IMG/VR virus record: IMGVR_UViG_3300032204_000007
Strand: one strand, 5' to 3'
Length of the DNA stretch: 44,269 bases
Source of the DNA: a virus
A program made the translations under genes and the position numbers. Below are positions 1 to 44,269 of this stretch, piece after piece. Each line of letters starts with the position of its first letter. Positions within the stretch are counted from its first letter, which is position 1. The notes beneath the pieces are model-generated. The model was not told the origin of the DNA, did not search any database, and saw nothing but the letters and a program-made list of their open reading frames with translations.

Positions 1-494
<494 letters not shown>

Positions 495-495
495 C

Positions 496-1251
496 ATGCG
501 CCCGTCAGACCAACCCGAGTTCGTGAAGCTGCTGAACCTCTGCTACTCGACGCTGCTGCGTCCGTTGCCAACGTTCGAGGCGATCGACCTATGGCAGACG
601 ATCCTGGAGCCGTATTCGATCGATCAGGTACGGCTGGCGCTGTCGGCCCACATGCGAGAGAGCAAGTTCCCGCCGATGCCGGCCGACGTGGTGTCGCGTA
701 TGCCGAAGGCCTCGGACGGTCGCCCCGAAGCCGACGAGGCCTGGGCCATCGCCATTCGCGCCGCCGACGAGCAGGAAACCGTCGTGTGGACGACCGAGAT
801 CGCCGAGGCGTGGGCAGTCGCCCAGCCCGTGTTTCACGGTGACGAAATCGGGGCCCGCATGGCGTTCAAAGCCGCATATGCCCGGATTACCGAGCAGAAC
901 CGGGGCCTCAACGTCGCACCGCAGTGGCTGGTTTCGCAGGGGCACGACAGCGCCCGCCGGCAGGAAGTTGTCGCACAGGCGGTGCGAGAAGGGCGGTTGC
1001 AGCTCACCCATGCGCAGGCCGCAGTGCCTTTGCTGGCGGGGCCTAGCGGGGAGAAGGACGAGCCCACGCCCGATGCGAAAGCGGTTGAGAACTTGGCGCG
1101 CATCCGGGAGATGCTGAAGGCGGGGAGTACCGCGAAGGAGCGCGCCCAGGCCGAACGCGAGGGCCGCGCACGTGAGGCCGCCGAGCGGGTGACGAATGTC
1201 AAGCGCGACATGGCACGCCGCGTGGCGTCGTACGGGGAGGCACGGCCATGA
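496..1251 (+). CDS. hypothetical protein of the replication module (no NTPase motif seen; possibly a helicase-loader-like partner)
   Basis: The ATG at 496 lies 1 nt after the upstream stop (492-494), inside listed ORF 358..1251. It sits directly after the initiator gene. I see no Walker A motif. Confidence 0.55.
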   Translation: MRPSDQPEFVKLLNLCYSTLLRPLPTFEAIDLWQTILEPYSIDQVRLALSAHMRESKFPPMPADVVSRMPKASDGRPEADEAWAIAIRAADEQETVVWTTEIAEAWAVAQPVFHGDEIGARMAFKAAYARITEQNRGLNVAPQWLVSQGHDSARRQEVVAQAVREGRLQLTHAQAAVPLLAGPSGEKDEPTPDAKAVENLARIREMLKAGSTAKERAQAEREGRAREAAERVTNVKRDMARRVASYGEARP

Positions 1252-1526
1252 ACTGCAAGCGCGGTGATCTCGCCTACATCGTCGTGCCGTCCGGTTTCGA
1301 CCGGCTACTGCATGGTCGCATCGTCGAAGTTGGCGTCGACGGCGAATGCCAGATCGGCACGATTCCGCCGCCTGGGCAGGCCGCATGGCTTTGCCGCTTC
1401 CCCACGCCGTGGTTCAGCGAACGCTGCGGCATCTGGGTGTCGGTGTGCTGGCTTCTCGACGGCTGGCTGCGCCCGATCAGCGGCGTGCCGGTCCACGACG
1501 AGCAACCCGACGAGGTGGCCGCATGA
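1248..1526 (+). CDS. hypothetical small phage protein
   Basis: Listed ORF with an ATGA start/stop overlap to the upstream gene, suggesting translational coupling. Confidence 0.5.
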   Translation: MNCKRGDLAYIVVPSGFDRLLHGRIVEVGVDGECQIGTIPPPGQAAWLCRFPTPWFSERCGIWVSVCWLLDGWLRPISGVPVHDEQPDEVAA

Positions 1527-1954
1527 GCGACTCCGAAGCATCCTGGGGCATGTGCGAGGCCTACGGCTGCAAGCTGCTCGGCACGGTGGGCCACGGCGGC
1601 AAGTGGTTCTGCTTCTGCCACGCCGGCAGCGAAGGCCGGCGCGACGCGATCACGGCCGCGCTCGCCCAGAACGAGTTCCTCGTCAACGCGACGCTCGACA
1701 TTCGCCGCTACTACGGCACGCCCGACTGGCAGACCGTCTATCGCGGCGTGCACAAGCTGCTGACCGAGGGCGGCCGGCCCGATCTGCTGTTCTCCGAGAC
1801 CGACAAGCGCAGCGTGCGCCGCTGGCTGGCTCGCCTCGAATCTGCGCTGTTCTCGCTGGTCTCTGAGGCCGGCAAGCAAGCGCCCATCACCCCCACTGGA
1901 ACCGTCACGGGCCCAACCAGCGCGCCTGTGCATTTTGCGGAGACCGACGCATGA
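1523..1954 (+). CDS. hypothetical protein with an N-terminal Cys/His cluster (possible zinc-binding)
   Basis: An internal ATG of ORF 1346..1954 overlaps the upstream stop (ATGA). The motif is CEAYGC...WFCFCH. Confidence 0.5.
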   Translation: MSDSEASWGMCEAYGCKLLGTVGHGGKWFCFCHAGSEGRRDAITAALAQNEFLVNATLDIRRYYGTPDWQTVYRGVHKLLTEGGRPDLLFSETDKRSVRRWLARLESALFSLVSEAGKQAPITPTGTVTGPTSAPVHFAETDA

Positions 1955-2697
1955 CATCCCACCTGGCGCCGACCGCTTGGCCATTCCCGAGCGAGCGCAA
2001 GCGCGCCGAGATGCGAGCGCTCGATGCGCAGCTTGCGGACAGCAAAGCGCAGGTTTCTGCGTCTTCCTGTCCGGACACCAAGCAGGCCATTCCGCCGTTT
2101 CCCTTCGCCGCTGAGTGCGACGCCTGGAAGCGCAAGCAGGCCGAGAAGGCCCGCGTAAAGCAGGTCGAAAAACCGGAAGTCGCGCCCGCAGAACTGGGTA
2201 CGCCCCAGGCCGCAAAGCCAGCACTGACGCCGGTCAACATCAACATCCTGGCGCTCGACCTGGCCACGCAGTCGGGCTGGGCAGTGATGACGCGCGACGG
2301 CACGTTCCGCAGTGGTTCGGTGCGTTTCGATTCGAACCGCCTTGGCGGAAAAGGGTATCGCTGGCTGGCCTTCCGCAAGTGGCTGATGGACACGGCGAAC
2401 GAGTGCGGCGGCATCCAGGCCGTGTACTACGAGGACGTGAAACAGCCCTTCGCATCGAACCTTGCGGCGCGGGCGTACTGCGGCTTTCTGGCCATCGTCG
2501 AAGCCTGGGCGGCGATCAACAACATCCCGATGCACGGCGTGGGCGTGGGCACCGTGAAGAAGGCGTGGACAGGGAAGGGCAACGCCAAGAAACCCGAGAT
2601 GATCGCGGCAGCGCGTCAGCGCGGCATCAAGGTCGTCGACGACAACGAGGCCGACGCCGTAGCCATTCTGTCGCTGGCGCTGCAACAGGAGGCCTGA
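1951..2697 (+). CDS. RuvC-like Holliday junction resolvase with an N-terminal extension
   Basis: The sequence LALDLATQSGWAV ... YYEDV ... DDNEADAVAIL fits the RuvC/RNase H-fold acidic catalytic motifs. ATGA coupling to the upstream gene. Confidence 0.75.
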   Translation: MTSHLAPTAWPFPSERKRAEMRALDAQLADSKAQVSASSCPDTKQAIPPFPFAAECDAWKRKQAEKARVKQVEKPEVAPAELGTPQAAKPALTPVNINILALDLATQSGWAVMTRDGTFRSGSVRFDSNRLGGKGYRWLAFRKWLMDTANECGGIQAVYYEDVKQPFASNLAARAYCGFLAIVEAWAAINNIPMHGVGVGTVKKAWTGKGNAKKPEMIAAARQRGIKVVDDNEADAVAILSLALQQEA

Positions 2698-2698
2698 C

Positions 2699-2911
2699 AT
2701 GCGCAACGAAATCACGATCTGGGGCAATTACCGCCTCATCACCTTTCACACCCGCGTCGCCTGGTGGGTCGCGCCGTACCTCAAGGCCGTGCGCTTCGTT
2801 GCGCTGGCCACCGGCGTGAATCCCGACGTTCGCAAGGTGACGCGCCGAGTTATGCGCGGCATCCGGGATGAGACCTGGGCCGAGACGAAGCGGCGGACGT
2901 TGCGCCGCTGA
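2699..2911 (+). CDS. hypothetical small protein
   Basis: Listed 70-aa ORF starting 1 nt after the upstream stop. It is the last gene before the packaging module. Confidence 0.4.
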   Translation: MRNEITIWGNYRLITFHTRVAWWVAPYLKAVRFVALATGVNPDVRKVTRRVMRGIRDETWAETKRRTLRR

Positions 2912-2997
2912 CCGAGCACCACGCTACGCAGATGCGCACTCTGCCGCTGGCTCCTGCGACACGGGCAACAACCGTAAGAACGGCAAAGGAAACGGAA

Positions 2998-3426
2998 ATG
3001 AGCAACGAAGCAACGCGATTCTCGGCTGACCGCCAACCCACGCGCCGCCGCGGCAAGGATCAGCGCACGAAGATCCTCGAAGCGATCAAGGAGCAGACCA
3101 AGCTCAACGAGAAGGGCTTCTACAAGAAGGTCGCCGAGCGCGCGCTGACCGATGGCGACACGTTGATGATGAAGGAACTGCTCACCCGCGTCGCTCCGGC
3201 CGCAAAGCCCGTCGCACCGTCGGTGCAGTTCGACTTTCCGGAAAACGGAACGCCTGTCGAGCAAGTCGATGCAGTGCTGCGCGCGGTTGCCGCCGGCAAG
3301 GTCTCGCCCGACGTCGGCCAGCAGCTCGTCGCAATCATTCGCGGCAAGCTGGACGTGCTCGAGCTGAGCGAGTTGGCCGACCGCCTGGCAGCCGTCGAGA
3401 AGGCTCTCGAAGCGCAGGGCAAATGA
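2998..3426 (+). CDS. terminase small subunit (DUF5681-like)
   Basis: An internal ATG of ORF 2932..3426 is preceded by aaaggaaacggaa. The N-terminus is basic (RRRGKDQRTK). The stop overlaps the terL start (ATGA). Confidence 0.6.
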   Translation: MSNEATRFSADRQPTRRRGKDQRTKILEAIKEQTKLNEKGFYKKVAERALTDGDTLMMKELLTRVAPAAKPVAPSVQFDFPENGTPVEQVDAVLRAVAAGKVSPDVGQQLVAIIRGKLDVLELSELADRLAAVEKALEAQGK

Positions 3427-4889
3427 GTCGACGGCGGCTGTCGCATGCGTCCATCTCCCGGGTCGAACGCTACTTCTCAGGCGTCTCGACCGATGAACGC
3501 CCGGCCGTGTTCGGCATCGTGGACATGGCCGGGGCCGTCATCAAACGCCTCACGGTCGACGGGCAGGAGACAGACGCCGAGCCGACCGTCCTGATCGCCC
3601 AGAAGCTCGAACGGCTCATCTACCCCAAGCGGTACAAGATCGTCTACGGTGGGCGCGGCTCGATGAAGACGCGCACTATCGTCTCCATCCTCACGGCCAG
3701 GTCGCAGGCCGCCAGGCGCCGCGTGCTGTGCCTCCGCGAAATCCAGAACTCGATTGAGGAATCCAGCTATCAGGAGATCGCCGAGGAGATCGACCGGCGC
3801 GAGCTGGGCGACTCGTTCCGCCAGCTCAAGAAGACCATCCGTGTACCGGCCAACGGCAGCAGCTTTTCGTTCCGTGGCTTGTTCCGCAACCAGCGGGCGC
3901 TCAAGGGCTTCACCAACGCCACCGACGCATGGATTGACGAGGCCGAGAACATCTCGCGCGACTCCTACTCCATCCTGGCGCCGACCATGCGGGCCCCCGG
4001 CTCCGAAATCTGGATCTCGTTCAACCCGAACCGCGAGAGCGATCCGACCTGGGCCGATTACGTGGCGCCGTACGTCGACAAGATGGTCGACGGGATCTAC
4101 GAGGATGACGAGACGCTCATCATCTGCTGCAACTGGTCGGATAACCCATGGTTCCCGGAAGAATTGGAGTTGGAGCGCCAGCGCATGCTGCGCACAGACA
4201 CCGACCGTTATAACTGGATTTGGGAAGGAAAATTCAATAAACGGTCAGATGAATTGATCTTTTCCGGTAAATGGCGAGTTGAGGATTTTGAAACGCCGGC
4301 CAATGCCCGTTTCTTTTTCGGTGCCGACTGGGGATTTGCGCAAGACCCGACAACACTCAATCGGAGTTTCGTCAAAGGCAATACGCTTTACGTCGACCAT
4401 GAGGCCAACGGCAAGAAGGTCGACCTCGACGAAATCTGGAAGCTCTTCGCCGGCAAGGAGGGCATGCGGCCCGAGCAGGTGCGCCAGTGGCGCGCGGCGG
4501 ATGACCGCAAGTATCCGGGCGTTCCAGGCGCCAGGCGCTGGAAGATCAAGGCAGATTGCGCGCGGCCGGAGACGATCAGCCTCGTCGCCAAGCAGGGGTT
4601 CAACATCGACGCGGCGAAGAAGTGGGGCGGCTCAGTCGAGGATGGCATCACCTTCCTGCGCGGCTTTGACGAGATCGTCATTCACCCCCGTTGCGTGCAC
4701 ACCATTGAGGAATTCTCGAATTACTCATACAAGGTCGATAAAACAACAGGCGACGTTCTGCCTATAATCGTCGACGCATGGAATCACCACATTGACGGAA
4801 TTCGCTATTCGATGGATGGCTATATCCGTGGGCGTGGGAATGGCCTGAATATTTCGGAAGACGCTTTGCGTGCCGTAATGGGGTCTTAA
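3423..4889 (+). CDS. terminase large subunit
   Basis: Walker A-like GGRGSMKT and Walker B-like AWIDEAE are present. The C-terminal nuclease-like region (GADWGF..., DAWNHHIDGIRY) and the size are typical of terL. Confidence 0.9.
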   Translation: MSRRRLSHASISRVERYFSGVSTDERPAVFGIVDMAGAVIKRLTVDGQETDAEPTVLIAQKLERLIYPKRYKIVYGGRGSMKTRTIVSILTARSQAARRRVLCLREIQNSIEESSYQEIAEEIDRRELGDSFRQLKKTIRVPANGSSFSFRGLFRNQRALKGFTNATDAWIDEAENISRDSYSILAPTMRAPGSEIWISFNPNRESDPTWADYVAPYVDKMVDGIYEDDETLIICCNWSDNPWFPEELELERQRMLRTDTDRYNWIWEGKFNKRSDELIFSGKWRVEDFETPANARFFFGADWGFAQDPTTLNRSFVKGNTLYVDHEANGKKVDLDEIWKLFAGKEGMRPEQVRQWRAADDRKYPGVPGARRWKIKADCARPETISLVAKQGFNIDAAKKWGGSVEDGITFLRGFDEIVIHPRCVHTIEEFSNYSYKVDKTTGDVLPIIVDAWNHHIDGIRYSMDGYIRGRGNGLNISEDALRAVMGS

Positions 4890-4933
4890 ATTCCATTTTT
4901 GCGTGATTTAACCCACTTAACGGAGTTTCAGAA

Positions 4934-5419
4934 ATGCGCACCAGCTCGCTACTCGCGGCCATCCTTGGCCTGTCCCTCGTCTCGTTCCGCATGGCTGACG
5001 ACGCACCGTCGGCTGATCCAGCCGATGCCCAGGTGCCCGCCGACACCGAACCGACCACCGATGCCAGCGCTGAAGCCGCCGCTGCGCCGGTGGAATCGGG
5101 GGAAGCCGTGGCCGCTGCCTCCAGTGCGGCCGACACCCCCGCAAGCGACACTGCCTCGTCTGCGCCGACTGCCTCGACCGACGTCGGCACCGTGGCCGTC
5201 GCTGAGCCGGCCCCGCCGGTGGTGCTCGACGTGGAAGACCACGCCGAGGCGCGCGACCGCTTCGCCGGCCTGATGGCCAAGCTGCATGCCTTCGAGCACG
5301 AGGCTGTCGAAGATCTGAAGGCCGACCTGCACGCCATCGGCCTGCTGCTGCACCTGCATTCGGTCGCCTCCACAGCAGCCGATGCCACCGGCGATTACAA
5401 GCCGGAAGACCTGTCGTAA
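4934..5419 (+). CDS. acidic Ala/Thr/Pro-rich protein with an N-terminal hydrophobic (signal-like) segment
   Basis: Listed ORF with RBS acggag. The N-terminus is MRTSSLLAAILGLSLVSF, followed by a low-complexity acidic region. Confidence 0.5.
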   Translation: MRTSSLLAAILGLSLVSFRMADDAPSADPADAQVPADTEPTTDASAEAAAAPVESGEAVAAASSAADTPASDTASSAPTASTDVGTVAVAEPAPPVVLDVEDHAEARDRFAGLMAKLHAFEHEAVEDLKADLHAIGLLLHLHSVASTAADATGDYKPEDLS

Positions 5420-5436
5420 CCCACCCCCGGCACGCC

Positions 5437-7059
5437 ATGCTCGAAAAACTCCGTTCTATTCTCGGCGGCGTGCCGCTTGTTTCCCCCGGTGCTGGCCGAG
5501 CCAGCGCAACGCCAACCCCGCGCACCGAACCGCACTGGCCGGCCGTCACCGGCCCGCAGCGCAGCGGCCTGAAGATCAGCCCGACTGTGATCGATGCCCT
5601 GGTGGCGCAGGATGCTGCCGCCGGCGAGGCGGTGGACTGGGCGGCCAAGTTCAAGCCGCCCATCGTCGCGCCTGGCACCGTGCCTGCGGCTGGCGGCGGT
5701 GCGCCCGAAGTTGCGATGGACTCGGTGTGCGACAACCTGGCCACAACGCTCGGAGCCTGCGGCGGCTTCAACCAGCTCAGCGGTGTCGACTTCATCGGCT
5801 ATGCCGCGCTGTCGCTGCTGTCCCAGCATCCCCTGATCCGGGCCATGATCGAGACGCTCGCGGACGAGATGACCCGCAAGTGGATCGAGTTCGGAGGCCA
5901 GGGCAGCGAAGAGTCGGACGCCAAGCGCGTGAAGGCGCTGCAGGCGGCCACCGAGAAATACCGCCTTAAGGCCTACTTCAACACGGCGATGAAGAAGACC
6001 GGCTACTTCGGCGGCTGCATGCTCTTCATCGACATGGGCGACGATACGCGCTCGCCCGCCGGCATGGCCGAAGTGCAAACGCCCCTGACGATCGATTCCG
6101 CGAAGATCGGCAGGGGATCGTTCAAGGGCTTCCGCGTCATCGAGCCGATCAACTGCTATCCGGCGCCGTACAACGCCGACAATCCGCTCGCGCCGGACTA
6201 CTATCGGCCGACCGGCTGGCTCGTCCAAGGGCGCCGGGTGCATGCCTCCCGCATGCTGCACTTCGTGCAGAACGAGCCGCCCATCCTGCTGAAGCCGGCC
6301 TACAACTTTTTCGGCATCCCGCTCGCGCAGATGGCGCTAGACTACGTCGACCGGTTCGACACGGTGCGCATCTCGGTGGCCAAGCTCGTCAAGCGCTTCA
6401 GCACGTCGGTCCTGAAGACCGACATGAGCCAGTTGCTGAACAATGGCAGCTACGAGGATGCCGCGTCGCTCAAGGCGCGCGCACTGATGTGGAGCCTGCT
6501 GGGCTCGAATGATGGCCTCATGGCGCTGGACAAGGAAGCCGAGGATTTCGTCCAGGTGAACACGCCGCTGAGTGGCCTCGCCGACATCGTGTCGCAGCAG
6601 CTCGAACTGCTGGCCGCAATAAGCCGCACGCCGGCCGTCAAGCTGCTGGGCATCTCGCCCAAAGGCTTCAACTCGACCGGCGAGTATGACGAGGCGAACT
6701 GGTACGACCACGTGGCCAGCCAGCAGTCGATCGTGTTTGCCGACAACCTCGATCGCGCGATCAAGATCATCCAGCTCAGCGAGACCGGTCAGATCGATGC
6801 CGACCTCACGCACAAGTTCGTGCCACTGCACGAGCAGTCGGAGACCGAGAAGGCTACCAACCGCAAGGCCAACGCCGACACCTTCGCCGTCTACTATGAC
6901 CGCGGCGTGCTGAGCGCCGAAGAAGAGCGCACGCGCCTGGCGTCCGATCCGGATAGCGGCTACGACTCGATCGACGTCGATGACCTGCCCGAGCAGCCCA
7001 GCGGTGGCGTCATCGGCGAAGGCCCCGACGACGAAGACGGCCGCACAGGAGCAGTCTGA
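5437..7059 (+). CDS. portal protein (DUF1073-type)
   Basis: 540 aa, positioned after terL. The acidic C-terminus and overall pattern match DUF1073 portal proteins as I recall them. Confidence 0.8.
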   Translation: MLEKLRSILGGVPLVSPGAGRASATPTPRTEPHWPAVTGPQRSGLKISPTVIDALVAQDAAAGEAVDWAAKFKPPIVAPGTVPAAGGGAPEVAMDSVCDNLATTLGACGGFNQLSGVDFIGYAALSLLSQHPLIRAMIETLADEMTRKWIEFGGQGSEESDAKRVKALQAATEKYRLKAYFNTAMKKTGYFGGCMLFIDMGDDTRSPAGMAEVQTPLTIDSAKIGRGSFKGFRVIEPINCYPAPYNADNPLAPDYYRPTGWLVQGRRVHASRMLHFVQNEPPILLKPAYNFFGIPLAQMALDYVDRFDTVRISVAKLVKRFSTSVLKTDMSQLLNNGSYEDAASLKARALMWSLLGSNDGLMALDKEAEDFVQVNTPLSGLADIVSQQLELLAAISRTPAVKLLGISPKGFNSTGEYDEANWYDHVASQQSIVFADNLDRAIKIIQLSETGQIDADLTHKFVPLHEQSETEKATNRKANADTFAVYYDRGVLSAEEERTRLASDPDSGYDSIDVDDLPEQPSGGVIGEGPDDEDGRTGAV

Positions 7060-7871
7060 TGCCGGCGCGCGCACCGAAGGCGCGCGGCGAGATGCGCCCG
7101 GCGCGGCCCAGCGCCACCGCGCGGATCAGCTACCAACGCGCCATGGAGCGGCTCATCGATGAGATGCACCGCTCGACCCTTTACTGGCTGACGGCGACGT
7201 ATCGGAAGCGCGAAGGCGAGATCGCCGTCGACGCCAGCCCGGCCCGCGCGCTGGCCGATGAGCTGCGCAAGCGTGCCACCCAGTGGCGCAAGATGTTCGC
7301 CGACAAGGCGCCCGACCTGGCGGAATACTTCATCGGCAAGGTGGACCGGCACGCCATGAACGCTGTGCGGCAGTCCGTCGTGGCCGCCACCGGCCTGTCC
7401 GTCACCGTGAAAGACACGCTGCTCACGAACACCGTGATGCAGGCGACCGTGCAGGAAAACGTCTCGCTCATCAAGTCGATCCAGTCGGAATACGCCAGCG
7501 AGGTGGAAGGCCTGGTGATGCGCAGCGTGGCCGCCGGCCGCGACCTCAAGACGCTCACCGACGAGCTGGAGGAGCGTTACGACATCACGCGCCGCCGCGC
7601 CAAGCTGATCGCCAATGACCAGAACAACAAGGCCACCGCGCAGATGGCGCGCGCCCGGCAGCTCTCGATGGGCGTCACGAAGGCCCGATGGATGCACACC
7701 GGCGGCGGCAAGACGCCGCGACAGTCGCACGTGCATGCCAATGGCAAGGTTTTTGATCTGGCAAAGGGCCTTTATATCGACGGGAAATGGACTTTTCCCG
7801 GCGAAGAGATAAATTGCGGATGTGTGACCGCGCCAATCATTCCCGGTGTTGATGATGAAGAAGATGAATAA
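7059..7871 (+). CDS. head morphogenesis protein (Mu F / SPP1 gp7-like)
   Basis: The C-terminal motif HTGGGKTPRQSHVHANGKVF...EINCGC is typical of the Mu F family. The start overlaps the portal stop. Confidence 0.8.
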   Translation: MPARAPKARGEMRPARPSATARISYQRAMERLIDEMHRSTLYWLTATYRKREGEIAVDASPARALADELRKRATQWRKMFADKAPDLAEYFIGKVDRHAMNAVRQSVVAATGLSVTVKDTLLTNTVMQATVQENVSLIKSIQSEYASEVEGLVMRSVAAGRDLKTLTDELEERYDITRRRAKLIANDQNNKATAQMARARQLSMGVTKARWMHTGGGKTPRQSHVHANGKVFDLAKGLYIDGKWTFPGEEINCGCVTAPIIPGVDDEEDE

Positions 7872-9090
7872 ATCCGAGGTAATTCTCGCTTTTGATAAAG
7901 AAACGGTGCGGAGTTTCGACAAAGACGGTCGCATGAAAGTGGCCGTAAGTCGAATCTCCAAAGCGGACGTGAACCCATATTGGGGGCGTGAGATCGTCGG
8001 CGGAGAGGAACTCGGCCTCGACCCGGATCATGTCTACAACGTCTTCCGGCCGCCCGAGGAGCTGCGCCGCGCCGCATCCACATTCAACAAGCTGCCCATT
8101 CTCGCCATTCACAAACACGTCAGTGCAAAAGACCCGAAAAAAGAACTGATTATCGGAACTACCGGCTCTAATTCTGCATTTGACGGTGAGTATTTAACAA
8201 ACGATTTGGCATTCTGGGATGCCGAATTCATCGGAAAAATTGAGTCGGACGAACAACGAGAATTGAGCAGTTCTTATCGTTACGTTCCCGTTTTGGAAAA
8301 TGGCTCATATAATTCCCAGCCATACGAAATAAAGATGACGCAGATTGAGGGCAATCACGTCGCTTTGGTCGTAGAGGGCCGCGCCGGTCCAGATGTGCTG
8401 GTCGCCGACTCCCAAATCCAACCCCCTGGAAAGGTACGAACCGTGAAACTGAACCCCAAGCAACTGGCCGCGCTGAAGAAGCGCATGCCGCAGCTCAAGG
8501 TGGCGATGGACGAGGGCCTCGACACCGAAGCCGCCGAACAGGCGCTGGAAGAGGCTCTCGAAGAAGTGCAGGCACTCGGCGGTGAGCCGACGCAGGCGCA
8601 AGACAACGGCAATGCCGAACTCGTTGGTCTGGTCAAGCAACTGCTGGCCAAGCTCGAAGGCGGTACCGCCAACGACGAAGACGACGAGGAAGCCAAGCGC
8701 AAGGCCGCCCAGGACGAAGAGAACCGCGCCGAGGAAGCCCGCAAGGCTGACCAGGCGAAGAACGCTTCGGCCATGGACGCCAAGATCAAGAGCGCTACCG
8801 ACGAGGTGCGCACGTCGATCGAGGGACGCTTTCGCGCCGCGCAGAAGGTCGAGCCGATCACCGGCCGCATCGATGCGATGGCGTTCGACTCCGCCGAATC
8901 GATCTACTCGCATGCGCTGAAGGTCGGCGGCATGGATCCCGAGAAGCACGACAAGGTGGCCTACGCCGGCATCGTCGACGTGCTTCTGGCCAGCCGCGCG
9001 AACGCGCCCGTGCATACCGCCAACGACGAGAAGAACGGGGCCGAGCTGCAGCAGCGCTTCCCGGGTCTCGCCAAGATCAACCACGCGTAA
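7846..9090 (+). CDS. DUF2213-like scaffolding / prohead protein
   Basis: The N-terminal domain (RISKADVNPYWGREI...LPILAIHKH) is followed by a long acidic coiled coil (EEALEE..., DEDDEE). An alternative start is ATG 7864. Confidence 0.7.
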   Translation: MLMMKKMNKSEVILAFDKETVRSFDKDGRMKVAVSRISKADVNPYWGREIVGGEELGLDPDHVYNVFRPPEELRRAASTFNKLPILAIHKHVSAKDPKKELIIGTTGSNSAFDGEYLTNDLAFWDAEFIGKIESDEQRELSSSYRYVPVLENGSYNSQPYEIKMTQIEGNHVALVVEGRAGPDVLVADSQIQPPGKVRTVKLNPKQLAALKKRMPQLKVAMDEGLDTEAAEQALEEALEEVQALGGEPTQAQDNGNAELVGLVKQLLAKLEGGTANDEDDEEAKRKAAQDEENRAEEARKADQAKNASAMDAKIKSATDEVRTSIEGRFRAAQKVEPITGRIDAMAFDSAESIYSHALKVGGMDPEKHDKVAYAGIVDVLLASRANAPVHTANDEKNGAELQQRFPGLAKINHA

Positions 9091-9102
9091 GGACCGAACA
9101 CC

Positions 9103-9579
9103 ATGGGCTTCCCGAACGCAGTACGTCTTCAGCCCGAGGTTGGCGTGCCGGGCACGCGCGCCTCGATGAACCCGATCTCGGTCATCTCGCGCGTTGCGCA
9201 GACCCCCGTGAACGTCGCCGCCTTCGTGTGGCCGGGTACGGACACCGACAACCAGGTGCAGAACACCGGCAGCGGTAAGCCGCTGGGCTTGGCCATCACC
9301 GATCAGATCGGCGTGATCCCGAACTACCTGCAGGAGTACAGCATGCAGGTGCCAGCGGGCTTTCCGGTACAGATCGCCGAGCGCGGCGAGTTCTTCGCCA
9401 AGTCGGCGAACGCGGCCACCCTCGGCCAGAAGGTCTTCGCGACCCTCGCCGACGGCACGCTGCAGTTCGGCGCTGCCGGCGCGACGATTGCGGGCGCCAT
9501 CGAAACGGCGTTCGTCGTCACCCGCGGCGGCGCGGCCAACGCTGTCATCAAGATTTCGACCTGGAGCCAACTGGCATGA
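9103..9579 (+). CDS. putative head decoration/cement protein
   Basis: The call rests mainly on position between the scaffold and major capsid genes, and on ATGA coupling to the capsid gene. Confidence 0.4.
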   Translation: MGFPNAVRLQPEVGVPGTRASMNPISVISRVAQTPVNVAAFVWPGTDTDNQVQNTGSGKPLGLAITDQIGVIPNYLQEYSMQVPAGFPVQIAERGEFFAKSANAATLGQKVFATLADGTLQFGAAGATIAGAIETAFVVTRGGAANAVIKISTWSQLA

Positions 9580-10586
9580 AGCTCGACCAACTGAACGAAT
9601 ACGGCATCCACCTGCCGCGCGGCGCCGAGCTGCTGGATGGCCCGGCGCTGACCAAGCTGGTTTCCGCCATGGACGCGGCCGGCCCGCTGGTCACCCAATC
9701 CAACAACGGCATCCCCGCGATGCTCACCAACTACTTCGACCCCCGTGTGATCGAAGTGCTGGTGGCGCCGATGAACGCCGAGCTGCTTTATGGCGCGGTG
9801 CAGAAGGGCGACTGGGCGACGAACACCACGACGTTCATGACCGTGGAAACCACCGGTGAAACGGCGACCTACGGCGACTACAGCGAGAACGGTCAGTCGA
9901 GCCATAACGCCAACTTCCCGCAACGTCAGTCCTATGGGTACCAGACGAACACGCAGTGGGGTGACAAGCAGATGGCTGTGGCTGCCAAGGCCCGCTTGAA
10001 CTACACGCAACGCCAGCAGGTCGCATCGGCGCTGATCCTGCGCAAGAAGGAAAACGCCATCTTCTTGTCGGGTGTGGCCGGCTTGCAGAACTATGGCCTG
10101 ATGAACGACCCGGCACTGATCGCACCTGTGGCGCCGACCACCGGCGCGGGCGGCAACACGTGGGCGCTGAAGACCTCCGACGAGATCTACGCCGACTTCG
10201 TGCTGCTGTGGGCAAATGCGATCGCCCAAGGCAATGGCCTAATCAACACCAAGTCCGAGGCGACGGTTGGCATCCCCAATGTCGTCGAGCAAAACCTGAC
10301 GAAGCAGAACAGCTACGGCCAGGTGCTCAAGGATCGGCTGAAGCTGGCCTATCCCAACATGACGATCGAGACCATCCCCGAGTTCGCCACGGCTGGCGGC
10401 AACCTGGTGCAGATGATCATCAAGAACGTCGAGGGCCAACCCACGGGCGAACTGGCCTACGCCGAGCGCATGCGCGCCCACGGCGTGGTGCGCCACTCGT
10501 CCTTCTACTCCGAGAAGAAGTCGGGCCACGCCTGGGGCGCGGTGATCTATTACCCGAACTTCATCGCCCAAATGCTGGGGGTCTGA
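9576..10586 (+). CDS. major capsid protein (DUF2184-like, HK97 fold)
   Basis: 336 aa. The N-terminus MKLDQLNEYG...NNGIPAMLTNYFDP and the position match the DUF2184 capsid family. Confidence 0.8.
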   Translation: MKLDQLNEYGIHLPRGAELLDGPALTKLVSAMDAAGPLVTQSNNGIPAMLTNYFDPRVIEVLVAPMNAELLYGAVQKGDWATNTTTFMTVETTGETATYGDYSENGQSSHNANFPQRQSYGYQTNTQWGDKQMAVAAKARLNYTQRQQVASALILRKKENAIFLSGVAGLQNYGLMNDPALIAPVAPTTGAGGNTWALKTSDEIYADFVLLWANAIAQGNGLINTKSEATVGIPNVVEQNLTKQNSYGQVLKDRLKLAYPNMTIETIPEFATAGGNLVQMIIKNVEGQPTGELAYAERMRAHGVVRHSSFYSEKKSGHAWGAVIYYPNFIAQMLGV

Positions 10587-10587
10587 C

Positions 10588-10986
10588 ATGGCAGAAGCAC
10601 AGGAAACGAAAGTGGCAAAGACGATCAAGGTGTACTGCAAACTGCCGCATGGCATCCGCTACACGATGCCTGATGGCCGCGAGGTGCGTCTGGTCGGCAT
10701 GTACGGCGACGAGCGTTCGTCGCTGCAGGTGGCGGGCATGCCGGGCCGCGACGCAGTTGCGGGCTTCGGCGTGACCCCGGTGGACGCCGAAGACTGGGCG
10801 CAGATCGTGAAGGATCACGGCAAGTCGGCCGCGCACGTGAACGAGTTCATCTTTGCCGCCAAGGATGACAAGTCCGGCGAGGCGCAGGCGACCGATCTGG
10901 AAAGCGCCAAGACGGGCTTCGAGCCGTACGATCCGACCGCCCATCCGGAAGACAAGTCGGCCGACGGGACGGCCAAGGCCGCGTAA
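10588..10986 (+). CDS. hypothetical head-associated protein
   Basis: Listed ORF immediately after the capsid gene. Confidence 0.45.
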   Translation: MAEAQETKVAKTIKVYCKLPHGIRYTMPDGREVRLVGMYGDERSSLQVAGMPGRDAVAGFGVTPVDAEDWAQIVKDHGKSAAHVNEFIFAAKDDKSGEAQATDLESAKTGFEPYDPTAHPEDKSADGTAKAA

Positions 10987-10989
10987 GCC

Positions 10990-11400
10990 ATGGACGGCGT
11001 CGTCACGTTCGACCCTGCGGCCTTCGTGCTGCAGTTCCCGGCGTTCACGATGGTGCCGTCCGCCACCCTCACCATGTATTTCGGCATGGCTGAGGACTTC
11101 CTCAACAACACCCCCGCCTCCGTTGTGCAGGATCTGACGATCCGCACGAACCTGCTCTATCTCATCACCGCCCACATCGCGTTCCTCATGGGGCGCGCCA
11201 GCGCGGGTGATGGCTCCCAGGCGGCGCTGGTCGGCCAGATGGTTGGCGCTACCGAGGGCACCGTCAATGCCACCTTTGCCCAGGTGCAGGCGCAGAACGC
11301 GACCTTCTGGGCGCAGAGCCAGTACGGCCTGCTCTTCTGGCAGATGGCGCTGCCTTACCGCACGTTCCGGTATTTCGCCGCTCCCCATGTGTGCAGCTAA
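10990..11400 (+). CDS. head-tail connector protein (DUF4054-like)
   Basis: The pattern FDPAAFVLQFPAF...YFGMAEDFL...LLYLITAHIA resembles DUF4054 adaptor proteins. Confidence 0.6.
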   Translation: MDGVVTFDPAAFVLQFPAFTMVPSATLTMYFGMAEDFLNNTPASVVQDLTIRTNLLYLITAHIAFLMGRASAGDGSQAALVGQMVGATEGTVNATFAQVQAQNATFWAQSQYGLLFWQMALPYRTFRYFAAPHVCS

Positions 11401-11866
11401 GGTTGCCGGCGGCACCAAGCTGGAAACCGCTCTCGCGCAATACCTGAAGGGGACGAACAAGACCATGCGCGCCGGCATCCTTGAAGGCTCCGCCTACCCG
11501 GACGGCACGCCCACGGCGATGGTCGCCTTCTGGAACGAATACGGCACGTCGCGCGAGGTCAACGGCAAGACGGCCGTGACGCCGCCGCGCCCGTTCATGC
11601 GCACTACCGCCCGGGAGAAGGGCAAACGCTGGTCGAAGGTCGTCGGCGCGACGGTGCAGCGCAATGGCGGCGATTTCGACGGTGCGCTGCGCATGGCAGG
11701 CGAGGCCGCCATGACGGACATCAAACAGACCATCGCGACGTTCACCGATCCGCCGAATAAGCCGTCGACCATCGAGAAGAAGGGCCACGGGCAAGTGCTG
11801 CGCGACACGAAGCACATGATGAACTCGGTGGCCTACGACATCGTTGACGGCGAGGTGTCGGAATGA
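11387..11866 (+). CDS. head-tail joining protein (HK97 gp10-like)
   Basis: An internal ATG of ORF 11207..11866 overlaps the upstream gene's end. The call rests on the motif FWNEYGT...PPRPFM and on position. Confidence 0.5.
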   Translation: MCAAKVAGGTKLETALAQYLKGTNKTMRAGILEGSAYPDGTPTAMVAFWNEYGTSREVNGKTAVTPPRPFMRTTAREKGKRWSKVVGATVQRNGGDFDGALRMAGEAAMTDIKQTIATFTDPPNKPSTIEKKGHGQVLRDTKHMMNSVAYDIVDGEVSE

Positions 11867-12258
11867 ACTTGCATGGCGTGGTGAAAGGCGTGATCGGCGC
11901 GGTGAACCCGCATGTGCCCGCCACGCTCCAGCGCAGCAACGGCTACACGACGGCAGCTGACGGTGGCCGCACGCCGATCTATACCACCTCGACCGAAAAC
12001 GTGCAGGTGCAGGCACTGTCCGCGAAGGAGATCCAGCATCTCGACGGCCTGAACATCGGCGGCGTGCTGCGCAAGGCCTATCTCGACGGCGACTGGCGCA
12101 GCGTGTACCGCCCAGGGCAGGGCGGGGGTGACCGCTTTCAGTTCGGTACCGGCATCGGTATCCCGGTCAACCTCCAGGGCACGACATGGCTCGTGGTGCA
12201 GCCGTTGGAGACCTGGTCGGATTGGTGCTCGCTGGCGATTCAACTACAGATGGGGTGA
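11863..12258 (+). CDS. hypothetical neck/tail completion protein
   Basis: Listed ORF with ATGA coupling. Confidence 0.45.
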   Translation: MNLHGVVKGVIGAVNPHVPATLQRSNGYTTAADGGRTPIYTTSTENVQVQALSAKEIQHLDGLNIGGVLRKAYLDGDWRSVYRPGQGGGDRFQFGTGIGIPVNLQGTTWLVVQPLETWSDWCSLAIQLQMG

Positions 12259-12262
12259 GGCC

Positions 12263-12622
12263 ATGGCAAAGCTCAAACGCGATACGCGCGGTGCGCTCCT
12301 GTTTGATTGCCCATGCGGCAGCCTGCACGTGATTTACCCGAAAGGGTGCGAAGTGCCAGAGCGCCCACGCTGGGCGTGGAACGGCAGCCTGGAATTGCCG
12401 ACGTTCACCCCGAGTCTGCTCGTGACATGGAGCCACCCGGCCGCACTGGGTGATGAGCTGCATGCGCAGCTTGAGCGCAAGCGTGCCGATCCGACGTATG
12501 CGATCCCGTACAAAGAGCATCGCTGCCACTCGTTCATCACCGACGGCAAGATCGCTTTCTGCGGCGACAGCACGCACGCTCTGGCCGGCCAAACCGTCGA
12601 GATCCCTGACTGGGAAGACTGA
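12263..12622 (+). CDS. small Cys/His protein (DUF6527-like) inserted in the tail module
   Basis: Internal ATG of ORF 12128..12622. The sequence FDCPCG...H ... RCHSFITDGKIAFCGDSTHALAGQTVEIP matches the family I recall as DUF6527. Confidence 0.5.
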   Translation: MAKLKRDTRGALLFDCPCGSLHVIYPKGCEVPERPRWAWNGSLELPTFTPSLLVTWSHPAALGDELHAQLERKRADPTYAIPYKEHRCHSFITDGKIAFCGDSTHALAGQTVEIPDWED

Positions 12623-12624
12623 CG

Positions 12625-13170
12625 ATGCCCGCGACCATCACCATCAAGGAAACCGACGTCTTCACGGCGCTGCGCTCGTTCCTGATCGGCATCCTGCCTA
12701 CCGGCGTGGAGGTCGTGAAGTCACAGAACAACGGCGTGGCCGAGCCGGTGGGCGCCGACTTCGTGGTGATGAATGCCATCACCATGCCGCGGCTCTCGAC
12801 GAACGTCGACACCTTCACCGACCCAGGCACTGGCATCGGCACGCGCAACTCCGAAGTCTCGATGGCCATGCATGTGCAACTTGACGTGCACGGCCCGAAC
12901 TCGGCGGACAACACCGCGATCATCGCGACGCTGTTTCGCGACGATTATGGGTGCATCGCTTTAGCTTCCGTAAATTCACAAATTCAACCGCTTTATTGTG
13001 AAGAACCGAAGCAAATGCCATTTATTAACGGTGAAAACCAATTTGAACAGCGTTGGATTATTGACGCTGCTATTCAGTACAATCCAATCACTCAAACGCC
13101 GCAGGATTTCGCAGATTCCGTCACGGTCAATACGACCAGCGTTCAAGCGGCATATCCACCCGGAGCCTAA
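12625..13170 (+). CDS. putative tail terminator / sheath-proximal protein
   Basis: Listed ORF directly upstream of the sheath gene. Assigned by position only. Confidence 0.4.
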   Translation: MPATITIKETDVFTALRSFLIGILPTGVEVVKSQNNGVAEPVGADFVVMNAITMPRLSTNVDTFTDPGTGIGTRNSEVSMAMHVQLDVHGPNSADNTAIIATLFRDDYGCIALASVNSQIQPLYCEEPKQMPFINGENQFEQRWIIDAAIQYNPITQTPQDFADSVTVNTTSVQAAYPPGA

Positions 13171-13173
13171 ACC

Positions 13174-14904
13174 ATGTCGATCCCGGCATCCCTTATCGCC
13201 AATGCGATTCCGAGCGTCATCAGCGCGGGCGGCTCGGCGCTCGATCTGGTGGGGGTTATCCTCACGAACAATCCGCGCGTGCCAATTGGCAGCGCTCCGA
13301 GTTTGTCAACTGCGGCCGGTGCATTGGCTGTCCAGAATTATTTCGGCGCTAATTCTCTTGAGGCATCGTTGGCCGCTATTTATGCAAAAGGCTTCGATAA
13401 TTCGACGAAAAAGCCCGGTGCAATTCTTTTTATGCAGTATCCGCAAACGCCGGTTGCCGCTTATTTGCGCGGCGGCTCGCTGGCGGCGATGACGCTTTCG
13501 CAACTGCAGGCGCTATCGGGCTCGCTGTCGGCGGTGGTGGATGGATTCACGTGGGCGGCTGCCTCGATCAACCTGGCGACCGCGTCGAGCTTCTCGGCAG
13601 CCGCCGCAGCGATCCAAGCAGCACTGGCTGCTACGACGCAGACGGCCGCTGCGTTCACTGGTGCGATCAGCGGCACGACCCTCACAGTGTCCGCGATCAC
13701 GACCGGCGCTGTCGCCATTGGCCAGCAGCTCACCGGCACCGGCATCGCTGCCGGCACGGTGGTCACCGGCTTCCTGACCGGCACTGGCGGCGCGGGTACC
13801 TACACGGTGAACAACTCGCAGACAGTGGCCAGCGAATCGATGACCGGCTCGTTTGTCGCACCGGCTGTCAGCTTCGACAGCGTGTCCAGCGCCTTCGTGG
13901 TCACCTCCAACATCACCGGCGCAGCCTCAACAATCGCGTATGCCACCGGCACCCTGGCGGCCGGCCTCGCACTCACGCTGGCCACCGGTGCCGTGCTGTC
14001 GCAGGGTGCCATCGCATCGACACCTGCCGGCGCCATGGCCGCGTTGGTGCGCTTGACGACCAACTGGGCGTCGTTCATGACGGCCTTCGACCCGGACAAC
14101 GGCTCGGGCAACGCCCAGAAGCAAGCGTTCGGCAACTGGACGGCACAGCAGAACAACCGTTACCTGTACGCCGCATGGGACACCGACCAGAGCCCGACGG
14201 CGATCCTTCCGGCGGTCTCCTCGCTCGGTTACATCGCTGAGCAGGCCGAAATGTCGGGCGTCGCGACGATCTACCAGGACGTGAAACAGGCGGCGTTCCT
14301 GATGGGGATGGTCGCCTCGATCGACTTCAGTGCCGAGAACGGCCGCATCACGACGTCGTTCAAGTCGCAGTCGGGTCTGGCGGCTACCGTCACCGACCCG
14401 ACGGTGTACACGAACCTGAAGGGCAACGGCTACAACTGCTATGGCGCGTTCGCGACGGCCAACGATCAGTTCACGTTCTTCACGCCTGGCCAGATTGCCG
14501 GCCAGTACGAGTGGATCGACTCATACGTCAACCAGATCTGGCTGAACAACCAGTTCCAGCTCGCGATCATGACGGGCCTGACGCAATCGAACTCGGTGCC
14601 CTACAACGTCACCGGCGACACGCTGATCGAGGCGTGGCTGTTGGACCCCATCACCCGATTCGCGGACTTCGGCGGCCTGCAAGGCGGTGTGCAACTGTCG
14701 GCAGCGCAGGCGGCTGAGGTGAACATGGCCGCGGGCCTGGCCATCGACTCGGTGCTGTCGACGCGCGGGTGGTATCTGCAGGTGCTCGCATCCAAGACGG
14801 CAGCCCAGATCCGCGCCGCTCGTCAATCGCCGCCGGTCAATTTCTGGTACATGGACGGCGGTTCGGTCCAAGTAATCCAGATGGCATCGGTCATGGTTCA
14901 GTAA
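13174..14904 (+). CDS. tail sheath protein (DUF3383-like) with an inserted Gly/Thr-rich domain
   Basis: 576 aa, upstream of the tube gene. The N-terminus [16 protein letters not shown] is DUF3383-like. The insert reads [37 protein letters not shown]...[11 protein letters not shown]. Confidence 0.65.
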
Positions 14905-14916
14905 GGAGAAAACAAC

Positions 14917-15351
14917 ATGGCAGGCTCCATCACCAGCGCAAACAGCCAGATCATGCTGTCGGTCATCCCGGTCTTCCCGGTGGCACAGCAGATGCAGGGC
15001 TACGCGGCCGAAGACATCTTCGACACGGATGACGTCGATCTGGCTGAAATTCAGCTCGGTCTCGACGGCAAGCAGTCCAGCGGCTGGGTGCCGCACAACG
15101 TGAAGTGGCGCATCACCCTGATGGCGAACTCGCCGTCGGTGTCGTTCTTCGACACGCTGATCGCCGCCCAGGACGCGATCCAGGACACGTTCTCGCTCTC
15201 CGGTGTCGTCAAGCTGCCCGGACCGGGCCGCAAGTTCGCCATGAACAACGGCACGCTCACGCGCGGCAAGATCATGCCGGATGGCAAGAAGACGCTGCAG
15301 CCGCAGACCTACGAAATCACCTGGGAGTCGGTGCACCCGGCACCGGTCTGA
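14917..15351 (+). CDS. tail tube protein (DUF3277-like)
   Basis: Strong RBS aaggag. The 144-aa size and position after the sheath gene support the call. Confidence 0.65.
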   Translation: MAGSITSANSQIMLSVIPVFPVAQQMQGYAAEDIFDTDDVDLAEIQLGLDGKQSSGWVPHNVKWRITLMANSPSVSFFDTLIAAQDAIQDTFSLSGVVKLPGPGRKFAMNNGTLTRGKIMPDGKKTLQPQTYEITWESVHPAPV

Positions 15352-15352
15352 T

Positions 15353-15802
15353 ATGGCGCGCAAGACCACGACCTTCACCGCTACCGACGGCCGCGACAAG
15401 GGCAAGCGGTTCCTCGTCACCGAAATGTCGGCATACCGCTCGGAAGAGTGGGCGGCGCGCGCTCTGTTCGCCGTCATGCAGAGCGGCGTCGAGGTGCCCG
15501 ACGAGGTTCTGTCGGCAGGATTCGCTGGCATCGCTGCCATCGGCATCAAGGCGCTGACGAAGGTGCCATTCGAGCTGGCCAAGCCTCTATTCGACGAGAT
15601 GATGACCTGCGTGCAATTCGAGTTTGTTGCGGGGCAGGAGGGCGGCGCCCGCGCGTTGGTGGAGGGCGAGAACGGCGACATCGAGGAAGTCGCCACCCGC
15701 CTGAAGCTGCGCAAAGTGGTGCTCGACCTGCATCTCGAGTCTTTTATCGCCGCCGCCCCATCAACGCAGGCTTCTGGGTCGGCGAATCAAGCGGCGGCCT
15801 GA
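15353..15802 (+). CDS. tail assembly chaperone
   Basis: Internal ATG of ORF 15281..15802, positioned between the tube and tape measure genes. Confidence 0.6.
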   Translation: MARKTTTFTATDGRDKGKRFLVTEMSAYRSEEWAARALFAVMQSGVEVPDEVLSAGFAGIAAIGIKALTKVPFELAKPLFDEMMTCVQFEFVAGQEGGARALVEGENGDIEEVATRLKLRKVVLDLHLESFIAAAPSTQASGSANQAAA

Positions 15803-15969
15803 TCGACTATCCGAATGTGCCGCGCAGCATTGGCGCGGTGCTGTCGAGCAGGCGCGCCAGCCTGATCGAGCTTCAGACTTTCTACGGCCAGGAAGACCTG
15901 CATGACCTGCTCGAAATAATCATCGTCGACAGCCACAACGAGCGCGTCGCGATGGAACGGAGAAAGTGA
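15353..15969 (+). CDS. possible -1 frameshift fusion product of the tail assembly chaperone (G/GT-like)
   Basis: The -1 frame (ORF 15448..15969) is open across the chaperone 3' end and stops exactly at the tape-measure start. I found no canonical XXXYYYZ heptamer. The best candidate is the U-run tcttttat near 15740. An independent GTG start near 15826 is an alternative. Confidence 0.3.
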
Positions 15970-17948
15970 CCGTGGCGACGATCGTAGACGCGCTAGTTGT
16001 TACCCTCGGCCTGGATGCCGCAGCGTTCAAGCGCGGCAAGGCCGAAGCATCGCAGGCAACCAAGAAACTCACCGCAGAAGAGGCCCGCGCGGCCAAAGAG
16101 ATCGAGGAGCGCAACAAGCGCGCCGCCGACTCATTCAAGCGTCTGCGCACCGAGGTGCTGGCGCTCGTCACCATCTTCACCGCTGGCCTGGGCATCAAGG
16201 GCCTGGCCGATTTCACCGCCGACACCATCAAGGGTGCCATCGCCACCGGGCAACTCGCGCGGGAACTGAATATGGTCCCCGGCGAGGTGCGTGCGATCGA
16301 GCAGAGCTTCGATCGGCTGGGCGCATCCGCTGGCGATGCCGACGAGGCGCTCAAGGGTATCCAGGAACAGGCCGCCAAGCTGAAGAGCGGCGAGCTCGAC
16401 AAGCGGTTGGAGTCCTACCTGCTGAATGCCAGTCGCGCCGGCGTCAGCGCAGACGTGAGCGACGCCAACGACCCCATCAAGAAGCTGGAGCGCGACGCAG
16501 AGATCGCACAGAAGCTCGCGCAGACGCAGGGCACTGGCTTTGCCATCCTGGCGATGCAGCAAGAGGGCTACACCCGCGCGATGGCCTATGCGTTGATGCA
16601 GGGCCCGCAGGCGCTGCGCGCAGAGATGGAACGCCAGCAGAAGCTCAACGAACTGTCGGAGCAGGAAACCGACCGGCTTCGCGCGCTGAACAACCGCTGG
16701 AAGGATTTCAAGGAAGGCATCGGCAACACCATGCAGCGCGTGGTGATCGCGATGACGCCAGCGTTTGAGACGATCATGAAGCTGCTCGAACGCCTGTCCG
16801 ATTGGTTCTCCGCTCACTCCGACCAGATCGGCGCGCAGGTGGGCGAGATGGCCGAACAGTTCGCCGCCTGGGTGACCAGCGTCAACTGGACGCAGGTGAT
16901 CGCCGACGTGAAGAGCTTTTTCGAGGAGCTCGATAAGGGCGTGCAGGTGCTGGGCGGCTGGAAGGTCGTGCTGATGGCGCTGCTCGGGTTGAAGATTCTC
17001 TCGATGGTAGCTCCCGTCCTGCAGCTCGCCGGTGCGCTTGGTGGGCTTGGCGCATCGCTCGGTGTGATCGGAACCGTGGGCGGGGCTGCCCTCGCTGTGC
17101 TGGCCGGCCTCGGCATTGCGAAAGCACTTGGCCTGCCAGATACCGAAAAGGCGAAAGGCATCGAAGACATCAAGAAGGGGAAGTGGGGCGCAGCATCCGC
17201 CGACCTGCCGGCGGCCGACTTCCTCGCTGCGCTGGCGGCCAAGGCCACCGGCAAGTCGAACGAGGATGTGGCGGCGTTCCTGACGCTTCCCGACGATCTG
17301 GTAAAGAAGGCCGGACCGACTGCCGTCGACGCGGCGCTCGCTACCCAGCGAAAGTACGGCGTGCCCGCCGCGGTGACACTCGGTCAGTACGGCCTTGAGA
17401 GCAGTTTCGGCAAGCGCATGCCGGCCGGCAGCAACAATCCGTTCGGCATCAAGGAAACCGCGGGCCAGCCCTACGTCGAAGCAGAGACCACCGAGGTCGT
17501 CAACGGCGTCAGCAAGCGCGTGATGCAGCGGTTCGCCAAATATGACTCGCTGGCCGATGCCTTTGACGCGCACGGGAAGCTGCTCGCTACGGGCAGCGCC
17601 TACGCGGAAGCCCGCAAGCATGCCGACGACCCTGCCGCTTATGCCGCTGCGCTGACCGGCAAGTACGCCACCGATCCTCAGTACGGCGCCAAGCTGCAGG
17701 CCATGATGGGTTCGACCGCGCTGCAGCAGGCGAACGCTGCGCAGATCGCGCAGCAGAGCGCGCGTGCGACCGCATCTGCGTTGTCCACTGCTGGTGCACC
17801 TGCGAGCACGCCCACAAGCGAGACGAACATCAACGGGCCGATCAACGTCTACACCCAGGCGACGGATGCCGCCGGCATCGCGCGCGACTTCGCGCCCGCC
17901 GTGCAGCGACAGTCGATGGTGGCCCAAGCCAACACGGGGCTGAGCTGA
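15966..17948 (+). CDS. tape measure protein with a C-terminal glucosaminidase (FlgJ-like) peptidoglycan hydrolase domain
   Basis: GTG start overlapping the upstream TGA. It has a coiled-coil N-terminus and a central TM-like block (LMALLGLKILSMVAPVLQLAGALGGLG...). The C-terminus LGQYGLESSFGKRMPAGSNNPFGIK...YATDPQYGAKL is typical of the glucosaminidase domain. Confidence 0.8.
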   Translation: MTVATIVDALVVTLGLDAAAFKRGKAEASQATKKLTAEEARAAKEIEERNKRAADSFKRLRTEVLALVTIFTAGLGIKGLADFTADTIKGAIATGQLARELNMVPGEVRAIEQSFDRLGASAGDADEALKGIQEQAAKLKSGELDKRLESYLLNASRAGVSADVSDANDPIKKLERDAEIAQKLAQTQGTGFAILAMQQEGYTRAMAYALMQGPQALRAEMERQQKLNELSEQETDRLRALNNRWKDFKEGIGNTMQRVVIAMTPAFETIMKLLERLSDWFSAHSDQIGAQVGEMAEQFAAWVTSVNWTQVIADVKSFFEELDKGVQVLGGWKVVLMALLGLKILSMVAPVLQLAGALGGLGASLGVIGTVGGAALAVLAGLGIAKALGLPDTEKAKGIEDIKKGKWGAASADLPAADFLAALAAKATGKSNEDVAAFLTLPDDLVKKAGPTAVDAALATQRKYGVPAAVTLGQYGLESSFGKRMPAGSNNPFGIKETAGQPYVEAETTEVVNGVSKRVMQRFAKYDSLADAFDAHGKLLATGSAYAEARKHADDPAAYAAALTGKYATDPQYGAKLQAMMGSTALQQANAAQIAQQSARATASALSTAGAPASTPTSETNINGPINVYTQATDAAGIARDFAPAVQRQSMVAQANTGLS

Positions 17949-17949
17949 C

Positions 17950-18606
17950 ATGCCGATGCCGACGATTCCCATTCCGGAGTTTCCGGACGTTCCTGCGTTG
18001 CCAGGCGTGCCGCCGGTGCTGCGCGACCCACTCGCCGAGGTCGATCCGTTGCGTCTGGCCGGCCAACTGCTGACCGGTGACCTGCTGGGCATCCTCAATG
18101 ACGCGTTGCGGCCGGTCTGGGGCATCTTCAATAAGGCCGGCAAGCGCGTGATCTCCGCTGACACCGTGACGACGCTGGAATATCGCGGCGACTCGCGGGT
18201 GTCGGACTATCCGCAGGAGCAGGGCGCCTTTGCCTCCTACAACAAGGTGCAGATCCCATACGAGGCCCGCGTGCAGCTCATCTGCGGGCGCCTGGTGCCG
18301 TTCCGCGCCAAGTTCCTGGATCAGATCGAAGCGGCCAAGCAGTCGACCGACCTCTACAAGATCGTCACGCCAGAGCGCGTCTATACCAACGCGAATGTGG
18401 TTGCCTACGACACGCGGCGGGAAGTGAAGGATGGCGCGACGCTGGTGAAGGTCAACGTGCATATCGAAGAGATCCGCGTGACGGCTGCCGCCCAGTTCTC
18501 GAACACCCAGAACCCGGCATCGGCCAACACGGCTTCGCAGGGTCAGGTGCAGCCGCAGGCGCCATCGACGGAACAGTCTGCGCTCATCGGCTCGAAGGGG
18601 GCGTGA
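17950..18606 (+). CDS. hypothetical tail/baseplate protein
   Basis: Listed ORF following the tape measure gene. Confidence 0.45.
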   Translation: MPMPTIPIPEFPDVPALPGVPPVLRDPLAEVDPLRLAGQLLTGDLLGILNDALRPVWGIFNKAGKRVISADTVTTLEYRGDSRVSDYPQEQGAFASYNKVQIPYEARVQLICGRLVPFRAKFLDQIEAAKQSTDLYKIVTPERVYTNANVVAYDTRREVKDGATLVKVNVHIEEIRVTAAAQFSNTQNPASANTASQGQVQPQAPSTEQSALIGSKGA

Positions 18607-18905
18607 TGCTGATCGTCCCTGTGTCCGCCACGCCTTCGCAGAGCCTTTCCGCGCTGCTCGCCGGCCAGAACTGCCAGATCAACGTCTACCAGAAGACGAC
18701 CGGGCTGTATCTCGACCTGGCGATCAACAACGTGCCAGTCAAGAGCGGCATCATCTGCCGCGATCGCGTCTGGCTGATCCGCCACCCCTATCTCGGCTTC
18801 GTGGGCGATCTCATGTTTGCCGACACGCAGGGCGCCAGCGACTCGTCTTACGACGGTCTGGGCACCCGGTACCTCCTGGTCTACCTGGAGGTGTCAGACC
18901 TATGA
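18603..18905 (+). CDS. hypothetical baseplate-module protein
   Basis: Listed ORF with an overlapping start (GTG 18603 or ATG 18606). Confidence 0.45.
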   Translation: MMLIVPVSATPSQSLSALLAGQNCQINVYQKTTGLYLDLAINNVPVKSGIICRDRVWLIRHPYLGFVGDLMFADTQGASDSSYDGLGTRYLLVYLEVSDL

Positions 18906-19768
18906 GCTTCACCCGCAAGCGCATCGATGTGACTATCTCGCTCGGCACCGGCACATTCGGCGAGACCGGCGCGAACACCGTCACCCTGACGGGATTGCGC
19001 GTGCACTCGATCATCCAGGCAACGTACGGCGATGCCATGCCGTCCGCACACGTACGCATCTTCGGGCTGCCGCTGACGATGCTCAACCAGCTCACTACCG
19101 TTGGCCTCATCAACTCCGGGGTGCGCCTGAGGAACTCGATGCTGCTGGCCGCCGGTGACGACGTGACCGGCCTGAGTACCGTCTATAGCGGCACGATCAA
19201 CGAGTCGTGGGCAAATCTGGAAGGCATGCCTGACTCGTGCCTGGAGATCATTGGCGTGGCCGGACTGGCGGCATCCCTGAAGCCTGTCGGTGCGCTGAGC
19301 GTTCAAGGGCAGGCCGATGTGGCGACGATCATGCAGTCGCTCGCCACGCAGATGGGTTTCGCCTTCGAGAACAACGGCGTGCAGGTGCAGCTCTCGAATC
19401 CGTACTTCCCGGGCACCGCGCTCGCGCAGGCCAAGGCGTGCGCGCGGGCCGCCGACATCTCCATGACAATCGACCGCGGCACTCTGGCCATCTGGCCGAA
19501 GTTTGGGTTCCGCGCAGATCCCGACGGGCCGCCGCTGATCTCCGCAGCAACCGGGATGCGCGGCTACCCGCGTTACTCGAGCAACGGCATCGAGGTATCG
19601 ACGCTGTTCAACCCGAGGATCAAGCCGGGCGGCCAGATTCGCGTCGAAAGCCAACTTCAGATGGCCTGCGGAACGTGGCTCGTTTCCAATGCGACGCACG
19701 TGCTGGAAAGCGAAACGCCAAACGGCCCATGGTTCACCGGTGTATTGGGGAGACCGCAAAGTGTCTGA
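18902..19768 (+). CDS. putative baseplate hub protein
   Basis: Assigned by position between the tape measure gene and the spike gene. ATGA coupling. Confidence 0.35.
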   Translation: MSFTRKRIDVTISLGTGTFGETGANTVTLTGLRVHSIIQATYGDAMPSAHVRIFGLPLTMLNQLTTVGLINSGVRLRNSMLLAAGDDVTGLSTVYSGTINESWANLEGMPDSCLEIIGVAGLAASLKPVGALSVQGQADVATIMQSLATQMGFAFENNGVQVQLSNPYFPGTALAQAKACARAADISMTIDRGTLAIWPKFGFRADPDGPPLISAATGMRGYPRYSSNGIEVSTLFNPRIKPGGQIRVESQLQMACGTWLVSNATHVLESETPNGPWFTGVLGRPQSV

Positions 19769-20531
19769 TACCCAAGACAACGCATATCTCGGGGCGGCCA
19801 GCCAGGCGACGGGCGGCGACGACACCAACCTGCAGGCCTTCCTGATCTGGCAGATTCTTCGCTCGATCAGCGGTGCAAAGCTCGTGAAGGTGATGGCCGT
19901 GACGAACAACGGTGGTGTGAGTCCGGTCGGCTTCGTCGACGTGCAGCCACTGGTCAACCAGCTCGACGGCTGGAACAATGCGACCCCCCATGGGACCGTC
20001 TACCACCTGCCATATTTCCGACTCCAGGGCGGCACCAACGCGGTCATCATCGACCCGCAGGTCGGCGACATCGGTGTGGCCGTGGTCGAGGATCGCGACA
20101 TCTCGTCGGTGAAGGCGACCACCGCGCAGGCAAACCCGGGTTCGAAACGCATCTTCGACATCGCCGACGGGCTGTATATGGGTGGCTTTCTGAACGGCGC
20201 GCCGACGCAGTACATCCAGTTCAGCTCCACCGGTATCGCGCTCGTTTCGCCTACGAAAATCTCGCATTCGGCGCCGATTGTCGAGATCAACGCAAGCACG
20301 TCCTTCAAAGTGAACTCGCCGCAGTCGACGTTCAGCGCTGCGGTCACGATCGACGGGCTGCTCACCTTCCTGGGCGGCATGGTCGGCAGCGCGGTGTCCG
20401 GTGCAGCAGCAACCATCACAGGCATCTTCAACTTCGTCGGCCAGGTCTTCGCGAACGGCAAGCGCATTGATGACACCCACACGCACAACGGCGTACAGCC
20501 GGGTAGCGGCAACAGCGGGAACGTGAACTGA
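19761..20531 (+). CDS. baseplate central spike protein (gpV / Mu gp45-like)
   Basis: A GTG start overlaps the upstream stop. It has an OB-like N-terminal region (VGFVDVQPLV...PQVGDIGVAVVEDRD) and a C-terminal HTHNGVQPGSGNSG motif. Confidence 0.6.
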   Translation: MSDTQDNAYLGAASQATGGDDTNLQAFLIWQILRSISGAKLVKVMAVTNNGGVSPVGFVDVQPLVNQLDGWNNATPHGTVYHLPYFRLQGGTNAVIIDPQVGDIGVAVVEDRDISSVKATTAQANPGSKRIFDIADGLYMGGFLNGAPTQYIQFSSTGIALVSPTKISHSAPIVEINASTSFKVNSPQSTFSAAVTIDGLLTFLGGMVGSAVSGAAATITGIFNFVGQVFANGKRIDDTHTHNGVQPGSGNSGNVN

Positions 20532-20884
20532 TGGCCTCGACCCTTCTTCTCGATCGCACCCTTTGGGATCTCTGCCTGGATTCCAGCGGCAACATCGCCT
20601 TGGCAGAGGAGCCCTACGCCGTTGCCCAGGACGTTGCCAGCGCCATTCGCACGTTCCTGGGCGAATGCTGGTTCAACACCGAGGATGGTGTCCCGTACTG
20701 GACTGACATTCTCGGCCAGCGGCCACCGCTGCAGCTCGTCAAATCCGAGATCGTCGCTGCCGCGATGACTGTCGCCGGCGTGGTCGACGCGCAGTGCTTC
20801 ATCACCAGTTTCAGCGAGCGGGTGCTCACCGGGCAGGTGCAGGTGACCACCAGCGCCGGCATCACGTTGCCTATCGATTTCTGA
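20531..20884 (+). CDS. baseplate protein gpW / GP46-like
   Basis: 117 aa, positioned before the J-like gene. The sequence DLCLDSSGNIALAEEPYAVAQDVASAIRTFLGECWFNTEDGVPY is typical of gpW-like proteins. Confidence 0.6.
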   Translation: MASTLLLDRTLWDLCLDSSGNIALAEEPYAVAQDVASAIRTFLGECWFNTEDGVPYWTDILGQRPPLQLVKSEIVAAAMTVAGVVDAQCFITSFSERVLTGQVQVTTSAGITLPIDF

Positions 20885-20892
20885 GGTTCCAT

Positions 20893-22125
20893 ATGACCAA
20901 TCCCTCCTCCAGCGTGCCGCCGATCAACTGGGCTTCCACGGGGCCCGTCGTTCCCGCCGAGTCGGCCATCCTGGCCGGCGCGCTGGCGGATTCAAATGCC
21001 GCGTTCGGCGGGAACCTGAACACGACCAACGCCGACGGCACGCCGAACACCAAGACGCCGCAGGGGCAGATGGCATCGAGCCTGACCGCCATCATCGGTG
21101 CGAAGAACGACGACATGCTTCAGGTGGTGAACGGTGTGGACCCGGACACCTCTGACGGCCGCTTTCAGGATGCCATCGGCCGCATCTACTTCATCGAGCG
21201 CAATCCGGCGCAGCCGACCGCGTTGCAGATCGCCTGCGGCGGCCTGGTGGGCACACCGATCCCGATCGGCGCACGGATCGCAGATCAGAGCCAGAACATC
21301 TACGTGTGCACGCAGGCTGGCGTGATCCCGGCGAGCGGCACGATCACACTCGCGTTTGCCTGCACGGTGACGGGCCCAACCCCGGTGCCGGCGGCCAACC
21401 AGGTGACCATCAATCAGGCCATTCCAGGCTGGGACACCGTGAGCGTCGTCTCCGGCGTTGCGGGCAACGTGGTCGAGAGCAGAGCAGATTTCGAGTTCCG
21501 GCGCCGGCAGTCGGTCGCGCAGAACGCATCTGGGTCTGTGCCGGCCGTGCGCGGGCGAGTGCTCAATGTGTCCGGTGTGCTCGATGCCTACGTGACGGAC
21601 AACCCTCTGTCCACCTCGGTGACGATCGGCGGCGTCACCCTCGCGCCGAACTCGCTCTATGTGGGCGTCTACGGCGGCGCGGCGCAGGACATCGCCAACG
21701 CCATCTGGACGAAGAAATCGCCGGGTTGCAACTACAACGGCAATACGACCGTCACGGTGTATGACACTGACGGTTATCAGCAGCCTTATCCCCAATCTTC
21801 GGTTACTTATCAAACGCTCACGCCAACACCGATTCTCTATGCCGTTCAGGTGGCAAATAACCCGAATTTGCCATCGAATTATGTGCAATTGATTCAAAAC
21901 GCAATCATCAAAGCATTTACCGGCGCTGACAATGGATCGCGCGCGCGCTCCGGTACTACGTTGTTTGCTGGTCGCTACTACCCTGGTGTCATGGCCGTAG
22001 ACCCGTCGGTGGAGCTGCTGTCGATTCAACTCGGCATCGGCACTGCAAATGCCAATTCTGTTGTGATTGGAATCAATCAAACGCCTACAATAACGGCAGC
22101 CAATATTTCGGTCACCGCGGTTTAA
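20893..22125 (+). CDS. baseplate J-like protein
   Basis: Internal ATG of ORF 20794..22125. Size and position fit a J-like protein. Confidence 0.6.
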   Translation: MTNPSSSVPPINWASTGPVVPAESAILAGALADSNAAFGGNLNTTNADGTPNTKTPQGQMASSLTAIIGAKNDDMLQVVNGVDPDTSDGRFQDAIGRIYFIERNPAQPTALQIACGGLVGTPIPIGARIADQSQNIYVCTQAGVIPASGTITLAFACTVTGPTPVPAANQVTINQAIPGWDTVSVVSGVAGNVVESRADFEFRRRQSVAQNASGSVPAVRGRVLNVSGVLDAYVTDNPLSTSVTIGGVTLAPNSLYVGVYGGAAQDIANAIWTKKSPGCNYNGNTTVTVYDTDGYQQPYPQSSVTYQTLTPTPILYAVQVANNPNLPSNYVQLIQNAIIKAFTGADNGSRARSGTTLFAGRYYPGVMAVDPSVELLSIQLGIGTANANSVVIGINQTPTITAANISVTAV

Positions 22126-22773
22126 ATGCAAAACGTCGAGCAGACCATTCTTTCGCAGTATGCGAACAGTCCGACTCTCGTCCAGTTGGTTAAAAACATG
22201 GATGGCTATATCGACCCGAGCGCCGATATTGATGCCTTCTACAACCTGATTTGGAACGTGGACACGGCTGTAGGGATGGGGCTCGACATCTGGGGAAAGA
22301 TCGTCGGGCTGGAGAACGGCCGTAAGCTCATCATCCCGACGACAGAGGTCAACTTCGGCTTTGTCGAAGCCGGCGCCACCAGCGCTGAACCGTTCGACCA
22401 GGGTGTCTTCTACTCGGGCACCCCTGGCACGCAGACCTACGTGCTCCAGGATGCGCCATTCAAGGTGCTGATCCTCGCGAAGGCGATGGCGAACATCACG
22501 GATTGCTCGATCCCGAGCATCAACCAACTGCTGCGGAACCTGTTTTCCGGTCGTGGGCGCTGCTACGTGAACGATCTGGGAAACATGCAGATGCGTTACA
22601 CGTTCGAGTTCTATTTAGAACCGTGGGAAGTCGCAGTCGTTCAGCAGTCCGGAGTTCTGCCGCGTCCGACCGGAGTTCTTGCATCGATGGCGCAGGTTCC
22701 CATCCCGAACGTCTTCGGCTTTGCCGAAGCTGGCGCAAGCGCCGCTCCGTTCGATCAAGGCTCCTTCTACTGA
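22126..22773 (+). CDS. baseplate wedge protein (DUF2612, gpI-like)
   Basis: The N-terminus ILSQYANSPTLVQLVKNMDGYIDP...FYNLIWNVDTAVGMGLDIWGKIVG matches DUF2612 as I recall it. Confidence 0.6.
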   Translation: MQNVEQTILSQYANSPTLVQLVKNMDGYIDPSADIDAFYNLIWNVDTAVGMGLDIWGKIVGLENGRKLIIPTTEVNFGFVEAGATSAEPFDQGVFYSGTPGTQTYVLQDAPFKVLILAKAMANITDCSIPSINQLLRNLFSGRGRCYVNDLGNMQMRYTFEFYLEPWEVAVVQQSGVLPRPTGVLASMAQVPIPNVFGFAEAGASAAPFDQGSFY

Positions 22774-22783
22774 GGAAATTGAC

Positions 22784-24205
22784 ATGCAGTCGACCCAAAC
22801 ACCGACTCTAATCCCGTTGCCGTTCGCGTCGGCGGGCGGCAAGAACACCATCCCCGAGGCGTCGCAGCTTCCCGGCAATCCGGGGGGCGCCTCGTTCACG
22901 GACGGTTTCCCGCCGGCCACGCGCACGCCTCTCGTAGCCGGTGGCATCCCGCCTGCAGGTCTCGACATGAACGGGATTCTGTACATGATCACCCAGTCGA
23001 CGCGCTGGTCGCATGCTGGTGGTCTGTACGGCTTCAGCTCTTCGTTCGCAGCGGATACGAATGTCGGCGGCTACCCGAATGGCGCCGAGCTCATGAGCGC
23101 GGATCTGCAGGGCACGTGGATCAGCAATACCGACAACAACACTGACAACCCGGATACAGGTCCCGGCACGAAGTGGGTGCCCGGCCGCGCATATGGCGTC
23201 ACGGCTCTCTCTGGTTTGACGAATGCCAATGTGACGCTCACGCCCGCGCAGGCTGCCAAGAACAAGATCACGCTTGCGGGGGCACTCACGGGCAACATCC
23301 AGATCATCGTGCCGGCGTGGATTCGAGAATGGTCGTTCGTGAACAACACGACCGGCAATTTCACGATCACGGTCAAGACCGCCAGCGGTACCGGCGTGGT
23401 TCTCGCCGCGGGGCAACAGAAGATCACCGGAGATGGCACGAACATCTTGCAGCCGGCCGAGAGCGTGGCGACTGCCACGTTACCAACGCATGCGATGCAG
23501 TTTGGGCAGGCGACGGGTCGGCTGCTACGGACGACCGTCTATGCAATCGTCAGTGGCCAGCAGCAAATTTCTGTGAACGGCGGTCCCTTCACGACTACCA
23601 GCGCAACCTCATACTCATCGCTGGCAAATTGTGCATTTGTAGAGGTGGAAGGCATTGGTGGTGGTGGCGCCGGAGGCGGTAACGCTGCAACCAGCTCAAC
23701 AGCAGTTTCTGCAGGATCGGGAGGCGCGTCTGGCTCATGGGCAAAATCTAGGGTTGCAGGCCCGCTTACGTCGGTCGCCGTGACGATCGGCTTGGGCGGT
23801 ACAGGAAACTCTGCTGCGGGAGGTAACTCTGGAGGCGCTACTAGCCTAGGTGCGCTGCTCACCTGTCCAGGCGGCGGCGGCGGCGGAGCTGCCTCCATCA
23901 GCACTTCGGTGCCCGTATCATCTGCAAATCAGGGCGCTCCGGGAGCCATGCCAACCGGGACTGGGCTGCTGTACGCGACGAGCGGGCAGCCGGGGACGAA
24001 TGGCCTAATGTTTGGAACAAGTTCCGCCGCGCTCTCAGGTCAAGGGGCACCCTCCCCGTACGGGGCAGGTGGCCCAAATGGCCTTGGCAGTCCTGGTATC
24101 GGCTATGGCTCCGGAGGCAGCGGCGCAGGTGTTGGACCAAGCCAAGCCGCAAATGCAGGAGGAAAGGGGGGAGATGGGTTTCTCATGATTCGGGAGTACG
24201 CATAA
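22784..24205 (+). CDS. tail fibre protein with a C-terminal glycine-rich domain
   Basis: Internal ATG of ORF 22679..24205 with RBS gaggaa. The conserved N-terminus is IPLPFASAGGKNTIP...GGIPPAGLDMNGILY. The C-terminus carries GGGGAGGG...GGGGGG...GGKGGDGFLMIREYA. Confidence 0.75.
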   Translation: MQSTQTPTLIPLPFASAGGKNTIPEASQLPGNPGGASFTDGFPPATRTPLVAGGIPPAGLDMNGILYMITQSTRWSHAGGLYGFSSSFAADTNVGGYPNGAELMSADLQGTWISNTDNNTDNPDTGPGTKWVPGRAYGVTALSGLTNANVTLTPAQAAKNKITLAGALTGNIQIIVPAWIREWSFVNNTTGNFTITVKTASGTGVVLAAGQQKITGDGTNILQPAESVATATLPTHAMQFGQATGRLLRTTVYAIVSGQQQISVNGGPFTTTSATSYSSLANCAFVEVEGIGGGGAGGGNAATSSTAVSAGSGGASGSWAKSRVAGPLTSVAVTIGLGGTGNSAAGGNSGGATSLGALLTCPGGGGGGAASISTSVPVSSANQGAPGAMPTGTGLLYATSGQPGTNGLMFGTSSAALSGQGAPSPYGAGGPNGLGSPGIGYGSGGSGAGVGPSQAANAGGKGGDGFLMIREYA

Positions 24206-24411
24206 TGGCCATCTACGCTTACATCTATGACGGTCTGGTGTGGGAAATCATCGAACCAATGTTTGATGCCGACGGTACCGAGATACCACTCTCTCAGCGC
24301 TACACCCAAGCGTTTGCGTCCGCGTGCGTAGACATCACCCATGTGGACCCGCAACCTGTGCCTGGATGGCTATATGTGAAGGGAAAATTTACCCCGTCCA
24401 CTGCCGCCTGA
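24205..24411 (+). CDS. hypothetical protein (possible tail fibre assembly/chaperone)
   Basis: Listed 68-aa ORF whose start overlaps the tail fibre stop (TAATG). Confidence 0.4.
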   Translation: MAIYAYIYDGLVWEIIEPMFDADGTEIPLSQRYTQAFASACVDITHVDPQPVPGWLYVKGKFTPSTAA

Positions 24412-24455
24412 TTTCCTGCCTCTCAGGCCATTTGGCGGCTTCGTCGACTTTGGTG

Positions 24456-24488
24456 ATAACCTCTCGCGATAATCATTGCGAGGGTTAT
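24456..24488 (+). promoter_or_regulatory. imperfect hairpin covering the RBS of the methyltransferase moron
   Basis: ATAACCTCTCGC-gataatcatt-GCGAGGGTTAT. The 3' arm contains GAGGG, the only Shine-Dalgarno candidate, a few nt upstream of ATG 24491. Confidence 0.4.
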
Positions 24489-24490
24489 AG

Positions 24491-25534
24491 ATGGATCGAC
24501 AAGGCGTGATGCAACGCTTTCTCTCGAAGGAGATGCGAGGCATCGAGATTGGGGCACTCTACAATCCGACCGTTCCTAAGGAGGATGGGTGGAATGTCAT
24601 TTCTGTCGACCATGACACCATGGAAGGCTTGCTTGTTGCATACGCAGGTAACCCTTACGTATCAGCAGGGAGCCTTCAGCCTGTCGATGTCGTTTGGAAT
24701 CACGGTCTGCTGAGCGCAGCGCTGAAAAATGGCGGCTACGCTGTGGGCTGCTTCGACTATATCGTCGCCAGTCACGTTATTGAGCACTTCCCAGACTTGC
24801 TCGGCACCCTCATGGATTTTGAAAAAATCTTGGCAGAGGGTGGCGTACTTTCACTGGCAGTTCCTGACCAGCGATATTGCTTCGATTTTTTCATGCCATG
24901 GTCGAGCACGGCTGACCTCTTGATGGCTTATGGGGAGGCACGCTCAAGACACACCAAGGCCAGTTTTTTTCGGATGGCGGCATACAACGCAGTTGGAATT
25001 GTCAATCACGGACACCGTGACGAGCTTGTGAGCGCCCAAGATATTGGGCTTCAATCGGACCTGCATCACGCATACGCGCGATTTTGCACACACGATGAAT
25101 CTACGGACGCCGGTTACGTCGATAACCACACGTGGTATTTTACGCCCTCGACGTTTGAGCTTGTCATGCTTGAACTGCGCGCGCTTGGCCTACTTAGCCT
25201 TGAAGTTGAAATGGTCGAGCGCGGCCCGTGGGGAGAGTTCCTGGTTTGCATGCGCAAGTCGTCTGAGCCGCTCCCGCTGACAGCGGAAGAACTCAATGCG
25301 CGCCGCCTTGGCCTTCTCAAACAGTCTGTCCGCGAGTTGGCGCATCGTGCGCAGATGCTGGACCGCGGCCAGCAGGAGGCGGCCAACGTTAACGATAGCT
25401 TGCACGCTGCGCAGCAAGAACGAATCGCACACCTCGAAGCCGCACTATCGAAGGTCCATAAGTCGACGAGCTGGCGTGTGACATGGCCGATACGAGCGCT
25501 GAAAAGCGCTTGGTTGAGAACTAAGCGAAGTTAA
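24491..25534 (+). CDS. class I SAM-dependent methyltransferase-like protein with a C-terminal coiled coil (moron)
   Basis: The sequence FDYIVASHVIEHFPDLLGTLMDFEKILAEGGVLSLAVPD is typical of Methyltransf_11/23-like proteins. The C-terminal STSWRVTWPIRALK motif is one I associate with surface-polysaccharide cluster enzymes. GC is visibly lower than in the flanks. Confidence 0.65.
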   Translation: MDRQGVMQRFLSKEMRGIEIGALYNPTVPKEDGWNVISVDHDTMEGLLVAYAGNPYVSAGSLQPVDVVWNHGLLSAALKNGGYAVGCFDYIVASHVIEHFPDLLGTLMDFEKILAEGGVLSLAVPDQRYCFDFFMPWSSTADLLMAYGEARSRHTKASFFRMAAYNAVGIVNHGHRDELVSAQDIGLQSDLHHAYARFCTHDESTDAGYVDNHTWYFTPSTFELVMLELRALGLLSLEVEMVERGPWGEFLVCMRKSSEPLPLTAEELNARRLGLLKQSVRELAHRAQMLDRGQQEAANVNDSLHAAQQERIAHLEAALSKVHKSTSWRVTWPIRALKSAWLRTKRS

Positions 25535-25548
25535 TCGAAAGCATCAGT

Positions 25549-25571
25549 AGCCACCTTCGGGTGGCTTTTTC
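25549..25571 (+). terminator. rho-independent terminator
   Basis: AGCCACC-ttcg-GGTGGCT followed by TTTTT, 15 nt after the methyltransferase stop. Confidence 0.8.
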
Positions 25572-25765
25572 ATTTCTGGGTAGCGGGCGCCGCGGCTTTC
25601 AAAGCCTTGGGCACCCCGGCCGCCGTGGCGGCTGACGCAAGAGGGCTCTCTGCGAGCTTGGCGGGATAGCCAGGCTCATCCGGGGGAAATTGCAACCACT
25701 TCAAAACAATCCTTTCTTCTATAATCTGATCACTGTTTTTTTAAATTAAATTGAGTGATATAAAT

Positions 25766-25794
25766 TGGACTTGCATATAAATCACCATGTAATC
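25766..25794 (+). promoter_or_regulatory. candidate sigma70-like promoter for the lysis cassette
   Basis: TTGGAC-N17-TGTAAT lies in an AT-rich intergenic tract. An ATCACT/AGTGAT inverted repeat lies just upstream (about 25731-25764). Confidence 0.25.
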
Positions 25795-25900
25795 CAATTT
25801 ATTGGCGAGTAATGACGAAAAATCCATTGATACGGTCATTCCACTCGTTGCCTTCAAGGCGAGATTCGGTCAACCCCGGGGGCAACCAGTGAGTGAAGAA

Positions 25901-26272
25901 ATGGCAACCGACGCCGCTGTGCAGGTGCTCACCGAGCGCGTCAGCAACGCGATCGATGACCTGAAGGAAATGAAGGGCCAGTTGACCTCGGTCAGCCAGA
26001 GCATCGTGATGATGGCCTCGCTGCAGGAACGCGTGAACACGCTCGACAGCAAGACGAACCGGCTCTTTGACGTGAGCGATGCGACCAAAAGCGAGGTGGA
26101 TCGCCTGAGTTCGCAGATGCACGTGCACAGCCGGATGTGGAAGATCGTCGGCACCGGCCTTCTGGGCTGCCTCGGCCTGATCGGCTGGGCGGGTTCTCAG
26201 TATCAGACCTTCCGCGAAATGGCCACGCGCATCGCGGTGCTGGAGCACACGGTGCAGGAGCGCACGAAATGA
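25901..26272 (+). CDS. membrane protein of the lysis cassette (coiled coil plus one C-terminal TM; holin/antiholin-like)
   Basis: ATG 25901 lies inside listed ORF 25802..26272, whose own start is TTG. The C-terminal TM is MWKIVGTGLLGCLGLIGWAG. ATGA coupling to the next gene. Confidence 0.5.
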   Translation: MATDAAVQVLTERVSNAIDDLKEMKGQLTSVSQSIVMMASLQERVNTLDSKTNRLFDVSDATKSEVDRLSSQMHVHSRMWKIVGTGLLGCLGLIGWAGSQYQTFREMATRIAVLEHTVQERTK

Positions 26273-26496
26273 CGATGATCGATGGATGGCGCCGGTGCTA
26301 TCGCCTGTACTCGCAGCAGATCAATGCGGCCGGCATCGCGATGTCGGCAACCTATGCCGTGATGTATGAGCAGATCCGCGACGTGCTGCCGGCTCGGTAT
26401 CTTGCGATCCTGACCGGTGTCATCTTCGTTGGTGGCTTCGTGGCGCGCCTCATCAAGCAGGAGCCGAAACGTGCTCGCACCAAAACGTCCGAGTAA
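26269..26496 (+). CDS. putative (pin)holin, two TM segments
   Basis: 75 aa with hydrophobic stretches AAGIAMSATYAVMY and YLAILTGVIFVGGFVARLI, and a basic C-terminus. It lies immediately upstream of, and overlaps, the endolysin gene. Confidence 0.55.
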   Translation: MTMIDGWRRCYRLYSQQINAAGIAMSATYAVMYEQIRDVLPARYLAILTGVIFVGGFVARLIKQEPKRARTKTSE

Positions 26497-26956
26497 ATCG
26501 CTCGCCGCCATCGTGGGCGCCGCGGCTGCGGCCGGCCTGCTGGCCCTGGTGCCGAAGTTCGAGGGCACGAAGCTCACCACCTACCGCGACCCGATCGGCG
26601 TGCTGACCTACTGCACCGGTGCGACCGAGGATGCTGCATGGGGCAAGACCTACTCGCCGGCCGAGTGCCGCGAGCAGCTCGATCGCGATCTGGCACGCCA
26701 CGCCGAGGGCTTGATGGCCTGCATCAAGGCACCGATGACTGCCGGCCAGAAGGTTGCATTCGTGGATCTGGCCTACAACGTGGGCGTGGGCGCAGTGTGC
26801 AACAGTACGCTCGCGCGCAAAGCCAACGCGGGAGACATGGCCGGCGCTTGCGCCGAGCTGTCGAAGTGGACACGTGCCGGTGGCCAGGTGCTGCCCGGTC
26901 TCGTGCGCCGTCGGCAGGCCGAGCGCGACCTGTGCGAGGGGAGGGCCAAGGCATGA
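26471..26956 (+). CDS. SAR endolysin (GH24 lysozyme, P21 R-like)
   Basis: GTG start. The N-terminal weakly hydrophobic Gly/Ala-rich segment SLAAIVGAAAAAGLLALV is followed by the catalytic E-8aa-D-5aa-T pattern (FEG...YRDPIGVLTYCTG). Confidence 0.85.
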   Translation: MLAPKRPSKSLAAIVGAAAAAGLLALVPKFEGTKLTTYRDPIGVLTYCTGATEDAAWGKTYSPAECREQLDRDLARHAEGLMACIKAPMTAGQKVAFVDLAYNVGVGAVCNSTLARKANAGDMAGACAELSKWTRAGGQVLPGLVRRRQAERDLCEGRAKA

Positions 26957-27486
26957 ACATCGACTGGATCAAATGGGGCGGCATCGGCGCCGTTGTGCTG
27001 GGCATCGCCCTGGCCGTGTACGGAGGCCTGCATCACCTCTACAAGTCCGGCTATGCGGCGGGCGCTGCGCACGTGCAGCAGCAATTCGATGAGGCCAAGG
27101 ATGCGGCCGAGAAACAGCGGCTTGCCGACGTGCAGGCCGCCCGCGCCGAGGAACAGCGGCGCACCCAAGCCCAAGCGGAGATCGCCAATGAAGCCACGAA
27201 ACAAGCTGCGGCTGCTGCCGCTGATGCTGTTGCTGCCGGCGCTGCTGCTGACAGCCTGCGCGCACGAGTCGCCCGACTTGTCGCCGCCGCCCGAGCATCC
27301 AGCCATCCCGCCACTGCCGGCGCAGGCCCGGGTCAGCCTGGTGGCGACCCCCTCGATGTGCTCGTCGACGTGCTCAGCCGGACTGACGGCGCTGCGGGGC
27401 AGCTTGGCGATTACGCCGACCGACTCAGGGTCGCCGGGCTCGCTTGCGAACGGTCATACGACGCCCTGACCACGGCGAAACGCTGA
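26953..27486 (+). CDS. Rz: i-spanin (Rz-like, DUF2514-like)
   Basis: ATG overlaps the endolysin stop. It has the N-terminal TM IGAVVLGIALAVYGGL and then a coiled coil rich in A/E/Q/R. Confidence 0.75.
   Translation: MNIDWIKWGGIGAVVLGIALAVYGGLHHLYKSGYAAGAAHVQQQFDEAKDAAEKQRLADVQAARAEEQRRTQAQAEIANEATKQAAAAAADAVAAGAAADSLRARVARLVAAARASSHPATAGAGPGQPGGDPLDVLVDVLSRTDGAAGQLGDYADRLRVAGLACERSYDALTTAKR
27188..27469 (+). CDS. Rz1: o-spanin lipoprotein embedded in the +1 frame of Rz (Rz1-like)
   Basis: MKPRNKLRLLPLMLLLPALLLTAC has a lipobox (L-T-A-C), followed by a Pro-rich mature part. It lies entirely inside the Rz ORF. Confidence 0.75.
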   Translation: MKPRNKLRLLPLMLLLPALLLTACAHESPDLSPPPEHPAIPPLPAQARVSLVATPSMCSSTCSAGLTALRGSLAITPTDSGSPGSLANGHTTP

Positions 27487-27533
27487 GCGATCCATCCATC
27501 GTTTGCGGAAAAGCCACCAGATTGCGGAAAAGC

Positions 27534-27565
27534 AAAAGGCCCGACAGTTGCCTGTCGGGCCTTTT
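27534..27565. terminator. bidirectional rho-independent terminator
   Basis: AAAA-GGCCCGACAG-ttgc-CTGTCGGGCC-TTTT, between the lysis cassette and attP. Confidence 0.8.
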
Positions 27566-27571
27566 AAAACC

Positions 27572-27619
27572 TGGTGGGGCGTGAGTGACTCGAACACTCG
27601 ACCTACGGATTAAGAGTCC
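27572..27619 (-). other. attP core: 3' portion of a tRNA-Lys(CUU) gene (anticodon loop to CCA end)
   Basis: The reverse complement reads GGACTCTTAATCCGTAGGTCGAGTGTTCGAGTCACTCACGCCCCACCA. That covers an anticodon loop CTCTTAA, the T-arm GGTTCGAGTC-like sequence and the acceptor 3' strand plus CCA. No D-arm or 5' acceptor follows. Confidence 0.75.
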
Positions 27620-27736
27620 CGATCAATTTATAGGCTCATCAAAGGGTTAGGTATAAATTCCGTTCCGCAAACGTCTCGGAATGGATGCCTGTAAACCCGC
27701 ATCGTACCGTAGGGCATGCGGCATTTGCGGAACGGT

Positions 27737-28807
27737 TCATCGGGTCGGTTTGATCTTGTCGCCACGTCGATTTCGCACGTAGCGCTCGGTCATCACCACC
27801 GACGAGTGGCCGAGCTGCATTTGTGCCTGGCGGATGTCTCCCGCCGAATCGGTCTTGTCCGTGCCGGCCTTGGCGCGCAGGTCGCGGAACTGGAACGCAT
27901 CCTTCTCAACGCCAGCCGCCAGCCGGGCCTTACGGAACCGCGTGCGCAGCGCCCAGACGCCCAGGCGCTCGCCTGATTCGTTGACAACAAGCGCGGTGCT
28001 CACGACCTTGTAACCCTTCTTTCTGGCACGGATGCGCGCGATCACTGCGGCCAGCTCGCCCACCACGGCAATCCGCAGCTTCTTCTTCGTCTTGCCCTGC
28101 TGGATCTCCAGTTCGTTGCTCCCGTTGATGTGGCGTTCGTCGAAGCGCAGCGTATCTGCCGGACGCTGGCCGGTGAGATAGGCCAGGTCCATCGCGTCAC
28201 GCATCGGCTGATCGGCTTCCTTGTACACGGCAGCGAACACATCATCTTCGACGTACACGTCGCGGCCTTCTTCCTCGTTGCGCTTCACGCCGGCACATGG
28301 GTTCGCTGCGCGCGTGAGGCCGGAGTCGCGCGAGTAGTTGAAGATGTGCGAGAACAGTGCCACCTCACGATTGGCGCGCACGTGGCCGGCATCCTGCGGC
28401 GCGGTGCGTCCTTTCTCCGCATACCATTTGCGCGCCTTCTCGGCGCGCCAGCGGAAATAGGCGCGAATGTGCGTTGGCTCGATCTCATCGAGAGGTGCGC
28501 CCTTGAAGAACTCGCGGAGGTTGTCGAGTTCCTTCACGTTGTCGCTGCGCGTGCGTGGCGATTTGGTGGGCAGCACGTCGGCCACATAGCCGTTGGCTGC
28601 CGTGTCGAACGTGACGATGGGCGCCGGCATCGTCTTGGATTTCTCAAGCTCCGACCACTTGCGCACGGCCTCGACGTAATCGGTGCCCAGCGAGAGTTCC
28701 TTCCGCGGCTTGCCGCCCAGATCGTAGAAATAGTAGGTTTTCGCGCCGCGATGGCGAGCGCGCATGCCGGCAGGCAAGTTGGTGTTGCGCGTCGGTTTCC
28801 TGCCCAT
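27737..28807 (-). CDS. int: tyrosine integrase
   Basis: The N-terminus LPAGMRARHRGAKTYYFYDLGGKPRKE is typical of phage integrases. The C-terminus carries FRDLRAKAGTD...LGHSSVVMTERYV (R..H..R..Y catalytic signature). Confidence 0.92.
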   Translation of the reverse strand: MGRKPTRNTNLPAGMRARHRGAKTYYFYDLGGKPRKELSLGTDYVEAVRKWSELEKSKTMPAPIVTFDTAANGYVADVLPTKSPRTRSDNVKELDNLREFFKGAPLDEIEPTHIRAYFRWRAEKARKWYAEKGRTAPQDAGHVRANREVALFSHIFNYSRDSGLTRAANPCAGVKRNEEEGRDVYVEDDVFAAVYKEADQPMRDAMDLAYLTGQRPADTLRFDERHINGSNELEIQQGKTKKKLRIAVVGELAAVIARIRARKKGYKVVSTALVVNESGERLGVWALRTRFRKARLAAGVEKDAFQFRDLRAKAGTDKTDSAGDIRQAQMQLGHSSVVMTERYVRNRRGDKIKPTR

Positions 28808-28811
28808 GATG

Positions 28812-29060
28812 TCAGCCTACGAGCGAAAGGGCGGGGGGCTGCCATTTCTTCTTCGGTTCGGCAGCGGCAACCTCGGCGGCACGGCGCCCTTCGATCGCGG
28901 CGCGCGCGACGATCGGGCGCCCGCGCGCATTCTCCCAGAACGGGATGCCAGAGGCGCGCAGCCATTCGATCTGCAGTTGCTCGCGCGTGCGCTTGTTCCG
29001 ACCGGTCTTCACGCCGGTCAGCTCTTCGATTTCCTGAGGGGAGAGGAAGGTGTCGCTCAT
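28812..29060 (-). CDS. excisionase-like protein (DUF4224)
   Basis: Internal ATG of ORF 28812..29288. The sequence FLSPQEIEELTGVKTGRNKRTREQLQIEWLRASGIPF matches DUF4224. It lies adjacent to int. Confidence 0.65.
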   Translation of the reverse strand: MSDTFLSPQEIEELTGVKTGRNKRTREQLQIEWLRASGIPFWENARGRPIVARAAIEGRRAAEVAAAEPKKKWQPPALSLVG

Positions 29061-29190
29061 TTCAAGCCCCAGTCTCGTTTCGTCATTTCGATGATGCGTT
29101 GTGCTGCTTCGGTCATGCTGTGCTGTGTTGCAGGTTCTGTATCGCCTGTGGGCGATAAATGCAGAGAATCGCCTTTGGGCGATACGAGTC

Positions 29191-30087
29191 TCATGGGATT
29201 GTTGCCGTTGGGAATCCATCGTGTTGCGCGCCGTCGAGCAGTCGGCCAGCGGCCTTCTTGCCAACCCGCACGGATGAGTCCGTGGCATTCAGTTCAATCG
29301 GCTTATGGTCGTAGGCGCCATCCTGGTGAGCGCCCAGCCATTCGCCCCACTGCTTGAACAGAAAAGGCACATCGCCTGCTTTGCACTGATCGCGCAGGCC
29401 GCGAGCCCAGTCTGGATGCATCGGGCGTGCGCCGGGCCCACTCTCTCCACCAACAATGATCCAGTCCAGCCAGCCCGGCTCGTATTCGTTGCCGCTTACG
29501 TGCAGTAGTTCACCGGTGATGGTGGAGAACACATCCACCGGTCCGAGTAGAGGCTCCATGCTCAGGAATCGCACGCGCGCCGGCACGGCCAGCAGCTTCG
29601 GAATGTCGCGGTCGGCTTCTTTCTGGTTGCAGATCGTGGCGCCGAGCCACACACGACCGTCCCCGATGAGGTCGAATGCCAGGCCGTCGCGCTGCGTGTA
29701 TGAATGCACGTTGCCAATTCGCTTGGTCAGCATCAACCAGTCAAGGTGCGGCGTGTCCGCGATCAACTTGAACAGGTCCATTCGCCATGCGTCCGGCACC
29801 GCGTTGTCGAATACGTCGGCCAAGCTGGCACAGAACACGCGCTGGCGCCGACCATGCTCGGCGAAGAAGTGATCATGGTTGGCGTTCCAGGCGAGTGGCT
29901 TGCGCCAGTTCGCCACGCTGGTGCGCCGGCGCGGAGCGCCCGGCCCCCAGTTGATGGCTGTGCCGCCAGCGAAGCGTGCGTTGCGCGTCTCGGCATAGCA
30001 GTGGTCGCAGCCGGGGCCAACCTTCTGGCAGCCTTCCCACGGGTTGAAGGTGTGATCGGTCCATTCGATCTTGCTGTTCTCGCTCAC
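29191..30087 (-). CDS. phage Gp37/Gp68 family protein (DUF5131)
   Basis: GTG start with RBS aggaggc. The sequences SKIEWTDHTFNPWEGCQKVGPGCDHCYAE and ...WIIVGGESGPGARPMHPDWARGLRDQC...FLFKQWGEW are hallmark DUF5131 blocks. Confidence 0.85.
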   Translation of the reverse strand: MSENSKIEWTDHTFNPWEGCQKVGPGCDHCYAETRNARFAGGTAINWGPGAPRRRTSVANWRKPLAWNANHDHFFAEHGRRQRVFCASLADVFDNAVPDAWRMDLFKLIADTPHLDWLMLTKRIGNVHSYTQRDGLAFDLIGDGRVWLGATICNQKEADRDIPKLLAVPARVRFLSMEPLLGPVDVFSTITGELLHVSGNEYEPGWLDWIIVGGESGPGARPMHPDWARGLRDQCKAGDVPFLFKQWGEWLGAHQDGAYDHKPIELNATDSSVRVGKKAAGRLLDGAQHDGFPTATIP

Positions 30088-30350
30088 GATGCCTCCTTTG
30101 CACGTTTCCGCTTGATAACGGCGACCAAGCCGGCCCGATCGATCTCGACTGCGCCGTGGGCGACAGCCTGCGCGCGCTTTGCCTTGCAGATGTCGTAATG
30201 GCTGTGCGGCGTGCCAGGCTTCTGGTGCCATCGGCGTGCAACACCGATCCGGTCTGCCATCGCATGCAGCTCGTCGTCGGTGTCGGCCACCATGTGGAAC
30301 ATCACCATGCGGCCGAACGGCGCGGCCATGTCATCGACGTAGACGGCCAT
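30084..30350 (-). CDS. DUF4031 domain protein
   Basis: The sequence MAVYVDDMAAPFGRMVMFHMVADTDDELHAMADRIGVARRWHQ...HYDI fits DUF4031 as I recall it. Its stop overlaps the DUF5131 start (GTGA). Its start is 1 nt after the RT stop. Confidence 0.7.
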   Translation of the reverse strand: MAVYVDDMAAPFGRMVMFHMVADTDDELHAMADRIGVARRWHQKPGTPHSHYDICKAKRAQAVAHGAVEIDRAGLVAVIKRKRAKEAS

Positions 30351-30351
30351 G

Positions 30352-31569
30352 TCAGGATTCCTTTGCGGACGAGGCCGCGCGATATGCTTTGGTGAATTGC
30401 TTGTTGATCGCGTGTCCGCGCTTGCGCGCTACGTTCGCAACGCGCGCCCGGTCGGCATGGCTGCCAGTAGCCTGCCGCAGCAGTCCGAAATAGCTGTTGG
30501 CGGCGGCAAAGACCTCCTCGGCGGGCATCTCGCGCAAGCGCTGGATGCCGACGTTGAGCGTTCGCTTGCGGGTGTGGCGCACCCATGGCCGGATGACCTG
30601 GCCCACGAAGTCGATGCCGCGAGAGACCGGCTGCAGGATGGTCTTTTTCGGATTCAGGCGAGCACCCAGACGGGTCGGCAGGAACACCGCGATGGCGTCG
30701 TGTGCCTCGTTGAGCCACTGGGGAGATTCGTGCAGTAGCACGAAATCATCGACGTACCTGATGTAGTGCCGGCAGCGCAGCTCATGCTTGACGAACTGGT
30801 CGAGCTCATTCAGATAGACGTTCGCGAAGAACTGCGACGACAGGTTTCCGATGGGCAGCCCGAGATGCGCGGGCTGTTCCATGAGCCGCTTGTGCGGCGG
30901 CACGCGATCTATCATCCCCGGATCACCAAGGTAGACGAAGTCTTCCCGTGGATCGTGCATCAGCACGAGCTCGGTCAACCCGCGCCAGAACGGCTCGGGG
31001 ATCTTCGAGAGCAGCAGGTCGAGCAAAACGCGCTTGTCGATGCTGACGAAGAAGTTGGCCAGATCGCACTTCAGGTAGTGCGCCGGCTTCGACCAGTTCT
31101 GCGTGATCGAGCGTACCTTTGCGTCGAGGCGCTGGGCGGCGTACAGCGTCCCGCGGCCTTTGATACATGCGCACGAGTCGGCGATGAATGAGCGTTCGAA
31201 GCGCGGTCCGATTCGGTTGTACAACAGGTGGTGCACGATACGGTCGCGGAATTCCGCCGCCCATACCTCGCGGTGCTTCGGTCTGTCGATGACGAAGCAC
31301 TTCGAGCGCCCAGGGACATAGCTGTCGTCGAGCAGCTTGGCGTTCAGGTGAACGAGGTTGCGCTCCAGGTTGGCCTCGAAGGCGAGAGCGCTGGCCGTGT
31401 TGCGTTTCGTGCGCCGGCAGTCGCGGTAAGCCTTGACTAGCTCGGCGCCCGTGAAGCCTTCCGATTCTTTCCAATCTGCGGACAGCGACCGCGCGGAGCG
31501 CGGCGCTCTTGCGGTTGTTGTTCTGGTTGCCGTTGTTGAAGTTCTGGTACCAGGCGTAAGCGGAACCAT
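30352..31569 (-). CDS. DGR-type reverse transcriptase (5' boundary uncertain)
   Basis: RT motifs are present: REVWAAEFRDRIVHH, YLKCDLANFF, the DGR-diagnostic LPIGNLSSQFFANVYLNELD, and YIRYVDDFVLL. The conserved core begins near 31450. The ORF stays open to 31752, and the first in-frame ATG upstream of the core is at 31569, so the TR would lie inside the 5' end. Confidence 0.88.
   Translation of the reverse strand: MVPLTPGTRTSTTATRTTTARAPRSARSLSADWKESEGFTGAELVKAYRDCRRTKRNTASALAFEANLERNLVHLNAKLLDDSYVPGRSKCFVIDRPKHREVWAAEFRDRIVHHLLYNRIGPRFERSFIADSCACIKGRGTLYAAQRLDAKVRSITQNWSKPAHYLKCDLANFFVSIDKRVLLDLLLSKIPEPFWRGLTELVLMHDPREDFVYLGDPGMIDRVPPHKRLMEQPAHLGLPIGNLSSQFFANVYLNELDQFVKHELRCRHYIRYVDDFVLLHESPQWLNEAHDAIAVFLPTRLGARLNPKKTILQPVSRGIDFVGQVIRPWVRHTRKRTLNVGIQRLREMPAEEVFAAANSYFGLLRQATGSHADRARVANVARKRGHAINKQFTKAYRAASSAKES
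31473..31564 (-). repeat. DGR template repeat (TR)
   Basis: The 92-nt segment matches 32117-32208 and 32657-32747. In the sense strand (target frame) it reads SAYAWYQNFNNGNQNNNRKSAALRAVAVRR, with seven AAC codons. It lies between avd and the RT core. Confidence 0.9.
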
Positions 31570-31705
31570 CGTGCTATCTACGTCGCCCGGCCGATTGCTC
31601 AGCGGGGAAACTGCGCCGGACGCTGCCCGGCTGCTGCCGGAGGTATCCGTGGTGCGCATGGCGGTGGCCTTATGAGCCAGCGGCACGACCAGATTGAAAC
31701 GACGC

Positions 31706-32083
31706 TCAGTCATGGCGGCCTTGACCTCCATGAAGCGGGCGCTTGGCTGCATACTTCTTCCACGCCGTGGCCTGTTTGCTGATGCTCTCTGTCAACTGCG
31801 TGACGCCCCAATACTGCTTGGGGGAGATCTTCTGCATATCCAACGAGAGACGCAGCAGCAGCTCAACGAGCTTCACCTTTTCGACCATGAGAGAAAGATG
31901 CGGCACCTTGTCATCGGCAACGTTCGCTCGATAGACCAGGATCAGCAACTTCGAAGACTCGCGCACGATCTCTTCGCCGATCAGGTGCTTGAACGCGCGT
32001 TCCATGTTGGCGACGATCTTCGTCACCTTGCCGAACAGGTCGTAGCCTGTCTTATAGACATCGAGCTCAGTGTGGAGAGCCAT
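31706..32083 (-). CDS. avd: accessory variability determinant (Avd-like four-helix bundle protein)
   Basis: 125 aa, helical, with a basic C-terminus (WKKYAAKRP). It resembles the 23S rRNA-IVS/four-helix-bundle family and sits in the canonical position between the target gene and the TR. Confidence 0.75.
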   Translation of the reverse strand: MALHTELDVYKTGYDLFGKVTKIVANMERAFKHLIGEEIVRESSKLLILVYRANVADDKVPHLSLMVEKVKLVELLLRLSLDMQKISPKQYWGVTQLTESISKQATAWKKYAAKRPLHGGQGRHD

Positions 32084-32097
32084 GGCGTATCAAATGA

Positions 32098-32586
32098 TCA
32101 AATTACGGAAGGAATGAATCTGCGGACAGCGACCGCGCGGAGCGCGGCGCTCTTGCGGTAGTCGTCCTGGCCGCCGTCGAGGAAGTCCTGGCCCCAGGCG
32201 GAAGCGGAGTTCGTCTCGTAGTCCTCTTCCAGCCAATGCGCAACCTTGGCGAATTCGTCGCCCAAGTTCGCCATCAGAAGGCGCCCCTCGCGGCGATTGG
32301 GCAACTTGCCACCACGGCCGGCGGCATACGCTAGGGCATTGGAGTGGCTGAGATCGCCACCATCACCTGGCAGCTTGATCAGGTAATAGTCGAGCGTGCC
32401 CTCTTCCTTGTAGATCGGGCCGGCGAGGCGTTCGCCAGGCGCCAACGGGATCGTGACAGCATCCACGCGGTATTCCGTGGCACGCGGCTGTTCCTTGAAC
32501 TGTTTGATCAGCTCGCCGATGCGCGCGTGATCTGCCTCAATCCGTGCATGCTCGGCTTCGATGTGTTCCAAGGTGACTGCGGTCAT
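32098..32586 (-). CDS. DGR target protein 1 (DUF1566/C-type lectin-like C-terminus; no signal peptide)
   Basis: RBS aggagc. The C-terminus ...SASAWGQDFLDGGQDDYRKSAALRAVAVRRFIPSVI is encoded by VR1. The segment NALAYAAGRGGKLPNRREGRLLMANL is DUF1566-like. Confidence 0.85.
   Translation of the reverse strand: MTAVTLEHIEAEHARIEADHARIGELIKQFKEQPRATEYRVDAVTIPLAPGERLAGPIYKEEGTLDYYLIKLPGDGGDLSHSNALAYAAGRGGKLPNRREGRLLMANLGDEFAKVAHWLEEDYETNSASAWGQDFLDGGQDDYRKSAALRAVAVRRFIPSVI
32117..32208 (-). repeat. DGR variable repeat 1 (VR1)
   Basis: Manual alignment to the TR gives 12 mismatches in 92 nt. Eleven fall at TR adenines (T on the plus strand). The 42 nt at the 3' (sense) end are identical to the TR. 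Confidence 0.9.
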
Positions 32587-32646
32587 TTGATGCTCCTGCA
32601 GAGATGAAAGGGATGGGTGGTTCAGCTCAGTGAATGAGGGAATGGG

Positions 32647-33006
32647 TCAATTTTTGAATCTGCGGACAGCGACCGCGCGGCGCGCGGCGCTCTTGCGGCC
32701 GTAGCGCTGGTTGCCGTCGCCGAAGTACTGGTACCAGGCGCAAGCGGTGTCCCACTCAACATCCTCATCAGTCCAGTACAGATCAGGCTTCACGAGGTCG
32801 CGTTGCTCGTTGTAGATGAAGATGGCTTCGACGCGGTTCATCAGCACGCCGCCGACGCTCTTGGCCCATTCGCGCTGCTTCTCGCGCGGGAGTTCCTCGT
32901 CATTGACGGCGACGATCACGGTGTGCTCGATCTCGCCGTTCTTATCGATGCGGCCATAGAGATAGGTTTCGCCTTCAGCAAGCGGCGGAATTTGGATCTG
33001 TTGCAT
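32647..33006 (-). CDS. DGR target protein 2 (DUF1566/C-type lectin-like C-terminus; no signal peptide)
   Basis: RBS aggagt. The C-terminus ...TACAWYQYFGDGNQRYGRKSAARRAVAVRRFKN is encoded by VR2. The segment WAKSVGGVLMNRVEAIFIY is DUF1566-like. Confidence 0.85.
   Translation of the reverse strand: MQQIQIPPLAEGETYLYGRIDKNGEIEHTVIVAVNDEELPREKQREWAKSVGGVLMNRVEAIFIYNEQRDLVKPDLYWTDEDVEWDTACAWYQYFGDGNQRYGRKSAARRAVAVRRFKN
32657..32747 (-). repeat. DGR variable repeat 2 (VR2)
   Basis: Manual alignment to the TR gives 10 mismatches at TR adenines in the variable part, plus one T-to-G (sense) change in the GC-rich 3' block. Confidence 0.9.
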
Positions 33007-33031
33007 GGTTACTCCTGATGGTTGGGAAAAA

Positions 33032-33421
33032 TCATTGAATCCAGGTGGCCTCAGCGGCCCGATGCGGACGCCAGTTGCGCGCCCATTTCGCGTGGGCCTT
33101 ATCGATGTCGTCTTTCATCTCGGCTTCAATCGGATCGGCTCGCAGCACTTCCAGCTCGGGCTGCTCGGGCCCGTATCGCCAGACGTCGACGAACGCACGC
33201 TTGGTTCCCTTCGGACGCCCTCGGTGCGCCTCATCACGCGCGCGCAGCGCGTGCAGGTGGATCAGGCACGTGGTGCGCGTGAAGCCGGTCCACTCGGCCA
33301 GCTCGGCAGTGGTGCAGCCACGTTCTCCGGCAGCCAGGAGGGCGACGATGATCTTTTGCGAGTTGCGCTCGCCGCGCCGCTTGCCGCCGTTGACGATGTT
33401 TTGCAAGTTCAGGTGAGCCAT
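33032..33421 (-). CDS. winged-helix DNA-binding protein
   Basis: The segment IIVALLAAGERGCTTAELAEWTGFTRTTCLIHLHALRA is wHTH-like. Confidence 0.5.
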   Translation of the reverse strand: MAHLNLQNIVNGGKRRGERNSQKIIVALLAAGERGCTTAELAEWTGFTRTTCLIHLHALRARDEAHRGRPKGTKRAFVDVWRYGPEQPELEVLRADPIEAEMKDDIDKAHAKWARNWRPHRAAEATWIQ

Positions 33422-33492
33422 GGCCGTGCTCGATGCGGTGGAAAAAGAGGGCGGCGCCGACGGGGAGCGTGCCGCCCAAACGAGCGGGACCG

Positions 33493-34140
33493 TTACGCCT
33501 CGATGCGCGTGTCGTCCTGGGCGAGATCGGAGTTGGCGAATGGGTCATCGCTGCCGCCTTTCTTCTCGGCGGCGGTCTTCTTGGGGGTGCCCTTGACGTC
33601 GGCCGGCTTGAGTTCCTGCTGCTTCTCTTCTGGCGCGATCAGACTGATCTCGACTTCGGTCTGGGCCATGTGGTCGATGCGGCCCTGCACTTCGGCGCCC
33701 GGCTTCGAGTAGGCGCTGAACAAGACAGTCACCGTGCCGCCCGGTTGGAGGTTCACGGCAAAGTCGGACAGCTCCACCTCGGCCAGCCGGATCTCCGACG
33801 CCTCGCTGGCGCCGCAGTGGTAGGTGAGGCGGTAGCCGGCCATTTCCTTGGTGAGCTTCAGCGGCATGTTGACCAGCGGAAGCTTGCGCTGGGTGAGGTC
33901 GACATCCTGGCGCGGCAGCGACATCTCGTCCTGACCCCTCTCGTTGGTCTGCGTCTTGCCGTTGTCTTTCTCGTAGAAAGCCTTGCGCAGACCCGGCTCC
34001 AGCACATCGAGCACCGTGTTGTCGGTCTGGTATTCGAACTTCACACTGCACGCGTGCTCGCGCTTGTCGCCCTTGAACTCGGCAACGTTGGTCACGCTGC
34101 GGACCTTCACGAGCTTCTGCTCGATCTCGAACATCTTCAT
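33493..34140 (-). CDS. hypothetical early protein
   Basis: Listed 215-aa ORF in the same orientation as the operon. No motif recognised. Confidence 0.5.
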   Translation of the reverse strand: MKMFEIEQKLVKVRSVTNVAEFKGDKREHACSVKFEYQTDNTVLDVLEPGLRKAFYEKDNGKTQTNERGQDEMSLPRQDVDLTQRKLPLVNMPLKLTKEMAGYRLTYHCGASEASEIRLAEVELSDFAVNLQPGGTVTVLFSAYSKPGAEVQGRIDHMAQTEVEISLIAPEEKQQELKPADVKGTPKKTAAEKKGGSDDPFANSDLAQDDTRIEA

Positions 34141-34163
34141 GGTGGTGCTCCTTTGGAAATGGA

Positions 34164-34358
34164 TCAGCGTTGCTTCGGAAGACGTGCATCGATGTCGCGG
34201 ATGCGCGCAACGACGCGCTCGGGCACGGCGATAACTTCGGCGTCGTTCTCGATGGCGCGCACAGCCGGCCGCAGCAGCTCGCGGTCAATGGGTGGCAGCG
34301 TTTCGAGGTGCGGGGCGATTCGCGCGAGTGCTTGGCGGATGGCGCAGTCGGCGGTCAT
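34164..34358 (-). CDS. hypothetical small protein
   Basis: Internal ATG of ORF 34164..34493 overlapping the upstream stop (ATGA). Confidence 0.4.
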   Translation of the reverse strand: MTADCAIRQALARIAPHLETLPPIDRELLRPAVRAIENDAEVIAVPERVVARIRDIDARLPKQR

Positions 34359-34588
34359 ACGGGTTCCCCAGGACGTTGCACGGAATGGGGGCGCCCGATG
34401 ACGTTCAAACGACCGCCCGTGGTCATGCAACCGGCGGCCTGCCATATGGGGGCATCGAGATTGCCGACGTTCTCCCATGTCCACCCACGACAAGCGCCAA
34501 ACTCATCCCGGAGCCCAAATGCACCGGTGCCGCCCGTGAGGCAATGGGTAGGTCTTGTGCTGACAAGACGCTTGACCTGAGTAGTCAT
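34355..34588 (-). CDS. hypothetical small Cys-containing protein
   Basis: Listed ORF with ATGA coupling at both ends. Confidence 0.4.
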   Translation of the reverse strand: MTTQVKRLVSTRPTHCLTGGTGAFGLRDEFGACRGWTWENVGNLDAPIWQAAGCMTTGGRLNVIGRPHSVQRPGEPV

Positions 34589-35391
34589 GCGGCCCTCGCA
34601 GCGATCACTGGATCCTCGAACACGCGCACGCCTTCCAGCGGGCAGTTCTTCTTGAGCGCCAGCGCGATCTTGTTGATCGCCGGCATGTTGGCGTCGAGCA
34701 GATCGACGTACTCAGGGTGCTCGGCCACGTAGCGGATCAGCGCGAGCTTGTCGCTGACCTCAGCTTTCCAGACCATGCGCGTTGAGACGCCCTTCGTCTG
34801 CGGGATCGAGGCGATCACCGGCGCGGTGATGAGCGTGGCCGTCTGCTGCAGCGTGGCGGCCTCGGCAGCGCCTTGCTCGACGCGGCTTTCGGCTTCGGAG
34901 TTCAGGCGTGCGGCGGCTTCAACGTCGCCGGCGGCGGCGGCCTGCTCGGCCTTGCGCTGGATCTCCTGGGCTTCCGCCTGCGCGGCGGCTTCGGCAGCGG
35001 CGGCCTGGGCTTCCATCTCCGCACGTTCCCGGCGTGCAGCCTCTTCGGCCTTTGCCTGCTCCTCGATGCGCTTGCGCTCCTGTTCGCGGTCGTAGCCCTG
35101 GATTGCGTTCTTGAGCAGCACCTCGGCCTGCTCCAGATAGGTGGTCGGCGCCCGGAACAGATCCATCACCGCTTTCTTCGCTGCGTCGATCGGCTGCGTG
35201 ATGCTCTTGCGCTTCGTGTCCACGTCCTTCTGCAGGCCCTTGATCTTCGTGAGCTCGCGCGCAGCCAGATCGCGCACCTGTGGGCTGTCGATCGTGTACG
35301 CCTTGGCCATCTCCAGCGCGGACGTGGCCTGTTTGAACAGCGCCTGTTCAGGCTGCGGCACTTGCAGGTTCACCAGCGGTTTCGTATCCAT
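34585..35391 (-). CDS. coiled-coil protein of the recombination module (architecture resembles DUF1351)
   Basis: 268 aa with a central A/E/Q/R-rich coiled coil, downstream of the exonuclease and RecT genes. Confidence 0.5.
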   Translation of the reverse strand: MDTKPLVNLQVPQPEQALFKQATSALEMAKAYTIDSPQVRDLAARELTKIKGLQKDVDTKRKSITQPIDAAKKAVMDLFRAPTTYLEQAEVLLKNAIQGYDREQERKRIEEQAKAEEAARRERAEMEAQAAAAEAAAQAEAQEIQRKAEQAAAAGDVEAAARLNSEAESRVEQGAAEAATLQQTATLITAPVIASIPQTKGVSTRMVWKAEVSDKLALIRYVAEHPEYVDLLDANMPAINKIALALKKNCPLEGVRVFEDPVIAARAA

Positions 35392-35968
35392 GTTTTTCCT
35401 TCCAGTTGCGGGTGGTCAGCAGCGACAGGAATACCGGCCAGTCGCTCTTATCGGTGTAGGGTTGGAGGCGGTAGGTGCCGTCGGCGCGCAGGCCCAAGGC
35501 ATACCGGTCTTCGATGTGCGTGCCGGCCTTCTCGAACAATTCCTTGTAGGCGGCGAGCTGCAGCCCGATCACCGGCCCGAGCGTCAGCATCTTCTTGAGG
35601 TCAATGACGGCGCGGCGGCGGCTGATGAGGCCAGAGCGGTCCGGCGTGCCGGCGTAGCGCAGGCCGGGGTGGTAGAGCCGCTTTTCGATCGTCTCTGGCA
35701 CGAAGCCGGTCTCAGCGCGGAACTTGATCCACGCCGTGAGGTACGGCCGCAGCTCGTCGGCGAGGTCGTCCATGTCCAGGTCGTCGAGGTCGTACAGCTC
35801 CGTCATGCGGTGTACGGCCTGGCCGAGCTTCTGCGCGCGCTCCAGCACGGCGCGCGGCACCTGGGAGTAGTCGACCAGCGGCGCGAGGATCTGCGTCACG
35901 CTGGGCACGCGCTGCGCGCCCACCGTGTACACGTGCCCGACAGGATCGAATCGCAGCTCAGCCATCAC
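35348..35968 (-). CDS. PD-(D/E)XK family exonuclease
   Basis: The motif GTPDRSGLISRRRAVIDLKK fits D...(D/E)xK. ATGA coupling to recT. The 3' end overlaps the next gene by 44 nt. Confidence 0.65.
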   Translation of the reverse strand: MMAELRFDPVGHVYTVGAQRVPSVTQILAPLVDYSQVPRAVLERAQKLGQAVHRMTELYDLDDLDMDDLADELRPYLTAWIKFRAETGFVPETIEKRLYHPGLRYAGTPDRSGLISRRRAVIDLKKMLTLGPVIGLQLAAYKELFEKAGTHIEDRYALGLRADGTYRLQPYTDKSDWPVFLSLLTTRNWKEKHGYETAGEPASAAA

Positions 35969-36999
35969 GCACCCATCGGGTCTTCGGTCCAGGCCACTAC
36001 GTCATTGTAGTTGGCCGTGGTCACGCCGTCGTAGCCGAAGCCGAAGCGGTTGCGCAGATCAGCCTCGCCGAGCGCTGCCTGCTCCATCTTCGTTTTCAGG
36101 ATGCGGATGACGCTGTCGCTGACAGCAGTGCCGGTCACCTGCTCGAAGTCGTCGTCGGAGCCGGGTTCACGGCTGGCCGGCGCAGGCGCGGGCGTAGGGG
36201 CACGGCGCGGCGTACGCGCGGCAGCCGGCGCAGGCGTCGGTACGGCTTGTGCTTCGCCAGCCTGCGGCAGTTCCTGCTGCAGCGTGTTGGGGTCCGAGTT
36301 CTCGATCGCCACAGAAGTGCGTGCGCTCTTGGATTGCGGCTGTGGCACTTCAACGGCTGCCGGCGCGCGGCTGCCGCCTTCTTCGACGCCGCCGAAGGTG
36401 ACGGTGCCATCCGGGCGCACATCGATGATGTCGTGCAGTTCTTCTTGCGTCGGCAGACCCATCGAGATTTCAGGCGCGGCCGTGTTGATCATCCAGCCGG
36501 CGCTGCGATACATCAGCATGAGCTGCGGGATGGTCTTCCACTTCGAACCGGTCTTGTTGTACCAGCCCTCATCCTTGGCCATCTTGATCGTCACGTCGGG
36601 GCCGACGATCCGCTCGCCGCTGCTGAGCTCGATGGACGATGCGCGGCAGCCCCAAGAATCGGTGTTCGGCTCGCCGAAGAACTCGTACTTGACGGCGGTG
36701 AAGCGTCCGCAGTGGTTGAAGGTGGCGATCAGGAACTTTGCCGACCAACCAGGGCGGCCGTGCACCACATACAGATTCTGCATCACCATCAGCTCGTCGG
36801 CGTGCAACCGGCTCGCGAGGTTCAGCGCGATCATGCAGTTGGAGATGTTTCCCTGGTACTGCTGCGGCACCAGCGACGACGTGGAGAACGCCTTCGCGAC
36901 GCGCTGGAGCAGCTCGAATCCCTCAAGGTCAAAGAAGCCGGCGCGCACGGGCATATGAGCCGAAGCGCTGACGGGTGCCGGAAGAGTGGTCGTGGTCAT
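35965..36999 (-). CDS. recT: RecT-family single-strand annealing recombinase
   Basis: The RecT core is LVPQQYQGNISNCMIALNLASRLHADELMVMQNLYVVHGRPGWSAKFLIA...WYNKTGSKWKTIPQLMLMYRSAGW. Confidence 0.85.
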   Translation of the reverse strand: MTTTTLPAPVSASAHMPVRAGFFDLEGFELLQRVAKAFSTSSLVPQQYQGNISNCMIALNLASRLHADELMVMQNLYVVHGRPGWSAKFLIATFNHCGRFTAVKYEFFGEPNTDSWGCRASSIELSSGERIVGPDVTIKMAKDEGWYNKTGSKWKTIPQLMLMYRSAGWMINTAAPEISMGLPTQEELHDIIDVRPDGTVTFGGVEEGGSRAPAAVEVPQPQSKSARTSVAIENSDPNTLQQELPQAGEAQAVPTPAPAAARTPRRAPTPAPAPASREPGSDDDFEQVTGTAVSDSVIRILKTKMEQAALGEADLRNRFGFGYDGVTTANYNDVVAWTEDPMGA

Positions 37000-37029
37000 G
37001 CGATTTCTCTGTGGATAGCGTTTGCTGGA

Positions 37030-37320
37030 TTACTCGGCCTGTGCCACCGGCGCCGGCGTCTTCTCGACGCACACGTACGGGAAGCGCTCGGGGTGCGGCT
37101 TGATGTAGCGGCCGAAGTGCGAGCCGAACGATTCGGCGGTGCGGAAGGCGTCCCAGTTCTCGGGCGTGAACTGGAAGTAGTGGTAGAGCGAAGTTGGTGC
37201 GCCGGTCTTGCGATCCTTGAAGCGGATGGCCAGGATCTGGCTGGCCGAGTCGTAGCCGATCGCATGGAGCTGCGACGACTCGATTTCATCCATGGCGATG
37301 ACGGGTTCGGTGGTGGTCAT
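37030..37320 (-). CDS. KTSC domain protein
   Basis: Internal ATG of ORF 37030..37386. The pattern IESSQLHAIGYDSASQILAIRF...YHYFQFTPENWDAFRTAESFGSHF is KTSC-like. Confidence 0.65.
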   Translation of the reverse strand: MTTTEPVIAMDEIESSQLHAIGYDSASQILAIRFKDRKTGAPTSLYHYFQFTPENWDAFRTAESFGSHFGRYIKPHPERFPYVCVEKTPAPVAQAE

Positions 37321-37778
37321 GTTGGCTCCTTGTGAGCGGCAGGGTTGAGACTCATGTTTCGGACCTTTTCCCAGTGCGCCTCCCACTCTTGCGGGGTGAG
37401 CATCTGGTATCGGGGCTTGCCGAGTTGCGGATGGGTGAGGTGGGCGATCTGGCCGAGAAGTTCATCCCAGCCGAGGCCATCGCAGCGGCGGCCGTCGGGC
37501 ATCACCACGTCGAAGCCGCAGTTGCCCTCGCGCACCTCGACCGTGAAAGAGAGCTTCAGGGGCTTTTCGAGGAAGACGCTCACAGCAGTGCTCCCGCGCG
37601 GAATGCGACGACCAAGTACAGCGCCGATGCCGAAGCACAGCATGCAGAGCACATCGAGCAGCCGCTCGGCCAGCTTCTTGCGCTTCTCGACGCTGAGCTG
37701 GGCGTACGGCCCGAATGCATCCGTGAGAGAGCGGGCGACCCGGTAGTCGCGAGTGCGGTAGTGGTTGGTCAGCATCAC
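37317..37778 (-). CDS. hypothetical protein with one central hydrophobic segment
   Basis: Listed ORF with ATGA coupling downstream. Confidence 0.45.
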   Translation of the reverse strand: MMLTNHYRTRDYRVARSLTDAFGPYAQLSVEKRKKLAERLLDVLCMLCFGIGAVLGRRIPRGSTAVSVFLEKPLKLSFTVEVREGNCGFDVVMPDGRRCDGLGWDELLGQIAHLTHPQLGKPRYQMLTPQEWEAHWEKVRNMSLNPAAHKEPT

Positions 37779-37939
37779 AGCATCCCGTGTTTGTTGAGTT
37801 CGACCACCGCGACGTAGACCATCACGCCCAGTGCGGCAGCATTCAGCGCCCAGTTCCAGCGCTTGCGGCGCATGTACTCGGTGACGCGGTTCTCGCGGTC
37901 CGCTTGGCGGGCGGCGGCTTCGTTGTCGGAGAGGTGCAT
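37775..37939 (-). CDS. small membrane protein (54 aa)
   Basis: An internal ATG preceded by ggaggg. The TM is WNWALNAAALGVMVYVAVV. Confidence 0.45.
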   Translation of the reverse strand: MHLSDNEAAARQADRENRVTEYMRRKRWNWALNAAALGVMVYVAVVELNKHGML

Positions 37940-37940
37940 G

Positions 37941-38264
37941 TCAGCCCTCCACGACTTCGGTCGGGTTGAACTCGATCGCCTGCAGCCGGCTGATCTCGTT
38001 GTTGATCTCTTTGATGCGCTTGCCCAGATCGGCGCGCACCTTCTCGCGTTCCTTTTCCAGCGCGGCGACGCGCACGGTGCGGTAGTCGATCTGAACATCG
38101 GGTATCTCGACGACCAGCGTGTGCGGCATCACCATCACGTAGGTCGAGTGCGCCGAGTTCATGAAGCTCATGTCTTCGCACGGCGAGAACGAGAAACTCG
38201 GCTCATCCGGCTTGAAGGAATAGACCGCGGCGTGGATCCAGCCCTTGATCTCGACGGTTTTCAT
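37941..38264 (-). CDS. hypothetical protein
   Basis: Internal ATG of ORF 37941..38429. The sequence starts MKTVEIKGWIHAAVY... and has a C-terminal coiled coil. Confidence 0.45.
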   Translation of the reverse strand: MKTVEIKGWIHAAVYSFKPDEPSFSFSPCEDMSFMNSAHSTYVMVMPHTLVVEIPDVQIDYRTVRVAALEKEREKVRADLGKRIKEINNEISRLQAIEFNPTEVVEG

Positions 38265-38277
38265 CGCAGTCCCCAGT

Positions 38278-39018
38278 TCAGTTGCACGGCGTGCCAGCGC
38301 TGCGCATGGCGGCGGAGATTTCCGGGTCTTGGCACAGCAGCGCCACCGCGGCTTTCGACTGACCGGCCATCGACAGCGCCTGCGCGTTGTAGCGGCGGTT
38401 ACAGCCGTCGTCCTTCCAGGTCGAGCCAACCGACACGCCGAAGCTCAGACCCTGGAAGCCGGCCGACGAAGACCCCATGCAGGTGCCGTTGCTCGCAGCC
38501 AGCGGCGCGGCGTAAGCCGTCGCAACCGGGATGCGCGGCGCTTCGTAGGTGTCGCCGCCCACGGTCATGCTCTGCGCGGCGTTGTTGCCCTGGTTACTGG
38601 CGGTGGCCGACGAATTTCCGGCATTGCTCACGCTGCCGCCGTTCGCCGTGTTGGTGTTATGGTTGCTGCTGGTCTGCGATTGGCCCTGGTGGTTATTCGC
38701 CGACTGGCTCTGGCCTTGGCCCTGCTGCTGGCCTTGCGTGTTGGTGTTCGCGCTGTTACCCGAGCCCGTCACGCTGCCGCCGGCACCACCGAGGCCAATG
38801 CCCACACCGGTACCGCCCGCGCCGCCAGTACCACCGGCGCCGCCGTTATTGACCGTGCCGGGCGTTGTCGTCGTGCCCGTCGTGCCGCAGCCGTTCGTCT
38901 GCTGGCCGACGCCGCAGCCGCCGTTGCCACCCCCGTTGTTGCCGGTCGTGGCGTGCGCCAAGCCTGCCGCGCTGAAGAGAGCGACGATGGCGATGCTGTG
39001 TTTGATGGTGCTCTTCAT
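38278..39018 (-). CDS. secreted Gly/Asn/Gln/Thr-rich low-complexity protein with a Cys-containing C-terminal domain
   Basis: RBS gaggagc. The signal peptide is MKSTIKHSIAIVALFSAAGLAHA. A region of about 130 aa follows, made of G/N/Q/T/S runs (QGQQQGQGQSQSANNHQGQSQTSSNHNTNT). It ends in a globular tail with 4 Cys. Confidence 0.7.
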   Translation of the reverse strand: MKSTIKHSIAIVALFSAAGLAHATTGNNGGGNGGCGVGQQTNGCGTTGTTTTPGTVNNGGAGGTGGAGGTGVGIGLGGAGGSVTGSGNSANTNTQGQQQGQGQSQSANNHQGQSQTSSNHNTNTANGGSVSNAGNSSATASNQGNNAAQSMTVGGDTYEAPRIPVATAYAAPLAASNGTCMGSSSAGFQGLSFGVSVGSTWKDDGCNRRYNAQALSMAGQSKAAVALLCQDPEISAAMRSAGTPCN

Positions 39019-39063
39019 GATTTCCCCTGCTCCTCGTTGTTGTGCCGGCATCCGGCGGGCGTG

Positions 39064-39225
39064 TTAGAACCGGCGGCGCTGGGCGCGCTCGTCGTCTTGC
39101 TCTTTCAGAAACTCGTCGATCGGATCAGCCGCGTGCTTTCTCACTTGCCGCACGAAGCCGAAAACGGAGGCGATCGTCACGAGCAGTGCGATGGCCGACC
39201 AGGTGATGGCCTCGATGGTGGTCAT
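39064..39225 (-). CDS. small membrane protein (53 aa; not in the ORF track)
   Basis: Read manually as MTTIEAITWSAIALLVTIASVFGFVRQVRKHAADPIDEFLKEQDDERAQRRRF. It is the first ORF downstream of the left operator region. Confidence 0.4.
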   Translation of the reverse strand: MTTIEAITWSAIALLVTIASVFGFVRQVRKHAADPIDEFLKEQDDERAQRRRF

Positions 39226-39273
39226 GCCGGCACCTGGCGGGTTTGGGTCTGGTGGTGGTTCATCGCTGTCTCG

Positions 39274-39343
39274 CTACAACTTTCCGTTTGTCTACAACCG
39301 CAGATTACAACCTACAACTGCGCATTGCAAGTAGAAGTTGTAA
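39274..39343. promoter_or_regulatory. left operator/promoter region with CTACAAC repeats
   Basis: CTACAAC occurs at 39274, 39292 and 39312. TTACAAC occurs at 39305. The inverted copy GTTGTAA occurs at 39337. The same heptamer is found in the cI-cro intergenic region. Confidence 0.55.
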
Positions 39344-39351
39344 GGCAACGC

Positions 39352-39378
39352 GAAAAAAATCCCGCCGTAGCGGGATTC
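39352..39378 (-). terminator. rho-independent terminator ending the cI operon
   Basis: On the minus strand: GAATCCCGC-tacg-GCGGGATT followed by TTTTTTT. It lies 20 nt downstream of the 39397 gene. Confidence 0.75.
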
Positions 39379-39396
39379 GCATGGAGTGGGGCCTGA

Positions 39397-39852
39397 TCAA
39401 TGTGGCCCAGATCGAGGTGAACCGGGGATGGAGAGCACCCTAAGACCGGTACAGGCGAGGGTGAGGAAGCCTTGATCTGCCGAGAATGTCGCCTGACCTT
39501 CCAGGGTGTAGAGCCCCTGCGCGGTGCACGTCATGCTGATCTCTGCGCTTTTGCCGATGCCCTGCGGGATCTCATCGGCGGGGAATATGGCATGCACGGG
39601 GCGAGCGCCCAGGCCCAGGACGGGTAGATAGGTTCGGCCCGACGGGAAACGGCCTGGCGCACCAATAACTGCTGCTCTTCCGATCTGGAGCTCGACGTTG
39701 CGATACTTCTGATGTGCCAGAGCGGGATCGCGCGAGTAATCGAGCGCCACTTGGCTGGCGCCGGTTTTCAGTAATGCCCAGTCCTGGGCTTGAGACGTTG
39801 AGCAAATCACCACGCAGGCAGCGAAGCCGATGCCTCGGAGAATTCGTTTCAT
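39397..39852 (-). CDS. secreted OB-fold-like protein (tRNA_anti-like family resemblance), co-transcribed with the repressor
   Basis: The signal peptide is MKRILRGIGFAACVVICSTSQAQD. The pattern ALDYSRDPALAHQKYRNVELQIGRAAVIG... resembles OB-fold lipoprotein-like proteins. It starts 12 nt downstream of cI. Confidence 0.55.
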   Translation of the reverse strand: MKRILRGIGFAACVVICSTSQAQDWALLKTGASQVALDYSRDPALAHQKYRNVELQIGRAAVIGAPGRFPSGRTYLPVLGLGARPVHAIFPADEIPQGIGKSAEISMTCTAQGLYTLEGQATFSADQGFLTLACTGLRVLSIPGSPRSGPH

Positions 39853-39863
39853 ATTCTGACCAT

Positions 39864-40643
39864 CTATTCAGCGACCCATTTCCCTATTACCACGCCGACG
39901 ATTCGCGATCCTTCCGGCATTGGAAACATCCGATCATGCCAATTTGGATTCAGCGCTTTGAGCATGACTGATCCATCCTCATCCATGAGGAGCTGCTTGA
40001 ATGTGGCGCGATTCTCATGGTCCAAGCGCACGACGACCATGCTCCTATTGATGGCCTCTCTGGCAGGGTCGACAGCAATTAAGTCACCAGGGGCGTATGA
40101 CTTGGGGCCGGTCGGGTCGTACATGCTCTCTCCCGACACTCGAAGATAGAAGGCATTCGGCCCGTGGTTACGCGGGCATGGAATCCAATCCTCTGCATCG
40201 CCGGGGGCGAAATTATCGATTACTTCTTCCCAATTGCCGGCTTGCACCCATGAAATAAGCGGAAGCATGCCCGGCCGGATACTCGCGATATTTTCGAATG
40301 AGGGGATTGATTTAACCAACTCAGGCTGTTCGATCAGAACATACTTTTGCAGAACTTCCCGAACGCGCTTTGGTTTGTCTTTGTCCGGACGATCGAGCGC
40401 GTGTGAGACATCCGCCGACGCAATTTCGAACTTTGTGCCGCGTAGTAGCTCGATGACTTCGACGCCCAACGCGTCAGCGATTGGCTTCAACTTGGGGAGG
40501 CGTGGCTCGGTGAGCTCGGCCTCCCATTTCTGCACGGCTTGTGGCGTGACGCCCAATACTCGCGCGAGATCCGACTGCGAGAAGTTCGTCTTTTCTTCGC
40601 GGATCTTCTTGATGCGCGCACCGAGGTGATCGTAAGTGTCCAT
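39864..40643 (-). CDS. cI: CI-like repressor (XRE HTH plus S24 LexA-type autopeptidase domain)
   Basis: The HTH is FSQSDLARVLGVTPQAVQKWE. The C-terminal S24 domain carries GESM (Ser) and TFKQL (Lys). ATG 40643 is preferred over the TTG at 40682. Confidence 0.88.
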   Translation of the reverse strand: MDTYDHLGARIKKIREEKTNFSQSDLARVLGVTPQAVQKWEAELTEPRLPKLKPIADALGVEVIELLRGTKFEIASADVSHALDRPDKDKPKRVREVLQKYVLIEQPELVKSIPSFENIASIRPGMLPLISWVQAGNWEEVIDNFAPGDAEDWIPCPRNHGPNAFYLRVSGESMYDPTGPKSYAPGDLIAVDPAREAINRSMVVVRLDHENRATFKQLLMDEDGSVMLKALNPNWHDRMFPMPEGSRIVGVVIGKWVAE

Positions 40644-40651
40644 GCCCAATG

Positions 40652-40737
40652 CTACAAAGCTGGGTTGTAGCCCGCACTGCAAATATGAGTTGTAAATTGG
40701 CGTGCAAAGTTGTAGATTCCGGTTGTAGAGCTACAAC
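40652..40737. promoter_or_regulatory. right operator region between cI and cro
   Basis: CTACAA-N7-TTGTAG lies at 40652-40670. GTTGTAA is at 40689 and GTTGTAG at 40709. A near-perfect palindrome GTTGTAG-AG-CTACAAC lies at 40722-40737. Confidence 0.6.
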
Positions 40738-40750
40738 TTAGGGATCGACC

Positions 40751-40990
40751 ATGACCACGCACGCCATTGAGCGCGCTGCCCAACTGATGGGCGGCCAGTC
40801 CGCACTGGCCCGCAAGCTCGGATGCACCCCCCAGGCTGTTTCGAAAATGTGCGCCACCGGCAGGGTGCCGGCCGAGCGCGTTCTGGCCATCGAAGAAGCC
40901 ACCGACGGTGCCGTGACGCGGCACGACCTTCGCCCCGATCTGTATCCGTCCCAAGACACGCTTCCCGCCACCTCGCCGGAGGCAGCGTGA
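40751..40990 (+). CDS. cro: Cro/YdaS-like HTH regulator
   Basis: The HTH is GGQSALARKLGCTPQAVSKMCATGRVPAERVLAIEEAT. It is divergent from cI. Confidence 0.75.
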   Translation: MTTHAIERAAQLMGGQSALARKLGCTPQAVSKMCATGRVPAERVLAIEEATDGAVTRHDLRPDLYPSQDTLPATSPEAA

Positions 40991-41000
40991 AACCCACCCA

Positions 41001-41330
41001 TCACCACACCACCGGCTCGACGCCCAAGTGGGCGTTCAGCCCTTTGCCCGTGAGCACCGGGCCTTCGCCCCACGACAGCCGCGCCGGGTGAAACAGGTCA
41101 TCCGGCCCGCTGGACCGGAACAGCTCGACCAGGTTCGAGCGCAGGAACCCCAGATAGTGGAGATACAGCACATGCATGAACAGCGTCTCGCGATCGCCAC
41201 CGGCCAGCTCGCCGAGCACCTTGTCGGGCTCGGGCAGCGGGTAGGGGAAGTGCACCGCGAGCGCAGCAAGTATGCGCATCAGCAGTTCGTGCTCGACCTG
41301 GTAGGTGGCGCTGCGCGTCTTCGTCGTCAT
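41001..41330 (-). CDS. DUF2513-like winged-helix protein, antisense to the early-right operon
   Basis: Internal ATG of ORF 41001..41378. The sequence HELLMRILAALAVHFPY...FMHVLYLHYLGFLRSNL resembles DUF2513. Confidence 0.45.
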   Translation of the reverse strand: MTTKTRSATYQVEHELLMRILAALAVHFPYPLPEPDKVLGELAGGDRETLFMHVLYLHYLGFLRSNLVELFRSSGPDDLFHPARLSWGEGPVLTGKGLNAHLGVEPVVW

Positions 41331-41407
41331 TGCTTTTTCGCCGTTCCGTTGATGGGGCCAATTCTGGCCGCAATCCATTGATAACCGGCGAGAACGAAAG
41401 ATAAAAG

Positions 41408-41794
41408 GTGTTATCCGTGGCTATCAAAATCCGCCCAGAAACCGAAAACCAGCTCGTGCTGGACTTCGAACCCGGCCTGACCGAGCGCTACAGCAGCGCC
41501 CGCGACGTGGTGGCCACTGGCGTCTACCAGCGCGGCCTCAAGCGCGTCGCGATCGAGCTGGACATGGCGCCCAGCAACCTGAGCGTGCAGCTCTCTGACG
41601 ATCCGAGCCGGCATTTCTCGCTCGACTCATGCGAGCGCTACATGGAGCGCACCGGCGACTTCACGCCGATCTACTACCTGGTCGAGAAATTCCTGGGCGA
41701 CAAGCGGAACACGAAGCAGGCCGCACTGGAGCAGATCCAAGCGCTCGGGCCGGAATTCCTGGCGCTGCTGAAGAAGGCGGGGATCTCCGCATGA
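41408..41794 (+). CDS. CII-like regulatory protein (phage 186 CP76 family resemblance)
   Basis: GTG start (41408 or 41417). The sequence ELDMAPSNLSVQLSDDPSRHFSLDSCERYMERTGDFTPIYYLVEKF resembles CII/CP76-type regulators. Position after cro. Confidence 0.4.
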   Translation: MLSVAIKIRPETENQLVLDFEPGLTERYSSARDVVATGVYQRGLKRVAIELDMAPSNLSVQLSDDPSRHFSLDSCERYMERTGDFTPIYYLVEKFLGDKRNTKQAALEQIQALGPEFLALLKKAGISA

Positions 41795-43548
41795 TCCGCG
41801 ACCAGTTCCTGCTCGACATCCAGCATGAGCTGATCGTCGATAACTTCGCTGGAGGCGGCGGTGCGAGCTGCGGCATTGAGCTTGCCCTTGGCCGTCACGT
41901 CGACCACGCGATCAACCACGACCCTGAAGCCGTGGCGATGCATGCCATGAACCACCCGCAGACCGAGCACCACTGCGAATCGGTCTGGGACGTGAAGCCG
42001 CTCGAGTTGACCGGCGGGCGGCCCGTGGGGCTCGCATGGTTCTCGCCCGACTGCAAGCACTTCAGCAAAGCTAAGGGTGGCAAGCCGCGCGACAAGAAAA
42101 TCCGTGGGCTTGCCTGGGTGGCGATGCGCTGGGCGGCAGTGGTGCGCCCGCGCGTCATCATTCTGGAAAACGTCGAGGAGTTTCAGACGTGGGGGCCGGT
42201 TCTGGCCGATGGCACGCCGTGCCCAAAGCGTAAGGGCGACACGTTCCGTTCGTTCGTGCGCCAACTGCAGGAAAAGGGCTACGCCGTAGAGTGGCGCGAG
42301 TTGCGCGCCTGCGATTTCGGCGCGCCGACCATCCGCAAGCGCCTGTTCCTGATCGCACGGTGCGACGGCAAGCCGATCGTGTGGCCGGAGCCCACGCACG
42401 GCGCGCCTGGTAGCGCGGGCGTGCTGGCGAAGCGCCTGAAACCGTGGCGCACAGCCGCGGAGTGCATCGACTGGACGATCGCATGTCCGTCGATCTTTGA
42501 TCGGAAGCGCTGGAGCAAGAGCAAAAAGGCATGGGTACCTGCTCCGCCACTCGCTGAGGCCACCCAGCGACGCATCGCGCGCGGTCTGCGTCGATATGTC
42601 ATTGATGCGGCAAAGCCCTTCGTTGTGACGCTGTCCCACGGCGAGGGAAAGCCGGGCGCGTCAAAGCGCTGGGGATCGGGCGCCAGGAGCATCGATGATC
42701 CGTTTCAAACTGTCACGGCGAACAGCTCGTATGCCGTTGTGACGCCGCATCTGACGAAGTTCCGGACCGGTTCGACCGGCTCGGACCTTCGAGATCCTGT
42801 ACCCACCATCACTGCCGGCCCGAAAGAAAACCCCGCCGGCGCACCGCACGCGCTTGGATTAATCATGCCTACGCTGGTGCAGACCGGATATGGCGAGCGT
42901 CCGGGCCAAGCCCCGCGCGCGCCAGGATTGGATAAGCCGCTGGGCACGGTCGTCGCAGGCGGCGCAAAGCACGCGCTCGTGCCTGCTTTCCTTGCCAAGC
43001 ACTACGGCGGAAACTACGAAGGCCCCGGCGTTAGCCTGACAGACCCGGCGAGCACCATTACGACGACGGACCATCATGCGTTGGTGTCCTCGCACATGGT
43101 GAAGATGTACGGCACCACGACGGGGAGCGAAGCTGCTGCGCCTATGCCGACGGTCACCTCTGGCGGCAACCATATCGGCGAGGTCCGCGCCTTCCTCGTG
43201 AAGTACTACAGCGAGGGCGGCCAGGATCAGGACTGCCGCGACCCGATGCACACCATCCCCACAAAAGACCGACTGGGCCTCGTGACGGTTGCCGGCGAGC
43301 AGTATCAGATCGCAGACATCGGCATGCGCATGCTCGAGCCGCACGAGCTCTATGCCGCGCAAGGCTTCCCTTCGTCGTACGTGATCGCACCCGTCATCAA
43401 CGGCCGGCGCCTGCCCAAGCACGCCCAGGTGCGTATGTGCGGCAACAGCGTGAGCCCGCCCATGGCTGCGGCACTCGTCCGCGCCAACGTTCCGGAGATG
43501 GCGAGTTGGTCGACCGCAGAAGCCCGGCATATGGGGGTGGCGGCATGA
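41791..43548 (+). CDS. DNA (cytosine-5)-methyltransferase with an expanded, iterated target-recognition region
   Basis: The motifs are I DNFAGGGG, IV SPDCKHFS, VI ILENVEEF, VIII GAPTIRKRLFLIA, IX RMLEPHELYAAQGFP and X CGNSVSPPMA. About 300 aa separate motifs VIII and IX. Confidence 0.9.
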   Translation: MIRDQFLLDIQHELIVDNFAGGGGASCGIELALGRHVDHAINHDPEAVAMHAMNHPQTEHHCESVWDVKPLELTGGRPVGLAWFSPDCKHFSKAKGGKPRDKKIRGLAWVAMRWAAVVRPRVIILENVEEFQTWGPVLADGTPCPKRKGDTFRSFVRQLQEKGYAVEWRELRACDFGAPTIRKRLFLIARCDGKPIVWPEPTHGAPGSAGVLAKRLKPWRTAAECIDWTIACPSIFDRKRWSKSKKAWVPAPPLAEATQRRIARGLRRYVIDAAKPFVVTLSHGEGKPGASKRWGSGARSIDDPFQTVTANSSYAVVTPHLTKFRTGSTGSDLRDPVPTITAGPKENPAGAPHALGLIMPTLVQTGYGERPGQAPRAPGLDKPLGTVVAGGAKHALVPAFLAKHYGGNYEGPGVSLTDPASTITTTDHHALVSSHMVKMYGTTTGSEAAAPMPTVTSGGNHIGEVRAFLVKYYSEGGQDQDCRDPMHTIPTKDRLGLVTVAGEQYQIADIGMRMLEPHELYAAQGFPSSYVIAPVINGRRLPKHAQVRMCGNSVSPPMAAALVRANVPEMASWSTAEARHMGVAA

Positions 43549-43728
43549 CTCGCTGGACAACCACCGAACTCGCAACGCTCGTGCGTGAGAGCCCGAAGGC
43601 GGAGCGCGTCGAGTTGCTCGGCAAGCTGATTCCGGGGCACACGCTCGCAGGCATCCGTGCAAAGGCTCGTCGTTGTGGCCTGGAACTCCCGCGACGCGGA
43701 AAGACCGTGGTCATGCAGGAGGCCGGCC

Positions 43729-43736
<8 letters not shown>
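43545..43736 (+). CDS. small Myb/SANT-like helix-turn-helix protein
   Basis: Internal ATG overlapping the methyltransferase stop (ATGA). The sequence starts MTRWTTTELATLV... Confidence 0.4.

Positions 43737-44269
<533 letters not shown>

Follow-up and report, generated by a model that had tools for sequence, protein, structure and literature searches.

The window analyzed here, a 44,269-nt stretch of viral DNA, carries on its minus strand a diversity-generating retroelement (DGR) that extends from position 30352 to 33006 in the order target gene 2, target gene 1, avd, template repeat (TR) and reverse transcriptase (RT) (Table 1). The initial annotation had described a complete DGR with this arrangement, and every part was found in that order, with all ORFs of the cassette intact. 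That reading stands, although it overlooked a 183-nt structured RNA, a second variable repeat (VR2) that looks static, a miscalled RT start, and near-identical cassettes in GenBank phages. The carrier appears to be a temperate myovirus of ~44 kb with a betaproteobacterial host; the closest relatives of its proteins come from Ralstonia, Cupriavidus and Burkholderia. The targets lie in an early operon, with the tail-fibre gene ~8 kb away. We regard the locus as an active DGR with near certainty.

Table 1. Features of the DGR cassette and of the RNA elements discussed in the text (window coordinates).
Feature	Coordinates	Strand	Description
Target gene 2	32647..33006	minus	119 aa; stand-alone DUF1566/Lcl_C-like protein, predicted C-type-lectin fold, without signal peptide
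VR2	32657-32748	minus	variable repeat at 3′ end of target gene 2; 12 mismatches to TR
Target gene 1	32098..32586	minus	162 aa; N-terminal helix (residues 6-32), then predicted C-type-lectin-fold domain
VR1	32117-32208	minus	variable repeat at 3′ end of target gene 1; 12 mismatches to TR
avd	31706..32083	minus	accessory four-helix-bundle protein, 125 aa; PHROG 3206
RT-15 RNA	31562..31744	minus	Rfam RF03018, 183 nt; last 39 nt of avd to first TR bases
Proposed primer strand	31690..31699	minus	within RT-15, 5′-UUUCAAUCUG-3′; pairs with TR 3′ boundary
RT-15 outer helix, 5′ strand	31683..31688	minus	UCGUGC; 1 nt after primer strand; pairs with 31574-31569
RT-15 outer helix, 3′ strand	31569..31574	minus	GCACGA; 4 nt upstream of TR 5′ end
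TR	31473-31564	minus	template repeat, 92 nt, AAC-rich
Template strand of proposed template:primer duplex	31470..31478	minus	5′-CAGAUUGGA-3′; covariation with RT-15
DGR reverse transcriptase	30352..31569	minus	conserved core from 31449; 31569 = candidate start

The coordinates of TR and the VRs were defined by ungapped alignment anchored at their common 3′ block, and the alignment bears out the earlier observation that TR is repeated at the 3′ ends of two adjacent ORFs. As previously counted, 11 of the 12 VR1 mismatches fall on TR adenines (hypergeometric P = 2.6e-7); the exception is a T>G change at TR 31549 (VR1 32193). For VR2, the earlier tally of 10 adenine sites and one other holds over the 91-nt span used at the time, and over the full 92 nt 10 of the 12 mismatches are on adenines (P = 7.7e-6); the remaining two are a T>G change at TR 31497 and a T>A change right at the 5′ edge (31564). 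An even spread of substitutions over the four TR bases, which would argue against a DGR, was looked for, and the mismatches proved adenine-specific instead. At least one VR allele varies at 16 of the 23 TR adenines. Translated in the target frame TR reads SAYAWYQNFNNGNQNNNRKSAALRAVAVRR, AAC-rich as claimed, and it sits within the RT reading frame, in frame +1 relative to the target frame. In each target gene, the final ~50 variable nt are adenine-mutagenized TR copies. The 3′ 42 nt of the repeat (31514-31473), described earlier as essentially invariant, are identical in VR1 and TR and differ at one position in VR2; a 20-nt core of this block is present in three copies in the window against 0.01 expected. 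The GC-rich block holds a 10-bp hairpin in TR, VR1 and VR2 and was considered as a cruciform signal, its energy being no better than that of shuffled sequences (z -0.9 to -1.6). A third, remote VR, comparable to the one claimed for gene 57 of Burkholderia phage Magia, was rejected: blastn-short with TR and a core search allowing three mismatches returned the three known copies only.

Both target proteins place their VR at the C-terminus of a predicted C-type-lectin fold. In AlphaFold2 and Foldseek analyses the VR1 target models as a DUF1566/Lcl_C-type fold (mean pLDDT 93.8), with the C-terminal domain of Legionella Lcl as its best PDB match (8q4e, E 1.6e-4) and Bd2740, intimin and C-type lectins among the further top matches. 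At the level of sequence the similarity is weak. Pfam Lcl_C (PF07603) aligns with residues 73-115 of target 2 at E 0.0017 and 19 bits, below the gathering score of 34.9, and the Pfam search gave no PF07603 match for target 1, so that neither protein belongs to the family by gathering score. Single-sequence searches of the targets against the PDB found no useful match and a profile search gave a marginal Lcl match. Among the homologues, some contain PF07603 and most bear the NCBI name DUF1566 domain-containing protein, and the predicted fold match to 8q4e supports a distant relation to Lcl_C. Inspection of the sequences found no signal or lipobox sequence in either target, and both small proteins look cytoplasmic. 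Lectin-fold targets that lack a signal peptide and lie outside the tail module prompt one to ask what is being diversified in this part of a temperate phage. Between target and TR lies an Avd-like four-helix protein, in the canonical place that had been claimed for it, which matches PHROG 3206, 'Avd protein of DGR' (3.3e-22). Its scores against Pfam bAvd (1e-8, 36 bits) and NCBIfam DivGenRetAVD (5e-10, 39.7 bits) are below the curated cut-offs of 40 and 80 bits, and a single-sequence search against the PDB gave no useful match.

We assigned an RT to the DGR class if its motif 4 conformed to [I/L/V]GxxxSQ and it was nearer to the Bordetella phage DGR RT (bRT) than to group II or retron RTs; the RT encoded here qualifies by both motif and sequence match. 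The reported IGNLSSQ motif is found in the ORF, as is YVDD. The best solved relative is bRT (8ub7, E 3.5e-36), whereas group II, retron and other RT chains match at ~1e-9 or weaker, a difference of 27 orders of magnitude, and PHROG 1423 is matched at 1.6e-110. An affiliation with retron, Abi or group II enzymes would speak against a DGR, and these sequence matches favor bRT instead. The closest RT in the genome collection, from Cupriavidus pauculus, is 76% identical. The 466-aa ORF first assigned to the RT, with a start at 31752, is too long, since similarity to bRT begins only at 31449. The ATG at 31569 is the sole in-frame candidate that lies neither deep within RT-15 nor within the conserved core. 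Among relatives the start lies within TR, in the RT-15 tail or after TR, or there is no ATG, and a conserved RT start codon was rejected on account of this differing location. The long open frame across RT-15 does not amount to protein-coding conservation, because phage Haboob encodes a different peptide in the RT frame and because the RNA covaries.

Rather than being a plain spacer, the interval between avd and TR is occupied by a structured RNA. A cmscan search matched RT-15 over its full length (model positions 1-192) at E 8e-43; the score of 171.9 bits exceeds the gathering threshold of 82, and membership in RF03018 is borne out by this score and by covariation-supported helices. RT-15 was found in 51 of 51 clade loci, and wherever nhmmer placed it, it directly adjoins the 5′ end of TR. 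RNAalifold analysis of 48 clade sequences gave 48 consensus pairs, 30 of them with compensatory changes; in the outer helix (columns 60-65 with 231-236) such changes occur at three of the six pairs. The final A of the GCACGA strand is also the A of the candidate RT ATG at 31569. In 16 more distant DGR loci (RT identity 40-48%), TR also abuts RT, and no Rfam motif reaches its gathering score; the idea of an upstream scaffold could not be generalized past the RT-15 clade.

A linker within RT-15 covaries with the 3′ end of TR. The template strand comprises the last 6 nt of TR/VR homology and 3 TR-specific nt, and the template base next 5′ to it is G31479. Across the clade the 9-bp helix (31690-31698 with 31470-31478) is 88.2% canonical, versus 77.3 ± 1.1 in shuffles (0/500), and contains 50 double-change cells, versus 18 ± 3; these statistics overstate independence as the sequences are phylogenetically related, and slid-partner controls, which keep that relatedness and reach 24-44% canonical pairing, support the helix. 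At the seventh pair GC occurs 21 times, UA 14, CG nine, AU three and UG once, and unpaired combinations are absent. In the helix core, locus L031 carries U>C / A>G substitutions that compensate one another; position 6 often has an A.C mismatch. Pairing is specific to TR: positions 7-9 pair with RT-15 in 47, 38 and 33 of 47 comparisons for TR, and the helix does not continue into the VR flanks, where the same positions pair in 23, 27 and 5 of 47.

We propose that RT-15 is the RNA scaffold of this DGR and the counterpart of BPP-1 Sp. The covarying RT-15:TR helix suggests an RNA in which the BPP-1 DGR arrangement is circularly permuted and priming occurs in cis from upstream, a model that we favor with modest confidence. 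RT-Avd would bind a single RNA covering the avd 3′ end, RT-15 and TR, in which an Avd-binding-like stem-loop, the primer strand, the stop strand and further stem-loops would all lie upstream of TR. Pairing of the RT-15 linker (31699-31690) with the TR 3′ boundary (31478-31470) would bring G31690 beside template base G31479, so that G31690 itself or an adjoining internal nucleotide of RT-15 could prime cDNA in cis, across the whole TR. The cDNA would extend 3′ to 5′ along TR with misincorporation opposite adenines and would halt just upstream of TR at the RT-15 outer helix (31688-31683 with 31574-31569), whose 3′ strand is a candidate analogue of the BPP-1 'cPRT Stop' duplex (10.1101/2023.10.23.563531). 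VR1 would then be replaced by cDNA, with the invariant 42-nt block as a putative homing signal. For the priming site, the stop and the RNP contacts, the model draws on covariation and on analogy with one solved system. With the module 5′ rather than 3′ of TR, the RT ORF can abut and overlap TR, and in the permuted reading TR could have been absorbed into the RT frame because a downstream spacer is not needed. We hold it slightly better than an even bet that RT-15 is, for a large proteobacterial phage DGR clade, the scaffold of a permuted BPP-1 RNA with TR absorbed in this way.

It is also conceivable, if rather unlikely, that the element is an ordinary BPP-1-style DGR with its priming RNA downstream of TR, in the RT 5′ coding region, and that RT-15 is only a 5′ leader or regulatory element, acting for instance on translation of the RT or on how stable the avd 3′ end is. 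RT-15 does lie directly upstream of the RT frame, its 3′ tail carries the only usable ATG in the window, and stem-loops occur just downstream of TR in 207 of 278 Avd-containing DGRs (Handa et al.). Against this, RNAalifold found no conserved pairs in the 160 nt past TR among 52 sequences, the same as in control RT segments, and synonymous-site variation there is normal (1.2-1.3 versus a mean of 1.25), with no sign of constraint. A search of the RT 5′ coding region led us to reject an Sp-like element, as codon-entropy constraint is limited to the first 15 codons, which correspond to the TR 3′ end, and RNAalifold predicted 0 pairs from -31 to +160 relative to the RT core. The RNA at the locus is not of the BPP-1 type (RF03022, with Sp between TR and RT): the Rfam Phage_DGR (Sp) model had no match at E<=1 in 29500-34000, and in the BPP-1 control it scored 104.7 bits between TR and brt, as expected. 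Between the end of TR and the conserved RT N-terminus the window has only ~24 nt, and its relatives barely more. Finally, covariation of the RT-15 linker with the TR 3′ end would be needless in a pure translation leader.

Evidence that the DGR works in the environment comes from three VR1 alleles carried by otherwise identical phage DNA, with 0 differences over 8.4 kb outside VR1. An independent metagenome contig (L087) differs from the window at 15 bases over 8,489 nt, all within VR1 and 14 of them at TR-adenine positions; a second (L088) has 11 VR1 differences, 10 at TR adenines. The two contigs depart from TR at adenines alone (7/7 and 11/11 sites, respectively), and pairwise differences among the three alleles occur at TR adenines and at 32193, where the window alone deviates from the TR base. 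The proposed check of polymorphism across related assemblies thus finds VR1 variable among independent assemblies, specifically at TR adenines: VR1 is being rewritten in natural populations. VR2 shows no variation among public assemblies. It is identical in the window and L087, and the protein that bears it (P0224) is identical on 360 contigs; VR2 was diversified in the past, and only one of the two targets is seen to be currently rewritten. This apparently static VR2, with a non-adenine change in its invariant 3′ block, and the non-adenine change at VR1 32193 are what one might expect of a decayed or inactive remnant whose VR/TR differences are fossils of past activity, but such a remnant is highly improbable given the intact ORFs, and for VR1 it is contradicted by the three alleles. 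That the locus is instead a retron, Abi/DRT or group II intron RT beside a paralogous gene pair, the repeats being duplication homology, is scarcely credible: NCBIfam, which contains no model naming the RT as a DGR RT, does return group II, retron and DRT hits, and GenBank relatives are frequently labeled 'retron-type RT', but those hits are far below threshold (78.8 versus 300 bits, etc.), the best solved match is bRT, and the third copy of the repeat does not code for a target, is rich in AAC and differs from the VRs almost only at adenines.

Overall, the locus is very probably best explained as a complete, functioning DGR in the early/lysogeny operon of a temperate myovirus, with the RNA mechanism outlined above as its conditional part. 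The DGR is already known in kind, since the same cassette is found in Magia, in Pseudomonas phages and in 45 proteobacterial genomes; what is new is the RNA, namely RT-15 at TR. Its position flanking TR in at least 51 DGRs gives an orphan Rfam motif a functional home. The template:primer duplex, the stop duplex and protein-binding stem-loops are reportedly essential in cryo-EM work on BPP-1. If the permuted model is correct, all three can come from the opposite flank of the template, with RNP architecture conserved and RNA connectivity permuted, and one stretch of RNA would serve as mutagenesis template in one frame and encode the RT N-terminus in another. It would also account for part of the Avd-containing DGRs without a downstream stem-loop, and could improve DGR finders, which now assume a non-coding TR and ignore flanking RNA.

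Like the prototype BPP-1 DGR (mtd-avd-TR-Sp-brt), the element has an RT of this class and Avd, its TR follows avd directly, the target has a C-type-lectin fold with the VR at its C-terminal end, mutagenesis acts on adenines and the GC-rich 3′ block is invariant. Proposed likenesses are a stop duplex just upstream of TR and, at the 3′ end of TR, a template:primer RNA duplex of ~9-10 bp whose first template base is G; the element order and the initiating template G agree with those of BPP-1 (10.1101/2023.10.23.563531). The BPP-1 DGR RNA is Rfam RF03022 Phage_DGR, and its RNP structures are 8ub7-8ube. BPP-1 has a 144-nt structured Sp between TR and brt, where the window has no Sp match, and its cDNA is cis-primed from Sp A56, whereas we propose priming from an RT-15 nucleotide. 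RT-15 resembles Sp in its order of stem-loop, primer strand, stop strand and further stem-loops, but lies 5′ of TR and has no primary-sequence similarity to it. BPP-1 diversifies Mtd, the tail-fibre tip protein, which belongs to the structural module; the targets here are two small stand-alone DUF1566-like proteins in an early operon. In the Legionella pneumophila DGR and in the 'CLec2 / category d' (DUF1566) targets, a lectin fold of DUF1566/Lcl_C type likewise houses the VR. Short proteins with nothing but the DUF1566 domain make up about half of category d targets, and two targets are present in about 13% of DGRs (Wu et al. 2018, PMC5758913). The Legionella target LdtA, a lipoprotein, is found at the surface, whereas both targets here are phage-encoded and lack a signal or lipobox.

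The whole cassette, with adenine-biased VRs, was recovered from 6 retrieved GenBank phages and from 45 proteobacterial genomes. Burkholderia phage Magia (MT701587) has the identical order of 119-121-aa target, 155-162-aa target, avd, RT-15, TR and RT; its relatives with the cassette include Burkholderia phages vB_E192a and vB_PL1, Pseudomonas phages Cruim01, Haboob, LPPA56 and phPA-G, and 'Shewanella' phage QDWS. In this group the RT is 61-74% identical to that of the window and the cassette adjoins the integrase in a temperate phage, as here. Magia, QDWS, E192a, Cruim01 and LPPA56 have an ATG within TR, unlike the window RT. Magia was described as carrying a 'potential DGR' with genes 47 and 57 as targets, a description in which gene 46, the VR1-target homologue, went unrecognized (PMC7883833). 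The Cruim01 record annotates a misc_RNA 'RT-15' at the same place, and none of the Magia-group records connects RT-15 with TR. Within the part of the literature covered by our search, we found no RT-15–DGR link or permuted DGR RNA. RT-15 was published only as being 'near RT genes', together with the speculation that RT motifs besides RT-10 could be functional in DGRs (Weinberg et al. 2017, PMC5737381); here it is located precisely, between avd and TR of a DGR clade, where it covaries with the 3′ end of TR.

Read on the minus strand, 29800-33600 holds two target genes, avd and an RT gene, all co-directional. An ungapped alignment anchored on the shared block CGCAAGAGCGCCGCGC places variable repeats VR1 and VR2, copies of the template repeat (TR), at the 3′ ends of the two adjacent target ORFs, as the initial annotation had proposed; no further copy was found across the window. 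Of the 12 mismatches between VR1 and the TR, 11 fall on TR adenines (hypergeometric P = 2.6e-7, with 23 A within the 92-nt TR as background), exactly the counts first reported. VR2 carries the ten adenine differences already noted and, over 92 nt, an edge position and a T>G at TR 31497 (12 mismatches, P = 7.7e-6). The final 42 nt, described then as essentially invariant, are identical in the three repeats except for VR2's single T>G (at 32681, opposite TR 31497); a 20-nt core within them is present three times in the window, where 0.01 copies would be expected. Translated in the target frame, the TR reads SAYAWYQNFNNGNQNNNRK..., in agreement with the earlier reading. Searched as read from ATG 31569, the RT has as its best solved-structure match the Bordetella phage DGR RT (8ub7, E 3.5e-36), with group II, retron and other RT chains at 1e-9 or weaker. 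It also matches PHROG 1423 (1.6e-110), and its group II, retron and DRT matches in an NCBIfam scan all fell far under the cut-offs. The Avd protein matches PHROG 3206, 'Avd protein of DGR' (3e-22), and, sub-threshold in each case, Pfam bAvd and NCBIfam DivGenRetAVD. Adenine-specific mismatches, an RT nearest 8ub7 and the Avd family match thus sustain the DGR interpretation: the locus is a real DGR, active at VR1.

Coordinates of the DGR, its RNA elements and neighboring phage genes
Feature	Position	Strand	Basis or remark
Target gene 2, 119-aa ORF	33006-32647	minus	ORF listing of 29800-33600
VR2	32748-32657	minus	ungapped alignment
Target gene 1, 162-aa ORF	32586-32098	minus	ORF listing of 29800-33600
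VR1	32208-32117	minus	ungapped alignment
avd, 125-aa ORF	32083-31706	minus	ORF listing of 29800-33600
RT-15 RNA (RF03018)	31744-31562	minus	Rfam, full-length, 171.9 bits vs gathering score 82, E 8e-43
RT-15 long stem-loop P1	31742-31703	minus	then short linker
RT-15 primer-like strand	31699-31690	minus	then one nucleotide
RT-15 single-stranded conserved linker ..NNNAAUCUG	31699-31690	minus	
RT-15 strand UCGUGC	31688-31683	minus	pairs with GCACGA 31574-31569
TR	31564-31473	minus	ungapped alignment
TR 3′ boundary CAGAUUNNN..	31478-31470	minus	
RT, long ORF	ends 30352	minus	ORF listing of 29800-33600
DUF4031	30084-30350	minus	ATG 1 nt past RT stop codon
DUF5131 (phage Gp37/Gp68 family)	29191-30231	minus	
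Integrase	27737-28807	minus	
Tail-fibre gene	22679-24205	plus	

Natural variation at VR1 is direct evidence of mutagenic retrohoming in nature. A metagenome contig carrying the same phage (L087; ENA ERZ27248786 k119_53971, 44,310 nt), compared base by base with the window, aligns to 36586-28098 without gaps. Over these 8,489 nt it differs at 15 sites, every one within VR1 (32159-32201) and 14 of them at TR-adenine positions. Two further contigs (L088 and L089; JGI 3300081878 and 3300081839) share a third VR1 allele with 11 differences from the window, ten at TR adenines and one at 32193, which is also the fifteenth L087 difference. At this site (minus strand, TR 31549) the window has G where L087 and the TR both have T. 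Since both other VR1 alleles keep the TR base, the window's lone non-adenine change, T>G, is private to its copy, and represents either a rare non-adenine misincorporation or an ordinary post-homing point mutation. Compared with the TR, the alleles of L087 and L088 show adenine changes only (7/7 and 11/11 sites), and 16 of the 23 TR adenines vary in some VR allele. The expectation that polymorphism in related DNA would be confined to TR adenines therefore held for VR1, with 32193 as the exception; VR2 was without variation among all copies seen. The only peculiarity of VR2 is its T>G, which falls in a GC hairpin loop inside the invariant block; its invariance may mean either that VR2 is dead or that its variants are merely unsampled. 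In protein searches each target has 90%-identity clusters of 22-23 members. The window's VR2-target protein is exactly P0224 (360 contigs), and P0211, the most frequent VR1-target protein (294 contigs), departs from the window's inside the VR only.

The same phage appears in many public assemblies, often on 20-50 kb contigs, and either is very widespread or recurs as a contaminant or as a prophage of a strain that is commonly sequenced. L088 and L089 share a ~2.5-kb deletion that joins window 35016 to 32518, removing the VR2 target, ORFs of 129 and 215 aa and the N-terminal 40 residues of the VR1 target, and producing 122-aa VR1-target forms (P0210, P0212, P0220); VR1 in these contigs is still a distinct adenine-mutagenised allele despite the deletion.

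In family searches by sequence, the 119-aa target matched Lcl_C at 19 bits and the 162-aa target matched no family; homologues of both mostly carry the name 'DUF1566 domain-containing protein' and come from Ralstonia, Burkholderia and Paraburkholderia. Modelled with AlphaFold2 (73-sequence alignment, mean pLDDT 93.8), the 162-aa target has an N-terminal helix (residues 6-32), which would predict oligomerisation, followed by a compact alpha/beta domain; for this domain Foldseek returned the Legionella Lcl C-terminal domain 8q4e (E 1.6e-4), Bdellovibrio Bd2740, intimin, many C-type lectins and viral DUF1566 proteins. Inspection of the sequences revealed no N-terminal signal or lipobox in either target. 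Short stand-alone DUF1566 targets and two-target cassettes have both been described (Wu et al. 2018, PMC5758913), and the window's targets fall in this known DUF1566 category.

The window is essentially a whole temperate myovirus, with terminase, portal, protease, major head protein, sheath, tape measure, baseplate and tail-fibre genes on the plus strand. On the minus strand the order is integrase, DUF5131, DUF4031, DGR and recombination/exonuclease genes, and the DGR therefore lies in the early/lysogeny operon. The tail-fibre gene, about 8 kb away, is without a VR. In relatives, DNA methyltransferases, an HNH endonuclease or unknown genes occupy the position of DUF4031 and DUF5131, so these two genes lie outside the conserved cassette. 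Directly upstream of the targets, a 129-aa ORF (33032-33421, minus) has no family match and sits where Magia, a Burkholderia phage, has an annotated 'transcriptional regulator'; further upstream, a 215-aa acidic ORF (33493-34140, minus) has no Pfam or PHROG match.

In a tblastn search of GenBank phages the same RT was found at 61-74% identity in Burkholderia phages Magia, vB_E192a and vB_PL1, Pseudomonas phages Cruim01, Haboob, LPPA56, phPA-G and SC_8_H2H8_2017, and 'Shewanella' phage QDWS. Each of six GenBank phage loci compared contains the window's cassette with two adenine-biased VRs; the TRs of Magia, QDWS and E192a are almost identical, and their VRs differ at TR-adenine sites. A scan of one genome per GTDB species yielded 45 further loci with RT identity of at least 60%, from Burkholderiales, Pseudomonas, Gallionellaceae and others (top match Cupriavidus pauculus, 76%); in 45/45 the TR adjoins the RT and one to three VRs lie upstream. 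The window DGR thus belongs to a clade already in GenBank phages and under-annotated there. The Magia announcement reported a 'potential DGR' with genes 47 and 57 as targets (PMC7883833), but missed gene 46, the homologue of the window's VR1 target. The records for 'Shewanella phage vB_Sb_QDWS' (OK094664.1) and 'Hujiaoplasma phage zrk29-1' (OP650936.1) are both 47,902 bp with identical scores, yet one is assigned to Shewanella and the other to Tenericutes, which are unrelated hosts; the two phages are closely related to Burkholderia phages with about 62% GC-like DGR cassettes, and the host attribution of at least one looks doubtful.

The interval between avd and TR contains a structured RNA, RT-15, that the initial annotation overlooked. 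In the Cruim01 record a misc_RNA 'RT-15' is annotated between avd and RT, and in the window the motif takes in the last 39 nt of avd and reaches as far as the first bases of the TR. RT-15 occurs in 51/51 clade loci, found by nhmmer in 50 and by Rfam in the remaining one (L041). Among the loci placed by nhmmer, the distance from its 3′ end to the conserved RT start is 102-193 nt (102-156 nt in all but one), which leaves space for the TR. RNAalifold on 48 clade sequences predicted 48 RT-15 pairs, 30 with compensatory changes. Weinberg et al. (2017) presented RT-1 to RT-19 only as motifs near RT genes, linking RT-10 alone to a DGR, as the BPP-1 stretch between TR and brt, and speculating that other RT motifs function in DGRs (PMC5737381). 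In Rfam 15 the RNA of BPP-1, the Bordetella phage prototype, is RF03022 'Phage_DGR', matching BPP-1 2750-2882 between TR (2887-3020) and brt; it has no match in the window. RT-15 was absent from the distant DGR loci tested. Such loci (L052-L086, RT identity 40-48%) come from the candidate phyla radiation, Elusimicrobiota, Nitrospirota and others, and none has an Rfam motif at gathering score; here too (L055, L061, L063, L065, L067 and L081, for example) the TR comes to an end no more than a few tens of nt from the RT start, and these loci may hold undescribed upstream DGR RNAs.

Downstream of the TR the arrangement is compact. Only ~24 nt lie between the end of the TR (31473) and the first residue to align with bRT, the BPP-1 RT (31449), and the gap is similarly short in relatives. 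Codon entropy at conserved residues of 52 RT genes is low in the first 15 codons only (0.5 vs a mean of 1.25), which are the TR 3′ end, and RNAalifold detected no conserved pairing over the 160 nt that follow the TR, nor in four control segments of RT. Throughout the TR the RT frame stays open in 7/7 sequences examined in detail; the nearest in-frame ATG lies inside the TR in at least 18 loci, in the RT-15 3′ tail in the window (ATG 31569) and its closest relatives, and after the TR in a few, with none in 11 loci. Across this clade the TR thus overlaps the 5′ part of the RT frame, in a frame differing from that of the targets. A 466-aa RT ORF from 31752 was rejected as an over-extension through RT-15: this stretch is conserved as RNA rather than protein, because it shows compensatory changes and the RT frame of Haboob gives a different peptide there.

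In almost all loci, 7-10 nt of the single-stranded conserved linker of RT-15 are complementary to the 3′ boundary of the TR (10 bp including one G.U pair in the window). Across 9 bp of an anchored alignment of 48 distinct sequences, 88.2% of cells form canonical pairs vs 77.3 +/- 1.1 in column shuffles (0/500), 50 cells are changed on both sides vs 18.1 +/- 3.1 (0/500), and the covariation score is 0.299 vs 0.102 in the control. Sliding the partners by 1-3 columns reduces canonical pairing to 24-44%. The seventh pair, at the first nucleotide past TR/VR homology, is GC in 21 sequences, UA in 14, CG in 9, AU in 3 and UG in 1, and unpaired in none, and in L031, a clade locus, a U>C is compensated by an A>G within a core that is otherwise invariant. 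This helix is specific to the TR: out of 47 comparisons, the TR forms a pair in 47 at position 7, 38 at position 8 and 33 at position 9, vs 23, 27 and 5 for the corresponding VR flanks. Position 6 is often an A.C mismatch; the T of the VR flank there would pair with RT-15 in 46/47, making the RT-15 hexamer AAUCUG an exact complement of the VR 3′ end. We speculate that this complementarity might be relevant to homing of RNA-linked cDNA.

Cryo-EM of the BPP-1 ribonucleoprotein offers a framework for these elements (bioRxiv 10.1101/2023.10.23.563531). There, the template:primer duplex joins TR 117-129 with 47-56 of Sp, the structured spacer RNA, with Sp A56 as priming nucleotide and G117 as first template base. 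Two nucleotides on, Sp 59-70 pairs with an avd segment just upstream of TR ('cPRT Stop'), an Avd-binding stem-loop (Sp 3-33) lies 5′ of the primer strand, and further stem-loops 3′ of the stop strand bind bRT (same source). For the BPP-1 cPRT Stop, mutation gives longer cDNAs or none. RT-15 and Sp have no sequence similarity, but the order of elements is common to both: stem-loop, primer strand, stop strand, further stem-loops. In RT-15 the last are P3-P5, between UCGUGC and GCACGA, with four nucleotides separating the latter from the downstream TR. At its 3′ end (G31690) the primer-like strand would adjoin template base G31479, so that extension would copy the TR towards its 5′ end, a polarity that fits priming, and synthesis would meet the RT-15 outer helix where TR/VR homology ends. 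Taken with the covariation, this comparison with one solved system leads us to lean modestly towards a model in which the window RNA is a circular permutation of the BPP-1 plan, with cis-priming predicted from upstream. The clade shares an orphan Rfam motif upstream of the TR, the lack of a downstream spacer, a TR within the RT frame and a covariation-supported helix, and this clade-wide architecture, as a putative RNA variant, lifts the window DGR above an ordinary member. In BPP-1 the connectivity is [stop strand a - TR] then [stem-loop - primer - stop strand b - stem-loops]; in the window the two modules are swapped, and this would be the only difference between the two secondary-structure plans.

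Follow-up and report, generated by a model that had tools for sequence, protein, structure and literature searches.

The window examined here, that is, the whole stretch of 44,269 nucleotides, contains a canonical, currently active diversity-generating retroelement (DGR) of a temperate, Ralstonia-type myophage, in which one template repeat (TR) serves two variable repeats (VRs). The two targets of this element are proposed, with a probability of roughly 0.5 and from sequence evidence, to be soluble hypervariable binders that act inside the phage-carrying cell and are not parts of the tail, with host defence proteins or proteins of competing phages as candidate ligands. To our knowledge, every phage DGR target characterised by experiment so far is a receptor-binding protein of the tail. 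If the intracellular reading is correct, targeted hypermutation in phages would have a new role, in intracellular conflict and not in adsorption; should the targets prove to be virion adhesins, the element would be an ordinary multi-target DGR.

The genes and repeats are listed in Table 1, the order of the cassette on the minus strand being target 2, target 1, Avd, TR and reverse transcriptase (RT). The original prediction of a DGR acting on two small proteins has been borne out, as both target ORFs end in a 91-nt repeat matching the TR. The RT is matched by Pfam RVT_1 (E = 4.5e-14) and by the PADLOC RT family (E = 9e-36), and its translation carries IGNLSSQ and YVDD, which are DGR-clade motifs ([I/L]GxxxSQ, YxDD), the assignment being made by these motifs and by identity to annotated DGR RTs. 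Position 31569 is the sole in-frame ATG between the avd stop codon (31706-31708) and the RT domain, and with a start there the TR would fall within the 5' part of the RT ORF, in another frame. The Avd protein is encoded at the canonical gene position and is matched by Pfam bAvd (E = 1.1e-8; 36 bits against a cut-off of 40) and NCBIfam DivGenRetAVD (E = 4.8e-10; 39.7 bits against a cut-off of 80), in both cases below the curated cut-off. Taken jointly, the DGR identity of the cassette and the fold of its targets are regarded as very nearly certain.

Table 1. Features of the window discussed in the text.
Feature	Position	Strand	Description
Tail fibre	22784..24205	+	PHROG tail fiber, E = 3e-79; not a DGR target
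Tyrosine integrase	27737-28807	-	Downstream of cassette
DUF4224 xis-like	28812-29060	-	Downstream of cassette
DUF5131/gp37-gp68	29191-30087	-	Downstream of RT
DUF4031	30084-30350	-	Downstream of RT
DGR-type reverse transcriptase	30352..31569	-	Start uncertain; Pfam RVT_1, PADLOC RT
TR (template repeat)	31473..31563	-	91 nt; VR-frame reading SAYAWYQNFNNGNQNNNRKSAALRAVAVRR
Avd (accessory variability determinant)	31706..32083	-	Four-helix bundle protein; Pfam bAvd, NCBIfam DivGenRetAVD
Target 1	32098..32586	-	ORF, 162 aa; N-terminal heptad helix (residues 6-32), then Lcl_C/CLec-like domain; AGGAG ribosome-binding site
VR1	32117..32207	-	91 nt, 3' end of target 1; variable residues 129, 132, 134, 136, 137, 139, 141, 142, 143
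Target 2	32647..33006	-	ORF, 119 aa; free-standing Lcl_C/DUF1566 (C-type-lectin-like) domain; paralogue of target 1; strong AGGAG ribosome-binding site read from sequence
VR2	32657..32747	-	91 nt, 3' end of target 2; variable residues 89, 92, 94, 96, 97, 99, 101, 102, 103
129-aa protein	33032..33421	-	ORF directly upstream of target 2
Exonuclease-associated 268-aa protein	34585-35391	-	Upstream recombination module; PHROGs
Exonuclease	35348-35968	-	Upstream recombination module; PHROGs
RecT-like annealase	35965-36999	-	Upstream recombination module; PHROGs
S24 repressor	39864-40682		Co-oriented with cassette

The repeats display the expected adenine bias, with 12 mismatches between VR1 and the TR, 11 of them at TR adenines, and 11 between VR2 and the TR, of which 10 are at TR adenines (Fisher p = 1.3e-6 and 2.5e-5, respectively, two flanking bases being counted in). 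The T>G change at 32681 in VR2 affects its GC-rich constant part. Three copies of the 34-nt constant 3' part are present in the window against none in 100 shuffles, and a search of the window sequence detected no copy in the tail-fibre gene, in line with the earlier statement that this gene holds no TR-like sequence. VR1 is identical to the TR across the whole GC-rich 3' part, with divergence beginning only past ...CAGATT, and no distinct IMH/IMH* pair was identified at the 3' ends of VR1 and the TR. A hairpin with a 9-bp stem and a 3-nt loop lies in the GC-rich 3' part of VR1, VR2 and the TR alike, with fold z-scores of only -0.4 to -1.4; it is no better than shuffles and is carried by the TR as well.

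By the mechanism of such elements, TR RNA is copied by the RT together with Avd, with errors made at adenines, and the mutated cDNA takes the place of the 3' 91 nt of the two tandem paralogous genes, the outcome being nine randomised codons per target gene. Since the TR codons at the varying positions are seven AAC and two TAC, about 15^7 x 4^2 variants (roughly 3e9) could be produced per protein, and if the targets do act within the cell they would provide a natural 119-aa scaffold of this diversity for intracellular binder evolution. Comparison of the window with a second, independent assembly of this phage (44,310 bp) has revealed 15 differences in 20,489 nt, all within VR1, at 32159-32201, and 14 of them at TR adenine positions. 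Three alleles of VR1 have been detected on proteins that are otherwise identical. VR2 showed no change between the independent assemblies, and the exact sequence of target 2 is present on 360 public contigs. Family-wide, 98.3% of 1,782 TR/VR mismatches (156 VRs from 74 IMG/VR loci) occur at TR adenines. On this evidence from natural variation, mutagenic retrohoming is ongoing in this phage.

The unchanged VR2 and the T>G in its constant region would suit a selfish or decaying cassette, in which the DGR rewrites two ORFs without adaptive function for the phage, as would the fact that the targets have no known function and are matched by no PHROG, PADLOC or NCBIfam family. Such an explanation is nonetheless highly improbable, considering that the target ORFs are intact and preceded by strong ribosome-binding sites, that the gene order is conserved and the targets have been repeatedly duplicated to three or four copies across hundreds of loci, and that the family comprises 3,246 protein clusters at 50% identity. 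Moreover, the structural residues Q133 and Q140 are invariant despite the adenines in their TR codons, which implies purifying selection.

The targets can be regarded as minimal free-standing C-type-lectin-like (Lcl_C/DUF1566) domains, their variable C-terminus having been described as DUF1566/CLec-like in the original prediction. Target 2 shows a weak match to Pfam Lcl_C (E = 0.0017; 19 bits, below the gathering score of 34.9), which is the only Pfam domain detected, target 1 having no Pfam match, Lcl_C included. Within the family, 85 of 114 members match Lcl_C (E <= 1e-3, best 3.6e-7), and the family profile matches the Lcl C-terminal domain, PDB 8q4e, at E = 0.0015. An AF2 model of target 1 made with a 114-sequence MSA (pLDDT 81), which replaced an unusable single-sequence model (pLDDT 36.6), has a CLec-like core, and its top Foldseek matches are all C-type-lectin folds, none at E <= 1e-3, with 8q4e among them (prob 0.89, TM 0.40/0.48, E = 0.12). 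In a search of BFVD, the best phage match, at rank 2 overall, was a DUF1566 phage protein (prob 1.0, E = 0.015). The VR part of the model is of low confidence, with pLDDT <50 at residues 124-128 and 132-145. A literature search for 'HbP1', the depositor's name for 8q4e, returned a human transcription factor only.

Residues 47-157 of target 1 align with residues 8-117 of target 2 (41% identity, E = 2e-10), and compared with target 2, target 1 has an extra helical N-terminal extension of ~45 aa. The N-termini had been described as unrelated, one of them a coiled coil, with sharing limited to the variable C-terminus; a coiled-coil-like helix is indeed modelled at residues 6-32 of target 1 (block-mean pLDDT 85-97; heptad L6/I9/I16/I23/I27/F30), but the second part of that description did not hold, the paralogy extending over ~112 aa. 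The four-heptad helix probably oligomerises the protein in a collectin-like 'neck plus CRD' layout. Two apparent long-short fusions which might have hinted at a heterocomplex, P0001 (277 aa) and P0003 (283 aa), were set aside as artefacts or pseudogenes, as in both the leading VR contains a frameshift ('...QVVRRPGARCPQI...') and reads through into the next ORF, and a fusion to an SNF2 helicase (P0224) was a single case, probably due to truncated-gene read-through.

Several properties of the targets concern their site of action. Both are small, soluble-looking and acidic, with zero or one cysteine and with N-termini that are acidic or neutral, and a hydropathy heuristic detected no segment resembling a signal peptide or TM helix (maximum 19-residue Kyte-Doolittle means of 0.59 and 0.76), in agreement with the original prediction. 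A signal-, TM- or lipobox-like N-terminus occurs in none of 120 close homologues and in ~1-2 of 150 family representatives. The missing signal peptide is in itself uninformative on the site of action, since virions of phages with Gram-negative hosts assemble in the cytoplasm; Mtd of phage BPP-1 is not known to have one either. DGR-diversified sensors combine a variable CLec domain with an NTPase, kinase or effector domain; no such partner domain was detected in either target by Pfam, PADLOC or NCBIfam, and without an effector domain a binder could only block or sequester its ligand.

The wider DUF1566/Lcl_C superfamily is mostly extracellular or surface-bound, as exemplified by LdtA, Lcl and the Fib_succ lipoproteins (PMC5758913). 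Weak Pfam and PDB profile matches place the targets in one superfamily with Legionella pneumophila LdtA and the Lcl C-terminal domain (PF07603; 8q4e), and the VR is likewise at the extreme C-terminus. Unlike LdtA, which is an exported outer-membrane lipoprotein (PMC5758913), neither the window targets nor the 120 close homologues have an export signal. The typical binding of glycans or surfaces by this superfamily (PMC5758913; 8q4e), together with the small, soluble and acidic character of the targets and their few cysteines, would be consistent with extracellular lectins freed at lysis, binding host surface glycans or debris and, for example, masking receptors against progeny loss on dead cells or blocking competitors. 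This explanation seems improbable. A diffusible product would be a public good, from which a rare good VR variant should give its own genome no preference, and the upkeep of the DGR across 425 or more loci would then be hard to explain. In principle, DGR selection needs genotype and phenotype to stay linked, and an extracellular protein free to diffuse would sever that link, which counts toward the intracellular reading. The early-arm placement of the genes also has no obvious tie to the timing of lysis.

The cassette sits between the RecT/exonuclease module (34585-36999) and the xis-integrase genes (27737-29060), a location in the leftward arm that had been correctly recognised, and the targets would be produced as part of this early/lysogeny arm. 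The position and orientation of their genes match the early-left arm, which counts toward a function outside the tail. The order short target, long target, Avd, RT has been found in 425 IMG/VR stretches and in several isolated phages, and it is invariant across 80 loci of related phages, where RecT/exo/AAA genes occur upstream and, in 36 loci, an integrase downstream. As these 80 loci stem from related phages, their conserved synteny does not constitute independent evidence. Where a third or fourth paralogue copy occurs, it shares the strand of the cassette and is located upstream of it, three apparent exceptions aside (L008, L028 and L076, with a match just past the long target), an arrangement which indirectly supports the intracellular reading. 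A promoter and terminator scan of 27.4-42 kb gave counts at or below shuffle expectation and was thus uninformative on transcription units, and the record of Burkholderia phage Magia, a carrier of the same cassette, has an annotated terminator just upstream of the short target; the cassette may accordingly be transcribed from a promoter of its own, possibly a late one. The 129-aa protein encoded upstream of target 2 has no Pfam, PHROG or NCBIfam match. When this protein or Magia gp48 ('transcriptional regulator') was used in tblastn, matches were located just upstream of the cassette in ~22 of the 80 related loci, and the two proteins showed no mutual match at E<1e-5.

Besides Magia, which was isolated on B. 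cenocepacia, the cassette has been detected in 'Shewanella' phage vB_Sb_QDWS (QDWS) and in Burkholderia phages vB_E192a and vB_PL1, and these isolated carriers make the site-of-action question directly testable. Searches touching these phages, none of them proteome-specific, returned no virion proteome data. In Magia the short target (gp47), long target (gp46), Avd (gp45), TR and RT (gp44) follow one another as in the window, the TR-to-VR1 spacing in QDWS (644 nt) equals that of the window, and in both phages the cassette likewise has recombination/early genes on one side and xis-int on the other. A third target, gp57, lies remote from the cassette in Magia, whereas the window cassette has two. 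Downstream of the RT, the DUF4031 and DUF5131 genes of the window are replaced by HNH and other genes in Magia and by DNA methylases in QDWS and E192a. Both gp47 and gp57 are labelled 'lectin fold domain protein, potential DGR target' in GenBank (PMC7883833), whereas the annotators left the long paralogue gp46 without a target label.

Amino acid identities between the window and QDWS or Magia amount to 42-74% for the cassette, with 72-74% for the RT, 56-60% for target 1 and 43-44% for target 2. RecT is common to both phages (74% in QDWS, 58% in Magia), and the exonuclease (82%) and the 268-aa protein (84%) are common to the window and QDWS only, not Magia. The virion modules, in contrast, differ: the virion genes of the window have no homologue in QDWS at E < 1e-5 and only a few weak matches in Magia (25-42% identity). 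Tail type was discarded as a discriminator, Magia and QDWS both being contractile or baseplate-type (a sheath is annotated in Magia, and baseplate J in each), and for this reason the virion modules were compared gene by gene. From these comparisons, the cassette travels along with the recombination genes among phages whose virion genes are unrelated, which lends indirect support to the intracellular reading.

This pattern bears on the classical role, in which the targets would be accessory adhesins joining the virion, for instance through docking of a target 1 trimer, possibly together with target 2, to the trimeric tail fibre or the baseplate, and variation would alter adsorption or host range as for BPP-1 Mtd. 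It is the sole role of phage DGRs known to be proven by experiment (PMC8144416, PMC10743442), and a host-range function has been suggested by the authors describing Magia (PMC7883833). Virion proteins likewise lack signal peptides, both target genes have strong ribosome-binding sites, and target 1, with its helix followed by a CLec domain, bears a weak resemblance to the trimeric collectin neck-plus-CRD (TM 0.27-0.33, not significant). The classical role is nevertheless considered rather unlikely. The targets, N-termini included, are 42-60% identical to those of QDWS and Magia, yet no counterpart of the window's tail fibre and baseplate was detected in QDWS, and any in Magia are weak at best, and the conservation of the N-termini indicates that these do not serve as a phage-specific tail adaptor. 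Target 2 is a bare 119-aa domain, which leaves no room for an anchoring domain. In every locus examined the target genes are in the early/recombination arm, and in the window they are ~8 kb from the tail fibre and on the opposite strand; the targets consist of a helix and a CLec core only, and no PHROG family, tail families included, matches them.

Bordetella phage BPP-1 (Mtd/Avd/TR/Brt) resembles the window in its parts and mechanism, including an IGxxxSQ-type RT motif, adenine-specific TR-to-VR transfer, a CLec-fold protein whose C-terminal end carries the VR and a TR dominated by AAC codons. Its Mtd is a trimeric tail-fibre tip protein of ~380 aa whose gene adjoins tail genes, whereas the window has two targets, of 119 and 162 aa, of the Lcl_C and not the Mtd class, in the early arm. 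A precedent for cytoplasmic CLec-type variable domains in signalling or conflict is provided by intracellular DGR targets of cellular genomes, namely cyanobacterial regulators (PMC7517822) and the STAND-NTPase 'antigen sensors' of multicellular bacteria (PMC10907252). Those are large multidomain proteins with NTPase, kinase or effector modules, in contrast to the phage-encoded stand-alone binding domains of the window, which have no effector. Extending the intracellular reading to relatives is more tentative, at somewhat less than even odds: many related temperate phages infecting Betaproteobacteria, a large family, may use a DGR to diversify free-standing cytoplasmic lectin-fold binders and not their tails, with an 'antibody-like' repertoire expressed from the early/lysogeny arm that might counteract variable defence proteins of the host or detect competing phages, and in which bare and coiled-coil paralogues may form an oligomeric binder set.

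The design of the cassette is not new. One TR serving two tandem VRs had been called noteworthy in the original prediction; the arrangement is confirmed, but such DGRs have been documented. The DiGReF survey of 2012 lists multi-VR DGRs in Ralstonia pickettii 12J, Burkholderia thailandensis, B. glumae, R. solanacearum CMR15 and Collimonas (PMC3521204), and Wu et al. (2018) report that about half of their 'category d' DUF1566 targets are short DUF1566-only proteins (PMC5758913); the Magia cassette followed in 2021. As described there, these DGRs have one TR for two to four paralogous targets and occur in the same bacterial genera. The two surveys do not discuss early-operon placement, absent export signals or independence from virion modules. 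The nearest genome match of the window is a Ralstonia holmesii genome, with 83% amino acid identity in target 1.

The window is a complete temperate myophage. Its plus strand carries the terminase, portal, protease, major head protein, sheath, tube, tape measure, baseplate, tail fibre, methyltransferase and lysis genes, while the minus strand holds, in order, integrase, a DUF4224 xis-like gene, DUF5131, DUF4031, reverse transcriptase (RT), template repeat (TR), accessory variability determinant (Avd), target 1, target 2, a 129-aa protein, small ORFs, exonuclease genes, RecT, more ORFs and an S24 (cI-like) repressor, from which a Cro-like gene diverges. This order agrees with the original prediction, which placed the DGR cassette between the recombination genes and int in a leftward early arm, and the tail fibre gene was found to be devoid of TR-like sequence, as had also been proposed.

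Coordinates of the DGR cassette and of other features in the window
Feature	Position	Strand	Remarks
Tape-measure protein	15966-17948	+	C-terminal lysozyme/endolysin-like domain, residues about 442-611
Tail fibre	22784-24205	+	
DUF5131 (phage gp37/gp68)	29191-30087	-	two genes downstream of RT
RT ORF	end at 30352	-	IGNLSSQ and YVDD present
TR, non-coding-looking repeat copy adjoining RT	31473-31563	-	91-nt repeat
Avd, 125-aa ORF	32083..31706	-	bAvd/DivGenRetAVD signature
VR1, 91-nt repeat in target 1	32117-32207	-	
Target 1, 162-aa ORF	32586..32098	-	AGGAG ribosome-binding site
VR2, 91-nt repeat in target 2	32657-32747	-	
Target 2, 119-aa ORF	33006..32647	-	AGGAG ribosome-binding site
RecT-type annealase and exonuclease module	34585-36999	-	

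Within the cassette, which runs target 2, target 1, Avd, TR and RT along the minus strand, one 91-nt sequence occurs as three in-register copies, the TR and the variable repeats VR1 and VR2, and the 44-kb window holds exactly three copies of its GC-rich 34-nt 3' part, where 100 shuffles gave none. With the copy adjoining RT taken as the template, 11 of the 12 mismatches in VR1 (Fisher p = 1.3e-6) and 10 of the 11 in VR2 (p = 2.5e-5) fall at TR adenines, both p-values being for repeats with two flanking bases included. Translated in the target frame, the TR reads SAYAWYQNFNNGNQNNNRKSAALRAVAVRR, and the nine varying codons correspond to seven AAC and two TAC in the TR, which matches the classical DGR design. 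Repeats, adenine-biased mismatches, Avd and RT together bear out the claim that a DGR diversifies the two small ORFs; adenine-specific transfer from TR to VR rewrites, in each of the two paralogous genes, nine codons of the C-terminal end, the proteins being CLec-like. No canonical start codon for RT lies between the TR and the conserved RT domain. Between the avd stop (31706-31708) and that domain there is a single in-frame ATG, at 31569, which precedes the TR by 6 nt; with this start the TR would be contained in the 5' end of the RT ORF, read in a frame other than that of the VRs; the RT of Burkholderia phage Magia is also annotated long, at 427 aa.

The DGR is demonstrably active, and this observation is solid. 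An independent assembly of the window phage (L003) shows 15 differences over 20,489 bp aligned, all inside VR1 (32159-32201), of which 14 coincide with TR adenines, with zero in the rest of the alignment, VR2 and TR included. Three VR1 alleles occur on target 1 proteins that are otherwise identical, and transfer from TR to VR1 has been recent. Within this lineage target 2 shows essentially no variation, VR2 being the same between independent assemblies where VR1 switched; VR2 carries a T>G change (Leu to Arg) at 32681, where a GC-rich hairpin of the constant 3' part common to TR and VR1 has its 3-nt loop. As a substrate, VR2 may have reduced activity or none. The window is itself an entire 44,269-bp JGI contig. 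About 300 public assemblies contain the phage, most of them as a circularly permuted contig of about 44.3 kb (L003 and L004 are this phage too), and 360 contigs carry the exact target 2 sequence; this points to a phage or prophage that is sequenced very often, possibly one of contaminant-type Ralstonia.

The targets had been thought to share only the variable C-terminus, but they align over about 112 residues with 41% identity (E = 2e-10), target 1 having an N-terminal extension of about 45 aa beyond the common region. An AlphaFold2 model of target 1 (114-sequence alignment, pLDDT 81) predicts with confidence that residues 6-32 form a helix (heptad positions L6, I9, I16, I23, I27 and F30), followed by a compact alpha/beta core, the VR segment being of low confidence at residues 124-128 and 132-145. 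Foldseek gave no match to this model at E <= 1e-3; nearly all of the 50 PDB matches listed, none of which reached that threshold, are C-type-lectin or related (Link-module) folds, including poxvirus A33R, the Legionella Lcl C-terminal domain (8q4e), Bd2740, collectin neck-plus-CRD trimers and intimin, and the best phage match, at rank 2 of the viral ones, is a "DUF1566 domain-containing protein". Target 2 matches Pfam Lcl_C weakly (19 bits; gathering score 34.9), Lcl_C is matched at E <= 1e-3 by 85 of the 114 family members, and the family profile matches 8q4e at E = 0.0015. This sequence evidence agrees weakly with a C-type-lectin-like fold. As predicted, neither target has a hydrophobic N-terminal or transmembrane-like segment, and a signal or transmembrane-like N-terminus occurs in none of 120 close homologues and in only about 1-2 of the 150 representatives of the family; where a relative has a longer N-terminus, the added part is coiled-coil-like, Pfam-less and free of export signals. 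In metagenomic homologues such as P0001 and P0003, the frame shifts within the first VR and translation continues into the following target gene, so that the apparent 'fusion' proteins of about 280 aa are false; the shifts could come from DGR-induced indels or from misassembly at a polymorphic VR. A further, non-DGR homologue, gp4 of EBPR siphovirus 1 (137 aa, 38% identity; L006, 1235-3618), has no RT or TR nearby and adjoins a pentapeptide-repeat protein and a DHH/DHHA1 phosphoesterase, again outside a tail module.

The cassette is common. Profile searches recovered more than 3,253 proteins; the cassette target family comprises 3,246 clusters at 50% identity, 1,166 of them at E <= 1e-10. Confirmed cassette stretches in IMG/VR number 425, and the matched genomes are Ralstonia (R. 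holmesii, 83% identity), Paraburkholderia, Pandoraea, Caballeronia, Azonexus, Dechloromonas and Rhodoferax. All of 80 IMG/VR loci compared have their genes arranged as short target, long target, Avd, RT. In 36 of them the same strand carries an integrase 3-9 kb downstream, and the upstream side, wherever such genes could be detected, has RecT, exonuclease, AAA-ATPase and regulators. Two VRs are present in 37, three in 24 and four in one of the 74 loci with Avd found, and 98.3% of 1,782 mismatches across 156 VRs are at TR adenines. Isolated carriers are the Burkholderia phages Magia, vB_E192a and vB_PL1 and "Shewanella" phage vB_Sb_QDWS, and the cassette position is that of the window in the three checked (Magia, E192a, QDWS). 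QDWS (L001/L109, OK094664) and 'Hujiaoplasma phage zrk29-1' (OP650936), both 47,902 bp with identical matches and 76% nucleotide identity to the RT of the GC-rich window phage, are probably one phage, and their host labels look doubtful.

Multi-VR DGRs have been reported in Ralstonia pickettii 12J, B. thailandensis, B. glumae, R. solanacearum CMR15 and Collimonas, the targets being paralogues diversified independently (DiGReF, 2012; PMC3521204). Among DUF1566 targets of 'category d', about half are short proteins with DUF1566 as their sole domain (Wu et al., 2018; PMC5758913). The Magia announcement described a DGR with targets in "relatively short reading frames" and speculated on adaptation or host range (2021; PMC7883833). 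The cassette anatomy is therefore not new, including the single TR serving tandem VRs, which had been considered noteworthy. Viral targets of some DGR clades have been assigned as tail proteins and others left "unknown" (Roux et al., 2021; PMC8144416). Within the literature searched, no paper was found on the early-arm placement or site of action of small targets; the element belongs to a DGR family catalogued before.

The site of action is one that we infer, and soluble binders inside the cell carrying the phage genome constitute the favoured reading, a reasonable hypothesis with a probability of about one half, which the comparisons strengthen only indirectly. QDWS and Magia share with the window RT (72-74%), Avd (48%), target 1 (56-60%), target 2 (43-44%) and RecT (74% and 58%, respectively), while an exonuclease (82%) and a 268-aa protein (84%) are common to the window and QDWS only. 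By contrast, QDWS has no homologue of the window virion genes at E < 1e-5, tail fibre and baseplate included, and Magia only a few (25-42%), which argues for an intracellular role. That the targets are virion-associated adhesins ranks next and is rather unlikely: their N-termini are conserved across the three phages, which argues against a phage-specific tail adaptor, and target 2 is a bare domain. The missing signal peptide, on which the original prediction had leaned, does not discriminate, since virion proteins too are made in the cytoplasm. To our knowledge, all phage DGR targets with a proven role are tail proteins, which counts against intracellular binders. Extracellular lectins share the small remaining probability with a non-adaptive cassette; the DUF1566 superfamily is largely extracellular (PMC5758913), but a diffusible product would, by argument, uncouple a beneficial variant from its genome. 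Intracellular binding is further favoured by duplicate targets lying on the cassette strand and upstream in the same arm, with three apparent exceptions (L008, L028, L076) that match just after the long target, although the related loci are not phylogenetically independent, which weakens conserved synteny as support. An annotated terminator just upstream of the short target in Magia also counts against it; a promoter and terminator scan of 27.4-42 kb in the window gave counts at or below shuffle expectation, uninformative as to transcription units.

The cassette lies a few kb downstream of the RecT/exonuclease module in the same predicted operon (also in L001/L109, L002 and L005), the two being co-inherited between phages of unrelated virion genes. 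By analogy with retron recombineering, phage single-strand annealing proteins might aid DGR cDNA integration. Genes downstream of RT vary among carriers, with methylases in QDWS and E192a and HNH in Magia; in the window, DUF5131 matches the PADLOC candidate defence components PDC-M30B and PDC-M41B (E ~1e-51).
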